Positions 1 through 64,000 of a stretch of DNA of 64,000 nt are shown here, in pieces (positions within the stretch are counted from its first letter, which is position 1; the number at the start of each line of letters is the position of its first letter). The position numbers were made by a program, and so were the translations under genes. The notes below the pieces were generated by a model that made no database searches, was not told the origin of the DNA, and saw only the letters and a program-made list of their open reading frames with translations. Origin of the DNA: a virus (Duplodnaviria; Caudoviricetes); IMG/VR virus record IMGVR_UViG_3300026442_000101, one strand, 5' to 3'.

Positions 1-858
1 CAAGTCGCCAGAGTAGCAGACAGTCGCACGCTCCAGTGGAGTCATGCCTTGAATCATCGACAGGATCATGGTCGACTCTTCAGGGATCTGCCAGTACAGG
101 TCAGACGACCGGTTCACCATCTCGAGAGTGTCAACCACCGACGGGTAGACCAGGTTGTACTCTTCGATCACCGCTTGGATGCGAGCCGAATCTTCGATGG
201 TCAGCATCGCTACCAAGTTTGCCTTGGCGATCTCAGGACTGTGGTAATGACGCGAACCGGCCAGGAAACGTTCTACCGTGGCGTTGCCGTAGCCTGCTGC
301 TGCCCGGCACAGCGAAGTCAAGCTGGAGTGACCAGTTGCCAGATACAGCGGGTTACCTTCGAAGCCGCGCATACCGGACACGGAGTTGATTCGGATCTTA
401 CGGGCGTTCTGGTCGTAGTCTGCCAGGGCTGCCTTCATCAATTCGCCGAGCTGCTTGAACTCGAACATCGCGTTCTTCGACTTCTTACGCGCTTTGATGT
501 TGTCGTCCTGCCACTCAGCAGTAACGGACTTCTCAACCTCTGGACGTTCGTACACCACAAGAGATGGCGACACAATGCGGCCGGTGTGTACGATATCTTC
601 CACGTAGTTGAGGAACGTGGTTTCGTCCTTCTCGCGGTGCCCTGGACCTCTGCGGACCAGTTGCAACATGCCGGGGTCTCGGAACTTCACCCCTTTGTCT
701 TCTTTGAACTTGTTGACCACATACTTCAAGCAATCTTCATACGGCTTCTGAAGTTGCAGCGACAGGTACTTAGCGACCTGCTGAATGTAGCCTTTACGGA
801 TTTCGATGTCGCGACTATATTTGCTGACATCCCACAGGAACGGATTCTCGGCGGACAT
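1..858 (-). CDS. B-family DNA polymerase subunit (phiKZ gp50-like), 5' part, continues beyond the left edge
   Basis: Hand-translated from ATG at 858 (SD AAAGGAAAGG): MSAENPFLWDVSKYSRD...DYDQNARKIRINSVSGMRGF...YGNATVERFLAG...CYSGDL. The translated stretches stay in one frame to base 1. QxARKIxxNSxSG resembles PolB motif B. Not in the ORF track. Confidence 0.8.
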   Translation of the reverse strand, partial: MSAENPFLWDVSKYSRDIEIRKGYIQQVAKYLSLQLQKPYEDCLKYVVNKFKEDKGVKFRDPGMLQLVRRGPGHREKDETTFLNYVEDIVHTGRIVSPSLVVYERPEVEKSVTAEWQDDNIKARKKSKNAMFEFKQLGELMKAALADYDQNARKIRINSVSGMRGFEGNPLYLATGHSSLTSLCRAAAGYGNATVERFLAGSRHYHSPEIAKANLVAMLTIEDSARIQAVIEEYNLVYPSVVDTLEMVNRSSDLYWQIPEESTMILSMIQGMTPLERATVCYSGDL

Positions 859-907
859 GACCTTTCCTTTACTAATTGCCTCACGTATCTTTAGGTTCGC
901 CAGTAAG

Positions 908-963
908 AAAAAAAAGAAGAGGCATAGCCTCCCCACCCACCAGCCGTAGCCAGTAGGTGGGGA
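908..963 (-). terminator. Intrinsic terminator
   Basis: Stem tccccacc/ggtgggga; on the minus strand followed by CTATGCC and a T-run. Confidence 0.65.
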
Positions 964-967
964 TAGA

Positions 968-1396
968 CTACAGAGTAGTCACCGTGAAGCCTTCAATGCC
1001 TGAGGCCAGGCACATGGCTCGCACGTTGTCAATCTGAGCGGCAGTGGTGCCGGCCGGGAAGGTAAACATGGTAGCTGGAGATGAGTTCTCCACGATCGAC
1101 GACTCGCGAATCCACGGGATGCCGAAGTACACCGCCTTGTTTTCGGCATTGATGAACTTCGCATACGGGTAGGCCCGATAGTCGTTTGGGGTACCGTCAT
1201 TGATGTACGGCCAGTACTGGGTGTGCCTGGCCATTGGATCGTAACCGGTATCCGCCACCATGTCCGCGTCAGGTAGCGACACGAACTTCAGGTTGCTGTA
1301 CTTCTCACCAGCGACGGTTTCGAAGGTCAACGTCTTGCCAGTGTTTTCGGAAACGAGCTTCACGCTATTACTCCTCGATGGCTCTGTAGTAGCCAC
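968..1396 (-). CDS. Hypothetical protein, conserved jumbo-phage type (GIPWI motif)
   Basis: 142-aa ORF directly upstream of the DNA polymerase, with phage-like codon usage. Confidence 0.7.
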   Translation of the reverse strand: MATTEPSRSNSVKLVSENTGKTLTFETVAGEKYSNLKFVSLPDADMVADTGYDPMARHTQYWPYINDGTPNDYRAYPYAKFINAENKAVYFGIPWIRESSIVENSSPATMFTFPAGTTAAQIDNVRAMCLASGIEGFTVTTL

Positions 1397-1700
1397 GCTT
1401 GTCGACGTCCAGATGCTTCAGAGTGCCTCGCAGCACCATCTCTTTCAAATCATCGTCTTCACAAGTAAGGATAGCGTGATACATCTCATCCATTACGTGC
1501 TCATATTCGCGGTCCAGCAGGTCCACGTCGACGAACGCTCGTTCGAGATCTCCCCAGAAACGCTTCCTCTCACTCTGGGCTCGCCAGACAGGGAACGGGG
1601 GTGACTCGTCGCAGTGCTCGTACGGCACTTTATTGTAGCAAGCTTCTTCGAGAACCATTGCCAGTGCTGGACAGTAGCCCACGATTTCATAACGCGCCAT
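1368..1700 (-). CDS. Hypothetical protein (small-gene array)
   Basis: 110-aa ORF tiled in a minus-strand operon. Confidence 0.7.
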   Translation of the reverse strand: MARYEIVGYCPALAMVLEEACYNKVPYEHCDESPPFPVWRAQSERKRFWGDLERAFVDVDLLDREYEHVMDEMYHAILTCEDDDLKEMVLRGTLKHLDVDKRGYYRAIEE

Positions 1701-1715
1701 GCGTTATCCCCCAAT

Positions 1716-2153
1716 TCAAATAACCTTGAACATCACATCGCAAGTAGTGTTGCGCGTCGACTTCACTATCTTGAAATTCACTTGGTATATTGACGCAGCT
1801 AAGTACCCTAGGCCTTTTATCAACTCCGTTATTCCGGGATACAGGTAGGTCATGCATTTCTCTGCAATGAATTCTGCATCCATTTCATTATTTACATACC
1901 GCTTTCTGTACAGCGTATCCGCCAACGGCATGTAGCTATCCGTAGAACGCCCATGGGCAAAGCCTGAGTATTCGGACAGGATAGCCTTCACGTTGTAGCC
2001 GAGATCGTCAACGTTGGAGTCGACATCGCTGATGAAGTCTCTCAGGATGTCGTCGATGTTGATTACGATGTACTGGGCTTCAGGTCGGTCAGTGGACCCT
2101 ACCGAGCCGCAGATGGGACGACGTTTTAATGACAGTGTTTTCCCGAGGGGCAT
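1716..2153 (-). CDS. Hypothetical protein (small-gene array)
   Basis: 145-aa ORF, GGTGG upstream; start uncertain. Confidence 0.65.
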   Translation of the reverse strand: MPLGKTLSLKRRPICGSVGSTDRPEAQYIVINIDDILRDFISDVDSNVDDLGYNVKAILSEYSGFAHGRSTDSYMPLADTLYRKRYVNNEMDAEFIAEKCMTYLYPGITELIKGLGYLAASIYQVNFKIVKSTRNTTCDVMFKVI

Positions 2154-2457
2154 GATGGACCACCGATAGGTTGCTGATCACGGTCACCGGATATCCCGTC
2201 TCAGACAACAATGTAGCGAGGGATTCGTACAGAGTCCTGACTGGGGAAGCTGCCGACAAGTGCTCGAGAATGATCTCTGTCGGCGGCCAGTTAAGGACAT
2301 GGTGCGCTACAGGGTACATCATGATGAAGTCGCTAACGACCGCACCCAGTACCTCCATGTAATACCCCATGTCGTCCTTTGACGTAAACATGTTGAGGCG
2401 ATCATCGTACAGCGAGATGATCATCTCTTTAGTGGCGACAGGCAATTTATTAGTCAT
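2089..2457 (-). CDS. Hypothetical protein (small-gene array)
   Basis: ATGA-coupled to the upstream stop at 2454-2456. Confidence 0.65.
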   Translation of the reverse strand: MTNKLPVATKEMIISLYDDRLNMFTSKDDMGYYMEVLGAVVSDFIMMYPVAHHVLNWPPTEIILEHLSAASPVRTLYESLATLLSETGYPVTVISNLSVVHHAPRENTVIKTSSHLRLGRVH

Positions 2458-2774
2458 ACCCATTCAAGCTCCACGTACGCTGTGTTGCTCTTGTTGATCT
2501 GACAATTACTGTTGATCAGCTCAGCCTTGTTGAAGTTAAGATGCTCATACAAACCGCTATCGTGCATGGCATCGAGGACAATTACTGACATATCCTCGAT
2601 AGCTCTGCTCGTAAGTTTGTACTTATTCATCAGTTCACGAGCCCTGTGGTGACCGATCCATGTATCAGTCTCAGCGGTCGCTAATACCCATGCGGACAGC
2701 ATAGAAACCATAGCGTCACGGGTCACGCTATGGTAAGGTTGTAGTTCGAAGATAAAACATTTCCGACCAGCCAT
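2454..2774 (-). CDS. Hypothetical protein (small-gene array)
   Basis: Start moved to MAGRKCF (GGAG SD), which removes the overlap with the upstream gene. Confidence 0.65.
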   Translation of the reverse strand: MAGRKCFIFELQPYHSVTRDAMVSMLSAWVLATAETDTWIGHHRARELMNKYKLTSRAIEDMSVIVLDAMHDSGLYEHLNFNKAELINSNCQINKSNTAYVELEWV

Positions 2775-2787
2775 TCTTTTCGCTCCA

Positions 2788-3213
2788 TCAGTCTGTGTCG
2801 AAGTGTACGTTGCAAGTAAAGCTACCGCCAGTCTTAGCTGTTCGAAATTGTCCAAAGCGAGGTGTCCCCTTGTGTTTATCTCGAATCTCCCTGCCTAATT
2901 CTTCGATAGTTTCTTTAGTATCCGACCAAATTGGGAAGTCTTGGTGCACGGGCCTCGTCAACTGCTCAAGCCAACGTTTGGCCTTACCGGCCTCACGGAC
3001 ATCGTCGCAATTGTCGAGGAACTCCTTGATCACATCAAGATCATCCCAATTAGCGTTTACCCACAGGTCCAGGACAGCCGAGAAGATCAGGCCGGTGACG
3101 ATCACTGGAGTTTCATCTTCCAGATCAGGTCCTCGGCACAGGATGTCGGCTATCTCGTAGAACTGGAGTACGGCCTCTTGGTCGATATTAGCCACGAGCC
3201 GGAAGTCGTCCAT
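2788..3213 (-). CDS. Hypothetical protein (small-gene array)
   Basis: 141 aa, TGATG coupling to the upstream gene. Confidence 0.7.
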   Translation of the reverse strand: MDDFRLVANIDQEAVLQFYEIADILCRGPDLEDETPVIVTGLIFSAVLDLWVNANWDDLDVIKEFLDNCDDVREAGKAKRWLEQLTRPVHQDFPIWSDTKETIEELGREIRDKHKGTPRFGQFRTAKTGGSFTCNVHFDTD

Positions 3214-3629
3214 CAGGTCACCATTAAGTAGCTGCCGCGCTTGGCGAACTTGATCTGGAATCGTTCCTCAGGATTCACTCTCAGATCACCACGAGGTAAT
3301 CGATTGAGCTCATCCCGCAGGCCATCTTCATGATGGTGCAGATCCCTGAAATAGTTGAGGAGCTGTAGGAATTCACCCCAGAGCTTATGGTTGTCGGACA
3401 TGTTCGTTAGCGAAGTCATGACAACCAATCTCTCAAACGCATCGATAATCTCGTTCCGATTGGCTACGAGGATCGATACCAGCAGGAGACTGCAAACCTT
3501 CTCAGTGAAGTCCTTACGGCACATATGGGGGACAAAGTCCCCCAGGCGGGTAAGTGCTTCAAGCTCTTCGGGGCAGATATCGACGATGAGAGACTTTGTC
3601 CTTCCGAACGACAGTCTCAGATCCATCAT
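3213..3629 (-). CDS. Hypothetical protein (small-gene array)
   Basis: 138 aa, coupled at both ends. Confidence 0.7.
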   Translation of the reverse strand: MMDLRLSFGRTKSLIVDICPEELEALTRLGDFVPHMCRKDFTEKVCSLLLVSILVANRNEIIDAFERLVVMTSLTNMSDNHKLWGEFLQLLNYFRDLHHHEDGLRDELNRLPRGDLRVNPEERFQIKFAKRGSYLMVT

Positions 3630-4159
3630 TCTTCCCCTTCTTCCTCTTCGTCTTCGACCTCTGCTTCTTGAGAGTCGTTGGCGATATCGACGACGCCGAA
3701 ATCCTCGTTGGTTTCCTCCTCGCCTTGGCAGATCTCGAGCAGGGCCGAACCATTGACCACGATCAGGTCACTGATACGCGCTGGACGCATGGCGGTCAGG
3801 AAGTCAAACTCAGCATGCAGCTGGTCGACCTTGTCGGAATACCACGAGTCGATGACACCGGCGATTTCGTCGACACGGTCAGCCGCGGTATGCGGCGTGT
3901 TGTTCGACAGATGCTTGAGCGAGAAGTCGTCATCGAAGAACTCGCTACGCAGGACAGCAGCCAGCAGGGCCGATTGGTCAACGGAGGTTTCATCCTCCAT
4001 CGCATCGAGGCCCAGGTTAGAGACAGTGACGATGGCGTAGGAATACCTGAGCTGGATCTCCTTCTGCTCGCCATTGGCTGATCCATCGGTCGAGTTCGGG
4101 GTGTACAACTTCCCCTTCTCGGCGACTAGTTTCGATATATCTTTCAAATCCAGTTTCAT
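3626..4159 (-). CDS. Hypothetical protein with an acidic C-terminal tail
   Basis: Start MKLDLK with GGAGG SD; ends EAEVEDEEEEGEE. Confidence 0.75.
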   Translation of the reverse strand: MKLDLKDISKLVAEKGKLYTPNSTDGSANGEQKEIQLRYSYAIVTVSNLGLDAMEDETSVDQSALLAAVLRSEFFDDDFSLKHLSNNTPHTAADRVDEIAGVIDSWYSDKVDQLHAEFDFLTAMRPARISDLIVVNGSALLEICQGEEETNEDFGVVDIANDSQEAEVEDEEEEGEE

Positions 4160-4553
4160 CGGACCTCCCGAAATAAGTGGTTTCGACAACGAGGAACTTG
4201 GTATCGTACGGGATACTGGCGGCAGTAATCACCATCATCTCGTCCACGTTGTCCGCAAAGAATAGTCTCAGCTCATCGTCCAGTTCGGCAATGAGTTCAA
4301 GAAGCGGCAGGAAATGCTCACGCTTTTTACAATGGCTACGCGCAATCTCCAGTAGGGACGGTGCTGTTTTATCAATGGTGCTGACGGCCACCTTTTCGAT
4401 AATGGCCTTGGTGTAGTTCTGAATGAGGAATCCATCGTAGTAGTCGAACTCTACGTAGAACTCCTCTATCCGGCGCATCCAATCGTTGGCTGCGTAGACG
4501 AGCGACTCACCACTCTTTCTTTCTGTGCCTCTTAGGGAGATATTCATTGGCAT
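4017..4553 (-). CDS. Hypothetical protein (small-gene array)
   Basis: 178-aa ORF; 3' end overlaps the next gene by 143 nt. Confidence 0.65.
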   Translation of the reverse strand: MPMNISLRGTERKSGESLVYAANDWMRRIEEFYVEFDYYDGFLIQNYTKAIIEKVAVSTIDKTAPSLLEIARSHCKKREHFLPLLELIAELDDELRLFFADNVDEMMVITAASIPYDTKFLVVETTYFGRSDETGFERYIETSRREGEVVHPELDRWISQWRAEGDPAQVFLRHRHCL

Positions 4554-5016
4554 GACGTTTCATCCAATCAGTAATCCGGTAGTCCTCGCCCATCTCGATC
4601 TCAATGCCAGTTGTGCGACGTCTCATGTATACTACATTCCACGTCGGTAACTTGATAACAGATCTTAGCAACGATGCGATCGCATCTCGCAGCTGTTCGA
4701 TCATCTCATTGGGATCAGGGTGGTCGTTTAGCAGACCATCGAACTTGTCGACATAGATGTCGTTGTCCTTCTCATCGAGGCACTTCGTCCACCACATCTT
4801 GGTGGTAAGGTAGTCGTCGATCATCTCAGCTACAAGGTCGACAATGAACCGACGGTCCTTTGCCGTCAGCTTATCGTTATATTTGGCAACTTCCCCAATA
4901 GCGATACCGCTGACATCTGAGTAGTCAAGGATACATATTTCGCCAACACTGCTCAATTGCACGGCTATTCCCCATGGCCAAGTAATCGCCATCGATAAGG
5001 AAGTAGATTCCCTCAT
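4507..5016 (-). CDS. Hypothetical protein (small-gene array)
   Basis: 169-aa ORF; start uncertain. Confidence 0.65.
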   Translation of the reverse strand: MRESTSLSMAITWPWGIAVQLSSVGEICILDYSDVSGIAIGEVAKYNDKLTAKDRRFIVDLVAEMIDDYLTTKMWWTKCLDEKDNDIYVDKFDGLLNDHPDPNEMIEQLRDAIASLLRSVIKLPTWNVVYMRRRTTGIEIEMGEDYRITDWMKRHANEYLPKRHRKKEW

Positions 5017-5359
5017 CGTCGAGCCAGTTTGGTTCTGGCGGCGGAAGATATTGTAATGGGTCTATGCAGAGGCTTTGGGCGGTAAGGGTTACCCGCATCC
5101 TTTCGTAAGGAACGTTCTTATCCTTACAGTCGAATAGCCGCATACTGACGCACGGAATCATCCACGCCTTGCAGTATAGCCTGGCAAACCAAGATTCCAG
5201 AATGGACTCATCAAACCTACCCGTCGCGTTGAGGCGGTCGAGTATGTCTCTGACGTCTACCAGCAAAGTGTTCTCGCGTCTTTCGAACTTCTTTTGCGGC
5301 GGGGGCTCGCGTTTTTCGCGCTCCTCAACCACATGCCTTAGCGATAATTGCATAGTCAC
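4925..5359 (-). CDS. Hypothetical protein (small-gene array)
   Basis: 144 aa, GGAGGT SD upstream. Confidence 0.7.
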   Translation of the reverse strand: MTMQLSLRHVVEEREKREPPPQKKFERRENTLLVDVRDILDRLNATGRFDESILESWFARLYCKAWMIPCVSMRLFDCKDKNVPYERMRVTLTAQSLCIDPLQYLPPPEPNWLDDEGIYFLIDGDYLAMGNSRAIEQCWRNMYP

Positions 5360-5399
5360 CTCCGTAGACTACATGATTAGGGTGCACGGTGTTTAGTTA

Positions 5400-5441
5400 C
5401 AAAAAATAAAGGGTAGGGAGGAGGTTTTTCAACCTCCTCCC
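5400..5441 (-). terminator. Intrinsic terminator
   Basis: 11-bp stem gggaggaggtt/aacctcctccc followed by a T-rich tract on the minus strand. Confidence 0.75.
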
Positions 5442-5460
5442 TGAAATTTGTGCCGGCTTC

Positions 5461-5679
5461 TCAGCTGAAGCTCGGCTCGCCATTCTCACCGAAATAAGGA
5501 TTGTGGCGGTTGATACAAACGTGCTTGTTTTCGTCGTACTTCTCTTCTTCGAAGATACCGTGCCAGTCGCCATGGATGCAACGATGGCAGCGGAAACCTC
5601 CGCCTTGCTGGTGGGTTGCTTGCAGGTGGTCTACGTTGTCGCACTGTTCGCAGACAAACACCATGTTTGTGGCTGTCAT
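5461..5679 (-). CDS. Small zinc-ribbon protein
   Basis: 72 aa, CEQC...CHRC followed by GDWHGIF. Confidence 0.7.
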   Translation of the reverse strand: MTATNMVFVCEQCDNVDHLQATHQQGGGFRCHRCIHGDWHGIFEEEKYDENKHVCINRHNPYFGENGEPSFS

Positions 5680-5707
5680 GATTGCATTACCTATTTTGAA
5701 TTGAGGG

Positions 5708-5737
5708 CATACAAGGCGGGTTTCCCCGCCCCGTATG
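5708..5737. terminator. Hairpin downstream of phuZ, flanked by CATA/TATG
   Basis: cata..ggcggg-tttc-cccgcc..tatg. Confidence 0.55.
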
Positions 5738-5746
5738 GTTTACCTG

Positions 5747-6766
5747 TTACAGGTAAACGGTAGAACCTTTCTGACCGCTTACCGCTGGAGCATCGAGCAG
5801 GGTTTCAGGCTGCTCGGTAATACCGACCTTCTGCTTGAACTCAGCCAGAGTGGTCTTCAGCTCAGCCAGGATTGGCTTCATGCGCAGGCCCGACAGGGTG
5901 TAGTAGAACGAGTTGTCGAATGCACGGCCTTCTTCCGGCAGGTAGCCCACGGTGTCGTAGGCAGCATCGACGTCAGGCACGATGGAGTCGTGAGACTTCA
6001 TCAGGGCGCCGTACGAGATAACCGGAGAATCGTTGGTCGCGGCCAGCAGGTCTTCTTCGCGCACGAACACTTCCAGCAGGGCCAGTTGCGCCTTGTGGCG
6101 AGTGTTCTCGCTGTACTTGAAGAAGCTGCGGATGTCGTTCTCGTCGATGTGGGCGTTCTTGCCGGATGCGAACATCGAGATCCAGCGAGCGATGCGCAGA
6201 GCCGTTTCGTTGTTGTCGGCGAGCGACTTCTTCGGGTCGTTCTTGTGGTAGGAGACGGCGTACTCGGCGTTGATTTCGGCGAGGTCGCGTTCCAGGTTGA
6301 TGAGGGACCCCAGGCTGTTACCGGTAGAGCGGTCGGACTTGTAGTCGCCGGTAACGATCGCGATGACGATAGCACCGGTTTCCGCAATAGCGCGCACCAG
6401 GCGACGGCCGCCGGTGGAGCCAGTGCCGCCAGACAGCGAGTAGAACACGACGTTAACTTTGGCCGGCTTGTGCTTGAGCATCAGCTTTGGAATTTCAGCT
6501 TCGAAGATCCGGTCGCCTTCTACCTGGTTCTTGCCGAGGCCCTTACCGTCGTTGACGACGAAGAAATTGTCGGCGGCGGAACCGACCATGTTGGCGAAGC
6601 TGGTGTCGACGTAGATGAAGGTTTCATTGGCCAGCTGCAGAGAGTTCTTCGGCTGGTCGCTGCGGTAAGCCTTCAGCTGGTTGATACCGGTACCGCCAAC
6701 AGCCCAGAACTTGACTTCCTGTGCTTTGGCTTCGATCAGGGTTTGTTGCGCTTGGACTTCAGACAT
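5747..6766 (-). CDS. phuZ: Phage tubulin PhuZ
   Basis: GGTGIN (T1 loop), YVDTS, SLSGGTGSTG (tubulin signature), IDEND (T7 catalytic loop); 339 aa; chimallivirus context. Confidence 0.93.
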   Translation of the reverse strand: MSEVQAQQTLIEAKAQEVKFWAVGGTGINQLKAYRSDQPKNSLQLANETFIYVDTSFANMVGSAADNFFVVNDGKGLGKNQVEGDRIFEAEIPKLMLKHKPAKVNVVFYSLSGGTGSTGGRRLVRAIAETGAIVIAIVTGDYKSDRSTGNSLGSLINLERDLAEINAEYAVSYHKNDPKKSLADNNETALRIARWISMFASGKNAHIDENDIRSFFKYSENTRHKAQLALLEVFVREEDLLAATNDSPVISYGALMKSHDSIVPDVDAAYDTVGYLPEEGRAFDNSFYYTLSGLRMKPILAELKTTLAEFKQKVGITEQPETLLDAPAVSGQKGSTVYL

Positions 6767-6848
6767 GCATGTCTCCTAATGGACAGTGTACTACGTGAAA
6801 AGGTACGGGTTAGTGCTATGACCACCCATTCCTTAGGGAGGATTACTT

Positions 6849-7685
6849 ATGGACCCGGTCACGGTCGCACTCATCAAAGTGAAGGCTGAGATCCCGCGAG
6901 ATATTCTCAAGCAGGCTTTCATGCCGAAACGTTACGACCCGGTAGAGAACGACCGGTATTTCGATAACGTAACCTCGGTTTCCATCGACCAGCAAATCCG
7001 TCAACTCGTAATTGAGGGACGGGTGTCGATCGATGTGAACCTGATTGGCGGCACCGAGATGTTCTTGCCGCTGGGACTGGCTCAGCGCGAATTCCTCGAT
7101 GCCTGGAACATGATCTATCGATTCAGCCGGGATGTACTCGGCGGTCGACGTATCACCACGGTCCACGAGTTGGTCTACGGGATTACCCAAGGACTCTCTG
7201 GCCAAGGCACCGCTGGCTACGACGGGCGCGCTTCTGACATGCTCCTTGTGGGGCGTGACATCATGCGTGCTGTAGGCGGTACGGCGACTCTCGGTACAGC
7301 ATACGTGCAGATCGTAGGAGTTAACACAGTACTCGTAAACGACGCTAACCAAGTGATTGGCGATGCGGCGCTTCGAGCCACTGTGACCCATGAACCGAAC
7401 TTCAATGACCTGAAGCCAGTTTACTACCACGCATTCGCAGAGCTCGTAGCTCTAGCCGTTAAGGGCTATGTCTACAACACTCTGGTGATCGACCTCGATG
7501 AAGGTCAGATCCGAGGCGGTATGACTCTGGGTCGTATCCGTGAGGTCGTGGACTCCTACGCTGACGCAAACCAGATGTACTGGGAATACCTGACCACCAA
7601 GTGGCAACGTATCTCCACTATGAACAATACCGAACAGTACCGGAAGATCTTGAAAATGTCTCTCGGTGCTAAGCCTCGATACTGA
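6849..7685 (+). CDS. Conserved phiKZ-like protein, probably virion-associated
   Basis: 278 aa, GGAGG SD, divergent from phuZ, TATG upstream; family recognised from memory. Confidence 0.7.
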   Translation: MDPVTVALIKVKAEIPRDILKQAFMPKRYDPVENDRYFDNVTSVSIDQQIRQLVIEGRVSIDVNLIGGTEMFLPLGLAQREFLDAWNMIYRFSRDVLGGRRITTVHELVYGITQGLSGQGTAGYDGRASDMLLVGRDIMRAVGGTATLGTAYVQIVGVNTVLVNDANQVIGDAALRATVTHEPNFNDLKPVYYHAFAELVALAVKGYVYNTLVIDLDEGQIRGGMTLGRIREVVDSYADANQMYWEYLTTKWQRISTMNNTEQYRKILKMSLGAKPRY

Positions 7686-7719
7686 TTCGAGTGGATAATG
7701 TATTACCGTAGATAGATTG

Positions 7720-7754
7720 GATCGATCATCCTTCGGGGTGATCGGTCCTTTATG
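7720..7754. terminator. Terminator hairpin at a convergent junction
   Basis: gatcgatcatcc-TTCG-gggtgatcggtc followed by CTTTATG. Confidence 0.7.
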
Positions 7755-8250
7755 GCGTTTTCTCGGGATGGTTTACCAACGCAGTGTGGAGTTCATCCTG
7801 ATCATCCACGACGAGGTATCCCTCGTTCTTCATGTAGTCCTTCACATCCCCGTTACCATTCATCAGGTAGAGGAGCTTGGAATCACCTCCAGGGAGTGTG
7901 TCCTCAGGACGCACGATCTGTACGACCTTGTAGACAGACTTCTCATCGATCTTTGGCATGCTTACGCCATCGATGATGTTGTTGGCACCCTCCAAGGTGC
8001 CAGACACCGGCCGGCCGGTGGCTACGCCGTCAGAAGTGTTCTCCTCGAAGGATGGTTCGAAGAACACTCGAGTATTGACCTTCCATCCTTTGGATTCCAG
8101 GCTCTGTACCAGATCGGTCATTTCACCGTTCCAGTTTTGATCGAATGGAATTTCGATCATTACATCCCCTTGAGGTTTCGTACCCGGTTCGGAAGCAAGT
8201 TCCGGAGCTCCATCCTTGAGATGGAGTTCTTCATGTTCGTTTTCAGTCAT
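7750..8250 (-). CDS. Hypothetical protein
   Basis: 166 aa, GGAAGG SD. Confidence 0.7.
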   Translation of the reverse strand: MTENEHEELHLKDGAPELASEPGTKPQGDVMIEIPFDQNWNGEMTDLVQSLESKGWKVNTRVFFEPSFEENTSDGVATGRPVSGTLEGANNIIDGVSMPKIDEKSVYKVVQIVRPEDTLPGGDSKLLYLMNGNGDVKDYMKNEGYLVVDDQDELHTALVNHPEKTP

Positions 8251-8685
8251 TGGAATAACCTTCCAGTTAAGGATTGATGGTTACATCATTGGTCTTCTTC
8301 CGAAGAGTAAAGAGCATCAGAGTCCTGATAGTTATCTACCCTATTTGCAGCATAAAAGCTCGTGTTCTCACGGAGGGTGTTTTAGGACACCCTCCTTTGT
8401 TTTGGATGGATTAGGATTTACCATTACTTATTCACGTAATTTTTTACGATGTATAATAGCGACTTCGTCGCTATAAGAAGTTCCTAGTCGATATCGCTAC
8501 GCTCATCTCCGTACGGAACCTGGTCTATCCTATCTCCAACCAACCCGGAATTTGCTACGCAAATTCCACCCTTCCTTCCTCTTTCCGAGAAAATACTGAG
8601 TGGAACATACAATACCCAATGTCCATTCAATCTTCACGAAACAAAAAAAAAGACTCGAGGAGTCGGGGACCGAAGTCCCCTATCC
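8251..8685. other. Long structured non-coding region (candidate ncRNA, leader or cis site)
   Basis: Largest gene-free gap in the window, with several perfect inverted repeats. Confidence 0.55.
8642..8680 (-). terminator. Double-hairpin terminator (UUCG loop)
   Basis: Minus strand reads ggggac-TTCG-gtcccc, gactc-ctc-gagtc, then a T-run. Confidence 0.75.
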
Positions 8686-8988
8686 TTACTGACGATCCAG
8701 CTCAACGATCTCAGCGATAACAGCGTCGATCTTCTTACTGATCACATCTAGCCTGAGCACATGCTGAGAGGTGTACTCAGACTTCTCCTCTAAGCTCTTA
8801 GAGTCGTCTAAGAACACCTTCGACCAGCCGCTGCGTTCTTCGTTGAACTCAGCCTGTAGATCGTTCAGCCTACGATGCAGACTGGTCTGCTTAGAGATGA
8901 CTTTGTTGTTGGCAGTTATCTGACGTAACATCCACCAGATGAATACCAACAACAGACCTATCGCTAAGAACTTGAAAACCTCACCCAT
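8686..8988 (-). CDS. Membrane-anchored coiled-coil protein
   Basis: Start moved to MGEVFKFLAIGLLLVFIWW; N-terminal TM helix followed by heptads. Confidence 0.65.
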   Translation of the reverse strand: MGEVFKFLAIGLLLVFIWWMLRQITANNKVISKQTSLHRRLNDLQAEFNEERSGWSKVFLDDSKSLEEKSEYTSQHVLRLDVISKKIDAVIAEIVELDRQ

Positions 8989-9727
8989 GATTGTTACCGC
9001 CGAAGTTGATCTCGGCAGGATGTACTCGGTTGATGCTGTGGAACATGAGAAGATCATTCTTCATGAGCCATGGGATAGTTAGATCCAACCGCTCCTTGAT
9101 CTCATCCAGGATCGAGGGTAAAGCATCGAGGCCGAAGCCTTCAGCGTGAGGGTTTGACAGCGACCAGCTATAGTTGACGTCGTTAAACGTTGCGGCACCG
9201 CGCAGGATGTCGTACTGGTCTCGGCCCGAGGTGTAGTTCTCGAACATCGAATCACTGTTCTCTGGACGAGGATAGATCCTGAGCAAAGTGGCGCCATTGA
9301 AGGGTACGTTGAACACTGTACCGCTGTCGCGAACCAAGACGCTAGCCGGCGTATTGTACTTTTGTCGCAATACGGCGTTGAACACTTCAGAAGTGAACTT
9401 GTGTTCAGACAGATACCTGATGACGACCTCATCACGAATACCCAACCCGAACTCGGTCAACATATTCACGAACTTCTGCGCCATGTTCCGGGAAGTCAGC
9501 GGCGGATAAGAGAAGCGATCGCGGACCTTGGTGTCCACCATCGGTTCGTAGTTGACGCCGTAATGTAAGCGCTCGAAATCGCCAGTGGCTTTATCGAGGA
9601 TAACGAACGAAGTGTCGGGTAGATCGTCGATCTGCCGAGCACATTGCGGCTTCATCAGATGCATTTTGATTTCAGGACCTTCGAAGTCCACTTCCTTGAA
9701 TTTATCCAAGTTGTTCAGTTGGGTCAT
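8981..9727 (-). CDS. Hypothetical protein
   Basis: 248 aa, AAGGAG SD. Confidence 0.75.
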   Translation of the reverse strand: MTQLNNLDKFKEVDFEGPEIKMHLMKPQCARQIDDLPDTSFVILDKATGDFERLHYGVNYEPMVDTKVRDRFSYPPLTSRNMAQKFVNMLTEFGLGIRDEVVIRYLSEHKFTSEVFNAVLRQKYNTPASVLVRDSGTVFNVPFNGATLLRIYPRPENSDSMFENYTSGRDQYDILRGAATFNDVNYSWSLSNPHAEGFGLDALPSILDEIKERLDLTIPWLMKNDLLMFHSINRVHPAEINFGGNNHG

Positions 9728-10184
9728 ATTTCAGCTCCTTCAGCTCTTGTTCAATTTCATCAATTCGTTTAGTCGGTGTGGCTACATTAAAACGATAAGC
9801 TTGATTCAACTTATCCAGCGCAATATCCCGATCAGTAGCCATCGAGTCGGCTATCTCGTCTAGCCTTCTTTGACTGCGAGCGTGCGTAATGTGATCACCA
9901 AGCTCTTCAGCTGATTTGATTTCATCTAGCAGGAATCTGACCTCGCCGCCGAATATAGACTTCGCGATCATTTCCATCTGACTCAGCAGGATTGCCTCTT
10001 GCTGACGATAACCTTTCTCCGCCTTCATGACGACCGATCGCATGGTAGCCCTAGAGAGCAGTAGGCGATTGATCTTATTTACTCGGATCTTCTTCGCGCA
10101 GTACCAGTTGATCAGGCGGATTAAGCAGAACAGCAGCGTGATGATAACTATCGACGCCAATAGTTCCTTTAGGTCCTTCGACAT
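9702..10184 (-). CDS. Membrane-anchored helical protein
   Basis: LLASIVIITLLFCLIRLI TM segment; GGGGAAAGGA SD. Confidence 0.7.
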   Translation of the reverse strand: MSKDLKELLASIVIITLLFCLIRLINWYCAKKIRVNKINRLLLSRATMRSVVMKAEKGYRQQEAILLSQMEMIAKSIFGGEVRFLLDEIKSAEELGDHITHARSQRRLDEIADSMATDRDIALDKLNQAYRFNVATPTKRIDEIEQELKELKYDPTEQLG

Positions 10185-10197
10185 TCCTTTCCCCAAC

Positions 10198-10230
10198 AAA
10201 ATTAAAAAGACCTCCCCTTTCGAGGAGGTC
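10198..10230 (-). terminator. Intrinsic terminator
   Basis: gacctcc/ggaggtc stem with a T-rich tract on the minus strand. Confidence 0.6.
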
Positions 10231-10238
10231 CTGGCCGA

Positions 10239-10505
10239 TTACTCGCCGAGGCTACGCTGGAACTCGCGCTCTTCCATCTCGTCGATGGCGCGGCAGTTGT
10301 CTGCGTATTCTTGCTCTTCTACGAAGTCGGCTTCTTCTTGAACGTAGATCTCACGGATCTGATCCATGGTCTTGTCCTTGAATTCGCCGCTCGCGACGCG
10401 CTTGTCGAAGTCGTCCATCGCGTCAGGTTGGAAATCAGCACCCATATCGGCGATAGGGTACTTGCTTGGTTCTTGGTCCATCGGACCGTTGCAGTTGTGC
10501 GCCAT
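10239..10505 (-). CDS. Small acidic hypothetical protein
   Basis: 88 aa, coupled to the upstream gene. Confidence 0.7.
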   Translation of the reverse strand: MAHNCNGPMDQEPSKYPIADMGADFQPDAMDDFDKRVASGEFKDKTMDQIREIYVQEEADFVEEQEYADNCRAIDEMEEREFQRSLGE

Positions 10506-10507
10506 GA

Positions 10508-10846
10508 TCAGTCTTCCTCGTTCTGGAGCTCATCGCTCAGTTTGACGGTGCGTTGGTGGATCTCGTCGAGCTCCCCTTCGCGGATTTTGCCAACGATCAG
10601 TTCCAGCAACTCGGTTTGGTTGCGGGCGATCGAACGGGCGATTTCCACCGCAGGTTTATTCACCTTGTCGGTGGTGGTAAATTCGTGACCAGAGATCACG
10701 ATACGGGACTTCACTGCGATGAAGTTGTCGCAGTCGACCACGCGATGACTTACTTCATCGATGTGGTTCAGAAGCTCCTGCTCATCGTTGATAACGATGG
10801 TCAGTGCTTCGTCGAAGGTTAGTGCTTTATCGTCTTGACCAGACAT
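10508..10846 (-). CDS. Hypothetical protein
   Basis: 112 aa, GAGGAG SD. Confidence 0.75.
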   Translation of the reverse strand: MSGQDDKALTFDEALTIVINDEQELLNHIDEVSHRVVDCDNFIAVKSRIVISGHEFTTTDKVNKPAVEIARSIARNQTELLELIVGKIREGELDEIHQRTVKLSDELQNEED

Positions 10847-10859
10847 GCTGTCTCCTCGG

Positions 10860-11735
10860 TCATTGGGCTTTGAAGTTAAGGTTTAAGAATTTGCCGTCAG
10901 CTATGAACTGTTCGGCGGCTTCGAAGTCAGTATACCCGAACATCATTGCAATGATGTCGTAGGCATTCTCCTTCAGAAGTCGGTGGTCGACGGCCTTGAT
11001 GGTAGCCACCAGGATTTCCGTCGTCAATGAGTCGATGTGTGGATACCCCTGTATCAGATAGAGTACGCGGAACATTGCAGGCCCATTCAGCAAGAACTGC
11101 CTGATCTCGCTAGGCAGGAACGCTTTGAACTCACTGATGTATTCGTTAACCAGATACTGGCGCTGTCGCATTTCAACGGCCCAGGCATCTTGTCGCTGCT
11201 GGGATTGACGGGCCATGAACTCATCGTACTCGAGCTGCTTCAGACGTTCGTCTTCAGCAATCTGCTCTGGAGTCATCTCGAAGCGGTAGAAGCCTTCTTT
11301 GAAGATAGCCTCGTGACTGACGTACTTATTACCGTAGCCTCTGGCAGTGACTTGCTCCTCCGCATCTTCGATTAAATACTTCTGACGCTTACGGTAGAAT
11401 TCAAACTCTTCCCGGATGGCGTATTCAGTTGGGCTGAGGTAGGTGTTGTACCTGTCACCGCCGAAATCGATCCAGACAAGGACACCTGTCTTGAACTCCT
11501 CAACCTGGATCTGTTTACGCCGCCAACGAGTTTGATGAACGAACATCCACAACTTGGAATCTTCACCGTAGATCAACTTCTCGAAAGCCAGCTGTTCCTT
11601 TGCAGCTGTCTTGGCGATTTTGTTACGAGCCTTCGAGTAGCGAGCCAACATAGCCGCTTCAAACGCTTCCCATGCAGCCTTACGGCTAGTAACGCGAGGA
11701 GTGGATACCTCGCGTCCAGATGGTTGCTCGAGCAT
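10860..11735 (-). CDS. Hypothetical protein
   Basis: Start moved to MLEQPSG, 1 nt after the upstream TGA. Confidence 0.7.
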   Translation of the reverse strand: MLEQPSGREVSTPRVTSRKAAWEAFEAAMLARYSKARNKIAKTAAKEQLAFEKLIYGEDSKLWMFVHQTRWRRKQIQVEEFKTGVLVWIDFGGDRYNTYLSPTEYAIREEFEFYRKRQKYLIEDAEEQVTARGYGNKYVSHEAIFKEGFYRFEMTPEQIAEDERLKQLEYDEFMARQSQQRQDAWAVEMRQRQYLVNEYISEFKAFLPSEIRQFLLNGPAMFRVLYLIQGYPHIDSLTTEILVATIKAVDHRLLKENAYDIIAMMFGYTDFEAAEQFIADGKFLNLNFKAQ

Positions 11736-11736
11736 T

Positions 11737-12714
11737 TCACGCTTTCCAGGACAGTTTGTTGTCTTTAGTGATTTCGACCACCAGTGTACCGGTGGTTGTG
11801 ATGTAGCTGACAGGGAACCCTGCATCCCGTACGACTTTGGCATTGACGCCGTGAAGCTCACCATTGAAGACCAACTGTTTCTTGAGCTTGGTCATCATGA
11901 TCTTGAAGATCGGCGAGGCCACTTCGTCAGCGATGAACTTCTCCCGCTGCTCAGGAGTCATGTCAGGCTTACCCAGCTTCTCGTCAGGCTTCTTGGTGAT
12001 GATGCCTTTGAAGATGACCAGATAGTCGATCGCGTTCTGCAGATCATGCCAGGTGACAGTTGGAATGCAACCGCCCAGAGCAAGACGCCCAGTATCACGC
12101 ACCACAGCCTTCTGATACTCGCTAGGAGCGATCTCCGGCTCAGGGTTACGACCGATGACCCGATAGGTCAGCTCGACGGCTGTAGGCTCTCTCCCGAGCT
12201 CTTGGACGGCTTCTGCGTAGTCTGCCGCCGTGACGTTCACTACATCGGCGATCCCGGAACGTTCAGCGTGTTCTTCGATACTGGTTGCGGGATCGGACAT
12301 CGGAACGTACTTGCTGTCAGTACCGTTTTCGTACCGCTTACGCTCCAGCCCTTTGCTGGCCAGGTATTCGTCCATGCTGTGGACATTGCCGACTGGCATC
12401 TCTGGGAAATTGTCAGTCAACTCCACCAGAGGCTTATCAGCAGGCTCATCGTCCCACGGCATGGTTTCACCTTCAGCGGCCATGATGGCAGCTTTGCTAA
12501 ACTCACGTTCAGCAAGCGTGGTGTTGATGAACCGCTTAGTGACGGCGCCAGAACCTTCGTTCAGCGCAGCGTTGAGCGCATCCATGTCGATGTCGTCGCC
12601 AAAGTCCTGGAAGTATTTGGAGTCCACGGGCTCAGGCGTTTCCAGGTAATGTGCCTGGACGTGAGCGAATGCATTGCGGACGTTGCTGATGTTCGGAACG
12701 TTTACTTCAACCAT
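11737..12714 (-). CDS. Hypothetical protein with an acidic N-terminal half
   Basis: 325 aa, AAAAGGA SD, strong codon bias. Confidence 0.8.
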   Translation of the reverse strand: MVEVNVPNISNVRNAFAHVQAHYLETPEPVDSKYFQDFGDDIDMDALNAALNEGSGAVTKRFINTTLAEREFSKAAIMAAEGETMPWDDEPADKPLVELTDNFPEMPVGNVHSMDEYLASKGLERKRYENGTDSKYVPMSDPATSIEEHAERSGIADVVNVTAADYAEAVQELGREPTAVELTYRVIGRNPEPEIAPSEYQKAVVRDTGRLALGGCIPTVTWHDLQNAIDYLVIFKGIITKKPDEKLGKPDMTPEQREKFIADEVASPIFKIMMTKLKKQLVFNGELHGVNAKVVRDAGFPVSYITTTGTLVVEITKDNKLSWKA

Positions 12715-12745
12715 GATCAGGTCCTTTTAATTCTCAAAGTTTGGG

Positions 12746-12783
12746 GCATAGACGGGGTGGAAGCCACCCCTCTTTCTATGCTG
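12746..12783. terminator. Hairpin flanked by GCATAG/CTATGC
   Basis: gcataga-cggggtgg-aag-ccacccc-tcttt-ctatgc. Confidence 0.55.
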
Positions 12784-12982
12784 TACGTACGCCGCCGATG
12801 CGGCACTGTGGAGCGGGAGTGCTAGCCGGTTCAGGCATGCACGATTTGCAGTAATAGCCGAACGACGTGCCGAGGCCGGATTTCTCAGTGATCCTTACCA
12901 CCGCACGTTTGTTGCAATCGTCACAATCTTGGTCTTCACCGGCGCGTAGCTGGTAACGATACCCTACTTGGTTTGCGTCCAT
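12776..12982 (-). CDS. Small zinc-finger protein
   Basis: 68 aa, CDDC...YCKSC; GGGAGG SD. Confidence 0.65.
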   Translation of the reverse strand: MDANQVGYRYQLRAGEDQDCDDCNKRAVVRITEKSGLGTSFGYYCKSCMPEPASTPAPQCRIGGVRTA

Positions 12983-13094
12983 GTCGATGCCCTCCCCGGG
13001 CGATTGTGTTGGTTAATCAGGTCGAAAATGTATGATTCAAACAAAGTTGATTGTTATCTTGTGACTCCCGAACACCTCCTGGCGGATCACTCCA

Positions 13095-14345
13095 ATGGAA
13101 AGTCTTTACTCAGGTAGCCCGGCTAAACGAAATATCAAGTCGGTCTTTGAGCACCACTGTGAGCACATGGTCTTTGACCAGAAGATGCTGCGGAAGGTGC
13201 AAACTTACGAACAGCAGTTCGTCAATAAGAACGATGCCCACATCTCATTCTTCGGCGGCAACCTCATGGGTGTCGATCCCGTGCGTTTTAAGGACGAAGA
13301 CCGGAACCGATGGTTTGATGAAGTGATGGATGTGGATGAGGATTCCCTCGAGGACGATCTTCATGCCCTCCCAGAAGTCGTGACCCACCGGCACGTATCC
13401 TCCGACACAATGAATCTGGCTTGCTTGTGGATGATTCATAAGTTCCTGACTACGGACAAACTCTCTGACGCCGAAAAGCATGATGGCGCCATGGCTGTCG
13501 CGTTGGTCCTCCAATATAAATACATTACATCTATATTGGCAGCCTGGTTCAAATTTAACGCAGACCCGATCATCGCTCAGGCCACTTACGCGGCGCTGAG
13601 TAAGCGGTTCGGTCTGAAGGTGGCCGGTAACTGGGGCGAGCTGTTGCGCCGTCGTGCCGAAGCCATCGTCGGTAAAGGTCAGCTGTGGTACAAGGCACTC
13701 GTGGCGTTCGATAAGGACATCGACAAGATCGCCAACGATACCCAGGGTCGGATCAAGGACATCCTGAAGAACATCCGTGACATGTTCACCGTGGTGCAGA
13801 ACTCTCCAGAGATGCAGATCCGCAACGTGGGTTCGACCATCGAACTCGATGGTGAGCTGAAGATCCGGGATAAGACCCGCCTGATTTCCAGCTACATGCG
13901 TTACCTGCTCGGCATCCTCAGCGACCGCAACAACTTCATCATCCCAGAACTGGTCGGCGTTATCGCTAAGACGGTCCCCACGATGCCTAAGAGCGCCCTG
14001 GTGAACGTTCTGTCGTATATGTCGAACAACGCCTCGCCTAAGGCAGATCCTCGCGTACAGAAGATCTGTGAGCTTACGCTGCAGCATGCCTTCGACTACT
14101 TGAACAAGAACCCGAACACCATGGCGTCTAGCAGCGACATCCCGGGCTTGATCAAGAAGATGCGTTCGCTCTATCAAGCGTCCCGTACCAACAACCCGAT
14201 GATCCTCGAGATGCGCGAGCTGACCGAAGAGATTACGGCTATCGCCATTCGTTCCAAGAACAAGGTGTTGGTGGCTGCGGTGCGTAACGCGGTACTGCTC
14301 TACATCCTGATCCGTACGTTCACCATGCATCACTACCAGAAGTGA
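13095..14345 (+). CDS. Virion head structural protein (phiKZ gp32-like)
   Basis: 416 aa, TATG upstream, convergent on the terminase; family recognised from memory and synteny. Confidence 0.65.
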   Translation: MESLYSGSPAKRNIKSVFEHHCEHMVFDQKMLRKVQTYEQQFVNKNDAHISFFGGNLMGVDPVRFKDEDRNRWFDEVMDVDEDSLEDDLHALPEVVTHRHVSSDTMNLACLWMIHKFLTTDKLSDAEKHDGAMAVALVLQYKYITSILAAWFKFNADPIIAQATYAALSKRFGLKVAGNWGELLRRRAEAIVGKGQLWYKALVAFDKDIDKIANDTQGRIKDILKNIRDMFTVVQNSPEMQIRNVGSTIELDGELKIRDKTRLISSYMRYLLGILSDRNNFIIPELVGVIAKTVPTMPKSALVNVLSYMSNNASPKADPRVQKICELTLQHAFDYLNKNPNTMASSSDIPGLIKKMRSLYQASRTNNPMILEMRELTEEITAIAIRSKNKVLVAAVRNAVLLYILIRTFTMHHYQK

Positions 14346-14382
14346 CATAAGGGCCGGGGAACTTCCCCGGCCTCTATGCTGT
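14346..14382. terminator. Bidirectional hairpin element, copy 1
   Basis: cataagggccgggga-act-tccccggcctctatgctg. Confidence 0.75.
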
Positions 14383-16569
14383 TTAGAACCGCCCGCCGTA
14401 ACGATACGGGTTGAAACCGTAGTTGCGTGCAGTAAGGCGAGGAGCCGAACGATTGGCTTCTGCTTTCTTGTCCGCCACCACTTGGGACTTACGGTCGATC
14501 GAGCCGATGTCGTCCACAGCGTCTTCACGAATCTCGGTCTTCAGGGAAGAGATCTTCGATTCAATGTAACGGATCTCCAACATGCCTTTGGCATCAGCCA
14601 GCTGGGCAGTTAGACGATCCAATTCCAAGTTCAGACGCTCTTGACGCAGAGCTGCGCGCTGTTCCTTCACGTCATCGCCAGTAGCGGCGACTTTCAGACG
14701 GCACAGCACTTTACGGTTATCGATACCGTAGTGGTCGAGGTTACGACCTTCACGCAGGAACCATTGAGCAATCAACCACGAGATGACGTGGTCGTCGTGG
14801 CCAGAAGACTTGTGGTCGATCCGACCATTCTTCTCAACCAGAGACGAAAGCTCATCGATCAGCGAAGCATCGCGAATCAGCTTCGGAGCATCGTTGGTAG
14901 CCTCACGCAGCGTAACAATGTACAGATCTTCACGCAGAGGACCAGAGGTTGGGAAACCGAACTGGTTACGGTACGGGAAATATTTGCGCTCGGTAGGTTG
15001 GCCTGCCGAGTATTCGCGGTAGTTACGCTTCTCGTTATCGGAACCGCGCGCTGTATCCACGATACGACTGTAGATACGACGACCAGGGTCGATGCCTTTG
15101 AGCGGCAGTTCGATGAGCAGGTCATCGAGGATACCGATCCAGGTGGACTTGGCCTCAGGGACGAGGGTGACCAGAGGATGCTCTTCCAGGAACTTGGCTA
15201 GCCAGACAGCAAACCACGTCAACGAAGATTCACCGACCATGAAGCTTGCCAGAGTCTCACTGGTTTCCACATCGACCAGCACGCCAGTGATGGCGTCTCG
15301 ACCAACGGCGTTCGAGGTATCGAGACCAAGGATCGCCTGACGGCTCTTGACGTATTCGACTTCCCGATGGTACTTGACCTGATAACGGTACTTGTCATCG
15401 GTAATGACGATAGGCGCCGAGTTGATGTTATCCCGGATTCTGTTGAGCAGCTTCTCAGGGATTGGGTTACTGGTCGAACCAAAGGTCCACTGGCCGAGGA
15501 AGTCTCGCTTGATCTGGTCACGGGTACCTGGAGTCGTAGCAATCTTACCCTTGAGCCATTCGTTCGTCTTACCGAGCTGCAAGTGGTTGAACGAGATGTC
15601 GACATACGGAGCCGACCGGTCCTCGCACTTACTGTTAGCCATGATGATGGTTACAGCGTCATCACGGTTATCGGCATCGAACAACATCTCGGAGAAGAAC
15701 ATGCCCTTCTTCTTGATGTTTTCGTAGACGTACTTACCAGACTCGGTCGACAGGTCACCGGCCGTAGTCGTGTACAGAATGGCGTGGAACTTCTTGTACT
15801 TACGCGCCTTATCGAAGGAAGCCGTGGTCGATGCAATTAGCGCAGGGATGGATACCTTGGCGTTTGGCAAGAACGGCGGTTCGTCGACGTTTACGAAGTC
15901 AGGGGTCTTACCGCGACCCACGGAGTTGGCATCGTCAGGCGAGCCCTGAGGAACGTACGAGAAGGTTTGGTTCTCGTTCATCAGGGTGGTGAACTCGTAC
16001 TGGTTGTCCGTGTCCTTAGGCGTCAGGTACCACATCCATTTAGGCAGAGCTGCCCGGAACTTCTTGTAATACTTGATCTCGTCTCGACGAAGGTCACCCT
16101 TGGTGAACAGTACGTGAGTCGCGCCCTTGGTGATGAAAATGTGGAATAGTACGACGAGGAAGCGGGTGTTCAGTGTCTTACCGGTCTGGCGGATCTGCTG
16201 GACGAAGGTAATGAATGCGTTGAACACGCACCAGAACATGGCGATGTTACCGCGGTTCGCTTCCAGCATGATCAGGTTATCGCCGTCAGGGATGCGGATC
16301 ACTTCACGCAGCGCGTACCACGGGTTGACGGCGCATTCCAGCAAGATGAGTTCCTGCTGTTCCTCGGTGAGATTATCGGAGTGTGCATCGACCCCACGAA
16401 GTTCCTCGTTGTGAAGCGCAAGGAAGAAGTACCAGTTCTGGATACCCATCGCCTGGTATTTGTACGCCATCTCGACCCAGCTGTAGTTACGTGAGCTGAC
16501 GTCGGCAATAGCGTGCGGATATCGATCCCAATCTTCTAGATACAGGATCGGCTTGAATTTAATTGCCAT
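14383..16569 (-). CDS. terL: Terminase large subunit
   Basis: Walker A IRQTGKT, Walker B VNVDEPPF, motif-III-like YTTTAG, nuclease GLDTS...HDDHVISWL; start moved to MAIKFK. Confidence 0.92.
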   Translation of the reverse strand: MAIKFKPILYLEDWDRYPHAIADVSSRNYSWVEMAYKYQAMGIQNWYFFLALHNEELRGVDAHSDNLTEEQQELILLECAVNPWYALREVIRIPDGDNLIMLEANRGNIAMFWCVFNAFITFVQQIRQTGKTLNTRFLVVLFHIFITKGATHVLFTKGDLRRDEIKYYKKFRAALPKWMWYLTPKDTDNQYEFTTLMNENQTFSYVPQGSPDDANSVGRGKTPDFVNVDEPPFLPNAKVSIPALIASTTASFDKARKYKKFHAILYTTTAGDLSTESGKYVYENIKKKGMFFSEMLFDADNRDDAVTIIMANSKCEDRSAPYVDISFNHLQLGKTNEWLKGKIATTPGTRDQIKRDFLGQWTFGSTSNPIPEKLLNRIRDNINSAPIVITDDKYRYQVKYHREVEYVKSRQAILGLDTSNAVGRDAITGVLVDVETSETLASFMVGESSLTWFAVWLAKFLEEHPLVTLVPEAKSTWIGILDDLLIELPLKGIDPGRRIYSRIVDTARGSDNEKRNYREYSAGQPTERKYFPYRNQFGFPTSGPLREDLYIVTLREATNDAPKLIRDASLIDELSSLVEKNGRIDHKSSGHDDHVISWLIAQWFLREGRNLDHYGIDNRKVLCRLKVAATGDDVKEQRAALRQERLNLELDRLTAQLADAKGMLEIRYIESKISSLKTEIREDAVDDIGSIDRKSQVVADKKAEANRSAPRLTARNYGFNPYRYGGRF

Positions 16570-16624
16570 GGTAGACCTCTGCGGCATAGCCCACTGGGCA
16601 GGGTGACCTGCCCAGTGAGGTACA

Positions 16625-18349
16625 TCACTGCGAATGCGTCGGGAGACCGGACACACCAAGCTGGAGGTCTCGGCCGCCGGCCAGACGCTTGATCCACTTG
16701 AGGTAGACGGTTTCGCCTTCCGCCAGATCGTTGATGAATGCGATGTCGTTCATCCACTGACCGATCGGCACCTCGACCTGACGCGTCTTCGTAGTAACGA
16801 TGAAGTGCGTAGGTTCTGGGGCCCTGCTCTCGGTTTGCGGATCGTAGAGCGGCTCGCTGGCGTAGAACAACTTGTCGAGCCAGACCGTCTTGTTGGCAGC
16901 ACCGTTCATCACGTTGATGAAGGACATGCCGTTGGTGCTGGCTTTGATGACAGCTTGCAGCTTGTCGCCGTACCAGTCTTTCTGGTTGCCAGCAAAGCGC
17001 AGCTTCCAGTTACTGGAGTTGGCGATACCGCCATCACGCAGCAGCGCGATCTGACTGGACTGAGTATGACGAGCATCGCCGTACTCCACGTCGACAGCTT
17101 TGAGGTTTACGCCGAACGTCAGATGCTGAGTCGAGGTGTATTCCAGACCGTCGAATGGCGAACTCTCTTCGCTGAGTTCGATAGCGCCTTTCGGCACACG
17201 GCGAGCCACCGAACGATTGAGATCGTACAGCCAGTATTCCAAGGCATAGCCAACCACGTTGGATACCCAGGTCGGGAACGCGTACAGCTTGAGGCTGCGA
17301 GCAGGATCTGCTGGCGTACCGATGATCCGGTATTCCTCAGTCACCGCGCCGTTGGCTGTCTCGCCTTGCAGGTAGGAGTATTCCTCCGACTCGCTGAGAG
17401 CGTAAGACAGAATCAGATCATGCGGCGTACCGATGATGGTTGGAGACCAGTACTTCAGACCCAGCAGCTTGAACTTGCCGTTGGCTTCTTCGTCGACCAC
17501 ATCGAGCGTACGCGTGGTACCGTCGATATAGGTGACCTTCGCCCGCAGTGCCAGAGTGGCAACGGTGACGTTGATCGGGACGAGCAGGGTGTTTGGCTCG
17601 GTCTTGGAAAGGTAAGGGCTCAGCAGCTCGATAGAGCGCACCCGCTTCTGACCTTCCGAAGGACGACGAACGAGGTTGGTGTTCATGACCAGCAGTTTTG
17701 CCTTACTGATCATCTGCTCCTGGTCGTTATAGATAACGGCCGTGACGAGCTCACCATCATTCATCGCCTTGCTGGTGTAGCCCATGACCGGCGCCTTGAT
17801 AGCGCGGTTGTTGATCTTCTCGTTACCGACCAGATCCAGAGGAATCAGTTCGTTTACGTAATCGCCGGACTGGTCGTAATAGGCGCTGATGATCTCGCCT
17901 GTCGGGGTGATGTCGATGCCTTTGTAGACCACACACCACTTAGCCTGAGAGCCGTACACATGCAGTGCAGCATGCAGGGCCATGCGGTGAGGGAACACGC
18001 GGGTATCGACGAACAGACGCCAGGCCTCGCTCGGATAGCCAGGACCCACGCCCAACAGGACGTCTTCCACACCGACGTCAGACGCGTCTTTAGGAGGTTC
18101 CCACGACGTGAGGTCGGCCACGAAACTGGTGTAGTCGACGCGAGATACGCGGAACCAACCCAGCTCGAACGACCACGACACGTCATCGACGTTAGGGACG
18201 TAATGACCTTCGCCTTGGACCACATCGCTCCCGTCATCGACGAGACGATACTTGTAGAGGTTCTTGATGTTGAACGAGAGGTTGAGTTCCCGCTCCTGAT
18301 CAGTGATCACATACCCGCCGTCTGGTAGCGGGATGATATTCTCAGCCAT
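16625..18349 (-). CDS. Virion structural protein (phiKZ gp26-like)
   Basis: 574 aa, conserved position between the sheath block and terminase. Confidence 0.75.
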   Translation of the reverse strand: MAENIIPLPDGGYVITDQERELNLSFNIKNLYKYRLVDDGSDVVQGEGHYVPNVDDVSWSFELGWFRVSRVDYTSFVADLTSWEPPKDASDVGVEDVLLGVGPGYPSEAWRLFVDTRVFPHRMALHAALHVYGSQAKWCVVYKGIDITPTGEIISAYYDQSGDYVNELIPLDLVGNEKINNRAIKAPVMGYTSKAMNDGELVTAVIYNDQEQMISKAKLLVMNTNLVRRPSEGQKRVRSIELLSPYLSKTEPNTLLVPINVTVATLALRAKVTYIDGTTRTLDVVDEEANGKFKLLGLKYWSPTIIGTPHDLILSYALSESEEYSYLQGETANGAVTEEYRIIGTPADPARSLKLYAFPTWVSNVVGYALEYWLYDLNRSVARRVPKGAIELSEESSPFDGLEYTSTQHLTFGVNLKAVDVEYGDARHTQSSQIALLRDGGIANSSNWKLRFAGNQKDWYGDKLQAVIKASTNGMSFINVMNGAANKTVWLDKLFYASEPLYDPQTESRAPEPTHFIVTTKTRQVEVPIGQWMNDIAFINDLAEGETVYLKWIKRLAGGRDLQLGVSGLPTHSQ

Positions 18350-18393
18350 AGTCTCTGACTCAATGAGGGGAGGCTAGGCAGCCTCCCGGTTGA

Positions 18394-21015
18394 TTATTCC
18401 CCGACTTCTTCCCACGTCTGGTGCGGGTGCGGATGGTCTTCCATCTCGTGCTGGAAGCCTTCTTCCACGATAACCGTGTGGCGGTTGATCGCGACCTTGT
18501 CGGCAAGGTAGGCTTCGATTGCACGGGTAACGAATCGGAACTGGTAAATGTCCAGCTCGATGACCTCGGTCTCAGGATGTGGTTGGATCATCACGTAATC
18601 CGTGTTCACATCTTTAAGCGCAGGGTCGTACGCCAGGATCCATTCGTAACCCACGAGCTTGGCTTTCACGTCGTTGAGACTGTACTCGCCTTTGAACTCG
18701 TCCATCAGCAAGATGCCGTTGAGCATGTCGTAGATGAGCTTGGCAGTGAACGGACTGAACACCGGATACTTGTTAGGGATCGGGTTCGGCTGAGGTTTCA
18801 CAGGCTCAGGCAGGCCGAGGGTCAGGTAGTCTTCGACTTCCTTATCGATCACTTCAGACTTGGCTTTCAGCGCATAGGTATCGCCATTGGTGACGCCAGC
18901 CATTGGGATCACTGGGTTGGAGATCTGGTAAGGCGTGCCGTTGGCAACCTCAACCGTCAGCGTGGTTTTGTCTTCAACAAAGCCCACCTCTTCCCGAGTA
19001 AACAGCTGACCGCCGACCACGATACGGCAAACCTTATCGTCACGTACGTTGAAGCGAGAGTTTCGGCTCAGCTCATTGTACTTGACAAAGCCTACGTCCT
19101 TAGCCTTCTCAAGCTGCAAGTCCTTGTCGCAGAAGCCACGACCACGAACCACAACCGTCTGCAGGGAACCAGGCTTCAGGAACACCTTGTTCACGATGCA
19201 GACTTCAGGCCACTGGACGTAATAGTCGATGTCCTCGATCAGACTGAAGCCGTTGAGGAATACATCGAGCTGCCCAGGAGGAATATCCATGACCGTAGTC
19301 ACAGGCACCCGACCACCACGCACCTCTTGCACGTTGACGGTAAACGCCAACAGATCGTCCCGGTAGTTCAGTTCGATCGTAGAAGCCAGGAAGTCTTTCG
19401 AACTCTTGACCGCAGTGTGGAAGCGGGCTGGGTTGACGCTCCAGGTAACGACGTCTCCTGCAACCGTGTAGTAATCGGTATCACCGGTTACATCTTTCCA
19501 GTCATTCTGACTGACACCGTTGTAGATGTTGCTGACGTAGAACCTGTAGTCGACACCCTTCTCAAGGACCTGACTCGGCGTATCGTACTTGGTGCAGAGA
19601 CCAACACCACCCTTACCGATGAACGCTTCCACGTACTTGGTAGTCGCGTTACGCACCGGATACTCGATCGAGTAGTCATGCGGATACCAACCCAACAGGA
19701 CACCGGCTGCGTTGTACTCGAACACCGTGGAACGGTAGGTGAGACTGAATGGCAGAGTGACCCACCCAGTGCCGTCTACGTACTTGATCGGCGTATCGCC
19801 AATGAGGCGACTGATCGCATTGTAGCCGTAAGCGTCTTCGACAGCCTGACGAGTGATCCCCGTCATGGTTTCGCCAAAGAGCTTGACGTACGGACTGTTC
19901 TCCAGCGCCGATGCTTTCCACACCGAGACGTTGGCAGTCTGACCGATCATCGCTTTGAGACGCTTAGCCTCAGGTAGCTTGAACAGCTCCTTGATGCGCC
20001 CATTCTCATCGACTAGCTTACGATCCCAGCCGGACTTACGCACGATCACCTCGATCCGAAGATCTTGGTTCCAGTACCAACCGTCGGGACTGTCGTCAAC
20101 ATAACCACGCAGGAACGCCGACGGAATCGAGAAGTCACGGTGAGTGACGTTCCTGATCGACATGTCGAAGTTCTGGTTGTAGTAGACGCCACTGTACTTA
20201 GCCGCCAACTCGTAGTTGAGCAGGTAGATGTCGACATCGTCTTTGAAGTCGATGGTGGTGCCAAGACCTGGCCGAGGGATCAGGTACTTGGTCTGGTTGT
20301 CGCGGATACTCTCGAACGACAGCAGTGACTTGGTCTTGATCTCGAGCACTTCTTTGACAGAGGAGTCGTAGTAGTATTCGATCACATCGCCAAGCTTGAG
20401 CGTCGTGAGGTTGAGGTCACGCACCCGCCGACCGTTGACGAATGCCCAAGCATAACCAGGCTTGGTTTTCGCATCACGCCAGAACACTTGGAACTGGTAG
20501 AACTCAGCTTCGGTAGTGGGGGTCATGCCCTGCACATCGATGCCGCCGTTCATCGGCCCAAGCTTACCGTCGAAGTAAGCGTTACTGCGCCACCGCACCC
20601 ACGGCTGGACGTCACCGAGGTGAGCGATCTTAGGCGTGTGCTTGATCGCAATGACCAGAGCGCCTTTACCGGTATAAAGGAAATAGGTGCGATGCAGCGG
20701 GAAGTGCAGACCGTTCTTGATGTACACGTCGATCAGCAACGAAGTGCTGACGCAGTGCGCACGGGCCGATACCCACTTATCCTTGATGGTATTCATCCCA
20801 ACCAACTCAGGCGGGAGATCACCAATCATGAAGACGTGGTACCACTCACTTGGAGTCGGAAGGTTCCACGAACGCATGCCAATTTTGATGTTGCCGATCG
20901 CGCCTGCTCGCTTGCTAATGCGCTGGGGACCGATGATGTGTTGACGGTCCTGCCCCGGCGCGCACCAAACGTTGTGATAAGCGTGATCAACCAGGAAGTC
21001 GGTTGAGCTGACCAT
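18394..21015 (-). CDS. Virion structural protein, probably baseplate (phiKZ gp27-like)
   Basis: 873 aa, N-terminal NVWCAPGQDRQ, beta-rich, synteny. Confidence 0.75.
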   Translation of the reverse strand: MVSSTDFLVDHAYHNVWCAPGQDRQHIIGPQRISKRAGAIGNIKIGMRSWNLPTPSEWYHVFMIGDLPPELVGMNTIKDKWVSARAHCVSTSLLIDVYIKNGLHFPLHRTYFLYTGKGALVIAIKHTPKIAHLGDVQPWVRWRSNAYFDGKLGPMNGGIDVQGMTPTTEAEFYQFQVFWRDAKTKPGYAWAFVNGRRVRDLNLTTLKLGDVIEYYYDSSVKEVLEIKTKSLLSFESIRDNQTKYLIPRPGLGTTIDFKDDVDIYLLNYELAAKYSGVYYNQNFDMSIRNVTHRDFSIPSAFLRGYVDDSPDGWYWNQDLRIEVIVRKSGWDRKLVDENGRIKELFKLPEAKRLKAMIGQTANVSVWKASALENSPYVKLFGETMTGITRQAVEDAYGYNAISRLIGDTPIKYVDGTGWVTLPFSLTYRSTVFEYNAAGVLLGWYPHDYSIEYPVRNATTKYVEAFIGKGGVGLCTKYDTPSQVLEKGVDYRFYVSNIYNGVSQNDWKDVTGDTDYYTVAGDVVTWSVNPARFHTAVKSSKDFLASTIELNYRDDLLAFTVNVQEVRGGRVPVTTVMDIPPGQLDVFLNGFSLIEDIDYYVQWPEVCIVNKVFLKPGSLQTVVVRGRGFCDKDLQLEKAKDVGFVKYNELSRNSRFNVRDDKVCRIVVGGQLFTREEVGFVEDKTTLTVEVANGTPYQISNPVIPMAGVTNGDTYALKAKSEVIDKEVEDYLTLGLPEPVKPQPNPIPNKYPVFSPFTAKLIYDMLNGILLMDEFKGEYSLNDVKAKLVGYEWILAYDPALKDVNTDYVMIQPHPETEVIELDIYQFRFVTRAIEAYLADKVAINRHTVIVEEGFQHEMEDHPHPHQTWEEVGE

Positions 21016-21018
21016 GTA

Positions 21019-21930
21019 TTACCTCTTACCCATGAGGTGGTTCATTTGCTTGAGGAATTCTTTGTCGTTACCTTGCTTGACCACGCGCTCGATCACCTTA
21101 CCGAGACCGGTTTTGGTGTAGCTGTGTTCTTCGACGGTCTTGTAGACCAGTGCGAGGAAGACGGGCGGGAATTCAAGGGCAACGGCAACGGATTCCCGAT
21201 GAGCGGGACCAAAGGTGTAATCCAACGCACGGTACGCCAGAGGGATGTTCAGCGGTTCAGCACGAGGGCTATCAAGAGCCTTACGCGCCCAATCGATGAA
21301 GTCCTTCAGGTTGTTCAGTCGAGGGATCTCACCCAGGATACCGCCGAGGGTCATCGAATCGACACCTGGGATATAACGGGCCGCACGAACGACCAGCCTG
21401 TCGATGTCATCCTGCGAAGGATTCAGCGGCAGCGGATCAAACAGCTGGATGTAGTAAACAGCAACAAGCGCTCGGAAGAACGACGTCTGACCGAAATCAA
21501 GACTCAGGCGTTGAGACAGCGACATGCCAAACCAGCTGATGAATACCTTGGCAGGAAACTCGCCGAGGTTCAGCATGTCCTTGCGCATCGAAGGACCTTC
21601 ATTCAGCCAAGCGGCGGTGAGGTCAGCAATGCGCACTGCATGGTTGTAGGCATCTTCTTTTGCTGGTCGACCGTCTTGACGCAGCAAAGAACGGCCGTCG
21701 ATCACGGCAGGAGTTTGAAGGCCGACGTTGTACTTCTCAGCTTCCACCCGGGTGATCGGTTGGAGGAAAGGGAGCATGTCGGTCACACCCGGCGGAACGA
21801 CCTTCACACCGTAGACACTTCCGACTGCTGGTAGCAGTTCTTCGTTGATTTCCAGACGACGGATAGCAGTCAACGTTTTGGAGAGATCGAAACGCGAACA
21901 CGGGCTTGTCTGGTATGGGGTGTCGAACAT
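21019..21930 (-). CDS. Virion structural protein (phiKZ gp28-like)
   Basis: 303 aa, starts MFDTPYQT, divergent from the sheath gene. Confidence 0.7.
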   Translation of the reverse strand: MFDTPYQTSPCSRFDLSKTLTAIRRLEINEELLPAVGSVYGVKVVPPGVTDMLPFLQPITRVEAEKYNVGLQTPAVIDGRSLLRQDGRPAKEDAYNHAVRIADLTAAWLNEGPSMRKDMLNLGEFPAKVFISWFGMSLSQRLSLDFGQTSFFRALVAVYYIQLFDPLPLNPSQDDIDRLVVRAARYIPGVDSMTLGGILGEIPRLNNLKDFIDWARKALDSPRAEPLNIPLAYRALDYTFGPAHRESVAVALEFPPVFLALVYKTVEEHSYTKTGLGKVIERVVKQGNDKEFLKQMNHLMGKR

Positions 21931-22082
21931 AGTTCGCCTCTCCTACTTATGTGAGTTAAAAGTTACAATTCATCGTTATGGAAGAAATAAAATAGTATGC
22001 TTACTCCGGCAAATGCGCCGAAGTTGGCTGACCATACCATTCCTCGACGTTCTGCGCAGAACATGCTCCTGGGAGTAACACC

Positions 22083-24155
22083 ATGCCTGTAAGCGCCCTC
22101 AGCTCTTTGCCCCGCACCAACTTCCGGGGCATTCGAGATGACTCGCCGGTCAACGTGGCAATGCCCGTTGAATCGTTGCCGATTCGTCTCCCGCTCTTCA
22201 TGGGCTTCGCGCCATGGGGTAGCTACGCTTCCGCCGGTTATGTAAACGCCGCCGGTCTGCAGCTGCTCAATGGTTCGGATGTTATCAATCCGAAGTCGAA
22301 GTTCTTCACCCACCAGAGCCAGTTCCTCCGCTCGCACTTCACCGCCGGCGGCACTGCGCTGTTCCTGCGACTGAAGGCGCCAGGCGCCAAGCAGGCTACC
22401 TTCCGTCTTGCGATCGATCTGGTCGCCGACAAGGTGCCTCTGTTCGAGCGTAATGGCGATAACAGCCTGAAGCTCGATGCCGACGGCAACAAGATCCCGA
22501 CCGGTGAAACCACCGACGGCTTCCGTGCCCAATGGCGCTGGGTCCCTGTGACTCTCGGCACCGACGGCACCTTCACTTTCGGCTCCGGCGCGAAGGCGGA
22601 AGGTAAGCTGGTCTCCACCATCGACGGTACCGTCTCCGAAACCATCCCCGTCCTGGACGGCCTGGCTCGTTGGGAAGGTGCTCGCGGTAACAACATCGGC
22701 TTCCGTCTGCACGCGCCTACCGTCGCCAGCACTGATCCTGCCGACGAAGATCTGCAAAACGAACTGGGCTCGTTCCTGTATCGTCTTCAGGTCGTTGAGC
22801 GTGACAGCGCCGTCAGCAGCGCGCAACTCAAGCGCACTCTGCAAAGCGAAAGCTACGTGGACTTCTCGTTCAAACAGGGCACCATCAACCTGGCGACCGA
22901 GAAGCAGTACTACGCCGGTAAGGTGATCAAGCCTGCGTACGAATCCACCAACCCGGCTGCCTTCACCGGTTACGGCCCTGTCGAGAAGCTGGCTGTCTAT
23001 GACGCCAACATCCTCGAAACCCTGACCAAGCTGGCCGCTTGCGAAAGCGACTACACCACCGAAGAGATCGCCGATCCGCACCTGTTCAACTTCCTGACCG
23101 GTGTTGACGTTGCTGGCAACCCGTACCACACTTTCGTGGTGGAAGGTCCGAGCGCCGGTGGTCTGCTGTTCGGTGAGCTGTCCAACCTGTACATGGTTGG
23201 TGGCGACGACGGTACCGTTACCGCTGCTTCGTACAACACTGCCGTTGACGAAGTGCTGGGCAACCTGGCCAACTCCGATGTTCCTTTCAAGGACATCGCC
23301 CGCATGCCATACGACTCGGTGTTCGATTCGGGCTTCCCGCTCGACACCAAGAAGAAGTTCGCCAACTTCCACAACATCCGTCCGGACGTTGTCGTTCACG
23401 CGTGCACCCAGGACGTCAGCAAGTCGCTGAACACCCCGAGCGAGGACTCCTCGATCGCGATCTCCCTGCGTTCGCACTTCCGTGCAATGCAAGAGAGCCA
23501 GGAGTTCGGCACCAAGGCTCTGCGCTTCATGGTGGTCGGCCAGGCCGGTTACCTGATCGAAGACGATTACGACGGCCTGGTGCCGTTCCTCGAATTCCTG
23601 CTGATCCTGGCTACCCGCTACATGGGCGCTGCCAACGGTGAGATGGATTCGACCTACGCCTTCGGCCGTGGTGAGCAGAACGTCGTTACCCGTTACCGCG
23701 ACCACAACGTGGTTACTCGTGACCCGGAAGTTCGCAACAACGACTGGAACAACGGTCTGAACTACACCGAGTACTTCGACATGTCGCGCCTGTTCTGGGC
23801 CGGCCTGCAGTCGATCTACGAGGACCACACCTCGGTGCTGCACGGTTACATCAACGTGTGCATCGCGTGCAACCTGACCCGCATCGGCCACATTACCTGG
23901 CGCGAACTCTCGGGCGACTCGCAGCTGACCGACGATCAGTTCCTGGATGAAGTGACGGCTCGCGTTACCCGCCGCACCGCCGGTAAGTACGACAACCGCG
24001 TGGACATCACTCCGCGTGCGTACTTCACCGACCAGGACGAGGCTTTGGGCTTCCCATGGCACCTGGATATCGGCATGGCGGGTGACAACATCCGTACTGT
24101 CGAGAACCTCGCGGTTATCGCCAGCCGTCGCCGCGTACTCGAGGAGACCATCTAA
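22083..24155 (+). CDS. Tail sheath protein (phiKZ gp29-like)
   Basis: 690 aa, strong codon bias, sheath-type C-terminus (YDSVFDSGF...KYDNRVDITP), precedes the tube gene. Confidence 0.88.
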   Translation: MPVSALSSLPRTNFRGIRDDSPVNVAMPVESLPIRLPLFMGFAPWGSYASAGYVNAAGLQLLNGSDVINPKSKFFTHQSQFLRSHFTAGGTALFLRLKAPGAKQATFRLAIDLVADKVPLFERNGDNSLKLDADGNKIPTGETTDGFRAQWRWVPVTLGTDGTFTFGSGAKAEGKLVSTIDGTVSETIPVLDGLARWEGARGNNIGFRLHAPTVASTDPADEDLQNELGSFLYRLQVVERDSAVSSAQLKRTLQSESYVDFSFKQGTINLATEKQYYAGKVIKPAYESTNPAAFTGYGPVEKLAVYDANILETLTKLAACESDYTTEEIADPHLFNFLTGVDVAGNPYHTFVVEGPSAGGLLFGELSNLYMVGGDDGTVTAASYNTAVDEVLGNLANSDVPFKDIARMPYDSVFDSGFPLDTKKKFANFHNIRPDVVVHACTQDVSKSLNTPSEDSSIAISLRSHFRAMQESQEFGTKALRFMVVGQAGYLIEDDYDGLVPFLEFLLILATRYMGAANGEMDSTYAFGRGEQNVVTRYRDHNVVTRDPEVRNNDWNNGLNYTEYFDMSRLFWAGLQSIYEDHTSVLHGYINVCIACNLTRIGHITWRELSGDSQLTDDQFLDEVTARVTRRTAGKYDNRVDITPRAYFTDQDEALGFPWHLDIGMAGDNIRTVENLAVIASRRRVLEETI

Positions 24156-25019
24156 ATGGGTCGTTATTCGGAAACTCATCAGAACAAAGGCTACGCGAAG
24201 AACGCCCTGCCGCCAGTTCTGAACATGGGGGTGCAAGGTAACCAAGGTTACCTCACCGAAATGCAATACTACCCGTCGGCCACGGACTACATCCGTAAGC
24301 CGCTGATCATCAAGGTGCTGCAAGCGCCGGCTGGTTTGATGATGCTGCCGAACGGGTCGGCCTACGTGGCCGCGTACAAGAACCTCATCGAGAACTGGAT
24401 GCAGTCCTGGCAGGGCTTCAACCGTACTCTCAGCGTGAACACCCAGGAAACTCAGCTGGGTAACGCTGGTGAGGTCTTCCAGACCCCTGCTCGCGTAGCG
24501 CGTGCTCGTTCTCAGATCAGCTCCACTGTGGTCGAGAAGGACAACATGCCAGTCATCCGCTTCCTGGAAGACATGGTGCGCTACCTGATCATGGATCCGG
24601 ATACCGGCCACCCTCTCCTGAGCGGCGTGTCCGAACAGTTCACTGACCAGCTGGCCGACATCTATGGCGGCACCATCCTGGCCTGGGAACCGGACAAGAC
24701 CTTCAAGAAGGTGCAGAAGGCTTGGCTCATCACCAACTTCTGGCCACACCAGGATATCGGTGAAAACACCGGTACCCGCCAGCTGCAGACTGATGGTGAG
24801 ACTCTCACCTACAACCTGAACTGGACTGGTTGGCAGAAGGTTGGTTACGCGGTCGATAAGCTCGCCCAGGGCTTCATGGACGCTGTTCGCGTAACCGGCA
24901 TCGATCCACAATACCAGAAGAACTTCATCGAGGCCGTCGACAGCAACGTCGCAGCGATCTCGCAGAGTGGTTACCAAGAGCAGATCACGCTGGTCAAGCG
25001 TGGCCTCGTTCAGCCGTAA
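24156..25019 (+). CDS. Tail tube protein (phiKZ gp30-like)
   Basis: 287 aa abutting the sheath stop, strong codon bias. Confidence 0.82.
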   Translation: MGRYSETHQNKGYAKNALPPVLNMGVQGNQGYLTEMQYYPSATDYIRKPLIIKVLQAPAGLMMLPNGSAYVAAYKNLIENWMQSWQGFNRTLSVNTQETQLGNAGEVFQTPARVARARSQISSTVVEKDNMPVIRFLEDMVRYLIMDPDTGHPLLSGVSEQFTDQLADIYGGTILAWEPDKTFKKVQKAWLITNFWPHQDIGENTGTRQLQTDGETLTYNLNWTGWQKVGYAVDKLAQGFMDAVRVTGIDPQYQKNFIEAVDSNVAAISQSGYQEQITLVKRGLVQP

Positions 25020-25027
25020 CCCTGGTA

Positions 25028-25073
25028 GGAATACGGGTGCCCTTCGGGGTACCCGCATCCCGTTGATCTATGC
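25028..25073 (+). terminator. Terminator hairpin after the tube gene
   Basis: UUCG-capped stem followed by CTATGC, without a U-run. Confidence 0.65.
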
Positions 25074-25093
25074 CTGATACTGGGAGTAGCACA

Positions 25094-25414
25094 ATGCCAG
25101 CACACCAGCCATTACTATTAGATGCGTTGCGAGAACTGGAAGGTGATCTGAGTCATTACGGTGTACGTAGTGGCGCTATCATCTACAAGGACTCAGCAAA
25201 CGTACCAGAGGGCGCCGGTAAGGTTTACGACGCCATCGCAAAGCTCGGTTCGGTTATCCACTTTAGCCAGAACTGTGTAGATGGTCGCTTTGTCGAAGGA
25301 AGCGATTATCGCCTCGAAACAATTTCAATGACCGGGGAGGTCATGATCAACACCCTCGTGGGTAAGTTGGTCATCCCGCGAGGGACGCGCCTGCACTTCA
25401 TGTCCAAGCGCTAA
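25094..25414 (+). CDS. Hypothetical protein
   Basis: Start MPAHQ with GGGAG SD. Confidence 0.65.
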   Translation: MPAHQPLLLDALRELEGDLSHYGVRSGAIIYKDSANVPEGAGKVYDAIAKLGSVIHFSQNCVDGRFVEGSDYRLETISMTGEVMINTLVGKLVIPRGTRLHFMSKR

Positions 25415-25420
25415 TGCGGC

Positions 25421-25470
25421 AAAAAAAAAGAAAGGTAAGAGACCCGGGCGTTTGCCCGGGTCTCTATGCC
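25421..25470. terminator. Bidirectional terminator
   Basis: A-run, 12-bp stem agagacccgggc/gcccgggtctct, with TATGCC overlapping the right arm. Confidence 0.75.
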
Positions 25471-25472
25471 GC

Positions 25473-26216
25473 TTACACGGTAATGCCGAACTCGGTCATC
25501 GCTTCGCGCAGACGACGGACATCAGCATTGATAAACTCGTTACGATCGTTGGCGATCTTGGCGAAGTCATCAACATCTTTGTCGCGAAGCACGGTCAGGA
25601 TTGCCAACTGCTCTTCGTCACGCAGTCGCTTGAACGCGGGAATCTTTTCACGCAGAGCGCTCAGACGGTTGTGGGTGATCGCTTGCGCTTGGTCGAGGAG
25701 GTTGACGGTGTGTTCGTCATCAACGCCTTCGATAACTTCCTCAGGGACATGGACACGGAAGTACGACGTACCATTCTGCGGCATACGACGGTCTTTGTTC
25801 TTCACGGTCCAGATTGGAGAACCCCAGATCACCACATCGAGTTCTTGCTCGATGTTACTGTACTCGTCGCCAGCGGCCAGCTGGCGTTTCATGTTGGAGA
25901 AGTACTTGTTGTAGATGCGGTGCTGATTGAAGCTGATCCAGTCCCAAGGGGTGAAGTGATCTTTAGGATTCTCGAGGAACGCTTTATCCTCGTCGTCGAG
26001 CACGACCACGAAGGTGATGTCCCGATTGAAGTCGCGGAACTCACGGCTGTAATGATAGCCTGGGTCGACGAAGAAGGTCTTCGCGCTCAGGTCGTGTTCA
26101 TTACCAAGACGGTAAGCTGTCTCCTTATCGTAGACGACGATAAGTGCCGCCGTCTCGATGAGGGTGTTCTGATACTTAGGAAAGTTCTTCCAAGCGTTGA
26201 TGTATTCAGGTGTCAT
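25473..26216 (-). CDS. Hypothetical protein
   Basis: Start moved to MTPEY (ATGA-coupled to the phosphatase gene). Confidence 0.7.
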   Translation of the reverse strand: MTPEYINAWKNFPKYQNTLIETAALIVVYDKETAYRLGNEHDLSAKTFFVDPGYHYSREFRDFNRDITFVVVLDDEDKAFLENPKDHFTPWDWISFNQHRIYNKYFSNMKRQLAAGDEYSNIEQELDVVIWGSPIWTVKNKDRRMPQNGTSYFRVHVPEEVIEGVDDEHTVNLLDQAQAITHNRLSALREKIPAFKRLRDEEQLAILTVLRDKDVDDFAKIANDRNEFINADVRRLREAMTEFGITV

Positions 26217-26641
26217 TGCGAAACTCCGATAACCGGTAGGGATTGAATGTAAGCCAACCGGAGAACCCGGTAGACTTCTTTGTTGTACTTGATAAGTGAA
26301 CCAGCGCATGGTTCAGAGAGATCGAGGAAGTATCCCTTGAACTCATTGAGGAACATCGCCACAGCGCAGGAACGACTTACTCCTGCATGACAGTGGATCA
26401 AGATGTCCTCTTCACCGCACTCCTCTAGGAAGCGCAGGATCTTCATTGCGTGCGTGAAGTCGAAGATGTGGTAGGGTGGCCCTAGGTCCTCTTCGATATC
26501 GTCAAATTCGAGCCTCAGGAGGCGTTGGTGGGTGCATGGGAACGTAGGGATGTCCTCCCCACGCTCTCCAATGCTAATTACGTTGGATGGCGTGTTGATA
26601 ACGGTCATCCATAACCGAGATACGAAGGTCGTCTTCTTCAA
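26213..26641 (-). CDS. Protein-tyrosine/dual-specificity phosphatase family protein
   Basis: P-loop IHCHAGVSRS (HCx5R) and upstream FDD acid loop. Confidence 0.88.
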   Translation of the reverse strand: MKKTTFVSRLWMTVINTPSNVISIGERGEDIPTFPCTHQRLLRLEFDDIEEDLGPPYHIFDFTHAMKILRFLEECGEEDILIHCHAGVSRSCAVAMFLNEFKGYFLDLSEPCAGSLIKYNKEVYRVLRLAYIQSLPVIGVSQ

Positions 26642-27129
26642 TCTACGTGTGCCCGGAAGTTGGTGAATCTGGCCGGCATCAAGACCGAGCTGAACTCGTT
26701 AGCCATACGCCAGATCCAATCGCCAGCAGGACAAGCGTCGTCGACACTGACCTCATCGCCGACTGGATCCATGAACTGGTAGATGTGGACACGGAGATCG
26801 TCGAGGAACATGAATGGACTGGCTTTGTTTGGGTCGAGCGCAGTACCTTCAGCCTCGGACATACAGGCCAGCTGATTGATGGTCTTCCAATTACTTACCA
26901 GCAGCATAGTGGAACCGCCATCGGCGGTGATTACCACGCCGATTTCAAACTGATGGACGCTACTACTGATCTTCAGAGCAACGCAGGTACCCTCGCCGAA
27001 CGCGACGGTGTCCTGAGTGATGGTCACGCGATTCTGCTCTCGGTTTTCATCTTCTTCATTGAGCATAGCCAGATGGCTGATGATGTCGGTAGCAACGCTG
27101 AAGTTCTTACGTACTTTGATATCGATCAT
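26638..27129 (-). CDS. Hypothetical protein
   Basis: Start moved to MIDIK (GGGAG SD); ATGA-coupled to the phosphatase gene. Confidence 0.7.
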   Translation of the reverse strand: MIDIKVRKNFSVATDIISHLAMLNEEDENREQNRVTITQDTVAFGEGTCVALKISSSVHQFEIGVVITADGGSTMLLVSNWKTINQLACMSEAEGTALDPNKASPFMFLDDLRVHIYQFMDPVGDEVSVDDACPAGDWIWRMANEFSSVLMPARFTNFRAHVD

Positions 27130-27143
27130 TGGAAGACTCCCAA

Positions 27144-27192
27144 ACAAAAAATAAAGATACAGCATAAAGCCGGGACCGAAGTCCCAGCTTTA
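27144..27192 (-). terminator. Terminator (UUCG loop + TTTATGCTG + T-run)
   Basis: taaagccgggac-cgaa-gtcccagcttta. Confidence 0.7.
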
Positions 27193-27218
27193 CAGGTGAC
27201 GCGGCCGAAGCAGATCGA

Positions 27219-27689
27219 TCAGTTGTCGAATACGGACTTGGCGCTTTCGCTCAGGTAGTTGACGACCTTGTTGTGGTCGGTCAGCTTACGGCCAGTGCCG
27301 ACGACCAGATCGGTCTTGGCGACGCCGTGGTTCTTCCAGGGTTTGCCCATGGCGGTACCGCTGCGCTCGCGGTCGTAGGTACCTTCGATCGAGGCATGAC
27401 CCAGCAGGACTTTGAACGAACCCTTCTGATGGTCCTTGTCCTTTTCCATGCTGGCTTGTTGCAGCTCGCCGTTGGCCAGGGTGGTGGCGCTGGTAGCGAT
27501 CAGCAGGAAGTCCTGGTGCGCTTTGTGCGAGTCCAGGGTCTGACCTTCCGGCATGTGCTTGGAGAAGATGTCGTCGGAACCTTCGAAGTCGGTCTGGCGG
27601 GTATCGCCATTGACTTTACCGGCGGCTTTCAGATCATCGGCCAGAGCGCGGATTGCTGGATTGAAGGCTGGTTTGGCTTCGTTGGACAT
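27219..27689 (-). CDS. Conserved jumbo-phage protein, probably highly expressed
   Basis: Start MSNEAK with AAGGA SD; very strong codon bias; has its own terminator. Confidence 0.75.
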   Translation of the reverse strand: MSNEAKPAFNPAIRALADDLKAAGKVNGDTRQTDFEGSDDIFSKHMPEGQTLDSHKAHQDFLLIATSATTLANGELQQASMEKDKDHQKGSFKVLLGHASIEGTYDRERSGTAMGKPWKNHGVAKTDLVVGTGRKLTDHNKVVNYLSESAKSVFDN

Positions 27690-27769
27690 GAAACGTTCCT
27701 TGAATTGCGGGTTGGTGTTTGACACAGAAGGTGATGGTGTTGTAACTTATTACGTTGTATCTCATGTTG

Positions 27770-27783
27770 GTAATGTATGATTG
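27770..27783 (-). promoter_or_regulatory. Candidate early (virion RNAP) promoter, AATCATACATTAC
   Basis: TACATTAC is one mismatch from the phiKZ early consensus TATATTAC; the related core recurs at 13027-13040, 28121-28138 and 29840-29853. Confidence 0.4.
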
Positions 27784-27798
27784 TTCTGAGTTTCAACG

Positions 27799-27840
27799 AA
27801 AAAAAAAGAAGTGGTAGTGAGTGCGGTTGCCCGCACTCAC
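27799..27840 (-). terminator. Intrinsic terminator
   Basis: gtgagtgcgg/ccgcactcac stem followed by a T-run. Confidence 0.7.
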
Positions 27841-27849
27841 GCCGACCGA

Positions 27850-28071
27850 TTAGCTCTTAGCTTCAGCGTTATCGGTCCTCACGGTTACTTCCACTTTCTC
27901 CGGCTTGTTACCGAAGGCAGCTTTGGCAACCTTGTAGGTGCCTACCAACGCACCACCAGCGACGATGGTGCCGACTACGCCAGCGGCTACCGGGTGAGCG
28001 GCAGCTACGTTCTTCAGGCGCTGGAACAGGGAAGCGGTTTTGGCAGCAACTTGGATCATTTCACCGGACAT
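27850..28071 (-). CDS. Small membrane-associated protein
   Basis: 73 aa, hydrophobic VAAGVVGTIVAGGALVG, GGAG SD. Confidence 0.75.
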   Translation of the reverse strand: MSGEMIQVAAKTASLFQRLKNVAAAHPVAAGVVGTIVAGGALVGTYKVAKAAFGNKPEKVEVTVRTDNAEAKS

Positions 28072-28145
28072 ATTTGGAACTCCATTGGTCTTACGAGATT
28101 AGGTTATTGAATCATGGCGACAATGTATCGCCATGATTTTGTTGC

Positions 28146-28874
28146 TTACGATTTACGGTTAGCTGCGCTTGCGGCGCCCGGTTCGATGTTGTCCAGAAGA
28201 CCTGGGCGACCGATCAGCTCTTTGGTGGCCGAGATGGACTCACGCAGCTCAGGATTGCGTTGTACGTAACCTGGAATCTGGCTCAGCTCGTCACCGGCGA
28301 AATCCTTCTCGAGGAGCACTTTGTGGTACTCATCGTTCCAGATCGTGTTGATGTCGAACTCCTCGCCAGCGGCGACATGGTTCATGCGGTCAGCAACACT
28401 CATCGCAACCCGCTGGTGATCGGCGGGGGTCAGGCTTGGGAAGCCGGGCTGGTTAGCTGGATGGCGTGGTTTGCCAGAGTTGACCTTCTGTAACACCAGA
28501 TCCAGAGTCTGGCCGAGGTTGTAGTTGTTACCGAACTCGCCGCCCATGACGCCGAGGATCAGATCCTCGTCAGCCACGTTACCAGTGAACAGGCCGCGCA
28601 GCGATGTGGGACGATGGTAGCTGACCAGCTGATCAGGATGGCTGTGGTGGGCGAAGAACACGAAGTTGCCGACGCAGGTAACCACACCCACCAGTTGGCG
28701 AACATGCTTGCCGGTGGTCATGCACTTGAAGCGGGTGCCGTTCTCCAGACCGAGCTTGGCGCGGACAATGCCGTCGATGTAGCCGGTGCCGTTGTCCCAC
28801 GACTCGTCATAGGCAATGACGGTTTCGATTTGCTGGAATACGTTGATCAGAGTCTTTACGGTTGCATCGCTCAT
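28146..28874 (-). CDS. Conserved jumbo-phage hypothetical protein (WxNGTGY domain)
   Basis: Start MSDATV with GAGGAGG SD. Confidence 0.75.
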   Translation of the reverse strand: MSDATVKTLINVFQQIETVIAYDESWDNGTGYIDGIVRAKLGLENGTRFKCMTTGKHVRQLVGVVTCVGNFVFFAHHSHPDQLVSYHRPTSLRGLFTGNVADEDLILGVMGGEFGNNYNLGQTLDLVLQKVNSGKPRHPANQPGFPSLTPADHQRVAMSVADRMNHVAAGEEFDINTIWNDEYHKVLLEKDFAGDELSQIPGYVQRNPELRESISATKELIGRPGLLDNIEPGAASAANRKS

Positions 28875-28947
28875 TTGTTGTCCTCCTCGGACATTGGTAT
28901 TCAGAAAGAAGGGAGTGCGGAATACCCGCACTCCTCAGGGGTGAAAC

Positions 28948-29796
28948 TTACTTGGCGTTGAAATTCCAGCTCAGGATCGACTGCTTACGGTTGACGTTCC
29001 AGCCGGTGTTCGCATTGTCGTTGAAGTGCTTGACGGCAGCTGCGAAATCGCCCGGGAAGTAGTCGACACGCACGTTACCAGCAACCGACCAGGTCGACAG
29101 GTGAACCATGTTGTCTTCGCCGATGTAGCAACGGTTGATGCAGAACGGCGAGTTGGTGTAGCCGATGAAGGCGTACAGCTTGTTGTCCGATTGCAGCAGG
29201 CCGAATACCTGAGCAACCGACACTTCACCGCCGCGACGATGGTCATCGATGTAACGACCACCGTTTGCACGCAGACGATCGATCACGGCTTTGGCAGCAG
29301 TGTGAGTCGCCACGTCTTCTTCAGCTTCCTCTTCAGCTACCGGGTTAGGCCGGCCGAAGGAAACCATGTCGCTTTCAGCAACTTCGAAGAACGGCTGCTC
29401 AGCAACGAACTTGCTGATCATGGTTACCAGAGCAGCGGTTGCGTTCGGCATGTACTTGTACATCGAGTCGGCAGCTTTGATACTGTCGATGATAGCGTCG
29501 AACTCTTCTTGCGGAAGAGGCATCAGCTGACCGTCGATCACCACGCCGTGCAGGGCGGCTTTGGTGAAGTTCAGGGCGAAGCCGTGAGCGACTTCCAGCT
29601 CGCTGTCGGTGAGCGGTTGACCGGTGTAGCCGCAGACGGTGCTGATAGCATCGACCATGGCATGGATCTGGTCAGAGGTTTCGGTAGGGATGGTAATGGT
29701 GATACCGTTCTCCACCTTGGTGAAGTACACGTCGCGCATCAGTTGCTCAACAGCGTTGATGGTAATGTTCGAAGCTTTGATGTTGAATACGTTCAT
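28948..29796 (-). CDS. Hypothetical protein
   Basis: 282 aa, GGAGG SD, strong codon bias. Confidence 0.8.
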   Translation of the reverse strand: MNVFNIKASNITINAVEQLMRDVYFTKVENGITITIPTETSDQIHAMVDAISTVCGYTGQPLTDSELEVAHGFALNFTKAALHGVVIDGQLMPLPQEEFDAIIDSIKAADSMYKYMPNATAALVTMISKFVAEQPFFEVAESDMVSFGRPNPVAEEEAEEDVATHTAAKAVIDRLRANGGRYIDDHRRGGEVSVAQVFGLLQSDNKLYAFIGYTNSPFCINRCYIGEDNMVHLSTWSVAGNVRVDYFPGDFAAAVKHFNDNANTGWNVNRKQSILSWNFNAK

Positions 29797-29908
29797 TGCA
29801 TGTCCTCCACGGACGATATAGTAGGGTTTGGTTGAATCATGTATGTTGATTCACGCTGACTATGTGTGACTGTATCTTTTTTAACTACGATTTCTGGAAT
29901 CGATTTTA

Positions 29909-29956
29909 CAGCATAAACCCCCTACCTACGGTGAAAGCCGTAGGTAGGGGAATGCA
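29909..29956 (-). terminator. Hairpin terminator followed by TTTATGCTG
   Basis: 13-bp stem cccctacctacgg/ccgtaggtagggg. Confidence 0.75.
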
Positions 29957-31381
29957 TCACTTGGCTTTGTTGACAGCCGAGTCGGCCACAGCAGCCATCA
30001 TGGTGGTGGTGTAGATCGCCTGCTCGTACACGCAGTCGGCCAGACGCACCAAGCGGCTCAGGCTGGTTTCGAGAGCTTCGCAGATCTTCGATACCGCTTT
30101 CTTCTGATCGCTGTCCAGACCAGCGGTAGCGCCGCGCGCTGCCTTGATCTTCGCCTGGATGGCTTCGGCATCGACCTTGTAGTCGATGTAGCGCTCGTAG
30201 CCGAGAACGTTGGTGATAGCGGTCAGCATGTCGTTGGCGCTGGCCTGAGACTTCAGGTCAGAACTTTCGGCGCTGTTGATGTAGCCACGAACCGCACCGA
30301 AGGCAGCGGCTGGCTGAGGCAACACGCCGCCTGCAACACCGCCGGCCAACATCAGAGCAGGAGAGCCCAGAGCCATACCGCCGAGGACAACCAGACCGGA
30401 AACACCAGCGGCCAGCGCACCCATGCCGTAACCGCCGACGATACCCCAGAGGATGTCCTTACCGCGCACTTGGGTTTCGCCAACGCGGGTGAACTTCGGA
30501 GCGGTAAGGCCGGACAGTGGACCGGAGGCGATTTCGGCGCGCAGGGTGTGGTTGCCCATCATGAAGCCGATCGGACTGCCCAGTTCGTTCAGACCACCGG
30601 TGATCTTGACGGTCGCCAGCTTGTGCTCGTCCAGCGCGAACTTACCGGCAGCGATAGCTTCGGCAGCAGCGGAGATGGAGGCAGCAGCCGCGGCGGCAGC
30701 GTCATGAACCTTACCGAGGTAGGACGATTCGGTCTGGATGGCGCGGACCAGGTCACGAACAGGAACGCCTTCGCGGGTCATGAACCGAGCGACGCCCTGG
30801 TTCTTGATCACGACAGCGCCTTCCTTCAGGTCAGCGATGTTCTGGCGCAGGCGAGTGGACGCGGAGGTCAGAGCACCTTTGGCTTTCTCGAAGCGAGCAA
30901 CGTCACTACGCAGGAAGCGAGTGATGGCGCCTTCTTGAGAATAGTCCAGCATCTGAGTGCGCAGACCGCGGTTCATCTCGGCAACGCGACGGCAGTCACG
31001 AGCCAGGCCGGCCAGCCGCTCACGATCGCTACCAGCGGACTCGAACGAGGTAGCCGGCAGGTTCAGTTTGTTGGCGCGCATGATGGCTGCGAATTCACGG
31101 TGCATCGATTCGGTCGATACCACGCTGAGTTCGGAAACGCCACCTTGCTCTTTCTCTTCCTCGGCAGCCTTCTCAGCAACCACTTCAGCGCGCTCAGCCA
31201 GCTCTTCCAGCTGTTCGGCGATGTCGGCAGTAGCTTCGGCAGTGTCGAGGGTCTCGACGACGCCAGGCGAAGGAGCAGCAGCGTCTTCAGCGAGTACTTC
31301 TACCAGGTCAGCGTTGGTTTCGCTGGTAGGCTCGATAGCGCCGGACTCGAACGCGAGGTTATTCAGGAAATCGTTGTTCAT
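29957..31381 (-). CDS. Protease-processed internal head (ejection) protein
   Basis: Acidic N-terminal propeptide with AFES, STES and SFES motifs; adjacent to the prohead protease. Confidence 0.7.
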   Translation of the reverse strand: MNNDFLNNLAFESGAIEPTSETNADLVEVLAEDAAAPSPGVVETLDTAEATADIAEQLEELAERAEVVAEKAAEEEKEQGGVSELSVVSTESMHREFAAIMRANKLNLPATSFESAGSDRERLAGLARDCRRVAEMNRGLRTQMLDYSQEGAITRFLRSDVARFEKAKGALTSASTRLRQNIADLKEGAVVIKNQGVARFMTREGVPVRDLVRAIQTESSYLGKVHDAAAAAAASISAAAEAIAAGKFALDEHKLATVKITGGLNELGSPIGFMMGNHTLRAEIASGPLSGLTAPKFTRVGETQVRGKDILWGIVGGYGMGALAAGVSGLVVLGGMALGSPALMLAGGVAGGVLPQPAAAFGAVRGYINSAESSDLKSQASANDMLTAITNVLGYERYIDYKVDAEAIQAKIKAARGATAGLDSDQKKAVSKICEALETSLSRLVRLADCVYEQAIYTTTMMAAVADSAVNKAK

Positions 31382-31407
31382 TGATCTCTTTCCAATGAGG
31401 GCTCAAG

Positions 31408-32208
31408 TTACCACGACAGGCTGCGGGGAACCGCAATGCTGACGCGGGTTTCTTCATACAACGAGTTCAGGATCTGCACGGCTGGGGCCATGCTTTCGAA
31501 ACTGGCGTCGTTAGAGCAGGCATTGAAGCCCATGCGCAGGCGCTCGAGGTTGAACTCAGCTTCGTCAAGCAATTGCCCAACGTGCTGTTTCGATTCGAGG
31601 CTTGGCGTTTTGTACTTGCTCGCCACTGCAACGCCTGGATCGTAAACGCTATCCCAGGTGATGATCTTGGTCATCGACTTGGTCATGTTCCCGAAGTTCT
31701 TCTTGGCGAAGCAACGGATCGAGTAGTTCACGTCTTCGTCCGGGTTCTCCAGCATCTCGTTGAATTCACGAGACTTAGGACCGGTGCCGCGCACTTCACC
31801 GATGATGGCCACGACCTTACGGCCACGCTCATCGATAACGGTGTCAAGCGACGCACTCACACGACGAATGTGAGACGAGACGTTGTTCTCCATGATCTCA
31901 CAGATCCGGACGAACCAGTCTTGATCGCTTTGCCCAGGCAGACGACGTGGGTGACCCCATTCGCTGCGCAGGCGGCCGGCTTGCAGCATACGGAGGAACT
32001 CAGGATCGTTCTCCATGTAGCGCATTGCCGACGCGGTGTCGTACAGCCAACCGCCATTACCAAAGGCGCCGAAAGCACCCAGGATAATTTCGCAGTAGCC
32101 GTTGTCGAGTTTCTTGAGGATACCCTTCTTGCCGGAGCCAGCCAGTGCTACGTTGCTGTAGGACGTGACAGGACCACGGGGCGAGGAGTTTAAGGCTACC
32201 TGGGCCAT
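31408..32208 (-). CDS. Prohead protease (phiKZ gp175-like)
   Basis: SEWGHP (His), YSIRC (Ser), TWDSVYDPG (Asp); C-terminal SLES and SFES candidate autocleavage sites. Confidence 0.88.
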   Translation of the reverse strand: MAQVALNSSPRGPVTSYSNVALAGSGKKGILKKLDNGYCEIILGAFGAFGNGGWLYDTASAMRYMENDPEFLRMLQAGRLRSEWGHPRRLPGQSDQDWFVRICEIMENNVSSHIRRVSASLDTVIDERGRKVVAIIGEVRGTGPKSREFNEMLENPDEDVNYSIRCFAKKNFGNMTKSMTKIITWDSVYDPGVAVASKYKTPSLESKQHVGQLLDEAEFNLERLRMGFNACSNDASFESMAPAVQILNSLYEETRVSIAVPRSLSW

Positions 32209-32220
32209 GATCGATGTTCC

Positions 32221-32943
32221 TTATTGCCGCAACATCGACTCGAACCGTTCAGCACGATCGGACGGATTAGCCAAAGCAGAAGTCATGCCTGGGTCGTAAT
32301 ACGAGCCACCGAGTTTTGCGGTCATGTTCGTGGAGCCGAAGCTCACGTTACGAAGTGCGATGAAGTACGGACGTTTGGTGTTGAGAGAAGCCTTGGCATT
32401 AGGCACTTGACGGTAGTACCGGGTTGGGTCTTCAGGGTCGCGGCAAAGAGAAGACGCCACGTATTCCCAGATGGCCAAATCGGCCCCCAGTGTCACACCA
32501 TTGTATTTGCCAGAGTTCTCGAACAGGCGTGGGATGTCCTCGTAGTCGTAGTACCACGGGATCCTGCCTTTACCGTACAGCTCCGTGTAGACACGGTGCG
32601 GCAAGTTGTCGTTCACCACCGGGTCAGTCGACGCGATGATTTTCGAACCCTTGTCGTAATACAGCTCGATGTACCCAACGTCATCCACCACGGTCCGTCC
32701 GATACGGTCAGGCTCTGTTCTGAGCATGCCGGTTACCATGGACGAAGCGTAATAGTTGTCTTCGGTGATAATGGCCATACAGCCGAGGATGTACGAGACA
32801 TCCTCGATGACGGCTAGATCACGTTCAGCGAACCGCTCAGGAATTTGAATCCTGAGCGGCTCCAGGCAGACGAGGGTGGTGCCGACCTTTTTATAGGCAG
32901 CGTCCACCCGGGACTTCGAGCGTTTGTATGCCGATGAAAGCAT
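32221..32943 (-). CDS. Probable virion RNAP beta' C-terminal subunit
   Basis: C-terminus (ALRNVSFGSTNMTAKLGGSY...SALANPSDRAE..ESMLR) resembles the beta' C-terminus; position next to the protease as recalled for SPN3US gp244. Confidence 0.55.
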   Translation of the reverse strand: MLSSAYKRSKSRVDAAYKKVGTTLVCLEPLRIQIPERFAERDLAVIEDVSYILGCMAIITEDNYYASSMVTGMLRTEPDRIGRTVVDDVGYIELYYDKGSKIIASTDPVVNDNLPHRVYTELYGKGRIPWYYDYEDIPRLFENSGKYNGVTLGADLAIWEYVASSLCRDPEDPTRYYRQVPNAKASLNTKRPYFIALRNVSFGSTNMTAKLGGSYYDPGMTSALANPSDRAERFESMLRQ

Positions 32944-32958
32944 ATCTCACGCCCTCTA

Positions 32959-34347
32959 TCAGTGCGCAGCGACGCTCACGTTGATCTGCGAGGTTACCCA
33001 AGCGCAGAGGTATTTGAGCGTAGCCAGCGTGGCCACTTGGTTAGCCGGCAGGTTCGGCTGCTCTTTCTCGATGGTGAACATGATGTCCACGACACGAGCG
33101 GCGTCAGTGTGGGCGTACCACACGAGGCAGACGGCTGCCGAGATGACCATGACTGGATCATGCTGCTGGAACTGGTTCTTGTAGACCGCGTCGACGAAGT
33201 CACGCAGACGACCCCAGGCTTTGTCGTAGGTGTCGCCTTCAACGGTGAACTCACCGCATTCGGCCACGCACTTGATGTCGTCACGCAGGACGTTCTGAAC
33301 AGCAGCGCGCTCAGCTACTTTACGGTTCAGCTCATGAGCCGCCTGCCGACGAGCCTTGTCGCCTTCGTAAGCGGACAGCATTGCAGCCCGGGCTTCGGCG
33401 TCGTTCAGTTGAGCACCGCGGAACTTACGGCCGAGGATCTCGTTACCGATCAGCATTTCCAGGCTGAAGTCTTTGTCCAGCAGTTCGTTCCAGACTTCGC
33501 CGTTGACGCTGATGACACCGGCCTTGCCGCTACCGCTGACAGGATACAGCGAGAAGTTCTTGAAGGCGGTATCGGCGATACGGATCGCGCCCAGCGCACG
33601 GTGACCGGCGATGTTGGCGACCAGAGCACGGGCGTTGTTGTAGCTGGCAACGGTGGTCTGCAGGCCTTCCTTCGGCATCTCGATGTTCTTGACGATGATG
33701 GCCAGCGGCAAGACGTAGTCGGTAGGAAGTTTCTCAACATCCATACGGCCGTCCAGCACCTGGATCAGCAGGCCGACGCCTTCGCCGTTACGCGCTTCCA
33801 GCAGTTCGCGCATCGAGGAGTTGAAGTCGCCATCGTCGGTCAGCTTGGCCAGCGAGATCACTTCTTCAGGCGAGTAGTTGCCGAAGTTCTGAACGCCAGG
33901 CGAAGTAGCGCGAGGAGTGTTTTCCCACTGCTCGACGAACTCACGGCCGGGAGCCAGACGGTACACTTCAGGTACGTACTGGGCATCCAGGTCATAAGGC
34001 AGCGGCGCATTGGCCAGGCTGGCCATGGCAGTGGTGTACTTCTCGACGACCCGACGAATGTGCGGGTATACGGTATTGCGGGTGAAGTCCATGGTGCGGC
34101 GGACCGTACCGGATACCAGCTCGACGCTTTGCGCCATCAGCTGAGCATGCTCTTCACCGCGGCTGACGTTGACCAGATGGCTGGAGGTACCTTCGTAGGT
34201 AGCGCTCTCGGTGGAGAGGGCTACAGTTGGGCACTCGCGGCAGATCAGCGACAGAGGAGTGTCGGGGATTGGGGTCAGGGTTACGCCTTTACCGGCGTAC
34301 TCCTGGTTGATGCCGATAGCGGCGGCGATGGCATTCGGATCAAGCAT
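32959..34347 (-). CDS. Virion head protein (phiKZ gp177-like position)
   Basis: 462 aa, STES motif near the N-terminus, strong codon bias. Confidence 0.65.
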   Translation of the reverse strand: MLDPNAIAAAIGINQEYAGKGVTLTPIPDTPLSLICRECPTVALSTESATYEGTSSHLVNVSRGEEHAQLMAQSVELVSGTVRRTMDFTRNTVYPHIRRVVEKYTTAMASLANAPLPYDLDAQYVPEVYRLAPGREFVEQWENTPRATSPGVQNFGNYSPEEVISLAKLTDDGDFNSSMRELLEARNGEGVGLLIQVLDGRMDVEKLPTDYVLPLAIIVKNIEMPKEGLQTTVASYNNARALVANIAGHRALGAIRIADTAFKNFSLYPVSGSGKAGVISVNGEVWNELLDKDFSLEMLIGNEILGRKFRGAQLNDAEARAAMLSAYEGDKARRQAAHELNRKVAERAAVQNVLRDDIKCVAECGEFTVEGDTYDKAWGRLRDFVDAVYKNQFQQHDPVMVISAAVCLVWYAHTDAARVVDIMFTIEKEQPNLPANQVATLATLKYLCAWVTSQINVSVAAH

Positions 34348-34531
34348 TGGTCTTCTCCGCCAGCGTTTTGTTGATGTAGGCAGCCGCCAGCACTTTGACC
34401 GACGCCTGGGTAACTTTGGCGCCGTCTACTTCAGCAGCGACGTCGTTACCAATCACGTTGAGGGCAACTTCGCTCACCAGCTGGATCGCGTTGGCGAGAA
34501 CCGGCAGGTTGTTCAATTCCGTGGGAGTCAT
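34340..34531 (-). CDS. Small hypothetical protein
   Basis: 63 aa, AGGA SD, overlaps the next start by 8 nt, strong codon bias. Confidence 0.65.
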   Translation of the reverse strand: MTPTELNNLPVLANAIQLVSEVALNVIGNDVAAEVDGAKVTQASVKVLAAAYINKTLAEKTNA

Positions 34532-34553
34532 TTTCGACTTATCCTCGTGTGTA

Positions 34554-34585
34554 CATACAGCCGCCTCGGGACTCCCCGAGGCGGC
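34554..34585 (-). terminator. Hairpin after vRNAP beta, followed by TATG
   Basis: gccgcctcggg-actc-cccgaggcggc. Confidence 0.65.
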
Positions 34586-34599
34586 GTTGGGTGGCTACA

Positions 34600-37500
34600 T
34601 CAGTCTTCGCCGAAATACATGTCGTAGGCTTCCTCACCCAAGTAACGGAGCAAGGTGTTCGTACTACCGATGACGAACGGGCTGGTCACGATACGGTCGA
34701 TGCAAGATTTGGCACCAAAGATCGCGTCAATGGTTTCATCACTTTCCAACGTCCGGGTATTACCGAAGAGGATCTCACCAACGGTGGACTTCATCTGGTT
34801 AGCGAACACGAGCTTATCGCCCACGCCCATTGCAACCGGGGTGGTGATGAAGACCATGATGATCGCTTGACCAGGCTCTAGGGTGTGACCGTCAATCCGC
34901 ACCGATCGTGGAACTTGACCAGTGACGTATTCCTCGCCAAGACGCTTGGCGCTGCGGCGACGGTTCTTTTCAGAAACCGCCACGATCCCTTGCAGGGATT
35001 CGGACATGTCATCGATGTCACCGTTATAGTAGACTTCGATCTTCGCGACAGTACCGACGGCTTTAGCGCGTGGAGACATGGCGGACCAGTTTCTCAGAGT
35101 CTCGCGAGTAGCGTCGTCATACAGCCCAGTGTCTGCAGTGATCGCGCCCTCGATCGTGCATAGAATTGTATCAAGGTCTACCTTATCGCCGACCTTAACC
35201 AAGTCGTGGATACCCTCACGGAAGTCCACTTGCACTGTCTTAGGCTTAGACACCATGGTCGACATCCGCTCAGCAAACTGCACTGCGAGGGAGCTCGAGT
35301 CTTCTACGGTGTACGTGGCTTCACGCAGAGCGATCTTACCAACGCAACCAGTCATGTAGTCGACACGATTCTTATCGAACACGCTAGGCTTGAAGAAACC
35401 GGAGTTGTAGGTGATTACGTCAAACTTGCTGACTTTGTCACCCTGCTTCAACATCGTAACCAGTTGGTGAGGATAGGTGGAACCCTCAGCCGTCGTATGG
35501 GTCAGACCCAACGGTAGACGAGCGACCTTACCGTTCTTATACGTAACCACGATGTGGTCATCGCCAAGTTCGGTCACTTCACCGTCGTCGTCAGCTACCG
35601 AGGCAAACGCAGAGCTCATGCGAGATGCGATGACACGCTCCATGCCGGTACGAACTGCCTGAACTTCAGCACCACTTACCGAGATACCGTGACCGTGCTG
35701 TACGTTGGTGAAGTTGACACGTTTAGGGTCGTCGCCGTCAGATGCAAAGCTCAAGAGAGCTGCAGTCGACATGATGGACGATGCACCGTCACGTTTCTCA
35801 TCGTACAGACGAACAGTGCCGCGAGCACTGGTGATGTTGGAGTTAGGCGACAGGTAAGTGATGATCGCCACGTCACCCGAGTCAACCGTACCTTCGGAGA
35901 TGAAGCCCATGTCCTCGTCAGTGAACAGACGAGTATTGGCCACCATCGCACGACGGCTTCGACCGCCACGACCACCGAACGTAATTACTTCACGCTCACG
36001 CAGGCTGTGGATCGGGTTGATGTTGTTCACAGGCGCCGAGGTCGGATCCTGCACGATCATGTTGGTCGGATCGTTCGGGTTGATCTGGATCGAAGAACGG
36101 CCGGTTGCGATACGCGCGTTGTACGAACGCATTGCCTTGGACAGAGTCTCGTAAACGATACCCGCCACCCGCTCATAACCCCGCACCCGCTCCAGGCCCT
36201 CGACGATCTTGTCCTTATCGTCACGACGGGTCTTGACCACCTTGTTCACGAGCATCTCCACTGCGCGTAGCAGAAGCTCAGTAAACACTGTCGGCTCTTT
36301 CATCCACTTGAGCAGATCTTCGGTGATCGGATCGATGAAGAAGATGTTCATCGAATCCAGTTCGGCCAGATACCGGCTGCCTGTACCGTCGTTGTTCAGA
36401 ACAGCGCCGTAGACATCCTTCTCTTCGAACAGACCGATCTCGTAATTCTTGATGATGTTCTCGTAGCGATTGAAGCCACTCATCAGCATGTTGACAAACA
36501 TGTCCCCACGCTTGAACACCAACGACTCATCCTTGAATCGAACCACGAACTCGTCAGACTGAGGATTGATCTTCTCACCAATCAGCACACGGCGAGGTTT
36601 CACCTTCAGCGTCTTGAGCAGACCTTCCAGACCCAACAGGTACGCCAGCGAGAAGCCGACCGGCAGAACCTTCGAGTAGATCTTCATCTCGGCCATCGAG
36701 GTCGGCGCTGACAGCGGATCGATTTGCAGACCGCACAGCGTTTCGATAGTACCGATGTCCTCGAGATTACCACCTTGCTCGTCCATGACGATCTGGTAGA
36801 TCATGCCGTTCGGATCCATCACCAACGCACCGACCTTCGAACGACCTACGAGCACCCACCCCTTCTTCTCGTACTTAAGCTCAGCATCGTCGAACTTCAT
36901 CTTCTCGACACGGCGCTTGTAATCGAAGTACAGGTCGAGCTTGTCGACGGTGAACGAAGTGATCTGTTCGGCCAACGTTGCGTACATCAGCGGAACATCC
37001 GCTTTGTAGTTGGTCGAGTCAGACAGCACAGCGTTGGAGATGTGCGGATCATCACGGTCCTGGCACTTAAGCACCAGTTGATCGAGGATCCAGTTGTTGT
37101 AGCTGAACTTCTTACGGCTCGAACGCTCCACCATGATCTTGGCGTAGTACGAGGACAGCGCCACACGGTCAGGCGACACCTTACGAATCGGCAAGTCCGA
37201 CCGCTGCTTACGCATGCGGTAGTTGGTACCGTTGTAGAGGAACGTGCCGTCTTCCTTGATCACAGGGATCGGGATGCGTACGGTCGAGGACACACCGACA
37301 GCTGGGGTGAATTTCACGATGTGGGTCTCACGATCGTTCACCGCGTCAGTGTAGCGGTCCACCGAATAGCCGGTGATGGAAACCGCCCCGCGCTGCATGG
37401 AGCTTACGCAACGCATGATGTCCTTCTTCAAGACCTTGGTGATGTACTGACGTTCCATCGCATCGACGCGGGACAATGCCAGCGACTTATCGAGGACCAC

Positions 37501-38931
37501 GTCGTCGTTGGTCAACTGGTCGGGCTCAATGAGCACGTCCTTGTCATCCAACTGCATCGCCTCTTCGAACGTACCTTCGCCACCGTAAGGGTTTGGCAAG
37601 GACTTGTATACGTCAGACAGACGGACCAGACGACGGTGTTCGCCAGGAGTCAGCAGACCCTTACCGGCCAGTTCATCGGCCTTCTGGATAACCGCCTCGC
37701 CTTCCTTCGCAGGAACCCCACGCTGACTGAGCGCGTCGATGTCGATGGTCTTGACGTCAATGGAATCACCATCTTCATCAACCATCTCAACATCGGCGAA
37801 CGAGTCCTTGAGCCTATCCAGTTCCTCGAGCTCTTTCTCAAGAGCCGCGAGTTCGGCATCGTCGTCAAGCAACTCTTCCGACACGAGGTTCTGGTCCTCG
37901 TCACCCACGCCAAAGTCAAGGTTATCGAGAGCAGCCTCATCGATAGTCTCAACAGTCACCTCAGGTTCGGCAACCACGGCTGCGGCCGTCTCGGTAGCGA
38001 TCGGGGAGGTGGCTTGGTGGATCAGCGTCAAAAGCTTCAGCACGCGCAGGCTGAACATCACCGGATCGAGACCCTTAGCCGCAGCCTTTTGCGCAGCCTT
38101 GAGCTCTTTCTTCTCTTCCTCGGTGAGGTTCGGATCCTTCTCGTCGAACTCGATCTTCTCGGAGCGCATGGCGTTCAGCCAGCCGAGGTTGATCACAACC
38201 CAGCCGTTCAAACGACGTACGATCAAATTGACCTTGTCGTAGTGCGCAGGATCGATGATGTTCATCAAACTGTTCTGGCGTTTCTCACCAGCCCAGATGA
38301 AGAGATCAGCCACCGCCTTGAGTTCCGGAGTACGGAACTTGGCAAGCGTATTCTGATCCTGACGGTCACGATACTCACGCAGGTTACCCAGCGCAGGCAT
38401 CACGTTCGGCAGGTTGATCTCGATGAACTGTTGACGACGAGATTCAGCACCGTACTTGTTGACGTTGCTGTATACCTCAGCCATCACGTTGCGCCACATG
38501 TACCAGCTGGCGCGGAACGACATCGGGTACTTGACCAGATGGGAGAGCATCGAGTAGTTGATCACTACAGTCGAACGATCATCGCGCTCCAGCCGGTCGA
38601 TACGGCGCAGCGGACGGAACGCCCGGTTACGACGACGCCAGTCAGTCACCATCATGTCTGCGTTGCTGAAGGTTTTCTGCGGGTTACCTACCGGATCGGT
38701 ATACCGGGTGAGGTTGTCCACGTAAACCAGCGCATTGCTGTTGAGGAAGATCTGATCCGACGCCTGCGGTCCGACAGTAACACCGTCGACCGTCACGTAA
38801 TGCAGGATCGAGAACTTCGGTAGTTGGAGACGGGCCAGCGGATAGACCACCGGCGCCGTGAAGTGAGTGTTACGGAATAGAGTGAACCGCAGTTTGTATT
38901 GCGGCAGCTGGAGCATTTCGGACATGGTCAA
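34600..38931 (-). CDS. Virion RNA polymerase beta subunit, N-terminal part (phiKZ gp178-like)
   Basis: 1443 aa; GFISEGTVDSGDVAI, DDPKRVNFTNVQHGH, EDSSSL, GVGDKLVFANQMKSTV (beta GDK motif). Confidence 0.92.
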   Translation of the reverse strand: MTMSEMLQLPQYKLRFTLFRNTHFTAPVVYPLARLQLPKFSILHYVTVDGVTVGPQASDQIFLNSNALVYVDNLTRYTDPVGNPQKTFSNADMMVTDWRRRNRAFRPLRRIDRLERDDRSTVVINYSMLSHLVKYPMSFRASWYMWRNVMAEVYSNVNKYGAESRRQQFIEINLPNVMPALGNLREYRDRQDQNTLAKFRTPELKAVADLFIWAGEKRQNSLMNIIDPAHYDKVNLIVRRLNGWVVINLGWLNAMRSEKIEFDEKDPNLTEEEKKELKAAQKAAAKGLDPVMFSLRVLKLLTLIHQATSPIATETAAAVVAEPEVTVETIDEAALDNLDFGVGDEDQNLVSEELLDDDAELAALEKELEELDRLKDSFADVEMVDEDGDSIDVKTIDIDALSQRGVPAKEGEAVIQKADELAGKGLLTPGEHRRLVRLSDVYKSLPNPYGGEGTFEEAMQLDDKDVLIEPDQLTNDDVVLDKSLALSRVDAMERQYITKVLKKDIMRCVSSMQRGAVSITGYSVDRYTDAVNDRETHIVKFTPAVGVSSTVRIPIPVIKEDGTFLYNGTNYRMRKQRSDLPIRKVSPDRVALSSYYAKIMVERSSRKKFSYNNWILDQLVLKCQDRDDPHISNAVLSDSTNYKADVPLMYATLAEQITSFTVDKLDLYFDYKRRVEKMKFDDAELKYEKKGWVLVGRSKVGALVMDPNGMIYQIVMDEQGGNLEDIGTIETLCGLQIDPLSAPTSMAEMKIYSKVLPVGFSLAYLLGLEGLLKTLKVKPRRVLIGEKINPQSDEFVVRFKDESLVFKRGDMFVNMLMSGFNRYENIIKNYEIGLFEEKDVYGAVLNNDGTGSRYLAELDSMNIFFIDPITEDLLKWMKEPTVFTELLLRAVEMLVNKVVKTRRDDKDKIVEGLERVRGYERVAGIVYETLSKAMRSYNARIATGRSSIQINPNDPTNMIVQDPTSAPVNNINPIHSLREREVITFGGRGGRSRRAMVANTRLFTDEDMGFISEGTVDSGDVAIITYLSPNSNITSARGTVRLYDEKRDGASSIMSTAALLSFASDGDDPKRVNFTNVQHGHGISVSGAEVQAVRTGMERVIASRMSSAFASVADDDGEVTELGDDHIVVTYKNGKVARLPLGLTHTTAEGSTYPHQLVTMLKQGDKVSKFDVITYNSGFFKPSVFDKNRVDYMTGCVGKIALREATYTVEDSSSLAVQFAERMSTMVSKPKTVQVDFREGIHDLVKVGDKVDLDTILCTIEGAITADTGLYDDATRETLRNWSAMSPRAKAVGTVAKIEVYYNGDIDDMSESLQGIVAVSEKNRRRSAKRLGEEYVTGQVPRSVRIDGHTLEPGQAIIMVFITTPVAMGVGDKLVFANQMKSTVGEILFGNTRTLESDETIDAIFGAKSCIDRIVTSPFVIGSTNTLLRYLGEEAYDMYFGED

Positions 38932-40564
38932 ATCGTCCCGTCAGGTTGCGGATGACAAGTTCGGAGGTGTCGTAAACAACACTTGCCCGAGGTTCGCCAG
39001 ATGGGGTTACCCACGCAGCACGGGTCTTCAGGTAATTCGCCGTTTCCTCCAGCGATTCCTTCACCATGATGGTGGTAGCAGAACCGGTGTCGCCGTCGAA
39101 GTCGGCACCCAGGCCGCCCAGCCGGGACGGGTGAGGGGATTCGGAGTCGTGGTACGTGGTCAGCCCAAACTTCGGGAATTCCACAGCCAGGAATTGATCA
39201 TCGCCTTCCACGACCTGCCAGTTCTCATCGAGCTCACGACGGATCTCACCAACAGAGGTGGACTTGACGTAGAGTCGGGATGGGTAGGTCGAGTCGTCAC
39301 CAGTAATCGGGTAACGAACGATGTCGGTGAAGTAGTTACTCCACTTGCTGTAGCCGCAGAGGTAGAGGAGCTCCATCAACGTCATCGGGTGGACGGCTTC
39401 TTTATCGAACCCAGCTGGCAGCTCAGTGATGTCGTCAAACACCTTGAACGTACCATCGCCCAGATAAACGAGGGACAGATAACAGCCCGCGATCTCGATC
39501 GGACGATGCCGCGCCTCGATGTCGGTCAGCGTGTTGATTACATCACGCAGGCCGTCTTCGGTAGTCCAGCGGTCACGCTCGTGAGGAGGTAGAGCGGTCC
39601 ACTCTTGACGCAGCGTCTTCTTGTTGACCAGCGGGACGTCACCCTCACCAGAAGTCACCACCTTAGCGAGGTAGCCGTTACGCAGCCAGTGGATAACCAA
39701 TGGAGCGACGGACACGGCAGCCTGATAGACGCCCAGCACAGAACTGTCAAAGCTCGGCACGTTAGGACTATCGAGGTGGGTGCCCGAGGTGTTCATCGAG
39801 GTCAGTACGTTACGGGTACCTTCACGGACACGGCGAGACGCCCACTTGTCTTTGAGGAAACCGTCCTTACCGCCCTGGATACCTTCGAGGTATTTGTAGA
39901 GCTGGTTGATCACGTTCTGCATCGAGTTACGCACGGAATCGTAAACCGGCGATTCCATGTCGCTGGATTTGGTGATGGTCTTACTGATTGCCAGCACCTT
40001 CCAGTAGATCTCGTTGATCTCGTGCTTGGTAGGTCGGCCATCGTCACCAACCTCAACGTCACGCAAGCCAGCAGGCATAACGACGAGGTTCTTCATGGTC
40101 CAACGATGACGCCAGCGCTCGAGGAACTTGATTCGCTCGTTACGTGCCGGAGACTTGTTGGTACGCAGGATCAACTGATCCAGATGGCGCATGAAGAACG
40201 CATAGCCACTTTCGGCATCTTCTTCAACGCTGGCAACGAAGTCGCCCAGGACCTTATCGAACTTGGCGGTCTTCGAACCTTCCAGGATGTTCTTGTAAAG
40301 CTCACGCATCCCGATCAGGTCGCGATAGACCTTAGGATGGATGATTCTGACCACGAGGTCAATCTTGCCGTAAACCTCATCGCGCTCGGGAGAACCCACC
40401 ACGCCGAAGATCCGTGTAGAGAACAGACCGTCATCGTGGAAATCAGTAGTTGCGCCTTCGAAGATGTCGAGACGATCGATCCTGGCAATATGCTTAAGAT
40501 CGGCATCCTCGGCATGCAGGATCCAGAGAAGCGCAGGTAACATGTCTGGTTGCACGACATTCAC
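38870..40564 (-). CDS. Virion RNA polymerase beta' subunit with the catalytic motif (phiKZ gp180-like)
   Basis: GADFDGD; DGLFSTRIFG; IIHP; VMPAGLRD; GTRNVLT. Confidence 0.93.
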   Translation of the reverse strand: MNVVQPDMLPALLWILHAEDADLKHIARIDRLDIFEGATTDFHDDGLFSTRIFGVVGSPERDEVYGKIDLVVRIIHPKVYRDLIGMRELYKNILEGSKTAKFDKVLGDFVASVEEDAESGYAFFMRHLDQLILRTNKSPARNERIKFLERWRHRWTMKNLVVMPAGLRDVEVGDDGRPTKHEINEIYWKVLAISKTITKSSDMESPVYDSVRNSMQNVINQLYKYLEGIQGGKDGFLKDKWASRRVREGTRNVLTSMNTSGTHLDSPNVPSFDSSVLGVYQAAVSVAPLVIHWLRNGYLAKVVTSGEGDVPLVNKKTLRQEWTALPPHERDRWTTEDGLRDVINTLTDIEARHRPIEIAGCYLSLVYLGDGTFKVFDDITELPAGFDKEAVHPMTLMELLYLCGYSKWSNYFTDIVRYPITGDDSTYPSRLYVKSTSVGEIRRELDENWQVVEGDDQFLAVEFPKFGLTTYHDSESPHPSRLGGLGADFDGDTGSATTIMVKESLEETANYLKTRAAWVTPSGEPRASVVYDTSELVIRNLTGRFDHVRNAPAAAIQTAVHSIP

Positions 40565-40618
40565 CTCGTAGGAACAAAGTTGTATGAACTAAAGGCTCCC
40601 TATATAGAGAGACTCGGT

Positions 40619-43600
40619 ATGGCCAGTAAAGACGAAGTCAACTTCGGTGATGGTGACCTCGACGATCTGGACTTTGGCGATCTGAACTTCGACTCGTCGG
40701 ACGACCCATTTGCTGAAGCCAAAGATAATCGAAAACCCATCGAACATTTTAAGGAAGCCGTTAAGCAGTCCGCTAAGAACAAGCTGACTGACACTGGTTT
40801 CCTCCGGCGCGTGCTCTCCAAAGCATTGCCGAAAGGTTACGTCCAGGCCCTGGGTGCATACGATGCGTTAGATCAAGGCATCGAGCAGATCATGAAGGAC
40901 AATCAGGCGGAATTGAATCCGTACCTGGTTGGGATGAAGCGCAAGTTCGATCTGATGAACCCGAACCTGCGTCGCCTGGTACCCCGAAGCATCCGTGAAG
41001 CTGCGGACATGGCTTCGGACAGAAGCGAATCGTCGAGCTCTCACAGCAGCCCAGACGAACTGACCATGAACATCCAGGGCCTCGATGGCCTGTTCAAGGC
41101 TCAGGCTGATGATCGCATCCGCGGTGAATTCCGCGACGCTGTAAAAGACACCCGTGACCAGAAGCGCTTCAAAGCGCAGATGTCCGTGGACATGGCAGCG
41201 GCAAAGGGTATCGGCCGTCTGGTCGGGTACCAAGACAACATCCTCATCAACTATCACCGTAAGCATCTGGAGCTGAGCTATCGTCAGCTGGATGTGAACG
41301 TGCGGATGTTGAAGGCTTCGAGTGAGTTCTACCACGAAGCTTCGGGTCTGTTGAAAGCCATCGGTAAGAACACCGGTCTGCCTGACTTTGTCAAGATGCG
41401 CACCACTGAGGTGGTCGAGCAGCAGATGAAACAGAAACTGGCACAGGCCGCGTTTGGCGGTGCAGCCGGTTATGCTCAGAAGATGTTCAAGGGCATCACG
41501 ACGAACGCTTCCGAAATGCTGGGTCAGGGCCTGGAGTTCCATTCGCAGCTTAAGTCTGCTGAGGACTTTGGTCGCACCAAGGCTCAGATGGCTGGTTCCA
41601 TCTTAGGTACGCTTGCTGGCGATCAGCTTGGTGAGTGGGGCGAAGACCTCGCTGGCCGTGGGGCTGAATACATCAAGCCGCTGCTTGAGCGTTTCGGTTT
41701 CGTAAAACAGACTGATAACTTCCTGCGTCGTAACCTGACCGGGATCCCTCAACGAATCAACGAGTGGGCGAAAAGTGACACCGACTATGATTCCAAAACC
41801 GGCCTCGCTCAAGCGAGTCTTAAGGCTCTGCTTGACACTCACAGCACTTCATCGTCCATCTCCGGTCGGAGTATTGACGAGCTCGACAAGCCTGCGCTCT
41901 TTGACGATCTGTTCCACAAAACCGTCACCGAGATCCTCCCTGCCCAACTGGCCAGCATTGACCGCTGGGTAAAGACCATTGCAACTGGCGAGGATCAGGA
42001 AGAGACCGCGTGGAGTCACTATACCGGTAGTTTGGTCAAACGTTCGACGCTGAACCAACAGCACTTGAAGATCGCGCTCAAAGGTGCAGGCTCCAGTCTC
42101 CGTTATACGGTGGACAGCATCCTCACCGAGATGGACGCTAACCAGTTGACTCCTGAGGCTCGCCGCGCATTGCGCGTTAAGCTGATGCGGGATCTGGCTG
42201 ACGCTAACGACTTCAAGCCTGAGCGGTACGTCAAAGAAGAGGTGTGGAAAAACGTAGATCCGTCGGTAGCTAAAGAGATCATTGATTTCTTCGCCGATCG
42301 GTTTGCGCTGAACCGAGAAACGGGCGAGCACAGCCGTGACGAGGAACAGACCACGTACTACAACGACGTGCGCGACAAGTTCATCGGTGCCCAGAGCGGC
42401 CTGCCGGACATCACCACCCGCATGGACATCATGTCCAAGGTAGTGGGTCGTCGTACTTGGCGTGAGCTTGGCCTGACTGACTGGGATGGTCAGGACAGTG
42501 ACCGTATCCGTCTGGATGAACTTTTCGATAAGCTGGTTAACGAGGCTGAAGAGAAGGACCTTACCAAGAAGGACGAGAAGAAGCTCAGCGCCAAGGAACG
42601 TGCCAAGAAGCGGTTCGAAGAAGAGCAGAAGAAGAAGCGTGAATCTGAAGGCGTCTATGACGTTGATGACGATCGCGACCTTCGCGGCAAGTTTGGCCCA
42701 CGTCCCGATTCGAAAGGTCCACAGCCTTACGTGTGGGCTCCGGGGATGAGTCCTCCGTCTGCTCCAGGTCCGGTTACCGTTAAGGTCACTGCTCCGGAGA
42801 TGTACAAGACTGCTGATGAGGAAACTCACAAACGTCTGGACGCTCTGATCGAACTGGCGACCGCGCTCGCGGACGGTAACGGCAAGCTCAACGAGAATAC
42901 CTTCCTTGGCGTTGAGTACCTCGACCTGATCGCATCGCTCATGCAGTCTCAAGGTCAGGGCGGCGAAGATGGTGAAGGTGGTCCTGCTCCTACCCCTGGT
43001 CCTGGTGGTTCCCGTAGGATCACTCTGGGCGGTATCTTGGGCTGGGGCGCTAAGACAGGCTACAAGGCCGCCAGAGGCGCTGCTAAAGGCTTTGCAGCGT
43101 ACACCAAGTTCGCCTACGGCACTATCTTCAAAGGCCTGAACTTCGCCCGTAAGGCTGCCTGGGGAGCTGCTAAGTTCCCGTTCAAGCGTCTCGATGGGTT
43201 TGGTGTATCCGACATCCACGTCATGGGCGAGCCTGAACCGAGCTTGCTCGCTAAGGGTATCCGTAACGGCTGGTACTTCGACGTAGCCACCAAGAAAGTC
43301 ATTCAGTCCATCGATGACATCACTGGCGAGGTCAAGGACCGTGATGGCAACATCGTCCTGACTGCGGAAGAGTTCGCCAAAGGCTTGATGAACGGCCGCG
43401 GCGAAACCATCGCTGGTCGCGCTGGACGTATCGGTGCCAAGCTGACTGGTCTTGCAGCTAAAGGCCTGGCTGGATACTTCGGGTTCACCTACGGCATGAT
43501 CTGGAAAGGCGTCAAGAAGGTAGCTGAGATTGCAGTAGATCAGTTCACCCAATTCGATGCTTACTTCCCTGGGGATGAAGAACCGCGCATCCGCAGCAAG

Positions 43601-46600
43601 CTTCTGAAGAAAGGTTATTACCGCGATAAGGATGGTGCTCCGATCACGTCCCTCAAGGACATCAAAGGACCTGTCTTTGACATCGACGGCAATGAGATCA
43701 TCAGCCAGGAAGACATCGACAAGTACAAGTCGTTCTATTCCAGAAACGGTTCGCTGTTGTTCACCATCGGTCGTGGATTTGCTCGCGTCGGTGTGGAGGC
43801 TACCAAGCTGGCGATCAAAGGCGCCCTCGCTTACGGCAAATTCGTAGGTAAGGTCTACAAGGGAATGTGGAAAGCCGCCAAGGGAGTCGGTCGCGGCATC
43901 GGTACGATGATCAACCGCCTGCGCGGTAAAGGTCTGAAAGGTCAAGTGGGTGTGTTGGAAGCCGAGATGGCTGAAGCCGCATTCGAGGTTGGTATCGAGC
44001 AGCTGAAAGTTCAGACCTCCATCTACGAACTCTTGAAACAGAAGTTCGATCCTGAGTCTGTCCACGGCGACGTGGATGGTGATGGGGTACGTGAGTACTC
44101 TTGGCAGGATATCTTGCGGCGTCGTAAGGAGAAGGCAGCCAATGCGCAGGCTAACGCCAGCACCGGCGGTCCTAACTCCGACATCGTCGACGCTGTCGAG
44201 AAGATGAACAAGGACATGAACAAGAAGCTGGACAACCTGGCCGAGGTAACCGAAGAGGCCGGTGAGAACAGCATGCTGGAAAATGCTGCTGACCTCGCAG
44301 ACATCACCGGAGGTGGTGGCGGTAAGGACGGTAAGGGAGGTAAAGGCAAGGGTCGTCCTAAGCGCGGCTTCCGTAGCGGCCGTGGTATCCGAGGCGGTAT
44401 TGGTCGGGCTGCTGGCTGGCTTGGTCGAGGCGCAATGGCTGCAGGCAGCTTCGCGGTATCCGCAGTCACTAGCCCATTGGGCTGGTTGGGCCGTGGTGCT
44501 GTAGCGGCAGCTCCCGCGTTGGCTTCTGGAGCAATGGCAGTTGGCGGTGCGGCTCTGACTGGCGCAGGTGCCATTGGTTCGGCTGCACTGTCGGCCGGCA
44601 CTGCCGCGGTGGGTGTGCTTGGTGCTCCTCTGATCCTCGGCGCTGCAGCAGTTGGCGGTGTCGCGTATCTGGGCTATCGCTACTACAAGTCGACTCAGGC
44701 CAAGAAGTTCCCGCTGCTGTATCTGCGGATGACTCAGTACGGTGTAGCGCCTACCGATAAAGATCGCGTCGAGAAGATGATCCAGCTCGAGAAGCTGTGC
44801 TCTAAAGGCGTGACTATCGGCGGTGATGGTCAGGCTTCGCTTGACCCAGAGCGTATAGACATCAACGCCTTCGTGCAACTCTTCGCTGTGAAGAACGCTG
44901 GCGATCAACAGCAGTTGATGCTCTGGCTGCAACGCCGTTTCCGTCCTGTGTTCCTCGCCCACTGCTTGGCAATGCAGAAGATCCGGAACACCACCGAGCT
45001 GTCCTCTGCCGATAGCGGTATTGGCGATGGTGACCTCGACACCTACCTGACCACGGTCGACCTGCCTAACATGCAGGAAGTCTACAACGATACCGACACT
45101 TCTCCATTCGATAGCGATCTGGACACTGACGCTGATGACGTAGCGGATGCCATCAAGATGGTCCGTGACCGCCGTGAGGTCAAGAAGAAAGATGCTGATC
45201 GCCAGCTGGCTGTTGCAGCAGCTGCGGGTAGTGCGGCAGGGGTGAAGGCGGCTACGACACTGTCTGTAGGTAAGGATGGTACCGATCCATCGTCTATCGC
45301 TAAGGGCGTGAAAGTTTCTGCGCCTATGATGGGTGGCGGTGGGGCGTATCAGCAACGTGCTGCAATGATGGCTGCCAAACAGCTGAAGTCTCTGGACATC
45401 CCGACCGCTGTGCGTTTCAAGACGTACGGTCTTAAGGAGTTCAAGCTCGACAAGTGCGAGCAGCTGCAACGGGTAGAAGAAGTTTACTGGGACCACATTG
45501 AATATAGCGGTACGGATAAGGCTCTGATCACCGGTAACACGGACGAGCTGAAAGCGAAGGTGTTTGACATCTTCAAGCCTGCCGACGATGTTCAACGTGC
45601 TGACGTGGATCGCTGGATTACCTATCGATTCATGCCTGCGTTCTTGCAATACGCAATCTCGGCTCGCCGTCGTTACAACGGCAACGCTAAAGATGCGGCA
45701 CGTAACCTCACCGGTCCGCTGATGAAGGAAGTGCTGAACGAAGTCACAGCTTCTCAAACCGAAACGCTGTTCTCCTCGAAGTCGGTCTGGACCATCGCCA
45801 ACAGCCCTTGGCCTGGCGTTGAACTGGAAACGATGTCGGGTTCGACCAAGCTGTATATCGACGCGCTCGACACTGGCGACTCTGCGAAGGTGCTTGACGT
45901 ACCTGGGCTGGAAGCTCAGAAGCGTACCGAGGCTGCTAACACGGAGTTCGGTAACCGAATGACTAACGTCGCGCTGGGTAACACTACAGCGGCGGGTGGT
46001 CAAGGCAACATCGGTAGAACCGGACCAACGCTTGCCAACTACGGTAAGATCTACGGCAGCGGTGCAATCGCAGGTGGTGTGCAAGGACAGTCCACCACGG
46101 GTCAAGGTGACGGCTCTCTGTTGATGACCGGTCCGATGGGTACTGCGGTGCAGCATCCAGGCGGCGGTACTGGCGGGGATATCAACTCTATCCCTGAACC
46201 TAAGGACAACGGCAAGGCGGCTATGATCGCCATCATTGAAGCTGCGGCTAAGATGGTGGGCTTCGATCCTAAGATCGCTGTGCAAGTTGCTGGTACCGAA
46301 TCTGGTCTGGACCCCAATGCCGATAACGGGATAGCAGCTGGTTTGTTCCAGTTCGTTAGCGGTACGTGGGCCGGGATGCTTCGTAAGTACGGTGCCATGT
46401 ACGGTATCTCGCCGATGGCTAGCCGGAAGGATCCGCGTGCGAACGCTATCCTGGGCGTCTGCTACCTCAAGGAGAACTACGACGGTCTGAAGCAGGCTCT
46501 GGGTAAAGAGGTTACTGATCTTGACCTGTACATGAGTCACTTCCTCGGCCTTGGTGGTGCTAAACGGTTCCTGTCGGCTCCTCCAGGGGATCCTGCATGG

Positions 46601-47413
46601 AAACACGTCGGCAACGGAACTGACAAGATGTCTCAGACCAAGGGCGATGGTGGTAACATCGTTCTTAAGCCTAACGCGTCTATCTTCTACAAGGACTACA
46701 AGTCCGGCAACCCGTCCCAGCATCGTTCGGTGCAGGAAGTGTTGATTGAGATGAATAAGCGGATGGGGATTGGTCTGAAGAAGGCTGGTCTGCCTGTAAG
46801 CGGAGCTTCGGCTCCAGAGGCAGCCGCTTCGGCAGCTGGATCGGGCGGCTCCGCTACTCCGTCCGCGGCATCTGAAGATCCAAACGCCATGGTCGCCGCT
46901 GGCGCAGCTTCGGCAGCAGCCGCAGCCGCTGGTGGTTCGTCCGGTACTCCGTCGGCAGCTCCTGCGACGGCACCAACCTCGGTTGCTTCGGCAGCAGCTC
47001 CTGGAGCAGGCACTACCGGTGTGATGCCGGTCAACGTAGCCCAGGAGATCAACAAGCCAGCCGATGGCGGTGGTTCGCTCCAAGACCAACTCGCCCCAAG
47101 CGCAGGCTTCGTCCCACCGCCTACAGCTACCCAGGCCGCTGCAGAGCAATCTCAGCGTCGTGGTGCAGCAGAAGCGGCAGCGAACGCCACGTCTCTGGAG
47201 TCGATCATGCAGAAGATGTACGAGATCGACATGGACTCGAACCTTCAGCTGAAAGGCATTCTGCAGCGTCTGAACGAGATGGGGAGTGTCGGCGGAAATG
47301 GAGGAGGTCAGGCCGAGCCTGTCCAATCCCAGTCGAAGCAGCAGGTCGCACGAGCACCAGAACCTCAGCAACGCAACCCGGTCAGCGTCAAGCGCGGTAA
47401 AGCGGCAGTCTGA
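40619..47413 (+). CDS. Large tail (tape-measure-like) protein with a lytic transglycosylase domain (phiKZ gp181-like)
   Basis: About 2260 aa; TESGLDPNA...AGLFQFVSGTW...LYMSHFLGLGGA near 46290-46570; Gly/Ala hydrophobic segment; start moved to MASKDE. Confidence 0.9.
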   Translation: MASKDEVNFGDGDLDDLDFGDLNFDSSDDPFAEAKDNRKPIEHFKEAVKQSAKNKLTDTGFLRRVLSKALPKGYVQALGAYDALDQGIEQIMKDNQAELNPYLVGMKRKFDLMNPNLRRLVPRSIREAADMASDRSESSSSHSSPDELTMNIQGLDGLFKAQADDRIRGEFRDAVKDTRDQKRFKAQMSVDMAAAKGIGRLVGYQDNILINYHRKHLELSYRQLDVNVRMLKASSEFYHEASGLLKAIGKNTGLPDFVKMRTTEVVEQQMKQKLAQAAFGGAAGYAQKMFKGITTNASEMLGQGLEFHSQLKSAEDFGRTKAQMAGSILGTLAGDQLGEWGEDLAGRGAEYIKPLLERFGFVKQTDNFLRRNLTGIPQRINEWAKSDTDYDSKTGLAQASLKALLDTHSTSSSISGRSIDELDKPALFDDLFHKTVTEILPAQLASIDRWVKTIATGEDQEETAWSHYTGSLVKRSTLNQQHLKIALKGAGSSLRYTVDSILTEMDANQLTPEARRALRVKLMRDLADANDFKPERYVKEEVWKNVDPSVAKEIIDFFADRFALNRETGEHSRDEEQTTYYNDVRDKFIGAQSGLPDITTRMDIMSKVVGRRTWRELGLTDWDGQDSDRIRLDELFDKLVNEAEEKDLTKKDEKKLSAKERAKKRFEEEQKKKRESEGVYDVDDDRDLRGKFGPRPDSKGPQPYVWAPGMSPPSAPGPVTVKVTAPEMYKTADEETHKRLDALIELATALADGNGKLNENTFLGVEYLDLIASLMQSQGQGGEDGEGGPAPTPGPGGSRRITLGGILGWGAKTGYKAARGAAKGFAAYTKFAYGTIFKGLNFARKAAWGAAKFPFKRLDGFGVSDIHVMGEPEPSLLAKGIRNGWYFDVATKKVIQSIDDITGEVKDRDGNIVLTAEEFAKGLMNGRGETIAGRAGRIGAKLTGLAAKGLAGYFGFTYGMIWKGVKKVAEIAVDQFTQFDAYFPGDEEPRIRSKLLKKGYYRDKDGAPITSLKDIKGPVFDIDGNEIISQEDIDKYKSFYSRNGSLLFTIGRGFARVGVEATKLAIKGALAYGKFVGKVYKGMWKAAKGVGRGIGTMINRLRGKGLKGQVGVLEAEMAEAAFEVGIEQLKVQTSIYELLKQKFDPESVHGDVDGDGVREYSWQDILRRRKEKAANAQANASTGGPNSDIVDAVEKMNKDMNKKLDNLAEVTEEAGENSMLENAADLADITGGGGGKDGKGGKGKGRPKRGFRSGRGIRGGIGRAAGWLGRGAMAAGSFAVSAVTSPLGWLGRGAVAAAPALASGAMAVGGAALTGAGAIGSAALSAGTAAVGVLGAPLILGAAAVGGVAYLGYRYYKSTQAKKFPLLYLRMTQYGVAPTDKDRVEKMIQLEKLCSKGVTIGGDGQASLDPERIDINAFVQLFAVKNAGDQQQLMLWLQRRFRPVFLAHCLAMQKIRNTTELSSADSGIGDGDLDTYLTTVDLPNMQEVYNDTDTSPFDSDLDTDADDVADAIKMVRDRREVKKKDADRQLAVAAAAGSAAGVKAATTLSVGKDGTDPSSIAKGVKVSAPMMGGGGAYQQRAAMMAAKQLKSLDIPTAVRFKTYGLKEFKLDKCEQLQRVEEVYWDHIEYSGTDKALITGNTDELKAKVFDIFKPADDVQRADVDRWITYRFMPAFLQYAISARRRYNGNAKDAARNLTGPLMKEVLNEVTASQTETLFSSKSVWTIANSPWPGVELETMSGSTKLYIDALDTGDSAKVLDVPGLEAQKRTEAANTEFGNRMTNVALGNTTAAGGQGNIGRTGPTLANYGKIYGSGAIAGGVQGQSTTGQGDGSLLMTGPMGTAVQHPGGGTGGDINSIPEPKDNGKAAMIAIIEAAAKMVGFDPKIAVQVAGTESGLDPNADNGIAAGLFQFVSGTWAGMLRKYGAMYGISPMASRKDPRANAILGVCYLKENYDGLKQALGKEVTDLDLYMSHFLGLGGAKRFLSAPPGDPAWKHVGNGTDKMSQTKGDGGNIVLKPNASIFYKDYKSGNPSQHRSVQEVLIEMNKRMGIGLKKAGLPVSGASAPEAAASAAGSGGSATPSAASEDPNAMVAAGAASAAAAAAGGSSGTPSAAPATAPTSVASAAAPGAGTTGVMPVNVAQEINKPADGGGSLQDQLAPSAGFVPPPTATQAAAEQSQRRGAAEAAANATSLESIMQKMYEIDMDSNLQLKGILQRLNEMGSVGGNGGGQAEPVQSQSKQQVARAPEPQQRNPVSVKRGKAAV

Positions 47414-47418
47414 TGAAC

Positions 47419-47449
47419 GTGGGCGGGTAACACCGCCCACTTCCTTTTC
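47419..47449 (+). terminator. Intrinsic terminator or attenuator
   Basis: gtgggcgg/ccgcccac stem followed by ttcctttt. Confidence 0.6.
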
Positions 47450-47463
47450 ACATCGGAGCTAGC

Positions 47464-49410
47464 ATGGCACGAAAGTATCTGCTGGATAAGCAATGGGCAG
47501 GCCACGCCTTCCTGGCGCCGCCTAGCGCTCTGACTGACGCGATCAACAACAAGCGTCGGTATTACACCTCATCGTCGAGGAAGTTCATCGATACCACTAT
47601 CGGCGGACACTTCGCGATTAACCCACTACCTCAGTTCACGGATAACTGTGACCTGAAGCACAAGCCTATCTTTTCTGCCTCGGAGGGTGTAGGTCGCTGG
47701 TGGAGTGAAGTACTGGATGACAACGCGCAGCTGATCCATATCCGCGCAGGCGTCCCCAAGTTCAACTCCATGATGAACTTCTTCGGTAACTTCTACAACG
47801 TCTACGCAGGCTCCATGGCGAGGACTGGTCGTGCGCCGTCGGTATGGTTCGAGGTGGGTCGCGTAGCAGGTTTCATTGGTACGCTTCCATTGCAGCCGTT
47901 CATTCTGGCTGGATCGATGATCAAGTTCTTCGCGAACATGCCTCGATCGAAGTACTACTACCTGAAGCCGGCCATGTACCCCTTCTGGTACTCTCTGAGC
48001 GGTTATGTGAACGCGATGTTCGTGAACCTGGGCCTTTCCCCTCGGTTTGTGAACGACCAGCAGAAACGCTTCTTTGACCCCTTGTCGGTACCGGACAAAA
48101 TCGACATCGATCAGATGCACCGGATCTTCCCGGACATCGCGATGAAGAACGGCGGTATCGATGTGTTCGCCATGTCTACCAGGGCACAGCGGTTAGCTAA
48201 CCGTTACCACGACATGGTCAACTCGGCACTCTCTGGTCTGACGTCGGATCCTGCTAAGCGTGCTGAAGAGTTCGCTCGGATCATGCAGGACGGGATCGAT
48301 GAAGGGATCAAGAAGCTGAAGGACCCTGGTGCATCGCTCTCCGAATACGAGGCGGCGTATCTGGCGTTCTCCGGTAAGTACGATGAGAAGAAAGCAAGTC
48401 AGTCGGATGCCGATACCACCGAGCAGAGTTACGTTGACTCGATGGTTGAGCAAGGTAAGGCCGAAGCCCGCATGGGTGCCGACTTTGTAACCTTCCGTTG
48501 TAACTTCACTTCGAGCAACTCCGATAGCTTCAACAACCAAGCGACCGAATCGTCCATCCAGTCTGAAGTGAACGCGATGTCTTCCAAGGCACGTATGCAG
48601 CGCTTCAACTTGGCGGATGGTAACATCGCAGGGCCTGTTGGTTACGCTATCGAGATCTTCGCTGACGTCGCTAAGGGCGTCCTCGCGGCTGCTCAGGTGG
48701 AAGGCTTCATCGCTCTGGCTGGTAACGCATTCGCTGACATCCAGAAGGTCTACGAGTCTTCCTCGGCAGATCTTAACCGGACCAGCTTCACCCTACACCT
48801 GCGCTCTTGGGCAGCGGATGACTGGGTGCGTTTGCAGAACCTCTTCATCCCGCTGGGCGCAATCCTAGCCCTTGGTCTGCCTCGGGCAACCGGTCGTGCT
48901 TCCTACGACGGTCCGCCACTGCTTGAGGTGTTTAACCAAGGTCACACGATGATCCGAGAAGGTCTCGTTGAGTCCATCTCGATTGAACGTGGTGTGGGTG
49001 ACGTAGGCTGGGCTAAAGGCGGTAAGGTGCTCGGCATCGACGTGACGGTAACTATCGTCGATCTGTCGACCATCCTCTCCATGCCAATCAACCCGGGCTT
49101 TGATTCCACCTCCGGTGTAATGACCGCAGCAGCTTCAGCTCTGTTCGGTTCTGCTGGCGAGCAGGCCATGGCCGCTTTGTCCAAGTCGACGTATGGCGAG
49201 GATAACAAGTGGACAGACTACCTGGCTACTCTCGGCGCTATTCCGCTCGACGTTCACATCAACGCCACCCGTAAGTGGCAGTTGACCATGGCGCGTACGC
49301 GTGCTGCGTTCGACCAGTGGAAGTCCCCGTATCACATGACCTCCGGTCTGATGTCGGGTATGCCGGGCGAGTTGATCAAAATGATCTCTCAACCAACCGA
49401 TCGTTCGTAA
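47464..49410 (+). CDS. Tail tip / baseplate hub-like protein (phiKZ gp182-like)
   Basis: 648 aa directly after the gp181-like gene; SIERGVGDVGW motif. Confidence 0.7.
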   Translation: MARKYLLDKQWAGHAFLAPPSALTDAINNKRRYYTSSSRKFIDTTIGGHFAINPLPQFTDNCDLKHKPIFSASEGVGRWWSEVLDDNAQLIHIRAGVPKFNSMMNFFGNFYNVYAGSMARTGRAPSVWFEVGRVAGFIGTLPLQPFILAGSMIKFFANMPRSKYYYLKPAMYPFWYSLSGYVNAMFVNLGLSPRFVNDQQKRFFDPLSVPDKIDIDQMHRIFPDIAMKNGGIDVFAMSTRAQRLANRYHDMVNSALSGLTSDPAKRAEEFARIMQDGIDEGIKKLKDPGASLSEYEAAYLAFSGKYDEKKASQSDADTTEQSYVDSMVEQGKAEARMGADFVTFRCNFTSSNSDSFNNQATESSIQSEVNAMSSKARMQRFNLADGNIAGPVGYAIEIFADVAKGVLAAAQVEGFIALAGNAFADIQKVYESSSADLNRTSFTLHLRSWAADDWVRLQNLFIPLGAILALGLPRATGRASYDGPPLLEVFNQGHTMIREGLVESISIERGVGDVGWAKGGKVLGIDVTVTIVDLSTILSMPINPGFDSTSGVMTAAASALFGSAGEQAMAALSKSTYGEDNKWTDYLATLGAIPLDVHINATRKWQLTMARTRAAFDQWKSPYHMTSGLMSGMPGELIKMISQPTDRS

Positions 49411-49450
49411 ACAGCATAGAGGCCGGGGAACTTCCCCGGCCCTTATGTCA
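49411..49450. terminator. Bidirectional hairpin element, copy 2
   Basis: acagcatagaggccgggga-act-tccccggcccttatgtca. Confidence 0.75.
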
Positions 49451-50458
49451 CGTCGGAATGTAAGCGTCGGGATACATGCCTTTGATCACATCGACCACAC
49501 CACGCGGCTGTTTACCTTTTGCTGCCATCGTCCGAGTCTTGTGGGGCTCGTAGAGATAGAACAAAGTCTTCGCATCGACACTGGCCGAGATGTAAGGACC
49601 GAGGTTCGCCACGTATACGCCGCCCCGCAGATACTCGCTCCAGTGAGCATTGATCTTTGTCAGCAGAGTGGTCAGCTCGGTAAACTTGGCAGGATACTTA
49701 TCGACCGTGTCGTTAGTCCCGAAGAAGAAGCCGGCCAGGATCGAGTTGATCGCATCAGGGTTGTTCTCAAGGAACTTGGTAAGACCGATCTCGTTGATGA
49801 TCTTATCGATCATCGCAAGGTCGGATCCGTTTACGGCCGTAGTCGAAATGTAAGCCCAGGCGTTAGCTCTGACGCGTTCGTCACGAGCCTGCTGGATAGC
49901 CTCATCGACCAGCTCAGGAATGCCGAACGACATCAGCTCGTTAGCGAGTCCTGCGATCAGTGCAGACTCAGCCTCAAGGTTTACGAACTGAGCCAGCTCA
50001 CTATTACCAGTCAGCTCACTGACGAACTCGAGCAGACTCTGAGCATCGTTTACATCAGCTACTGAGATCAGCGTGGAAGCGTTGTTGTACAGGACACTGA
50101 TGAACTTCTTCGCATCGTCGCTGATGTAGTCGCCCGCAACACTTTCGAGCTTGTTCTTGAGCGTACCGCCCAGAGTACCAAGAAGGCTAGGCAGACTGCT
50201 ACCAAAAGCACCCAGAGTACGACCGAGCATGTCGACTTTATCGACGTTACCATTCTTCGCAGCTTGCAGAATACTGGCCAACTCACGGACAGACCCCTTG
50301 TTGGCGTACATTCCTTTGACGGCATCTTTATAGATACCTTTCGATGCTTCGAATACACTGTTGCGCGTTTCGTTCGTAGAGATCTTGTAAGCATCCTCCA
50401 CGATCATCGCGTCGCGGGAGTTGCCCTGGAAAATAGTGTTTGCTAATGCGCCCGGCAT
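49448..50458 (-). CDS. Probable virion structural protein
   Basis: Start MPGALA with GAGGGG SD; synteny. Confidence 0.65.
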   Translation of the reverse strand: MPGALANTIFQGNSRDAMIVEDAYKISTNETRNSVFEASKGIYKDAVKGMYANKGSVRELASILQAAKNGNVDKVDMLGRTLGAFGSSLPSLLGTLGGTLKNKLESVAGDYISDDAKKFISVLYNNASTLISVADVNDAQSLLEFVSELTGNSELAQFVNLEAESALIAGLANELMSFGIPELVDEAIQQARDERVRANAWAYISTTAVNGSDLAMIDKIINEIGLTKFLENNPDAINSILAGFFFGTNDTVDKYPAKFTELTTLLTKINAHWSEYLRGGVYVANLGPYISASVDAKTLFYLYEPHKTRTMAAKGKQPRGVVDVIKGMYPDAYIPT

Positions 50459-50490
50459 GGCGAACCCCTCTGTTAGATACACAGCATGGA

Positions 50491-50535
50491 CAAAAAAAAG
50501 AAAGGAGGGGTACGGAGCGGTTTCCCGCTCCGTAC
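50491..50535 (-). terminator. Intrinsic terminator
   Basis: gtacggagcgg/ccgctccgtac stem followed by a T-run. Confidence 0.75.
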
Positions 50536-50540
50536 TTGAC

Positions 50541-50990
50541 TCATCTGCCGATGGCGATGTCGTTGCGAATTTCTTCGAGCATACCGCAGAAGACCTTTGA
50601 CGACTTCGGCACGACGACTTTGCCGTTGTACACGTAGTAGTGCTCGAACGGTAGGATCTCTTCCCGCATGGATTGGGAAAGTTCCTCGTTCATGTCGATC
50701 TTCGCCCGGATACCGATTTTGATATCCTCGTAGAAAGTCTTGTTCCAGACCACCTCCAGCTTGGATCCGTAAGCTTTCGCTTCGAACCCATTCATGGCAC
50801 GCAAGTCTTCGTGTTGCATTCCAGTACGCAGATAGTACCAGAGACCTTCCATCGTACGGAAACGACCGTAGGTTGGATGGTTCGTGGGAATATCCGAGAG
50901 GTTGGTAACCAGCCGTCCAAAGCGGGTGACGGCCTTTGTCCAAGTGTTGATGTGCTCAACACCATCCAGTTTTGGATCTGGAAGACTCAT
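50541..50990 (-). CDS. Conserved jumbo-phage protein, NADAR/YbiA-like fold suspected
   Basis: GRLVTNL..P....GRFRTMEGLWY...PFEHYY pattern. Confidence 0.5.
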   Translation of the reverse strand: MSLPDPKLDGVEHINTWTKAVTRFGRLVTNLSDIPTNHPTYGRFRTMEGLWYYLRTGMQHEDLRAMNGFEAKAYGSKLEVVWNKTFYEDIKIGIRAKIDMNEELSQSMREEILPFEHYYVYNGKVVVPKSSKVFCGMLEEIRNDIAIGR

Positions 50991-51421
50991 TTACCCTCCT
51001 CCTCGTCTTCACCTTCCACAGGTGCTGGCGGTAATATTGCGAAGCGGTTCGGCACGCGCACTGTGTGAGAGTACGTGTGGCCGGATGAAGCTTCCATTCC
51101 AATGGTGACGCTATAAACTTTCGGACCCAGTATCTGTAGCACGGTTTCAAAGCGATACCACGGAAGAGAGTCCTTCGCCAAAGCTCTGGTGAGGTTACTC
51201 TTCTCCTGATTCACTTTGATCATGTCGACTTCACCATGACGGTTGGTGTACTTCTTGCGATAGTACTTGTCCATCAGGTTATCGAACCCACCAGCCTCCA
51301 TCCCTTGAGATGCGATGATATCGCGGAACAGTTTGGCTAGCACATGACTTGTGTCATCTGCTTTCTTTTTCGGATCCTTCATTAACTCCCTGAAGGTCGA
51401 AGTTTTTGGTCGACGTGGCAT
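50987..51421 (-). CDS. Basic hypothetical protein
   Basis: K/R-rich N-terminus; ATGA-type coupling to the next gene. Confidence 0.7.
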   Translation of the reverse strand: MPRRPKTSTFRELMKDPKKKADDTSHVLAKLFRDIIASQGMEAGGFDNLMDKYYRKKYTNRHGEVDMIKVNQEKSNLTRALAKDSLPWYRFETVLQILGPKVYSVTIGMEASSGHTYSHTVRVPNRFAILPPAPVEGEDEEEGK

Positions 51422-51489
51422 AGTAAATCCTGCGGGCATGTCCGAGCTTACGGAAGCGATGGCTCGGCAATAAGGATAGGGTCTAGGTA

Positions 51490-51999
51490 CTACTGGTTAC
51501 CCAGAGTAAAGCTTGCATTCAGAACTTCGAGGGTGTCGCTTACGATCGAATAGAACTCCTTTCGCATGTAATGGTAATAGTGGTGGTTTATGTCAATCTT
51601 CTTGACTTCAAGTAGATTATGTATGACTTCCACCTTTTCCAATAACATCTCCAAGACCTTTTGGGGATGTCGGTAACCTGGCTTGATCTCGTAATAGAAA
51701 TCAGGGAGCGGATCGAGGTAACGGGTTCTACTCCTCTCGTCCCACCAGTGCGGGGTATCTTCCTCTTTGCCGATGCAGCTGATCATCATCTCGAACCGCA
51801 TGAACAACTCATCGACGTTCTTCGAGAAGACGGATAGGTTGACATCAAAGTGCGAGATGTTGATATCGGGCAGCTTGAGCAGTTTGGCCTTCTCAGCCAA
51901 TGCGAACATCCGAAGCCACGCATCATCTGGCAACGGCTCGACCACCTGTTCAGCAAACCCAAAGAATTCTTTGAACCACGAAACAAATCGTTTGAACAT
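51490..51999 (-). CDS. Hypothetical protein
   Basis: 169 aa, GGAGGGG SD. Confidence 0.75.
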   Translation of the reverse strand: MFKRFVSWFKEFFGFAEQVVEPLPDDAWLRMFALAEKAKLLKLPDINISHFDVNLSVFSKNVDELFMRFEMMISCIGKEEDTPHWWDERSRTRYLDPLPDFYYEIKPGYRHPQKVLEMLLEKVEVIHNLLEVKKIDINHHYYHYMRKEFYSIVSDTLEVLNASFTLGNQ

Positions 52000-52034
52000 A
52001 ACCCCTCCTAAGAGGGCATGGTAGGAGAATAGAG

Positions 52035-52490
52035 ATGGATCAAGAATACATCCCCAAGATCGATCCGAACATCGACGAACACAGTCTCGATCCAGGGGAC
52101 GTCGTTAAGTTTACTCAGCGCATGCGATTCCAGGCGTTCAACGAACTGACCGATAACGGCCAGAACGTCAGCAAGAACCTCGGCGATACCATGCAGCTGC
52201 TGCGTGACCTGGACGCAGCCGCACTGACCACCCGTAAGCTGAACATCGAAGAGAAGACCGTCAACGATGGTCGTCAGGCTCGCGAAAGCTTCAGCAAACT
52301 GGTGCAGATGTTTGGCGACAATCAACCCTACGAGCGTCCAGCTATTGAGGGTGAGGAAGCCCCACCCCCACGTCGCCGTTCACCGCTGCCGGAAGGTCAC
52401 GTCATCCCTCCAGTACGGTTGAATCCGGGGGAAGATGCCCAAGGCGAACAAGTTCTGTCAATCGCGAACTATATATCTGTTGAAGAATAG
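52035..52490 (+). CDS. Hypothetical helical protein with a Pro-rich tail
   Basis: 151 aa, AGGAG SD, strong codon bias. Confidence 0.75.
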   Translation: MDQEYIPKIDPNIDEHSLDPGDVVKFTQRMRFQAFNELTDNGQNVSKNLGDTMQLLRDLDAAALTTRKLNIEEKTVNDGRQARESFSKLVQMFGDNQPYERPAIEGEEAPPPRRRSPLPEGHVIPPVRLNPGEDAQGEQVLSIANYISVEE

Positions 52491-53190
52491 CCGGGTTGGT
52501 GCAAACCATCGACGGCTGCAGATATTGGAGAGCGATGAACTTCACAAGCGTCGCTGCGCGAGCGGCGAAGGGATCCTTAGCGATTTTGGTCAGCTCAGGA
52601 ATCTTCCCGCTCGATGCAATCATTGGCGTCATCAACACGGTGGTCGGTAGACGGTTCTCCGGAGGAAGCAGCGCTTCGGTATTCGGCCCCAACCAATCTT
52701 CGTGGTTGTAATAGGCCAGCAGTTCGTACGATTTCTCAACGTACTGCGGCGACAACGTCTCAGGGGACAGGTTTACCCAATTGGTTTCGCAACTGATTGG
52801 GAAATGGTGACGCAGACCCTTGACGACGTTATCAGCCTCCTGATCAGAAAGATCATAAGGCCAGATATTGATGTCGACCATGAACTGCCCAGTCAAGACA
52901 CCGCGGTCCATCTTCGCAACGCCGCCCCGTAGGTCTTTAGCGAAATGGTAGACGAACTCGGTGTGTCTGGCAAAGTACAGGTTGTCGCCTGTACGAGCAG
53001 CATAAAGATCTTTGTACTCTTGCAGGTCAATCCTGCCGCCCGTCATCTCGTCGAAGTTGTCAGTGGCTCGACGTCGGTACGCTTCAGAAGAAACCAGCTC
53101 ATCGGCGACTTGTTCGTCGATGAGCTTTAATGTGCCGTACCGGCTGTCGAGCACCATATCGATGTCGATTAGTGCCCGATGATTGCTCAT
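52402..53190 (-). CDS. HAD-like protein
   Basis: N-terminal RALIDIDMVLD (DxD motif I); TAATG coupling to the upstream gene. Confidence 0.6.
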   Translation of the reverse strand: MSNHRALIDIDMVLDSRYGTLKLIDEQVADELVSSEAYRRRATDNFDEMTGGRIDLQEYKDLYAARTGDNLYFARHTEFVYHFAKDLRGGVAKMDRGVLTGQFMVDINIWPYDLSDQEADNVVKGLRHHFPISCETNWVNLSPETLSPQYVEKSYELLAYYNHEDWLGPNTEALLPPENRLPTTVLMTPMIASSGKIPELTKIAKDPFAARAATLVKFIALQYLQPSMVCTNPAILQQIYSSRLTELVRLGHLPPDSTVLEG

Positions 53191-53663
53191 TACTTCATTA
53201 CCTGCAGTTTGTGGATCACAGACGACATGGACGAGAGGTAAAGGAACAACGCCCAAGGTTCGGAACGCAATACCTTGAAGTAGTCGTCGGCCTTAGCAGT
53301 CAGCTTGACAACTTCCGCAGGTTGCGCCTGAGAAGCCGCTGGCCAAGTCAAGCTCGCAGCCAGTCGACTGATGACGCCAGGCGAAAGCTCTTCACGGCTT
53401 TGGAAGTTGATCCCGCTACGGAATACGAACTCGTTGGTCATGGACATAACGAGCTCAGTGTCGTGACTCTTCTGCCGCAGGTAGTCGTGCAACTTGATCG
53501 CCGCAGCATTGGAATGGAGGTTGGTCCTCCAGACGACACCAAACTTCAGATCCATCGCTAGACTGAGCAAAGCTTTGGCTCGCTCGGAGTGGACCGCATG
53601 ACGGAGGAAGATATCCTCCGCCAAGTCGATCAGCTCTACGTTACTAAGCTGTCTTTCTTGCAT
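53190..53663 (-). CDS. Hypothetical protein
   Basis: Start moved to MQERQL. Confidence 0.7.
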   Translation of the reverse strand: MQERQLSNVELIDLAEDIFLRHAVHSERAKALLSLAMDLKFGVVWRTNLHSNAAAIKLHDYLRQKSHDTELVMSMTNEFVFRSGINFQSREELSPGVISRLAASLTWPAASQAQPAEVVKLTAKADDYFKVLRSEPWALFLYLSSMSSVIHKLQVMK

Positions 53664-54378
53664 CAGCTGGTACCGGAGTGGACGGGTCGAGGTTGTTACC
53701 GATGTGCATGCAGTTGAAGAACACCGATGCCGTCTTGGTGGACTTCGCAATGCCCAGGCCCATCAGCTGATCCATGCTGACTTCACCGGTCTCAACGAGG
53801 AGACGCTTGAACTCACGATAAGCTGCAGTGTCACCACCGCGGATCTTCGCAAACTCGAGCATGGTGTTGTCAAGACGACGGGACAGCAGCGCGACGCCTT
53901 CTGGCGACGAGATACGGCTACCCTTGGATTCGCTGGTCGGCTGATCGGTAAGATCATCGATCCGTTGATAGTGTTCGGGAATGGAACGCTTCTTCGACAC
54001 GGTCTGTGCCTGACGACGAGCCGCCAGATCGTAAACCGGGTATTCATGAAGCGTCACGTATTCGAGCCCAGTGGCCGGATCGGTCATGACCAACCGGTGA
54101 GACAGGCTCCGACCCATCGACCTGACGATCTCGTAGTTTCGGGCAATGGATACCTTGTGCTTCGAGAGGTTGGGTAGATAGAACGGGATGACTTCGCGTT
54201 GAGCGATCTCCTCCGGTGTCCGAGCCTTCTTCAGCTTTCTGATGTAAGCTTCGAATTCGGCGTCGGACATCGCAGCGAACTTCGCCTTGAGCAGCTCAAC
54301 GTTGGACTTGTCCTCAGGAATGATCTTCCCCACGTTCTTGAGGATGAACTGAGTGACTTTCTCACGTTTCGCATTCAT
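53644..54378 (-). CDS. Virion RNA polymerase beta subunit, C-terminal part (phiKZ gp149-like)
   Basis: RRQAQTVSKK..., KGSRISSPE...TMLEFAKIRGGD matches beta GGQRFGEME...LQEMLTVKSDD. Confidence 0.82.
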   Translation of the reverse strand: MNAKREKVTQFILKNVGKIIPEDKSNVELLKAKFAAMSDAEFEAYIRKLKKARTPEEIAQREVIPFYLPNLSKHKVSIARNYEIVRSMGRSLSHRLVMTDPATGLEYVTLHEYPVYDLAARRQAQTVSKKRSIPEHYQRIDDLTDQPTSESKGSRISSPEGVALLSRRLDNTMLEFAKIRGGDTAAYREFKRLLVETGEVSMDQLMGLGIAKSTKTASVFFNCMHIGNNLDPSTPVPADARKTA

Positions 54379-54384
54379 GGCGTA

Positions 54385-54684
54385 TTACTCCGAAGGGAGA
54401 TTGAAGCGGTGCAGAGTCGGAACGACGTGAGACTGGAAGTACTTCAGCCAAGTGGCTGGGGCGAGGTCATCGCGCAGGCAGCCGCGCTCACTCATGGTGG
54501 ACACGGGAGCTTTAGCGAGCTCGAGACGGAAGTACTTGTTCAGCGACACTACCTGATCGGCGTCACACTGTCTGAAGCCGGTGTAGTTTCGACTGAAGGA
54601 CCCTGCGCCGTCAGGAGACAGCAGTTGTTCCACCTTCTCGGCCAGCGACTGCTGGCCGTTGTTACCATCATGAGCGGATGCCAT
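54385..54684 (-). CDS. Hypothetical protein
   Basis: 99 aa, AAGGA SD. Confidence 0.75.
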   Translation of the reverse strand: MASAHDGNNGQQSLAEKVEQLLSPDGAGSFSRNYTGFRQCDADQVVSLNKYFRLELAKAPVSTMSERGCLRDDLAPATWLKYFQSHVVPTLHRFNLPSE

Positions 54685-54695
54685 TGGCGTGTTCC

Positions 54696-56213
54696 TTAAG
54701 GCTTAACAGCCGCCTCTTTCTCGAAGATCTTGTCGTCCTCGACGATTTCAGGCAGGCCCATTTCTTTACGAGATTTTGGATACCAGTACGGGTGGTACTG
54801 ACCGACGCGCATGCGCAGCAGGTCCATCGTACTGAGGTAAGGGATGGATTCACCATCTTCGATCGGCATGAACCAGTACCGCGTGCTGAGCAGCAGATTC
54901 CAGTCATACCCCATATTCTTGATTTCCGCGTACAGCTCAACCGGATCGCAGACGTAGCGCTGATCGAAGTTGGTCCAGTACGTGAACATCCAGAACATCT
55001 CGGCACAGATTAGTGCCGAGCGGCCGCAATGAGGATTCTGACGGAACTTCTGACGCACCTCGGTACGCTGCATCTTGATGTCAGGCGTCAGCGCCATGCT
55101 GTAGTAGCGGTTGTTGGCATCATGGTTGATGATACCGAAACGACCAGCTTCATCCCGCAGGAAGATGAAGTTAGACATCTCAGGCAGCAGGCCGTCTTTC
55201 TGAGAGATCACGAACGGCAGCGGTACGCCGGAGATACCGAACTTACCACGCATGTTGGTCAGCTTGACCTGAATCAGATCGTTCTGGTTGTCAGCATCAC
55301 CCGGCTCGTACGGGAACTCAGGCATGGCGTCCTTGCCCGAGCCGTTGATCATCGGCGAGTAGTGCGTGACGATATAGCAGTTGCCGGTGGCGAACGAGAA
55401 GTTCTCAGGCACACGCTTGAGCTTCACTTCACCTTTGAGCATCTTCAGAGTCTTGACCGAAGGCTTCTTCGGATCGAGCTCATATGCCTGGCCGACCTGA
55501 GAGGTGGCGAGCAGGTAGAAGGAATGCTTGGCGGTCATGTCAGGGATCTGATCGACCATCTGACTCTTACCGCTGTTGACCCGCATGGCGAGCATGTTCA
55601 GGTCTTTGGAACCGACGTCGCCTTCGGCCAGCATATCGACGGCGTTCTTCGCCTTCATAGCCGAGAAGCTGTCCCAGAACGAAACGATCGGGTCGAAGTA
55701 CTCGTACGGCTTGCCGGTGTCCGGGTGCATGATCTCCAGCTTGCGCTTCTTCTCTTCCTTGAGGCGCTTCTTGCAGAAGGTCTTGAGCAGGTCGAACAGA
55801 TCGGTGGCATCGTAGTCGACGGATCGGGTGAAGAACATCCGACCGGTGTCGATGAGACTTTCAGGCATCTTGCCGGTTTGGTCGATGTACTGCATGGCCA
55901 GACGGACCAGCAGTTCCATACGCTCGATGACCATGGTGGTCTCGGCATCGTGGACGTGCAGCACAGCGCGGGAGAATGCACGCAGCACGGCTGCCGAACA
56001 GTAAGCCGCAATGGTGGACTTGAACATGTTCGGCATAGCGCCGATGGACCAGAACAGAGCGAAGCCGCCATTGAGAATGGACTGACCCTTATGACCCTTC
56101 ACCCAGTGGCCAGCAGAAATGTCGAGGACGATCCCCGTGTTTGGCATAGGGTAAAATGGGTCGGCTTTCTTCGCAAACATGTCGGAGAAAGCACTGAGTT
56201 TAAACGGGGGCAT
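54696..56213 (-). CDS. RecA/UvsX-like ATPase (phiKZ gp152-like)
   Basis: Variant Walker A GAMPNMFKST, Walker-B-like SFWDSFS, NMRGKFG; start moved to MPPFKL. Confidence 0.75.
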   Translation of the reverse strand: MPPFKLSAFSDMFAKKADPFYPMPNTGIVLDISAGHWVKGHKGQSILNGGFALFWSIGAMPNMFKSTIAAYCSAAVLRAFSRAVLHVHDAETTMVIERMELLVRLAMQYIDQTGKMPESLIDTGRMFFTRSVDYDATDLFDLLKTFCKKRLKEEKKRKLEIMHPDTGKPYEYFDPIVSFWDSFSAMKAKNAVDMLAEGDVGSKDLNMLAMRVNSGKSQMVDQIPDMTAKHSFYLLATSQVGQAYELDPKKPSVKTLKMLKGEVKLKRVPENFSFATGNCYIVTHYSPMINGSGKDAMPEFPYEPGDADNQNDLIQVKLTNMRGKFGISGVPLPFVISQKDGLLPEMSNFIFLRDEAGRFGIINHDANNRYYSMALTPDIKMQRTEVRQKFRQNPHCGRSALICAEMFWMFTYWTNFDQRYVCDPVELYAEIKNMGYDWNLLLSTRYWFMPIEDGESIPYLSTMDLLRMRVGQYHPYWYPKSRKEMGLPEIVEDDKIFEKEAAVKP

Positions 56214-56317
56214 TGCCACGGGTGGACCTCCAATGAATATGCGTACACAAGATAGCAACGTCTTGTAAATAAATAGGCTCTGCTATGAGCTGAACACCTA
56301 AACCGGAGCCCTTGCTC

Positions 56318-57175
56318 ATGCCAAACCTGAATAACCCAATGGAACAGTTTTCCGCCGGCGTGACCGGCACTCTGGAAGACCTCATTCGTCGCGGTTCGAT
56401 GCTGTCGACTGAATCCAAAGGTGTGCCATACACTGCTTCCCTCAAAGGCGTCTTCCGCGAGTTCGTCAATGACGCGTCTGCGTTCTTGAACGGCTTTAAG
56501 GTCGGTAACTTCGCCAAACAGAAAATCGAGACCAAAGAGCTCGATGAAAAGATCAAGCTGAGCGAGTATTCGAAAGTCCGTCAGTTCACCGTCAAGGTGC
56601 CCGCCGGCTTCAATGGTCGCTGGATCCCCTTCTTCGAGTTTCTGCTCAAGGAGATCATGCCAGCCGTCTCGACTCTCGAGCAGACCCTGTCTATCGCCAA
56701 CACCAAGATGGCGGTCGTGCTGAACGAGCCTGATCGTCTGAAGGCACAGTCGGGCATTCGTGATCTGGCGAGCAAGATCGCCCTGGTCGAAGTTACCGAC
56801 TTCGAGCGCATGAAAGCTTTCTTCGATGCCAAGGGTAAGACCGAGGCTTTGGTCAGCTCTGTGGTCGATCGTAACGCCGATATCGACACCGCCTTCACGC
56901 TCTGCAACAAACTGAATGCTGAGCTGTCGGTCGTCGACTTCAACGCCATCCAGAAGCTCTCTGACCGTCTGGCGCAACTCACTGCCTCGCTGAACGAAAC
57001 TACCGATAAGGAAGAGTTCAACGAGATGTCGGGTCTCGTGACCAGCCAGCTGTCCGACCTGTTCTACCAGATGGGTGTCACGCTGACTGCTGGCGCGGTG
57101 CTCATGGACATTACCAAGCAGATGACTGATGCCATGATCATCAGCCGCGATGATCTGCTGCAACAACTGAGTTAA
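56318..57175 (+). CDS. Probable virion head protein
   Basis: STES motif, TATG upstream, strong codon bias. Confidence 0.65.
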   Translation: MPNLNNPMEQFSAGVTGTLEDLIRRGSMLSTESKGVPYTASLKGVFREFVNDASAFLNGFKVGNFAKQKIETKELDEKIKLSEYSKVRQFTVKVPAGFNGRWIPFFEFLLKEIMPAVSTLEQTLSIANTKMAVVLNEPDRLKAQSGIRDLASKIALVEVTDFERMKAFFDAKGKTEALVSSVVDRNADIDTAFTLCNKLNAELSVVDFNAIQKLSDRLAQLTASLNETTDKEEFNEMSGLVTSQLSDLFYQMGVTLTAGAVLMDITKQMTDAMIISRDDLLQQLS

Positions 57176-57177
57176 GG

Positions 57178-57217
57178 GCATACCCTCGCCGTTAGTGGTT
57201 CGTCCACTAACGGCGAG
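57178..57217. terminator. Hairpin at a convergent junction
   Basis: 14-bp stem ctcgccgttagtgg/ccactaacggcgag, GCATA on the left. Confidence 0.75.
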
Positions 57218-57224
57218 AGAGCCT

Positions 57225-57641
57225 TTACGCTGTTCGCATACTGTCAAAGACAGCTTTGATGTCGTGCACAATGCTACTTCCATCGGCATACTTCACCCAG
57301 TCCGGAGTCTGCGAAAGCAGTTCCACTGACAAGGTTGCGAACGCCGAATGGTCCGCTTTGTAACGCTCAAGGATTCCTGGTAAGTCGACCTTGCCCCAAA
57401 CGATCTTACAGATCGCGGCTGGGAACAAGAGGGCGCTTGCTCGATTCACCAGATCGAATCGCTGATTAACTTCCGCCAGCTGGTCCTTGGTTGGATGATT
57501 GATTCCGTTCATGCAGAAGTACATCGAGGCAACGAAGATCATCCGTTTGATGCTGTGCTGCTGGCCGGCGGCTCGCTTATCGAGCGATTCATTCCTTAGG
57601 CTGCGAGATGCATCCACAGCCATGAGTTGTTTGGCGCTCAT
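57225..57641 (-). CDS. Hypothetical protein
   Basis: 138 aa, AGAGG SD. Confidence 0.7.
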   Translation of the reverse strand: MSAKQLMAVDASRSLRNESLDKRAAGQQHSIKRMIFVASMYFCMNGINHPTKDQLAEVNQRFDLVNRASALLFPAAICKIVWGKVDLPGILERYKADHSAFATLSVELLSQTPDWVKYADGSSIVHDIKAVFDSMRTA

Positions 57642-57667
57642 AGAGAACCTCTACGATCAGTTGGTGG

Positions 57668-59155
57668 TTACCGCTTGACCGCGTAGTAGATGTTGGCTTC
57701 AGTTCTGGCCCACAACCCTACATCGCCAGAATTCAACTCTACCAGGGTGGCGTAACGGCCTACGAGATCCGAATCCCTCCAGGTCACAACCTTTACCGAC
57801 TTCACTTCTTCCGATAGAGCCGAGAGCTGGTTACGCGTTAGGATGTCGCCGCCCAAGATCAAACGTACCTTGCCTAAGAAAGGCTTTGGTTCGTCTTTCT
57901 GCTTCTCCAGATTGAACTCGACTTTTACATCGAGCCACTTCGTAATCGGGCTGATAGCAGGCTTGAGTTTTCGCAAGGTCTTTTTCTTCTCCTCACGATC
58001 CTCATACACTATATCGGTAATATCGGTCACCCGATAGTAGCTATCTGCCGCCGCAATCCCGTCCAGAGCCTTCGACATGCTCTCCCATTGAGCAGCGCCA
58101 CGGAAGCCCAAACCGACCGGCTTAAGCTCAACGAGAAGCTCGATCTTCTTCGCATCGAGGAGGTCGATTCGCTTAGGATCGTTGAACAGGAAGGTCGCTC
58201 CATATTCGTCCAGCTCTTTGTACGTACGTGGCGAGAAGATGGCATCCAGATGCGCGATGACGATAGCACCGTATTTCTTCGGATCCTTGCTGATCGCATT
58301 CAGGCGCAGCTTCTCCATCACAGGGTCGGGAGACTTTGTCCTGACCACACCCAGGAAGTTATCGGCGTAACGCTTGCCGAGAAGATCGTCTTCCTTATCC
58401 TTGGTGCCGTGTGCGCCGACGTAATACTCAGTTGAACCATCCGGTAGCTTGTACTGGAGGTCGTTGGTCGAGAAGTACCAACGAGGAGCTTGCAGGATTC
58501 GAGGAGCCGTGTTCTTCAAGCCCCAATAGCCCTGAGCTTCCTTCTCCGTCTTGATGATGTTCTCGTTGTCGTTGGTACCGAGCACGATACCGCGGGTAGC
58601 CAAGGCGTCAGCCAAGGTGTTACCGATGCTCGCATCACGCGGGATCCAGTTGACAGTGAAGTTCGCCGTTTCGCGAAGACGGTTTCTGATCTCAACGACC
58701 TGTTCCCACATCTTGCGATACTGGACAGGTCCGCCTTTAGTGGTCATCCAGTTACGCTGGATCCACGTATCGGTCATCACGAGACCTTTGACGCAGAACT
58801 GCGAGTCGGAGAAGAACTTAGCCTCGGTGATCTGAGGGTTCTCTTCCAGCCACTTCATTCCCTGATAAAGGGCATAGAGCTCTACTTCGTTGTTGCTGGC
58901 GTACGTCTTACCTCCACCGATGATATCGATGTACTTGTCGAGGGTGACTTTATTACCAACGATCGGATGACCCTCGACTATGTTGCCGAGGTAGCCGTTG
59001 TCGGACGGTACTGCTTTCGGATTGCCGGTACCTTTCTTCGGAAGTTCATCGAAGTAGGTGTAGCCGTGGACGCCCCAACCACCAATCCGTTTCTCCGGAA
59101 GGTAGCCGCCGTCCACGTAAATCACGGCCCGAGTAGACACTGCGGTCTCAGACAT
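57668..59155 (-). CDS. rnhA: Ribonuclease HI with a C-terminal extension (phiKZ gp155-like)
   Basis: IYVDGG, SNNEVEL, FSDSQF, NW...W, GNTLADALA: complete DEDD set. Confidence 0.9.
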   Translation of the reverse strand: MSETAVSTRAVIYVDGGYLPEKRIGGWGVHGYTYFDELPKKGTGNPKAVPSDNGYLGNIVEGHPIVGNKVTLDKYIDIIGGGKTYASNNEVELYALYQGMKWLEENPQITEAKFFSDSQFCVKGLVMTDTWIQRNWMTTKGGPVQYRKMWEQVVEIRNRLRETANFTVNWIPRDASIGNTLADALATRGIVLGTNDNENIIKTEKEAQGYWGLKNTAPRILQAPRWYFSTNDLQYKLPDGSTEYYVGAHGTKDKEDDLLGKRYADNFLGVVRTKSPDPVMEKLRLNAISKDPKKYGAIVIAHLDAIFSPRTYKELDEYGATFLFNDPKRIDLLDAKKIELLVELKPVGLGFRGAAQWESMSKALDGIAAADSYYRVTDITDIVYEDREEKKKTLRKLKPAISPITKWLDVKVEFNLEKQKDEPKPFLGKVRLILGGDILTRNQLSALSEEVKSVKVVTWRDSDLVGRYATLVELNSGDVGLWARTEANIYYAVKR

Positions 59156-59206
59156 CTCAAGTTCCTTGCTTGTACTCTCTAAATGATTAGCAGGCCCGGT
59201 AGCTTT

Positions 59207-59563
59207 TTAAATCTTCGGGTGATCGAGGTTACATTGGAACTGTTCTTTCAGCTCCTCGTACTGCTTCCTCAATTCTGAGATGTGAGCAAAGAGCGCGTCG
59301 ATTAACGCCTTCGAGTCATCAGGGTCCATTTTACTGATGTCAGGAAGGTTGGCCACATGGTACGTGGCGAGCTCGGCCTTCTCGATCGCCTTACATTCCC
59401 TCTCCATCAGACGCTCGACTCGTGGTTTGAGTCGCTCATCAACTCGGGTGAGATCCGGGTCGATGTTGATATTGTTGTAGATCTGAATGGACGCCGGGGT
59501 GATCGGCGTGCATGACCCCAAGAGCAGGAGAGGTATTTGGATCAAGAGTCTAGGGTTGGACAT
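59207..59563 (-). CDS. Candidate o-spanin lipoprotein
   Basis: Lipobox LLLLGSC at about residue 18. Confidence 0.65.
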   Translation of the reverse strand: MSNPRLLIQIPLLLLGSCTPITPASIQIYNNINIDPDLTRVDERLKPRVERLMERECKAIEKAELATYHVANLPDISKMDPDDSKALIDALFAHISELRKQYEELKEQFQCNLDHPKI

Positions 59564-59566
59564 TGG

Positions 59567-60022
59567 TTACTTCCCGTCTTGTTCAAGCGAGCGCAAACGT
59601 TGTTCGATGTAGAACTTGATACTCACATCGTCCGGTAGTTTGGACCGAGTTCTACGCGGTGGCTTTGCGTCGGGTGGTTGGTGTTGATGGTTGGTAGGGC
59701 TTTGGGGAGGTTCCCGAGTGTTCAGGGCTTTAAGCAAGCTTTGCTTATCCATCTCCAAAGCAGCATTCCGCTCCTTCAATTCTTCGACAGTGCGAACCTG
59801 GTGTTCATAGACGAACTTCAGGCGGTCGAGTTCCTTCAGCGCAGTATCAGCGACTTCGCTTATATAGAGAAACAGTACGAACAGGAATATCAGACAGCCG
59901 CTGAGGATGCTCGCCAGTTTGTTATCTAGTAAGAAAGCCCTGAGGTCTTTGTCCTTCAGGATGATTTCGCGTGCCAAAGGGAAGAGAGACTTCAGTATGA
60001 GTAGCAGCGTTGTACCTGACAC
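59567..60022 (-). CDS. Candidate i-spanin
   Basis: TM segment ILSGCLIFLFVLFLYI, then a coiled coil; directly upstream of the lipoprotein gene. Confidence 0.6.
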   Translation of the reverse strand: MSGTTLLLILKSLFPLAREIILKDKDLRAFLLDNKLASILSGCLIFLFVLFLYISEVADTALKELDRLKFVYEHQVRTVEELKERNAALEMDKQSLLKALNTREPPQSPTNHQHQPPDAKPPRRTRSKLPDDVSIKFYIEQRLRSLEQDGK

Positions 60023-60130
60023 TGTGAGGTCCTCTGAAACAATTCCCTTGAAAATGATATAGCTTGAGACTACACGGTGTAATTATTTACGCTAACATCC
60101 AGTCATACCTTTCGCCGCTCGCGCATTGAG

Positions 60131-61459
60131 GTGTATAACGTGAAAATTTTCAAGGCATTTGCCCAGATCGGACCGCTGACCGATAACACGGACAACGTGG
60201 TGGCTCCGGTCGGCGAGCTGGCTCCTATGTCGCGAACGTTCGTTCGTGGCTATACCGAGTACGTGCATTCCGACTTTCCTGGCGACCTTACCCTGATCGG
60301 CTTCTCCTACAAAGAGGAAGATGTCAAGAAGGCCGTCCCGGACACCACTTCCTATGCTTGCCTCAAGGTAATCTCCTGGGTCTACGGCCAGGCTCGCCTC
60401 GGTAAGTTCACCGAGCAGAAGGACTCGTTCCAGCAGCCGTTCATCCAACAGTTCGGCACTGAGTTCGATCTCGTAAGTTCAGGTGAGCATGTAGCATTCG
60501 GCAACTACTGGTCCCCTGAGTACATCGAGTTCGCTCCGTACCAGCAAGACGCGACCACCCGCTGGCGCGTATGGTTCTCGGACGATGCGTTCTATAACCA
60601 GTTCGACGAATTCCAGCACATGGTCGTACCGCCGGTTGTTCCGGTGGATCAGTTCTTCGACGACTTCAACGGTGTGACCGATCTGGTAGCGGCTATCAAG
60701 CAAGCCGATATCTTTGATCGCATCCGAGTGGCTCGTGGCAAGTTCCCAGAGACCGTTCTGCGTACCGACATGTTCCAGTGGCATGATCGGGCCGACAAGA
60801 CGCTCACCGTCGACACCGACTGGGTAACCGTCATCTACGGCGCCGCTGGCGACAACCTTGACGCTACCAAGGAAGCGATCCGTAACTACATTCTGGCGAA
60901 CACCACTCACACTCGCGACGAGTGGGCAGTGATCTTCCCTGACCTTTTTACGTCGACCGAGTTCATCTTCACCCCGATGGCGACTGACTACGCTGTCCCA
61001 AACGGTGATCGTGACCACGGTATCTATTCTGGTCAGACCTCCATCCAGAAAGCGATCCGGATGTGCCGTAAGACCTGCAAAGGTGTGAAGTACACCAACG
61101 CCCACATCGACAAGGTGATCTGCATCGTCCCGACGCAGTTCCGCTCGATCATGTGTTCGGTGGTGGGTGGTCCTGAGAACCGTGACGGTATCGACCTGTT
61201 CATGGAACGCTACCCGGACTACATCAACGCGTCCTTCACCCACCAGGACTTCATGGCCATGAGCGAGGAGACTCGCGGCTTCTGCTACATGCTCGCTGAA
61301 ATGATCATGCACGCAGAAGAGATGACCGTGGACTCGGGCGTGCCGCAAGGCTACAACCGAATCATCCGTGACGGTATCGTCTACATCGCGAAGAGCTACA
61401 AGAACTTCCTCTATCTGGTAGTGGCGTTCTCGAGCGTCAAAGCTACGGGAGTGGTATAA
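60131..61459 (+). CDS. Virion structural protein
   Basis: 442 aa, N-terminal DN...APVGEL typical of phiKZ-like virion proteins (recalled). Confidence 0.7.
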   Translation: MYNVKIFKAFAQIGPLTDNTDNVVAPVGELAPMSRTFVRGYTEYVHSDFPGDLTLIGFSYKEEDVKKAVPDTTSYACLKVISWVYGQARLGKFTEQKDSFQQPFIQQFGTEFDLVSSGEHVAFGNYWSPEYIEFAPYQQDATTRWRVWFSDDAFYNQFDEFQHMVVPPVVPVDQFFDDFNGVTDLVAAIKQADIFDRIRVARGKFPETVLRTDMFQWHDRADKTLTVDTDWVTVIYGAAGDNLDATKEAIRNYILANTTHTRDEWAVIFPDLFTSTEFIFTPMATDYAVPNGDRDHGIYSGQTSIQKAIRMCRKTCKGVKYTNAHIDKVICIVPTQFRSIMCSVVGGPENRDGIDLFMERYPDYINASFTHQDFMAMSEETRGFCYMLAEMIMHAEEMTVDSGVPQGYNRIIRDGIVYIAKSYKNFLYLVVAFSSVKATGVV

Positions 61460-61462
61460 ACC

Positions 61463-62107
61463 ATGGCGAGAGTAACTCCGCCTCCAGGTGCGACGGGGTT
61501 ATTCCAACTCCGTCTACCGTTCGAGGCTAAGCCCACTCTATCGTACACCGTTGGAGCGATCCGTTCCTTCGCTGAGATGATCAGTCAGGGCGATGATCCG
61601 ATCAAGATGGTCTACACCCCTAACCAACTGACGCAGGCTGATTATGATGCCGACGTTGAGGCTGGGGCGTACGTCATCACGTTGATGACACCATCGCAGC
61701 TACCGCTATACGTGCCTGATACGTATATCGTCTCTTATCCGAACATGGGCACCGTACCTCACAGCGAAGTCGTGCTGTGCGTACCGCTCGGTATCCTGCC
61801 GGACACCTACGATCTGACTCGTGCTATCCAGGCGTGCCAGACCGCGGTGGAGGACGACTGTGGTATCACTACGGTGGTGACCGCTGCGACCATCCCGACC
61901 GTTGATGTGGTGACTCAGGCTCAGGCTGTAGCAGCACAAGCCGCCCGAACTGCCGCTATCAAAAATAAGACGACCTACTTCTCGCAGACATTGTTCTTGC
62001 AAGAGCAGGTCGAGAACTACAAGGTCAGTGAGGCTGCGCTCATTCAACTTGTCGAATCCCTGCAAGCCAGGATCGATGAGCTCGAAGGTTCGGCTCCAGG
62101 TACGTAA
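61463..62107 (+). CDS. Probable virion structural protein
   Basis: 214 aa, coupled to the previous gene, C-terminal coiled coil. Confidence 0.65.
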   Translation: MARVTPPPGATGLFQLRLPFEAKPTLSYTVGAIRSFAEMISQGDDPIKMVYTPNQLTQADYDADVEAGAYVITLMTPSQLPLYVPDTYIVSYPNMGTVPHSEVVLCVPLGILPDTYDLTRAIQACQTAVEDDCGITTVVTAATIPTVDVVTQAQAVAAQAARTAAIKNKTTYFSQTLFLQEQVENYKVSEAALIQLVESLQARIDELEGSAPGT

Positions 62108-62110
62108 ACG

Positions 62111-62147
62111 ACATAGAGGCCGGGGACTTACCCCGGCCTCTATGCTG
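62111..62147. terminator. Bidirectional hairpin element, copy 3
   Basis: catagaggccgggg-actta-ccccggcctctatg, perfect 14-bp stem. Confidence 0.75.
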
Positions 62148-62381
62148 TCAGCTGAAGATGAACTTCAAGAACGCAAAGCCCGGCAACAGACCCCAGACGA
62201 TGATCGATGCGAGGATCGCGCCGATCACCCCGCCCCAGATCATGCAGGCGGTTCTGCTAGCCACGGTAGTCCGACGTCCGGGCAATTTGTTCAGCCGGAT
62301 GTCTTTGGCGCGGTCGGCGAAGAAGTACCAGTTGCAAAGCAGGATAACGACCACGTAGATCGCAATGATCACCCACTTCAT
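62148..62381 (-). CDS. Small two-TM membrane protein
   Basis: MKWVIIAIYVVVILLC...IWGGVIGAILASIIVWGLL; ATGA-coupled. Confidence 0.65.
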   Translation of the reverse strand: MKWVIIAIYVVVILLCNWYFFADRAKDIRLNKLPGRRTTVASRTACMIWGGVIGAILASIIVWGLLPGFAFLKFIFS

Positions 62382-62665
62382 TTGACGTGCACCACATTCG
62401 CCCACAGGACGAACTCGTTGCCGAAACGCTCGACACGGTTCCAGCCGGCCGACAGTGCGGCAGCGGTGAAGAAGGTAGCTTGCTGCTCGAAGCGCTCAGC
62501 GTCCGGCAGAGCTTCCCAGGCAGCGTGCTTATCCTGGTCTACGTTACCCTCGGCGTCGTAGCCGACCACGGTACTGTAGTCAGCGAAGTTCTCAACGCTC
62601 TGACGATCGATCAGAAGAGTCTGACGATTCGGACACATGTCGTTTACATCGTAAGGAAAGTTCAT
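62378..62665 (-). CDS. Hypothetical protein
   Basis: 95 aa, TAATG coupling to sbcC. Confidence 0.7.
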   Translation of the reverse strand: MNFPYDVNDMCPNRQTLLIDRQSVENFADYSTVVGYDAEGNVDQDKHAAWEALPDAERFEQQATFFTAAALSAGWNRVERFGNEFVLWANVVHVK

Positions 62666-64000
62666 TAGGCGAATTCCACATGGAGGTTATAAGCGTGCGG
62701 GTAGTTCAGGTTACGATCGTCCATGATGATTGTTTCCGACATGGGGAACGCAGTCTGACCATCCAGTGTGTGACTAACGATTAACACCTGCGAGAAGTGC
62801 TCGTCATCCACGAGGTCCTTGATCAACGGGATCAGGTTGTGACGATGGGCTTCGTCAAACGATGATCCGATCTCATCGAGGAACAGCGGATAGTCGGTCA
62901 GCTTCATGCAGTAGTACGCAGCCAGACGAAATGCCTGGTTGATGACATCTTTGATGGAACGGCTCCCTTCCGAGATATCGTTCCGACGTTGCCTGTCGAC
63001 AGTGACTGGGAACTTGTAGGTGATCTCGGTATCTTCCACGTCACAGTGGTGCAGATGCAGAGGATACCCCCAAACCCGTTTGATCAACTTGTTCACGATG
63101 TTGATTACGCTAGCCATCTGCTGAGAGATCTGCTCGGCGAGGAAACCTTTCTTGGGACACATCTCAGCCACTAGACGCTTGTAAGCCGTCTCTTGTACGA
63201 GTGCGTTCTTCAATTGGTTCTCAAGATCCTTTACCAGCGTCTCATGAGTTTCCTGTTCGCTGATAGCGTATTCGTGAACACCGATGCTCTGCTTGGTCTT
63301 CCTGATCATGTCCTCAATCACCAAGTCGCCCTGGTGGTTGCAGTACGAGATCAATTCGCCGCGCAGTTCACTGTAGCCTTGCTCGATGGCTTGATAGGTG
63401 CTTTCGTACCCATGCCATTCTTGGACGATCTTATTGACCCGATGTCTTTCATCTCCCACAGCGCTGAGCTGCTTCCAAGTAACCTCGTACGCCTCTTGAG
63501 CTTCTTCGAACTCCTTGAGGATCTTTGCAGCCTCGCCGCTGTTGGCTTCGTGCTTTGCAAGCTGTAGCTGGAAGATGTCGATGGCCTTAGCGTACTCGGT
63601 GCGTTGTTCATTGTGCAGAACATCACGTTCATACAGAGCGAGCTTGGCCGACAGAGTCTTACCGGCAGAAGTCCAGCCGCAGTTATCGAGCCATGCAAAG
63701 AGACCCGGGTATTCCGACTGGTACTGTCCACGCAGTTCGTCAAGCTTGGCGTAGGACTCGACGGCGCGAGATACTTTCTGGAGATGCTCCTCAGCGTTCT
63801 CGACTTCACCTTCCAGCTCGTTGTTCATGACCGTACCTTTATCGGCACGATTCTTGAGTTCATCGAGCTTACCTTCTTCAATACCTGGCTTGAACTCGGT
63901 CTTACAGTTAGGGCAAGAGACAGTCTCGCAACTATGGATGTGTTCGATCTGTCGGGTGATATCCTCCAGAAGTCCAGAGACGCGATTCAAGCGCTCCTTC
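62665..64000 (-). CDS. sbcC: SbcC/Rad50-like ATPase, 3' half (starts beyond the right edge)
   Basis: Zinc hook CPNC, coiled coil, signature ISEGSRS, Walker B/D-loop FLDEIGSSFD, H-loop VSH; frame open to base 64000. Confidence 0.9.
   Translation of the reverse strand, partial: KERLNRVSGLLEDITRQIEHIHSCETVSCPNCKTEFKPGIEEGKLDELKNRADKGTVMNNELEGEVENAEEHLQKVSRAVESYAKLDELRGQYQSEYPGLFAWLDNCGWTSAGKTLSAKLALYERDVLHNEQRTEYAKAIDIFQLQLAKHEANSGEAAKILKEFEEAQEAYEVTWKQLSAVGDERHRVNKIVQEWHGYESTYQAIEQGYSELRGELISYCNHQGDLVIEDMIRKTKQSIGVHEYAISEQETHETLVKDLENQLKNALVQETAYKRLVAEMCPKKGFLAEQISQQMASVINIVNKLIKRVWGYPLHLHHCDVEDTEITYKFPVTVDRQRRNDISEGSRSIKDVINQAFRLAAYYCMKLTDYPLFLDEIGSSFDEAHRHNLIPLIKDLVDDEHFSQVLIVSHTLDGQTAFPMSETIIMDDRNLNYPHAYNLHVEFA

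Follow-up and report, generated by a model that had tools for sequence, protein, structure and literature searches.

A conserved array of ten small genes beside the DNA polymerase gene of a divergent chimallivirus: likely diverged copies of one domain, with a possible role in nuclear import

Proteins that enter a phage nucleus are selected at its protein shell, and to our knowledge only a few nuclear-import factors are known. The cargo-specific factors Imp2, Imp4 and Imp5 are reported to be restricted to Pseudomonas phiKZ-like phages (for Imp2 and Imp4, Kokontis et al., bioRxiv 10.1101/2024.03.27.586873). The window analyzed here is a 64,000-nt stretch of DNA (IMGVR_UViG_3300026442_000101; Duplodnaviria; Caudoviricetes) from a divergent uncultured chimallivirus, a nucleus-forming jumbo phage. 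It includes ten consecutive (-)-strand ORFs of 106–178 aa (g01–g10), which occupy positions 1368–5359 between the PhuZ and DNA polymerase genes (Table 1). How are these ten proteins related to each other, and could they act in import?

Adjacent array genes either share 1 to 143 nt or leave at most 15 nt between them, in agreement with the initial annotation, which described ten tightly coupled genes of about 105–180 aa. The longest overlap, that of g08 and g07, covers the first 143 nt of g07 and is conserved. The g04 start is preceded by GGAG and is consistent with the orthologues. The proteins are acidic to neutral, and some members have a disordered leader or tail. Orthologues of g10 retain an N-terminal strand motif of the IVDISDL type and a C-terminal motif WFLI..L.MG. 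A suspected AT-richness with weaker codon bias is modestly true: the GC content is 0.507 in the array versus 0.544 in the window, and GC3 is 0.54–0.70 in array genes versus 0.76 in PhuZ.

Table 1. Array genes and flanking elements, in descending order of coordinates.
Feature	Position	Strand	Description
Upstream intrinsic terminator	5415..5442	(-)	12-bp GC-rich stem, then T run
Leader	5354..5414	(-)	Conserved AATCATGTAGTCTAC stretch and GGAGG ribosome-binding site
g10	4925..5353	(-)	142 aa; probable start 5353, ORF could reach 5359; dN/dS 0.08
g09	4507..4962	(-)	About 151 aa; probable start 4962, ORF could reach 5016; by profile comparison, homologue of the phiKZ gp43/PhiPA3 gp039 N-terminal domain
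g08	4017..4553	(-)	178 aa; conserved C-terminal extension GFERYIE..GE.VHPE; dN/dS 0.15
g07	3626..4159	(-)	177 aa; probable start 4159; acidic tail, net charge -29
g06	3213..3629	(-)	138 aa
g05	2788..3213	(-)	141 aa
g04	2454..2774	(-)	106 aa; probable start 2774, ORF could reach 2855
g03	2089..2463	(-)	124 aa
g02	1716..2153	(-)	145 aa; the first ~24 residues form a disordered basic leader, overlapping the g03 end
g01	1368..1700	(-)	110 aa
SH3DP protein, phiKZ gp49 family	968..1363	(-)	Pfam PF20287, E 3e-18
Downstream intrinsic terminator	916..934	(-)	Located past the SH3DP gene, ahead of the DNA polymerase start (~861)

The ten array genes and the SH3DP gene constitute a conserved transcription unit bounded by two conserved intrinsic terminators. 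The upstream terminator, located between a zinc-ribbon-like gene and the array, is the upstream edge of the unit, and matching hairpins followed by T runs occur at this border in the related contigs L001, L013, L021 and L025. At the downstream border, a hairpin with a T run is also present in L013, L021 and L025; the gL–pol stretch examined in L001 has an equivalent hairpin and stops before any T run. Hairpins of the relatives carry compensating base changes at both borders. The AATCATGTAGTCTAC stretch of the leader is found again in L001 and L013 and, almost unchanged, in L025, and is not repeated as a motif elsewhere within the 64-kb window; the leader may contain the promoter of the array. 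The SH3DP gene, which closes the unit on the polymerase side and encodes a polymerase-associated protein, lies outside the array family: its product matches PF20287 with 66 bits, above the gathering score of 25, and the gene is present in all chimallivirus loci compared.

All ten genes are under purifying selection, with dN/dS of 0.06–0.16, and their L001 orthologues are 76–95% identical at the amino acid level. Nine related metagenomic phage contigs (L013, L005, L021, L025, L022, L026 and L027, and the available parts of L003 and L014) carry collinear orthologues, and the order of the array is likewise kept in L001. The absence of conserved clustering in relatives had been named beforehand as a possible refutation of the array; the clustering is conserved, with the order kept across related contigs. 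In the nine collinear contigs the DNA polymerase is 64–94% identical, whereas the array proteins are far more diverged, down to about 20–30% in the tool alignments, and this very fast divergence contrasts with both SH3DP and the polymerase. The gene content varies in two places, as g08 is absent from L025 and g05 is absent from the L014/L022/L026/L027 subclade.

The initial annotation saw no obvious identity among the ten proteins, and this is borne out: Smith–Waterman comparison of array proteins gives no significant pair (z at most 3.3), and iterated HMMs of the ten families do not cross from one family to another. Comparison of the family profiles by hhalign also yields no significant pair, the top probability being 29% for g05–g06 (E 5.8e-4). 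The g05–g06 alignment extends end to end over 123 columns and brings both the N-terminal strands and the C-terminal hairpins of the two families into register. The next value is 19% over 115 columns for g04–g07, and all remaining pairs are below 15%. As a group, array-internal hhalign scores are higher than array-versus-control and control-versus-control scores (Mann–Whitney p 3e-9), all of the 13 highest pairs are within the array, the best of them being end to end and in register, and merged profiles again rank array members first. These raised scores could reflect shared composition and secondary-structure class, not descent.

The initial annotation also proposed that all ten proteins share one architecture, i.e., an N-terminal strand, helices and a C-terminal hairpin. 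AlphaFold2 covered five families as two fused models, which are artificial read-through fusions of neighboring ORFs: model 1 is g02–g01 and model 2 is g05–g04–g03, for which L025 orthologues were used. The mean pLDDT is 74.7 and 74.2, and the pTM of 0.47 and 0.43 indicates low inter-domain confidence, making the placement of neighbors unreliable; because the ORFs are fused, strands from neighboring domains could have paired with each other. In g02, a strand is predicted at residues 27–32 on YIVINI, followed by helices and two strands at 119–130 and 135–145, and in g01 (residues 155–260 of the fused model) one strand on YEIVGY, four helices and a hairpin are predicted; the hairpins fall on VNFKIVK..DVMFKV and LKHLDVD..YYRAI. 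The g04 orthologue (pLDDT about 90) has one strand, four helices and a hairpin of 11+11 residues, and the g03 orthologue (pLDDT about 90) has one strand, a helical bundle, a hairpin and a short terminal helix. The g05 orthologue has four confident helices, a low-confidence C-terminal hairpin and no called N-terminal strand. The proposed order of elements is thus predicted for g01–g04 and partly for g05. Orthologues of g06–g10 have the same N-terminal hydrophobic run and C-terminal strand–turn–strand at the level of sequence pattern, supplemented by crude propensity prediction. The likeness between the predicted architectures is one of element order; the same architecture is not yet the same fold.

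When the models were compared with BFVD using Foldseek, the top matches of both were small unnamed proteins, and the matches with a name and a domain-level fit were all from phiKZ-like jumbo phages. Probabilities for model 2 go up to 1.00, with TM by target of 0.4–0.56; every E-value is above 1e-3. Among solved structures there is no match to the array models.

Overall, the most likely reading is that one domain specific to chimalliviruses was copied very long ago and that the ten proteins are these copies, now strongly diverged. In this domain, a single strand at the N terminus would be followed by some four bundled helices and by a C-terminal hairpin, which probably pairs with that strand. 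A fold inherited in common is probable for most of the ten, and for all ten we infer common descent. The earlier proposal that one fold was expanded in place is therefore retained in part: four of the five folded families and the raised profile scores among the ten speak for one fold, but the ten form separate orthologous groups in every relative, so that any duplication would be older than the whole clade and not recent.

It is rather unlikely that the ten are instead unrelated lineage-specific small proteins of the fast-evolving accessory or host-takeover type, which would have a simple layout in common and occupy a permissive genome slot. The array proteins have no family match in Pfam or PHROG, and the families present in the PhuZ–polymerase interval differ from one chimallivirus clade to the next; both observations favor such an origin, as do the insignificant pairwise and profile similarities and the losses of g05 and g08 in some relatives. 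However, unrelated proteins would not readily account for one specific element order in four of five folded families, for array-internal profile scores above controls, for structural neighbors almost exclusively from chimalliviruses, or for the retention of order and content in spite of divergence to about 20–30% identity.

A second alternative is that the ten form one hetero-oligomeric complex of fixed stoichiometry and do not act singly, which would explain the translational coupling. Start/stop overlaps along the whole array, including the conserved g08/g07 overlap, are in line with this, as is a weak complex prediction for g08 with g07 (score 0.34 versus 0.00 for the best of three controls; at least 22% of contacts are common to the runs, and the partner pLDDT is at least 61). 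Of 80 solved complexes, 58 pass the mark used, as do 2 of 110 mismatched pairs, but passes at 0.60 or below comprise only 7 of the 80 solved complexes and both passing mismatches; by this calibration, a weak pass such as that of g08/g07 is more often wrong than right. Moreover, the fused models place neighboring domains without confidence, the loss of single members in relatives fits poorly with an obligate complex, and gene overlap is common in phage operons whether or not the products assemble. For the hetero-oligomer suggested in the initial annotation there is one weak pair prediction, and a complex of all ten is improbable.

Returning to diverged copies of one domain, the position of the array gives an indication of function. 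The array is the positional counterpart of phiKZ gp43–gp48, which occupy the same slot after PhuZ and directly before SH3DP (gp49) and the DNA polymerase (gp50), and which are likewise a same-strand run of genes of 100–180 aa. The phiKZ block includes orf47 (Imp2; PhiPA3 orf44) and orf48 (Imp4), located just upstream of gp49 and gp50, which encode cargo-specific nuclear-import factors (Kokontis et al., bioRxiv 10.1101/2024.03.27.586873). No disruptive transposon insertions are found in either of these two genes. By eye, gp45, gp46, Imp2 and Imp4 of phiKZ/PhiPA3 have an N-terminal hydrophobic strand and a C-terminal strand–turn–strand as in the array. The loci differ in the number of members, which is ten in the array and about seven in phiKZ, and in the location of the DUF7484 gene, which is inside the interval in phiKZ (gp42) and beyond PhuZ in the present phage.

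The matching position including Imp2 and Imp4 makes an import-adaptor role the best guess, as yet unproven. In such a mechanism, each member would confer specificity on the import pathway in the manner of Imp2 and Imp4, recognizing a single cargo or a few cargoes and handing them over to Imp1/PicA, the importer associated with the shell; as the copies diversified, a wider range of proteins could be imported. That the array proteins act in nuclear import is a tentative proposal, itself somewhat doubtful, and the overall explanation by diverged one-domain copies serving as nuclear-import specificity factors has about an even chance of being correct. The cargo-selection role raised in the initial annotation thus gains a published precedent within the PhuZ-to-polymerase interval, but not sequence homology to either factor: Imp2 and Imp4 are not detected by the profiles of any of the ten families, and hhalign with Imp2 (gp47/PhiPA3 gp044) gives no more than 3.4% for any of the ten and, with the deep g09 profile, 1.3%. 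In the Foldseek comparison, PhiPA3 gp044, the Imp2 homologue, is a weak match at rank 20 for model 2 (probability 0.66, TM by target 0.32, rmsd 10). A role as DNA replication accessory factors, which would be co-transcribed with SH3DP and act on the replisome inside the nucleus and not in import, is improbable. In its favor, the array and SH3DP form one terminator-bounded unit that immediately precedes the polymerase gene, and the polymerase neighborhood is kept in all chimalliviruses examined. Against it stand the lack of similarity of the array proteins to any replication protein family, their very fast divergence in contrast to SH3DP and the polymerase, and the import function of both characterized genes in the syntenic phiKZ block.

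A link to phiKZ at the level of sequence profiles is provided by g09, which is a true homologue of phiKZ gp43 and PhiPA3 gp039 as judged by profile comparison (hhalign probability 99.3% with the gp43 group) and so belongs to the uncharacterized phiKZ gp43/PhiPA3 gp039/201phi2-1 gp75 family. A deep g09 HMM finds 140 representative clusters at E<1e-3, with phiKZ gp43 at E 4.9e-11 and PhiPA3 gp039 at E 4.6e-10. As gp43 is about 340–360 aa, g09 corresponds to its N-terminal half only; most relatives found resemble g09 in having a single domain and about 150 aa, and a few of about 300 aa contain two matched stretches. PhiPA3 gp039 is also the rank 1 Foldseek match for model 1, i.e., for g02–g01, over 302 columns.

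Should the small genes of the PhuZ–polymerase interval prove to be a single ancient family that diversified across Chimalliviridae, they would provide a list of candidate adaptors in every nucleus-forming phage, and the number and divergence of copies would mirror the range of imported proteins. Even if they are not adaptors, the array defines a chimallivirus-specific domain with no Pfam family or solved structure.

Beyond phiKZ, the Erwinia/Salmonella phages Ea35-70 (gp208–216), SA002 and pEa_SNUABM_37 have runs of small genes in the PhuZ–polymerase interval that are alike in slot, overlapping packing and sizes; profile comparison gives no sequence-level link between these runs and the array. 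Domain-level Foldseek neighbors include a 100-aa protein of Ea35-70 and a 120-aa protein of Mortimer (TM by target 0.53–0.57), the UniProt entries of which are unplaced among the interval genes. A broader proposal, unlikely at present and distinctly speculative, is that the array, phiKZ gp43–gp48 including Imp2 and Imp4, and the runs of Erwinia, Klebsiella, Vibrio and other chimalliviruses all derive from one ancestral adaptor gene, which would have been amplified beside the polymerase gene before the family radiated, each copy licensing a different cargo for passage through the shell by Imp1. With such a single ancestor, the interval would be a fast-evolving 'import specificity locus', and its logic might resemble that of the diversified importin-alpha adaptors of eukaryotes.

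The interval 1368-5359 is filled by ten ORFs on the minus strand, running from g01 on the polymerase side to g10 on the PhuZ side, with starts chosen from ribosome-binding sites and orthologues. The products are 106-178 aa long, and all ten are acidic to near neutral. Adjacent genes overlap by 1, 4, 10, 38, 47, 65 or 143 nt or are separated by gaps of 13 and 15 nt. Compared with those of L001, a related metagenomic phage contig whose PhuZ is 84% identical to that of the window, the array proteins show 76-95% identity and dN/dS values of 0.06-0.16 (PhuZ is similar, at 0.19), which indicates that the ten ORFs are real genes under purifying selection. In iterated HMM searches, each related contig covering the region contains one orthologue per array gene in unchanged order, the exceptions being g05, absent from the L014/L022/L026/L027 subclade, and g08, absent from L025. 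Since single members can be absent while the rest keep their order, the composition of the array changes slowly, through loss or gain. The ten-gene array described in the initial annotation thus stands, on purifying selection and collinear orthologues; its lower GC content and weaker codon bias also hold, but only somewhat (GC of 0.507 in the array versus 0.544 for the window, with GC3 also below that of PhuZ, polymerase and SH3DP). Searched with HMMs of the ten families, the rest of the window gave no additional member, and the ten proteins gave only chance-level matches to Pfam and PHROGs. The 143-nt overlap of g08 and g07 (4017-4159, different frames) appears to be coding in both frames, because the motif GFERYIE..GE.VHPE is strongly conserved in the g08 frame, and further into the g07 frame no other start codon is available ahead of its first strand.

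Features of the array region, with likely start positions for g01-g10 and AlphaFold2-predicted elements (residue numbers) for g01-g05
Feature	Coordinates or likely start	Strand	Remarks
DNA polymerase, family B	1-861	minus	start of gene
Intrinsic terminator, second	934-916	minus	between SH3DP and polymerase start
SH3DP protein	968-1363		phiKZ gp49 family; Pfam PF20287; outside array family
g01	1700	minus	strand, four helices, hairpin
g02	2153	minus	disordered leader, strand 27-32, helices, hairpin 119-130 / 135-145
g03	2463	minus	L025 orthologue: strand, helical bundle, hairpin, short terminal helix
g04	2774	minus	L025 orthologue: strand, four helices, 11+11-residue hairpin
g05	3213	minus	L025 orthologue: four confident helices, low-confidence hairpin, no N-terminal strand called; four alignment rows
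g06	3629	minus	
g07	4159	minus	
g08	4553	minus	
g09	4962	minus	
g10	5353	minus	
Intrinsic terminator, strong	5442-5415	minus	12-bp stem and T run; between cysteine protein and g10
72-aa four-cysteine protein	5461-5679	minus	two CxxC pairs; directly after PhuZ; outside array
PhuZ tubulin	5747-6766	minus	at most 30% identity to any PhuZ in phage records
DUF7484 protein	6849-7685	plus	phiKZ gp42 family; divergent from PhuZ

The window is a region of a phage from the nucleus-forming jumbo phage family. By polymerase, the nearest cultured relative is Pseudomonas phage pPa_SNUABM_DT01 (44% identity), and a megablast search of phage records with the region gave no DNA-level match. Close and intermediate relatives are metagenomic contigs only; polymerase identity to the window is 64-94% for L003, L013, L021, L025, L005, L014, L022, L026 and L027. 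The cysteine protein is probably a small zinc ribbon; it has no Pfam family, and its conservation extends to Pseudomonas phage DT01 and Xanthomonas phage Xoo-sp14.

Bracketed by the two intrinsic terminators, the ten array genes and SH3DP look like one transcription unit. Hairpins are present at both borders in L001, L013, L021 and L025, and their stems differ yet stay complementary, which argues that both terminators are functional; a T run follows the relatives' hairpins, save in the short L001 SH3DP-polymerase stretch examined. Between the strong terminator and the g10 ribosome-binding site lies a AATCATGTAGTCTAC stretch (5360-5390, minus), which L001 and L013 share and L025 nearly matches. 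It could be a phage promoter or processing site, but the rest of the window contains no repeat of it; a similar element, TGTAGTCTA, follows the SH3DP stop. The motif ATGTAGTCTAC was rejected as a recurrent promoter-like element of the window.

The ten proteins had been regarded as candidate paralogs with no obvious sequence identity, and such identity is indeed undetectable in pairwise comparisons (Smith-Waterman z versus shuffles of at most 3.3), with no array family HMM ever picking up another family. Using alignments of 5-10 orthologues per family, hhalign gave sub-significant end-to-end matches for g05-g06 (29%, E 5.8e-4, 123 columns), g04-g07 (19%) and g07-g10 (14%). The N-terminal strand and the C-terminal strand-turn-strand are in register in the g05-g06, g04-g07, g02-g10 and g08-g09 alignments; the g07-g10 match, with segments out of register, is probably spurious. 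The mean hhalign score was 15.7 within the array versus 11.9 and 12.2 in comparisons involving seven control families encoded on those contigs (SH3DP, the cysteine protein and five further small proteins; Mann-Whitney p 3e-9), a rise that points to relatedness in a suggestive manner only, because the pairs are non-independent and common composition or structural class could contribute. The best 13 pairs are all array-internal. Merged two-family profiles rank other array members first (g09 at 22% for g04+g07; g04 at 8.5% for g01+g03), and merging array families with control families gave no gain. When MAFFT was used to build alignments of a multi-ORF fusion and single orthologues for modelling (A3, A5 and A6), one family's orthologues were repeatedly placed on other families' segments, which is consistent with a shared layout and is no evidence by itself. 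A literature search found no paper describing a paralog family in the PhuZ-polymerase interval.

AlphaFold2 constructs were natural same-frame neighbouring ORFs with stop codons read through. Model 1 consists of g02+g01 of the window, whose frame relation is the same in seven relatives, providing genome-paired alignment rows (A4); model 2 consists of L025 g05+g04+g03 (alignment A7), in which g05 was anchored by read-through rows, leaving two junk rows under g04. Mean pLDDT is 74-75 for both models, and 80-97 for the domains. The architecture proposed in the initial annotation, an N-terminal strand followed by helices and a C-terminal hairpin, is predicted for g01-g04 with strands on the motifs listed there, and for g05 in part, with helices and a weak hairpin. 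In g06-g10, sequence patterns indicate that the orthologues keep each of the two motifs at its usual end. Applied to the alignments, a Chou-Fasman-type prediction found most N-terminal strands, missed the hairpins and agreed with AlphaFold2 at 65-68% (g01, g02); it was judged too crude to count. In the ESM Atlas, the g06 model is poor (pLDDT 0.46) and its neighbours were dismissed as meaningless. A feature search with g10 returned eukaryotic Sec23/Sec24 helical-plus-gelsolin fragments (score 0.95, 211 shared features); a Sec23/Sec24 relationship has no support in Pfam scans of nine family members or in a PDB-sequence profile search.

Foldseek searches against predicted viral structures gave no match with an E-value <1e-3 for either model. 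The top matches of both are small unnamed proteins, and each named domain-sized match belongs to a phiKZ-like jumbo phage. For model 1, these include PhiPA3 gp039 (rank 1, 302 columns) and proteins of Ea35-70 (100 aa; probability 0.96, TM by target 0.53) and Mortimer (120 aa; 0.57). For model 2, matches with probability 0.9-1.0 and TM by target 0.4-0.56 come from RisingSun, Aeromonas D3, pEt-SU, 201phi2-1, Aphrodite1, Psa21, PhiEaH1 (three matches) and Noxifer (two matches), and PhiPA3 gp044, the counterpart of the import factor Imp2, is also found (probability 0.66, TM 0.32).

Profile comparison shows clear homology of g09 to the N-terminal half of phiKZ gp43/PhiPA3 gp039 (hhalign 99.3% against the gp43 group). 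The g09 profile matches 140 representative clusters among 1.84 billion proteins, most of about 150 aa, as well as gp43-like genes of Psa21, pVa-21, Xoo-sp14 and FLC1-1B. In some relatives of about 300-380 aa (P0030, P0034 and P0040), the 150-aa profile is matched twice. Such relatives are, as read from these repeated matches, a tandem-duplicated module, and phiKZ gp43 may be built likewise. That the two-domain gp039 is the best neighbour of a two-domain fusion would fit tandem duplication of the same module. The literature yielded no function for phiKZ gp43-gp46.

A hetero-oligomer of the array proteins had also been suggested. For g08 with g07, whose 143-nt overlap is conserved, complex prediction scored 0.34, the best of three controls scoring 0.00; at least 22% of contacts agree between runs, with partner pLDDT of at least 61. 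When the tool was calibrated on 80 solved complexes and 110 mismatched pairs, 58 and 2 of them, respectively, reached the mark, and scores of 0.60 or under include 7 of the 80 solved complexes and both passing mismatches, so that a pass such as that of g08-g07 would more often be wrong than right and hints only weakly at a complex. pTM is low in the fused models (0.47 and 0.43), so that adjacent domains are not packed together with confidence, which speaks against the suggestion.

Overall, the ten proteins are probably diverged paralogs of one fold, which has been modelled in fewer than half of the members. Expansion in place, as proposed initially, would have to be revised in its timing: any duplication is an old one, given that the ten are distinct from one another across the whole clade.

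The order of PhuZ, small genes, SH3DP, polymerase, chimallin and RNA polymerase subunit is shared by the Pseudomonas, Erwinia and Salmonella chimalliviruses examined and by FLC1-1B; the Xoo-sp14 and pVa-21 stretches contain small genes, SH3DP and polymerase, without PhuZ. Across clades, SH3DP alone is common by sequence, and the small-gene families are clade-specific. The DUF7484 gene is located beyond PhuZ in the window and Erwinia phages, whereas in phiKZ/PhiPA3 it lies inside the interval, between PhuZ and the small genes. The two groups thus differ by a local rearrangement, and the array truly corresponds to phiKZ gp43-gp48.

This counterpart includes two import factors. Imp2 (phiKZ orf47) is needed for import of Nlp1 and is itself imported in an Imp1-dependent manner, and Imp4 (orf48) is needed for import of host TopA; both are regarded by the authors as possible cargo-specific adaptors and reported to be conserved only in Pseudomonas phiKZ-like phages (Kokontis et al., bioRxiv 10.1101/2024.03.27.586873). 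In a transposon screen, the Imp2 and Imp4 genes are without disruptive insertions. Given the position, this precedent and a weak structural link, the best-supported mechanism would be that the array proteins act as import specificity factors, a role that is conceivable and still rather doubtful. Profile comparison links neither Imp2 nor Imp4 to any of the ten families, and a word-indexed homologue search with Imp2 returned phiKZ's own cluster only and no deep Imp2 profile. By eye, Imp2, Imp4, gp45, gp46 and PhiPA3 gp038 resemble the array proteins in having the N-terminal strand and C-terminal hairpin pattern, and Imp2 and the g09/gp43 family both carry a G-E-D-aromatic motif just after the hairpin.
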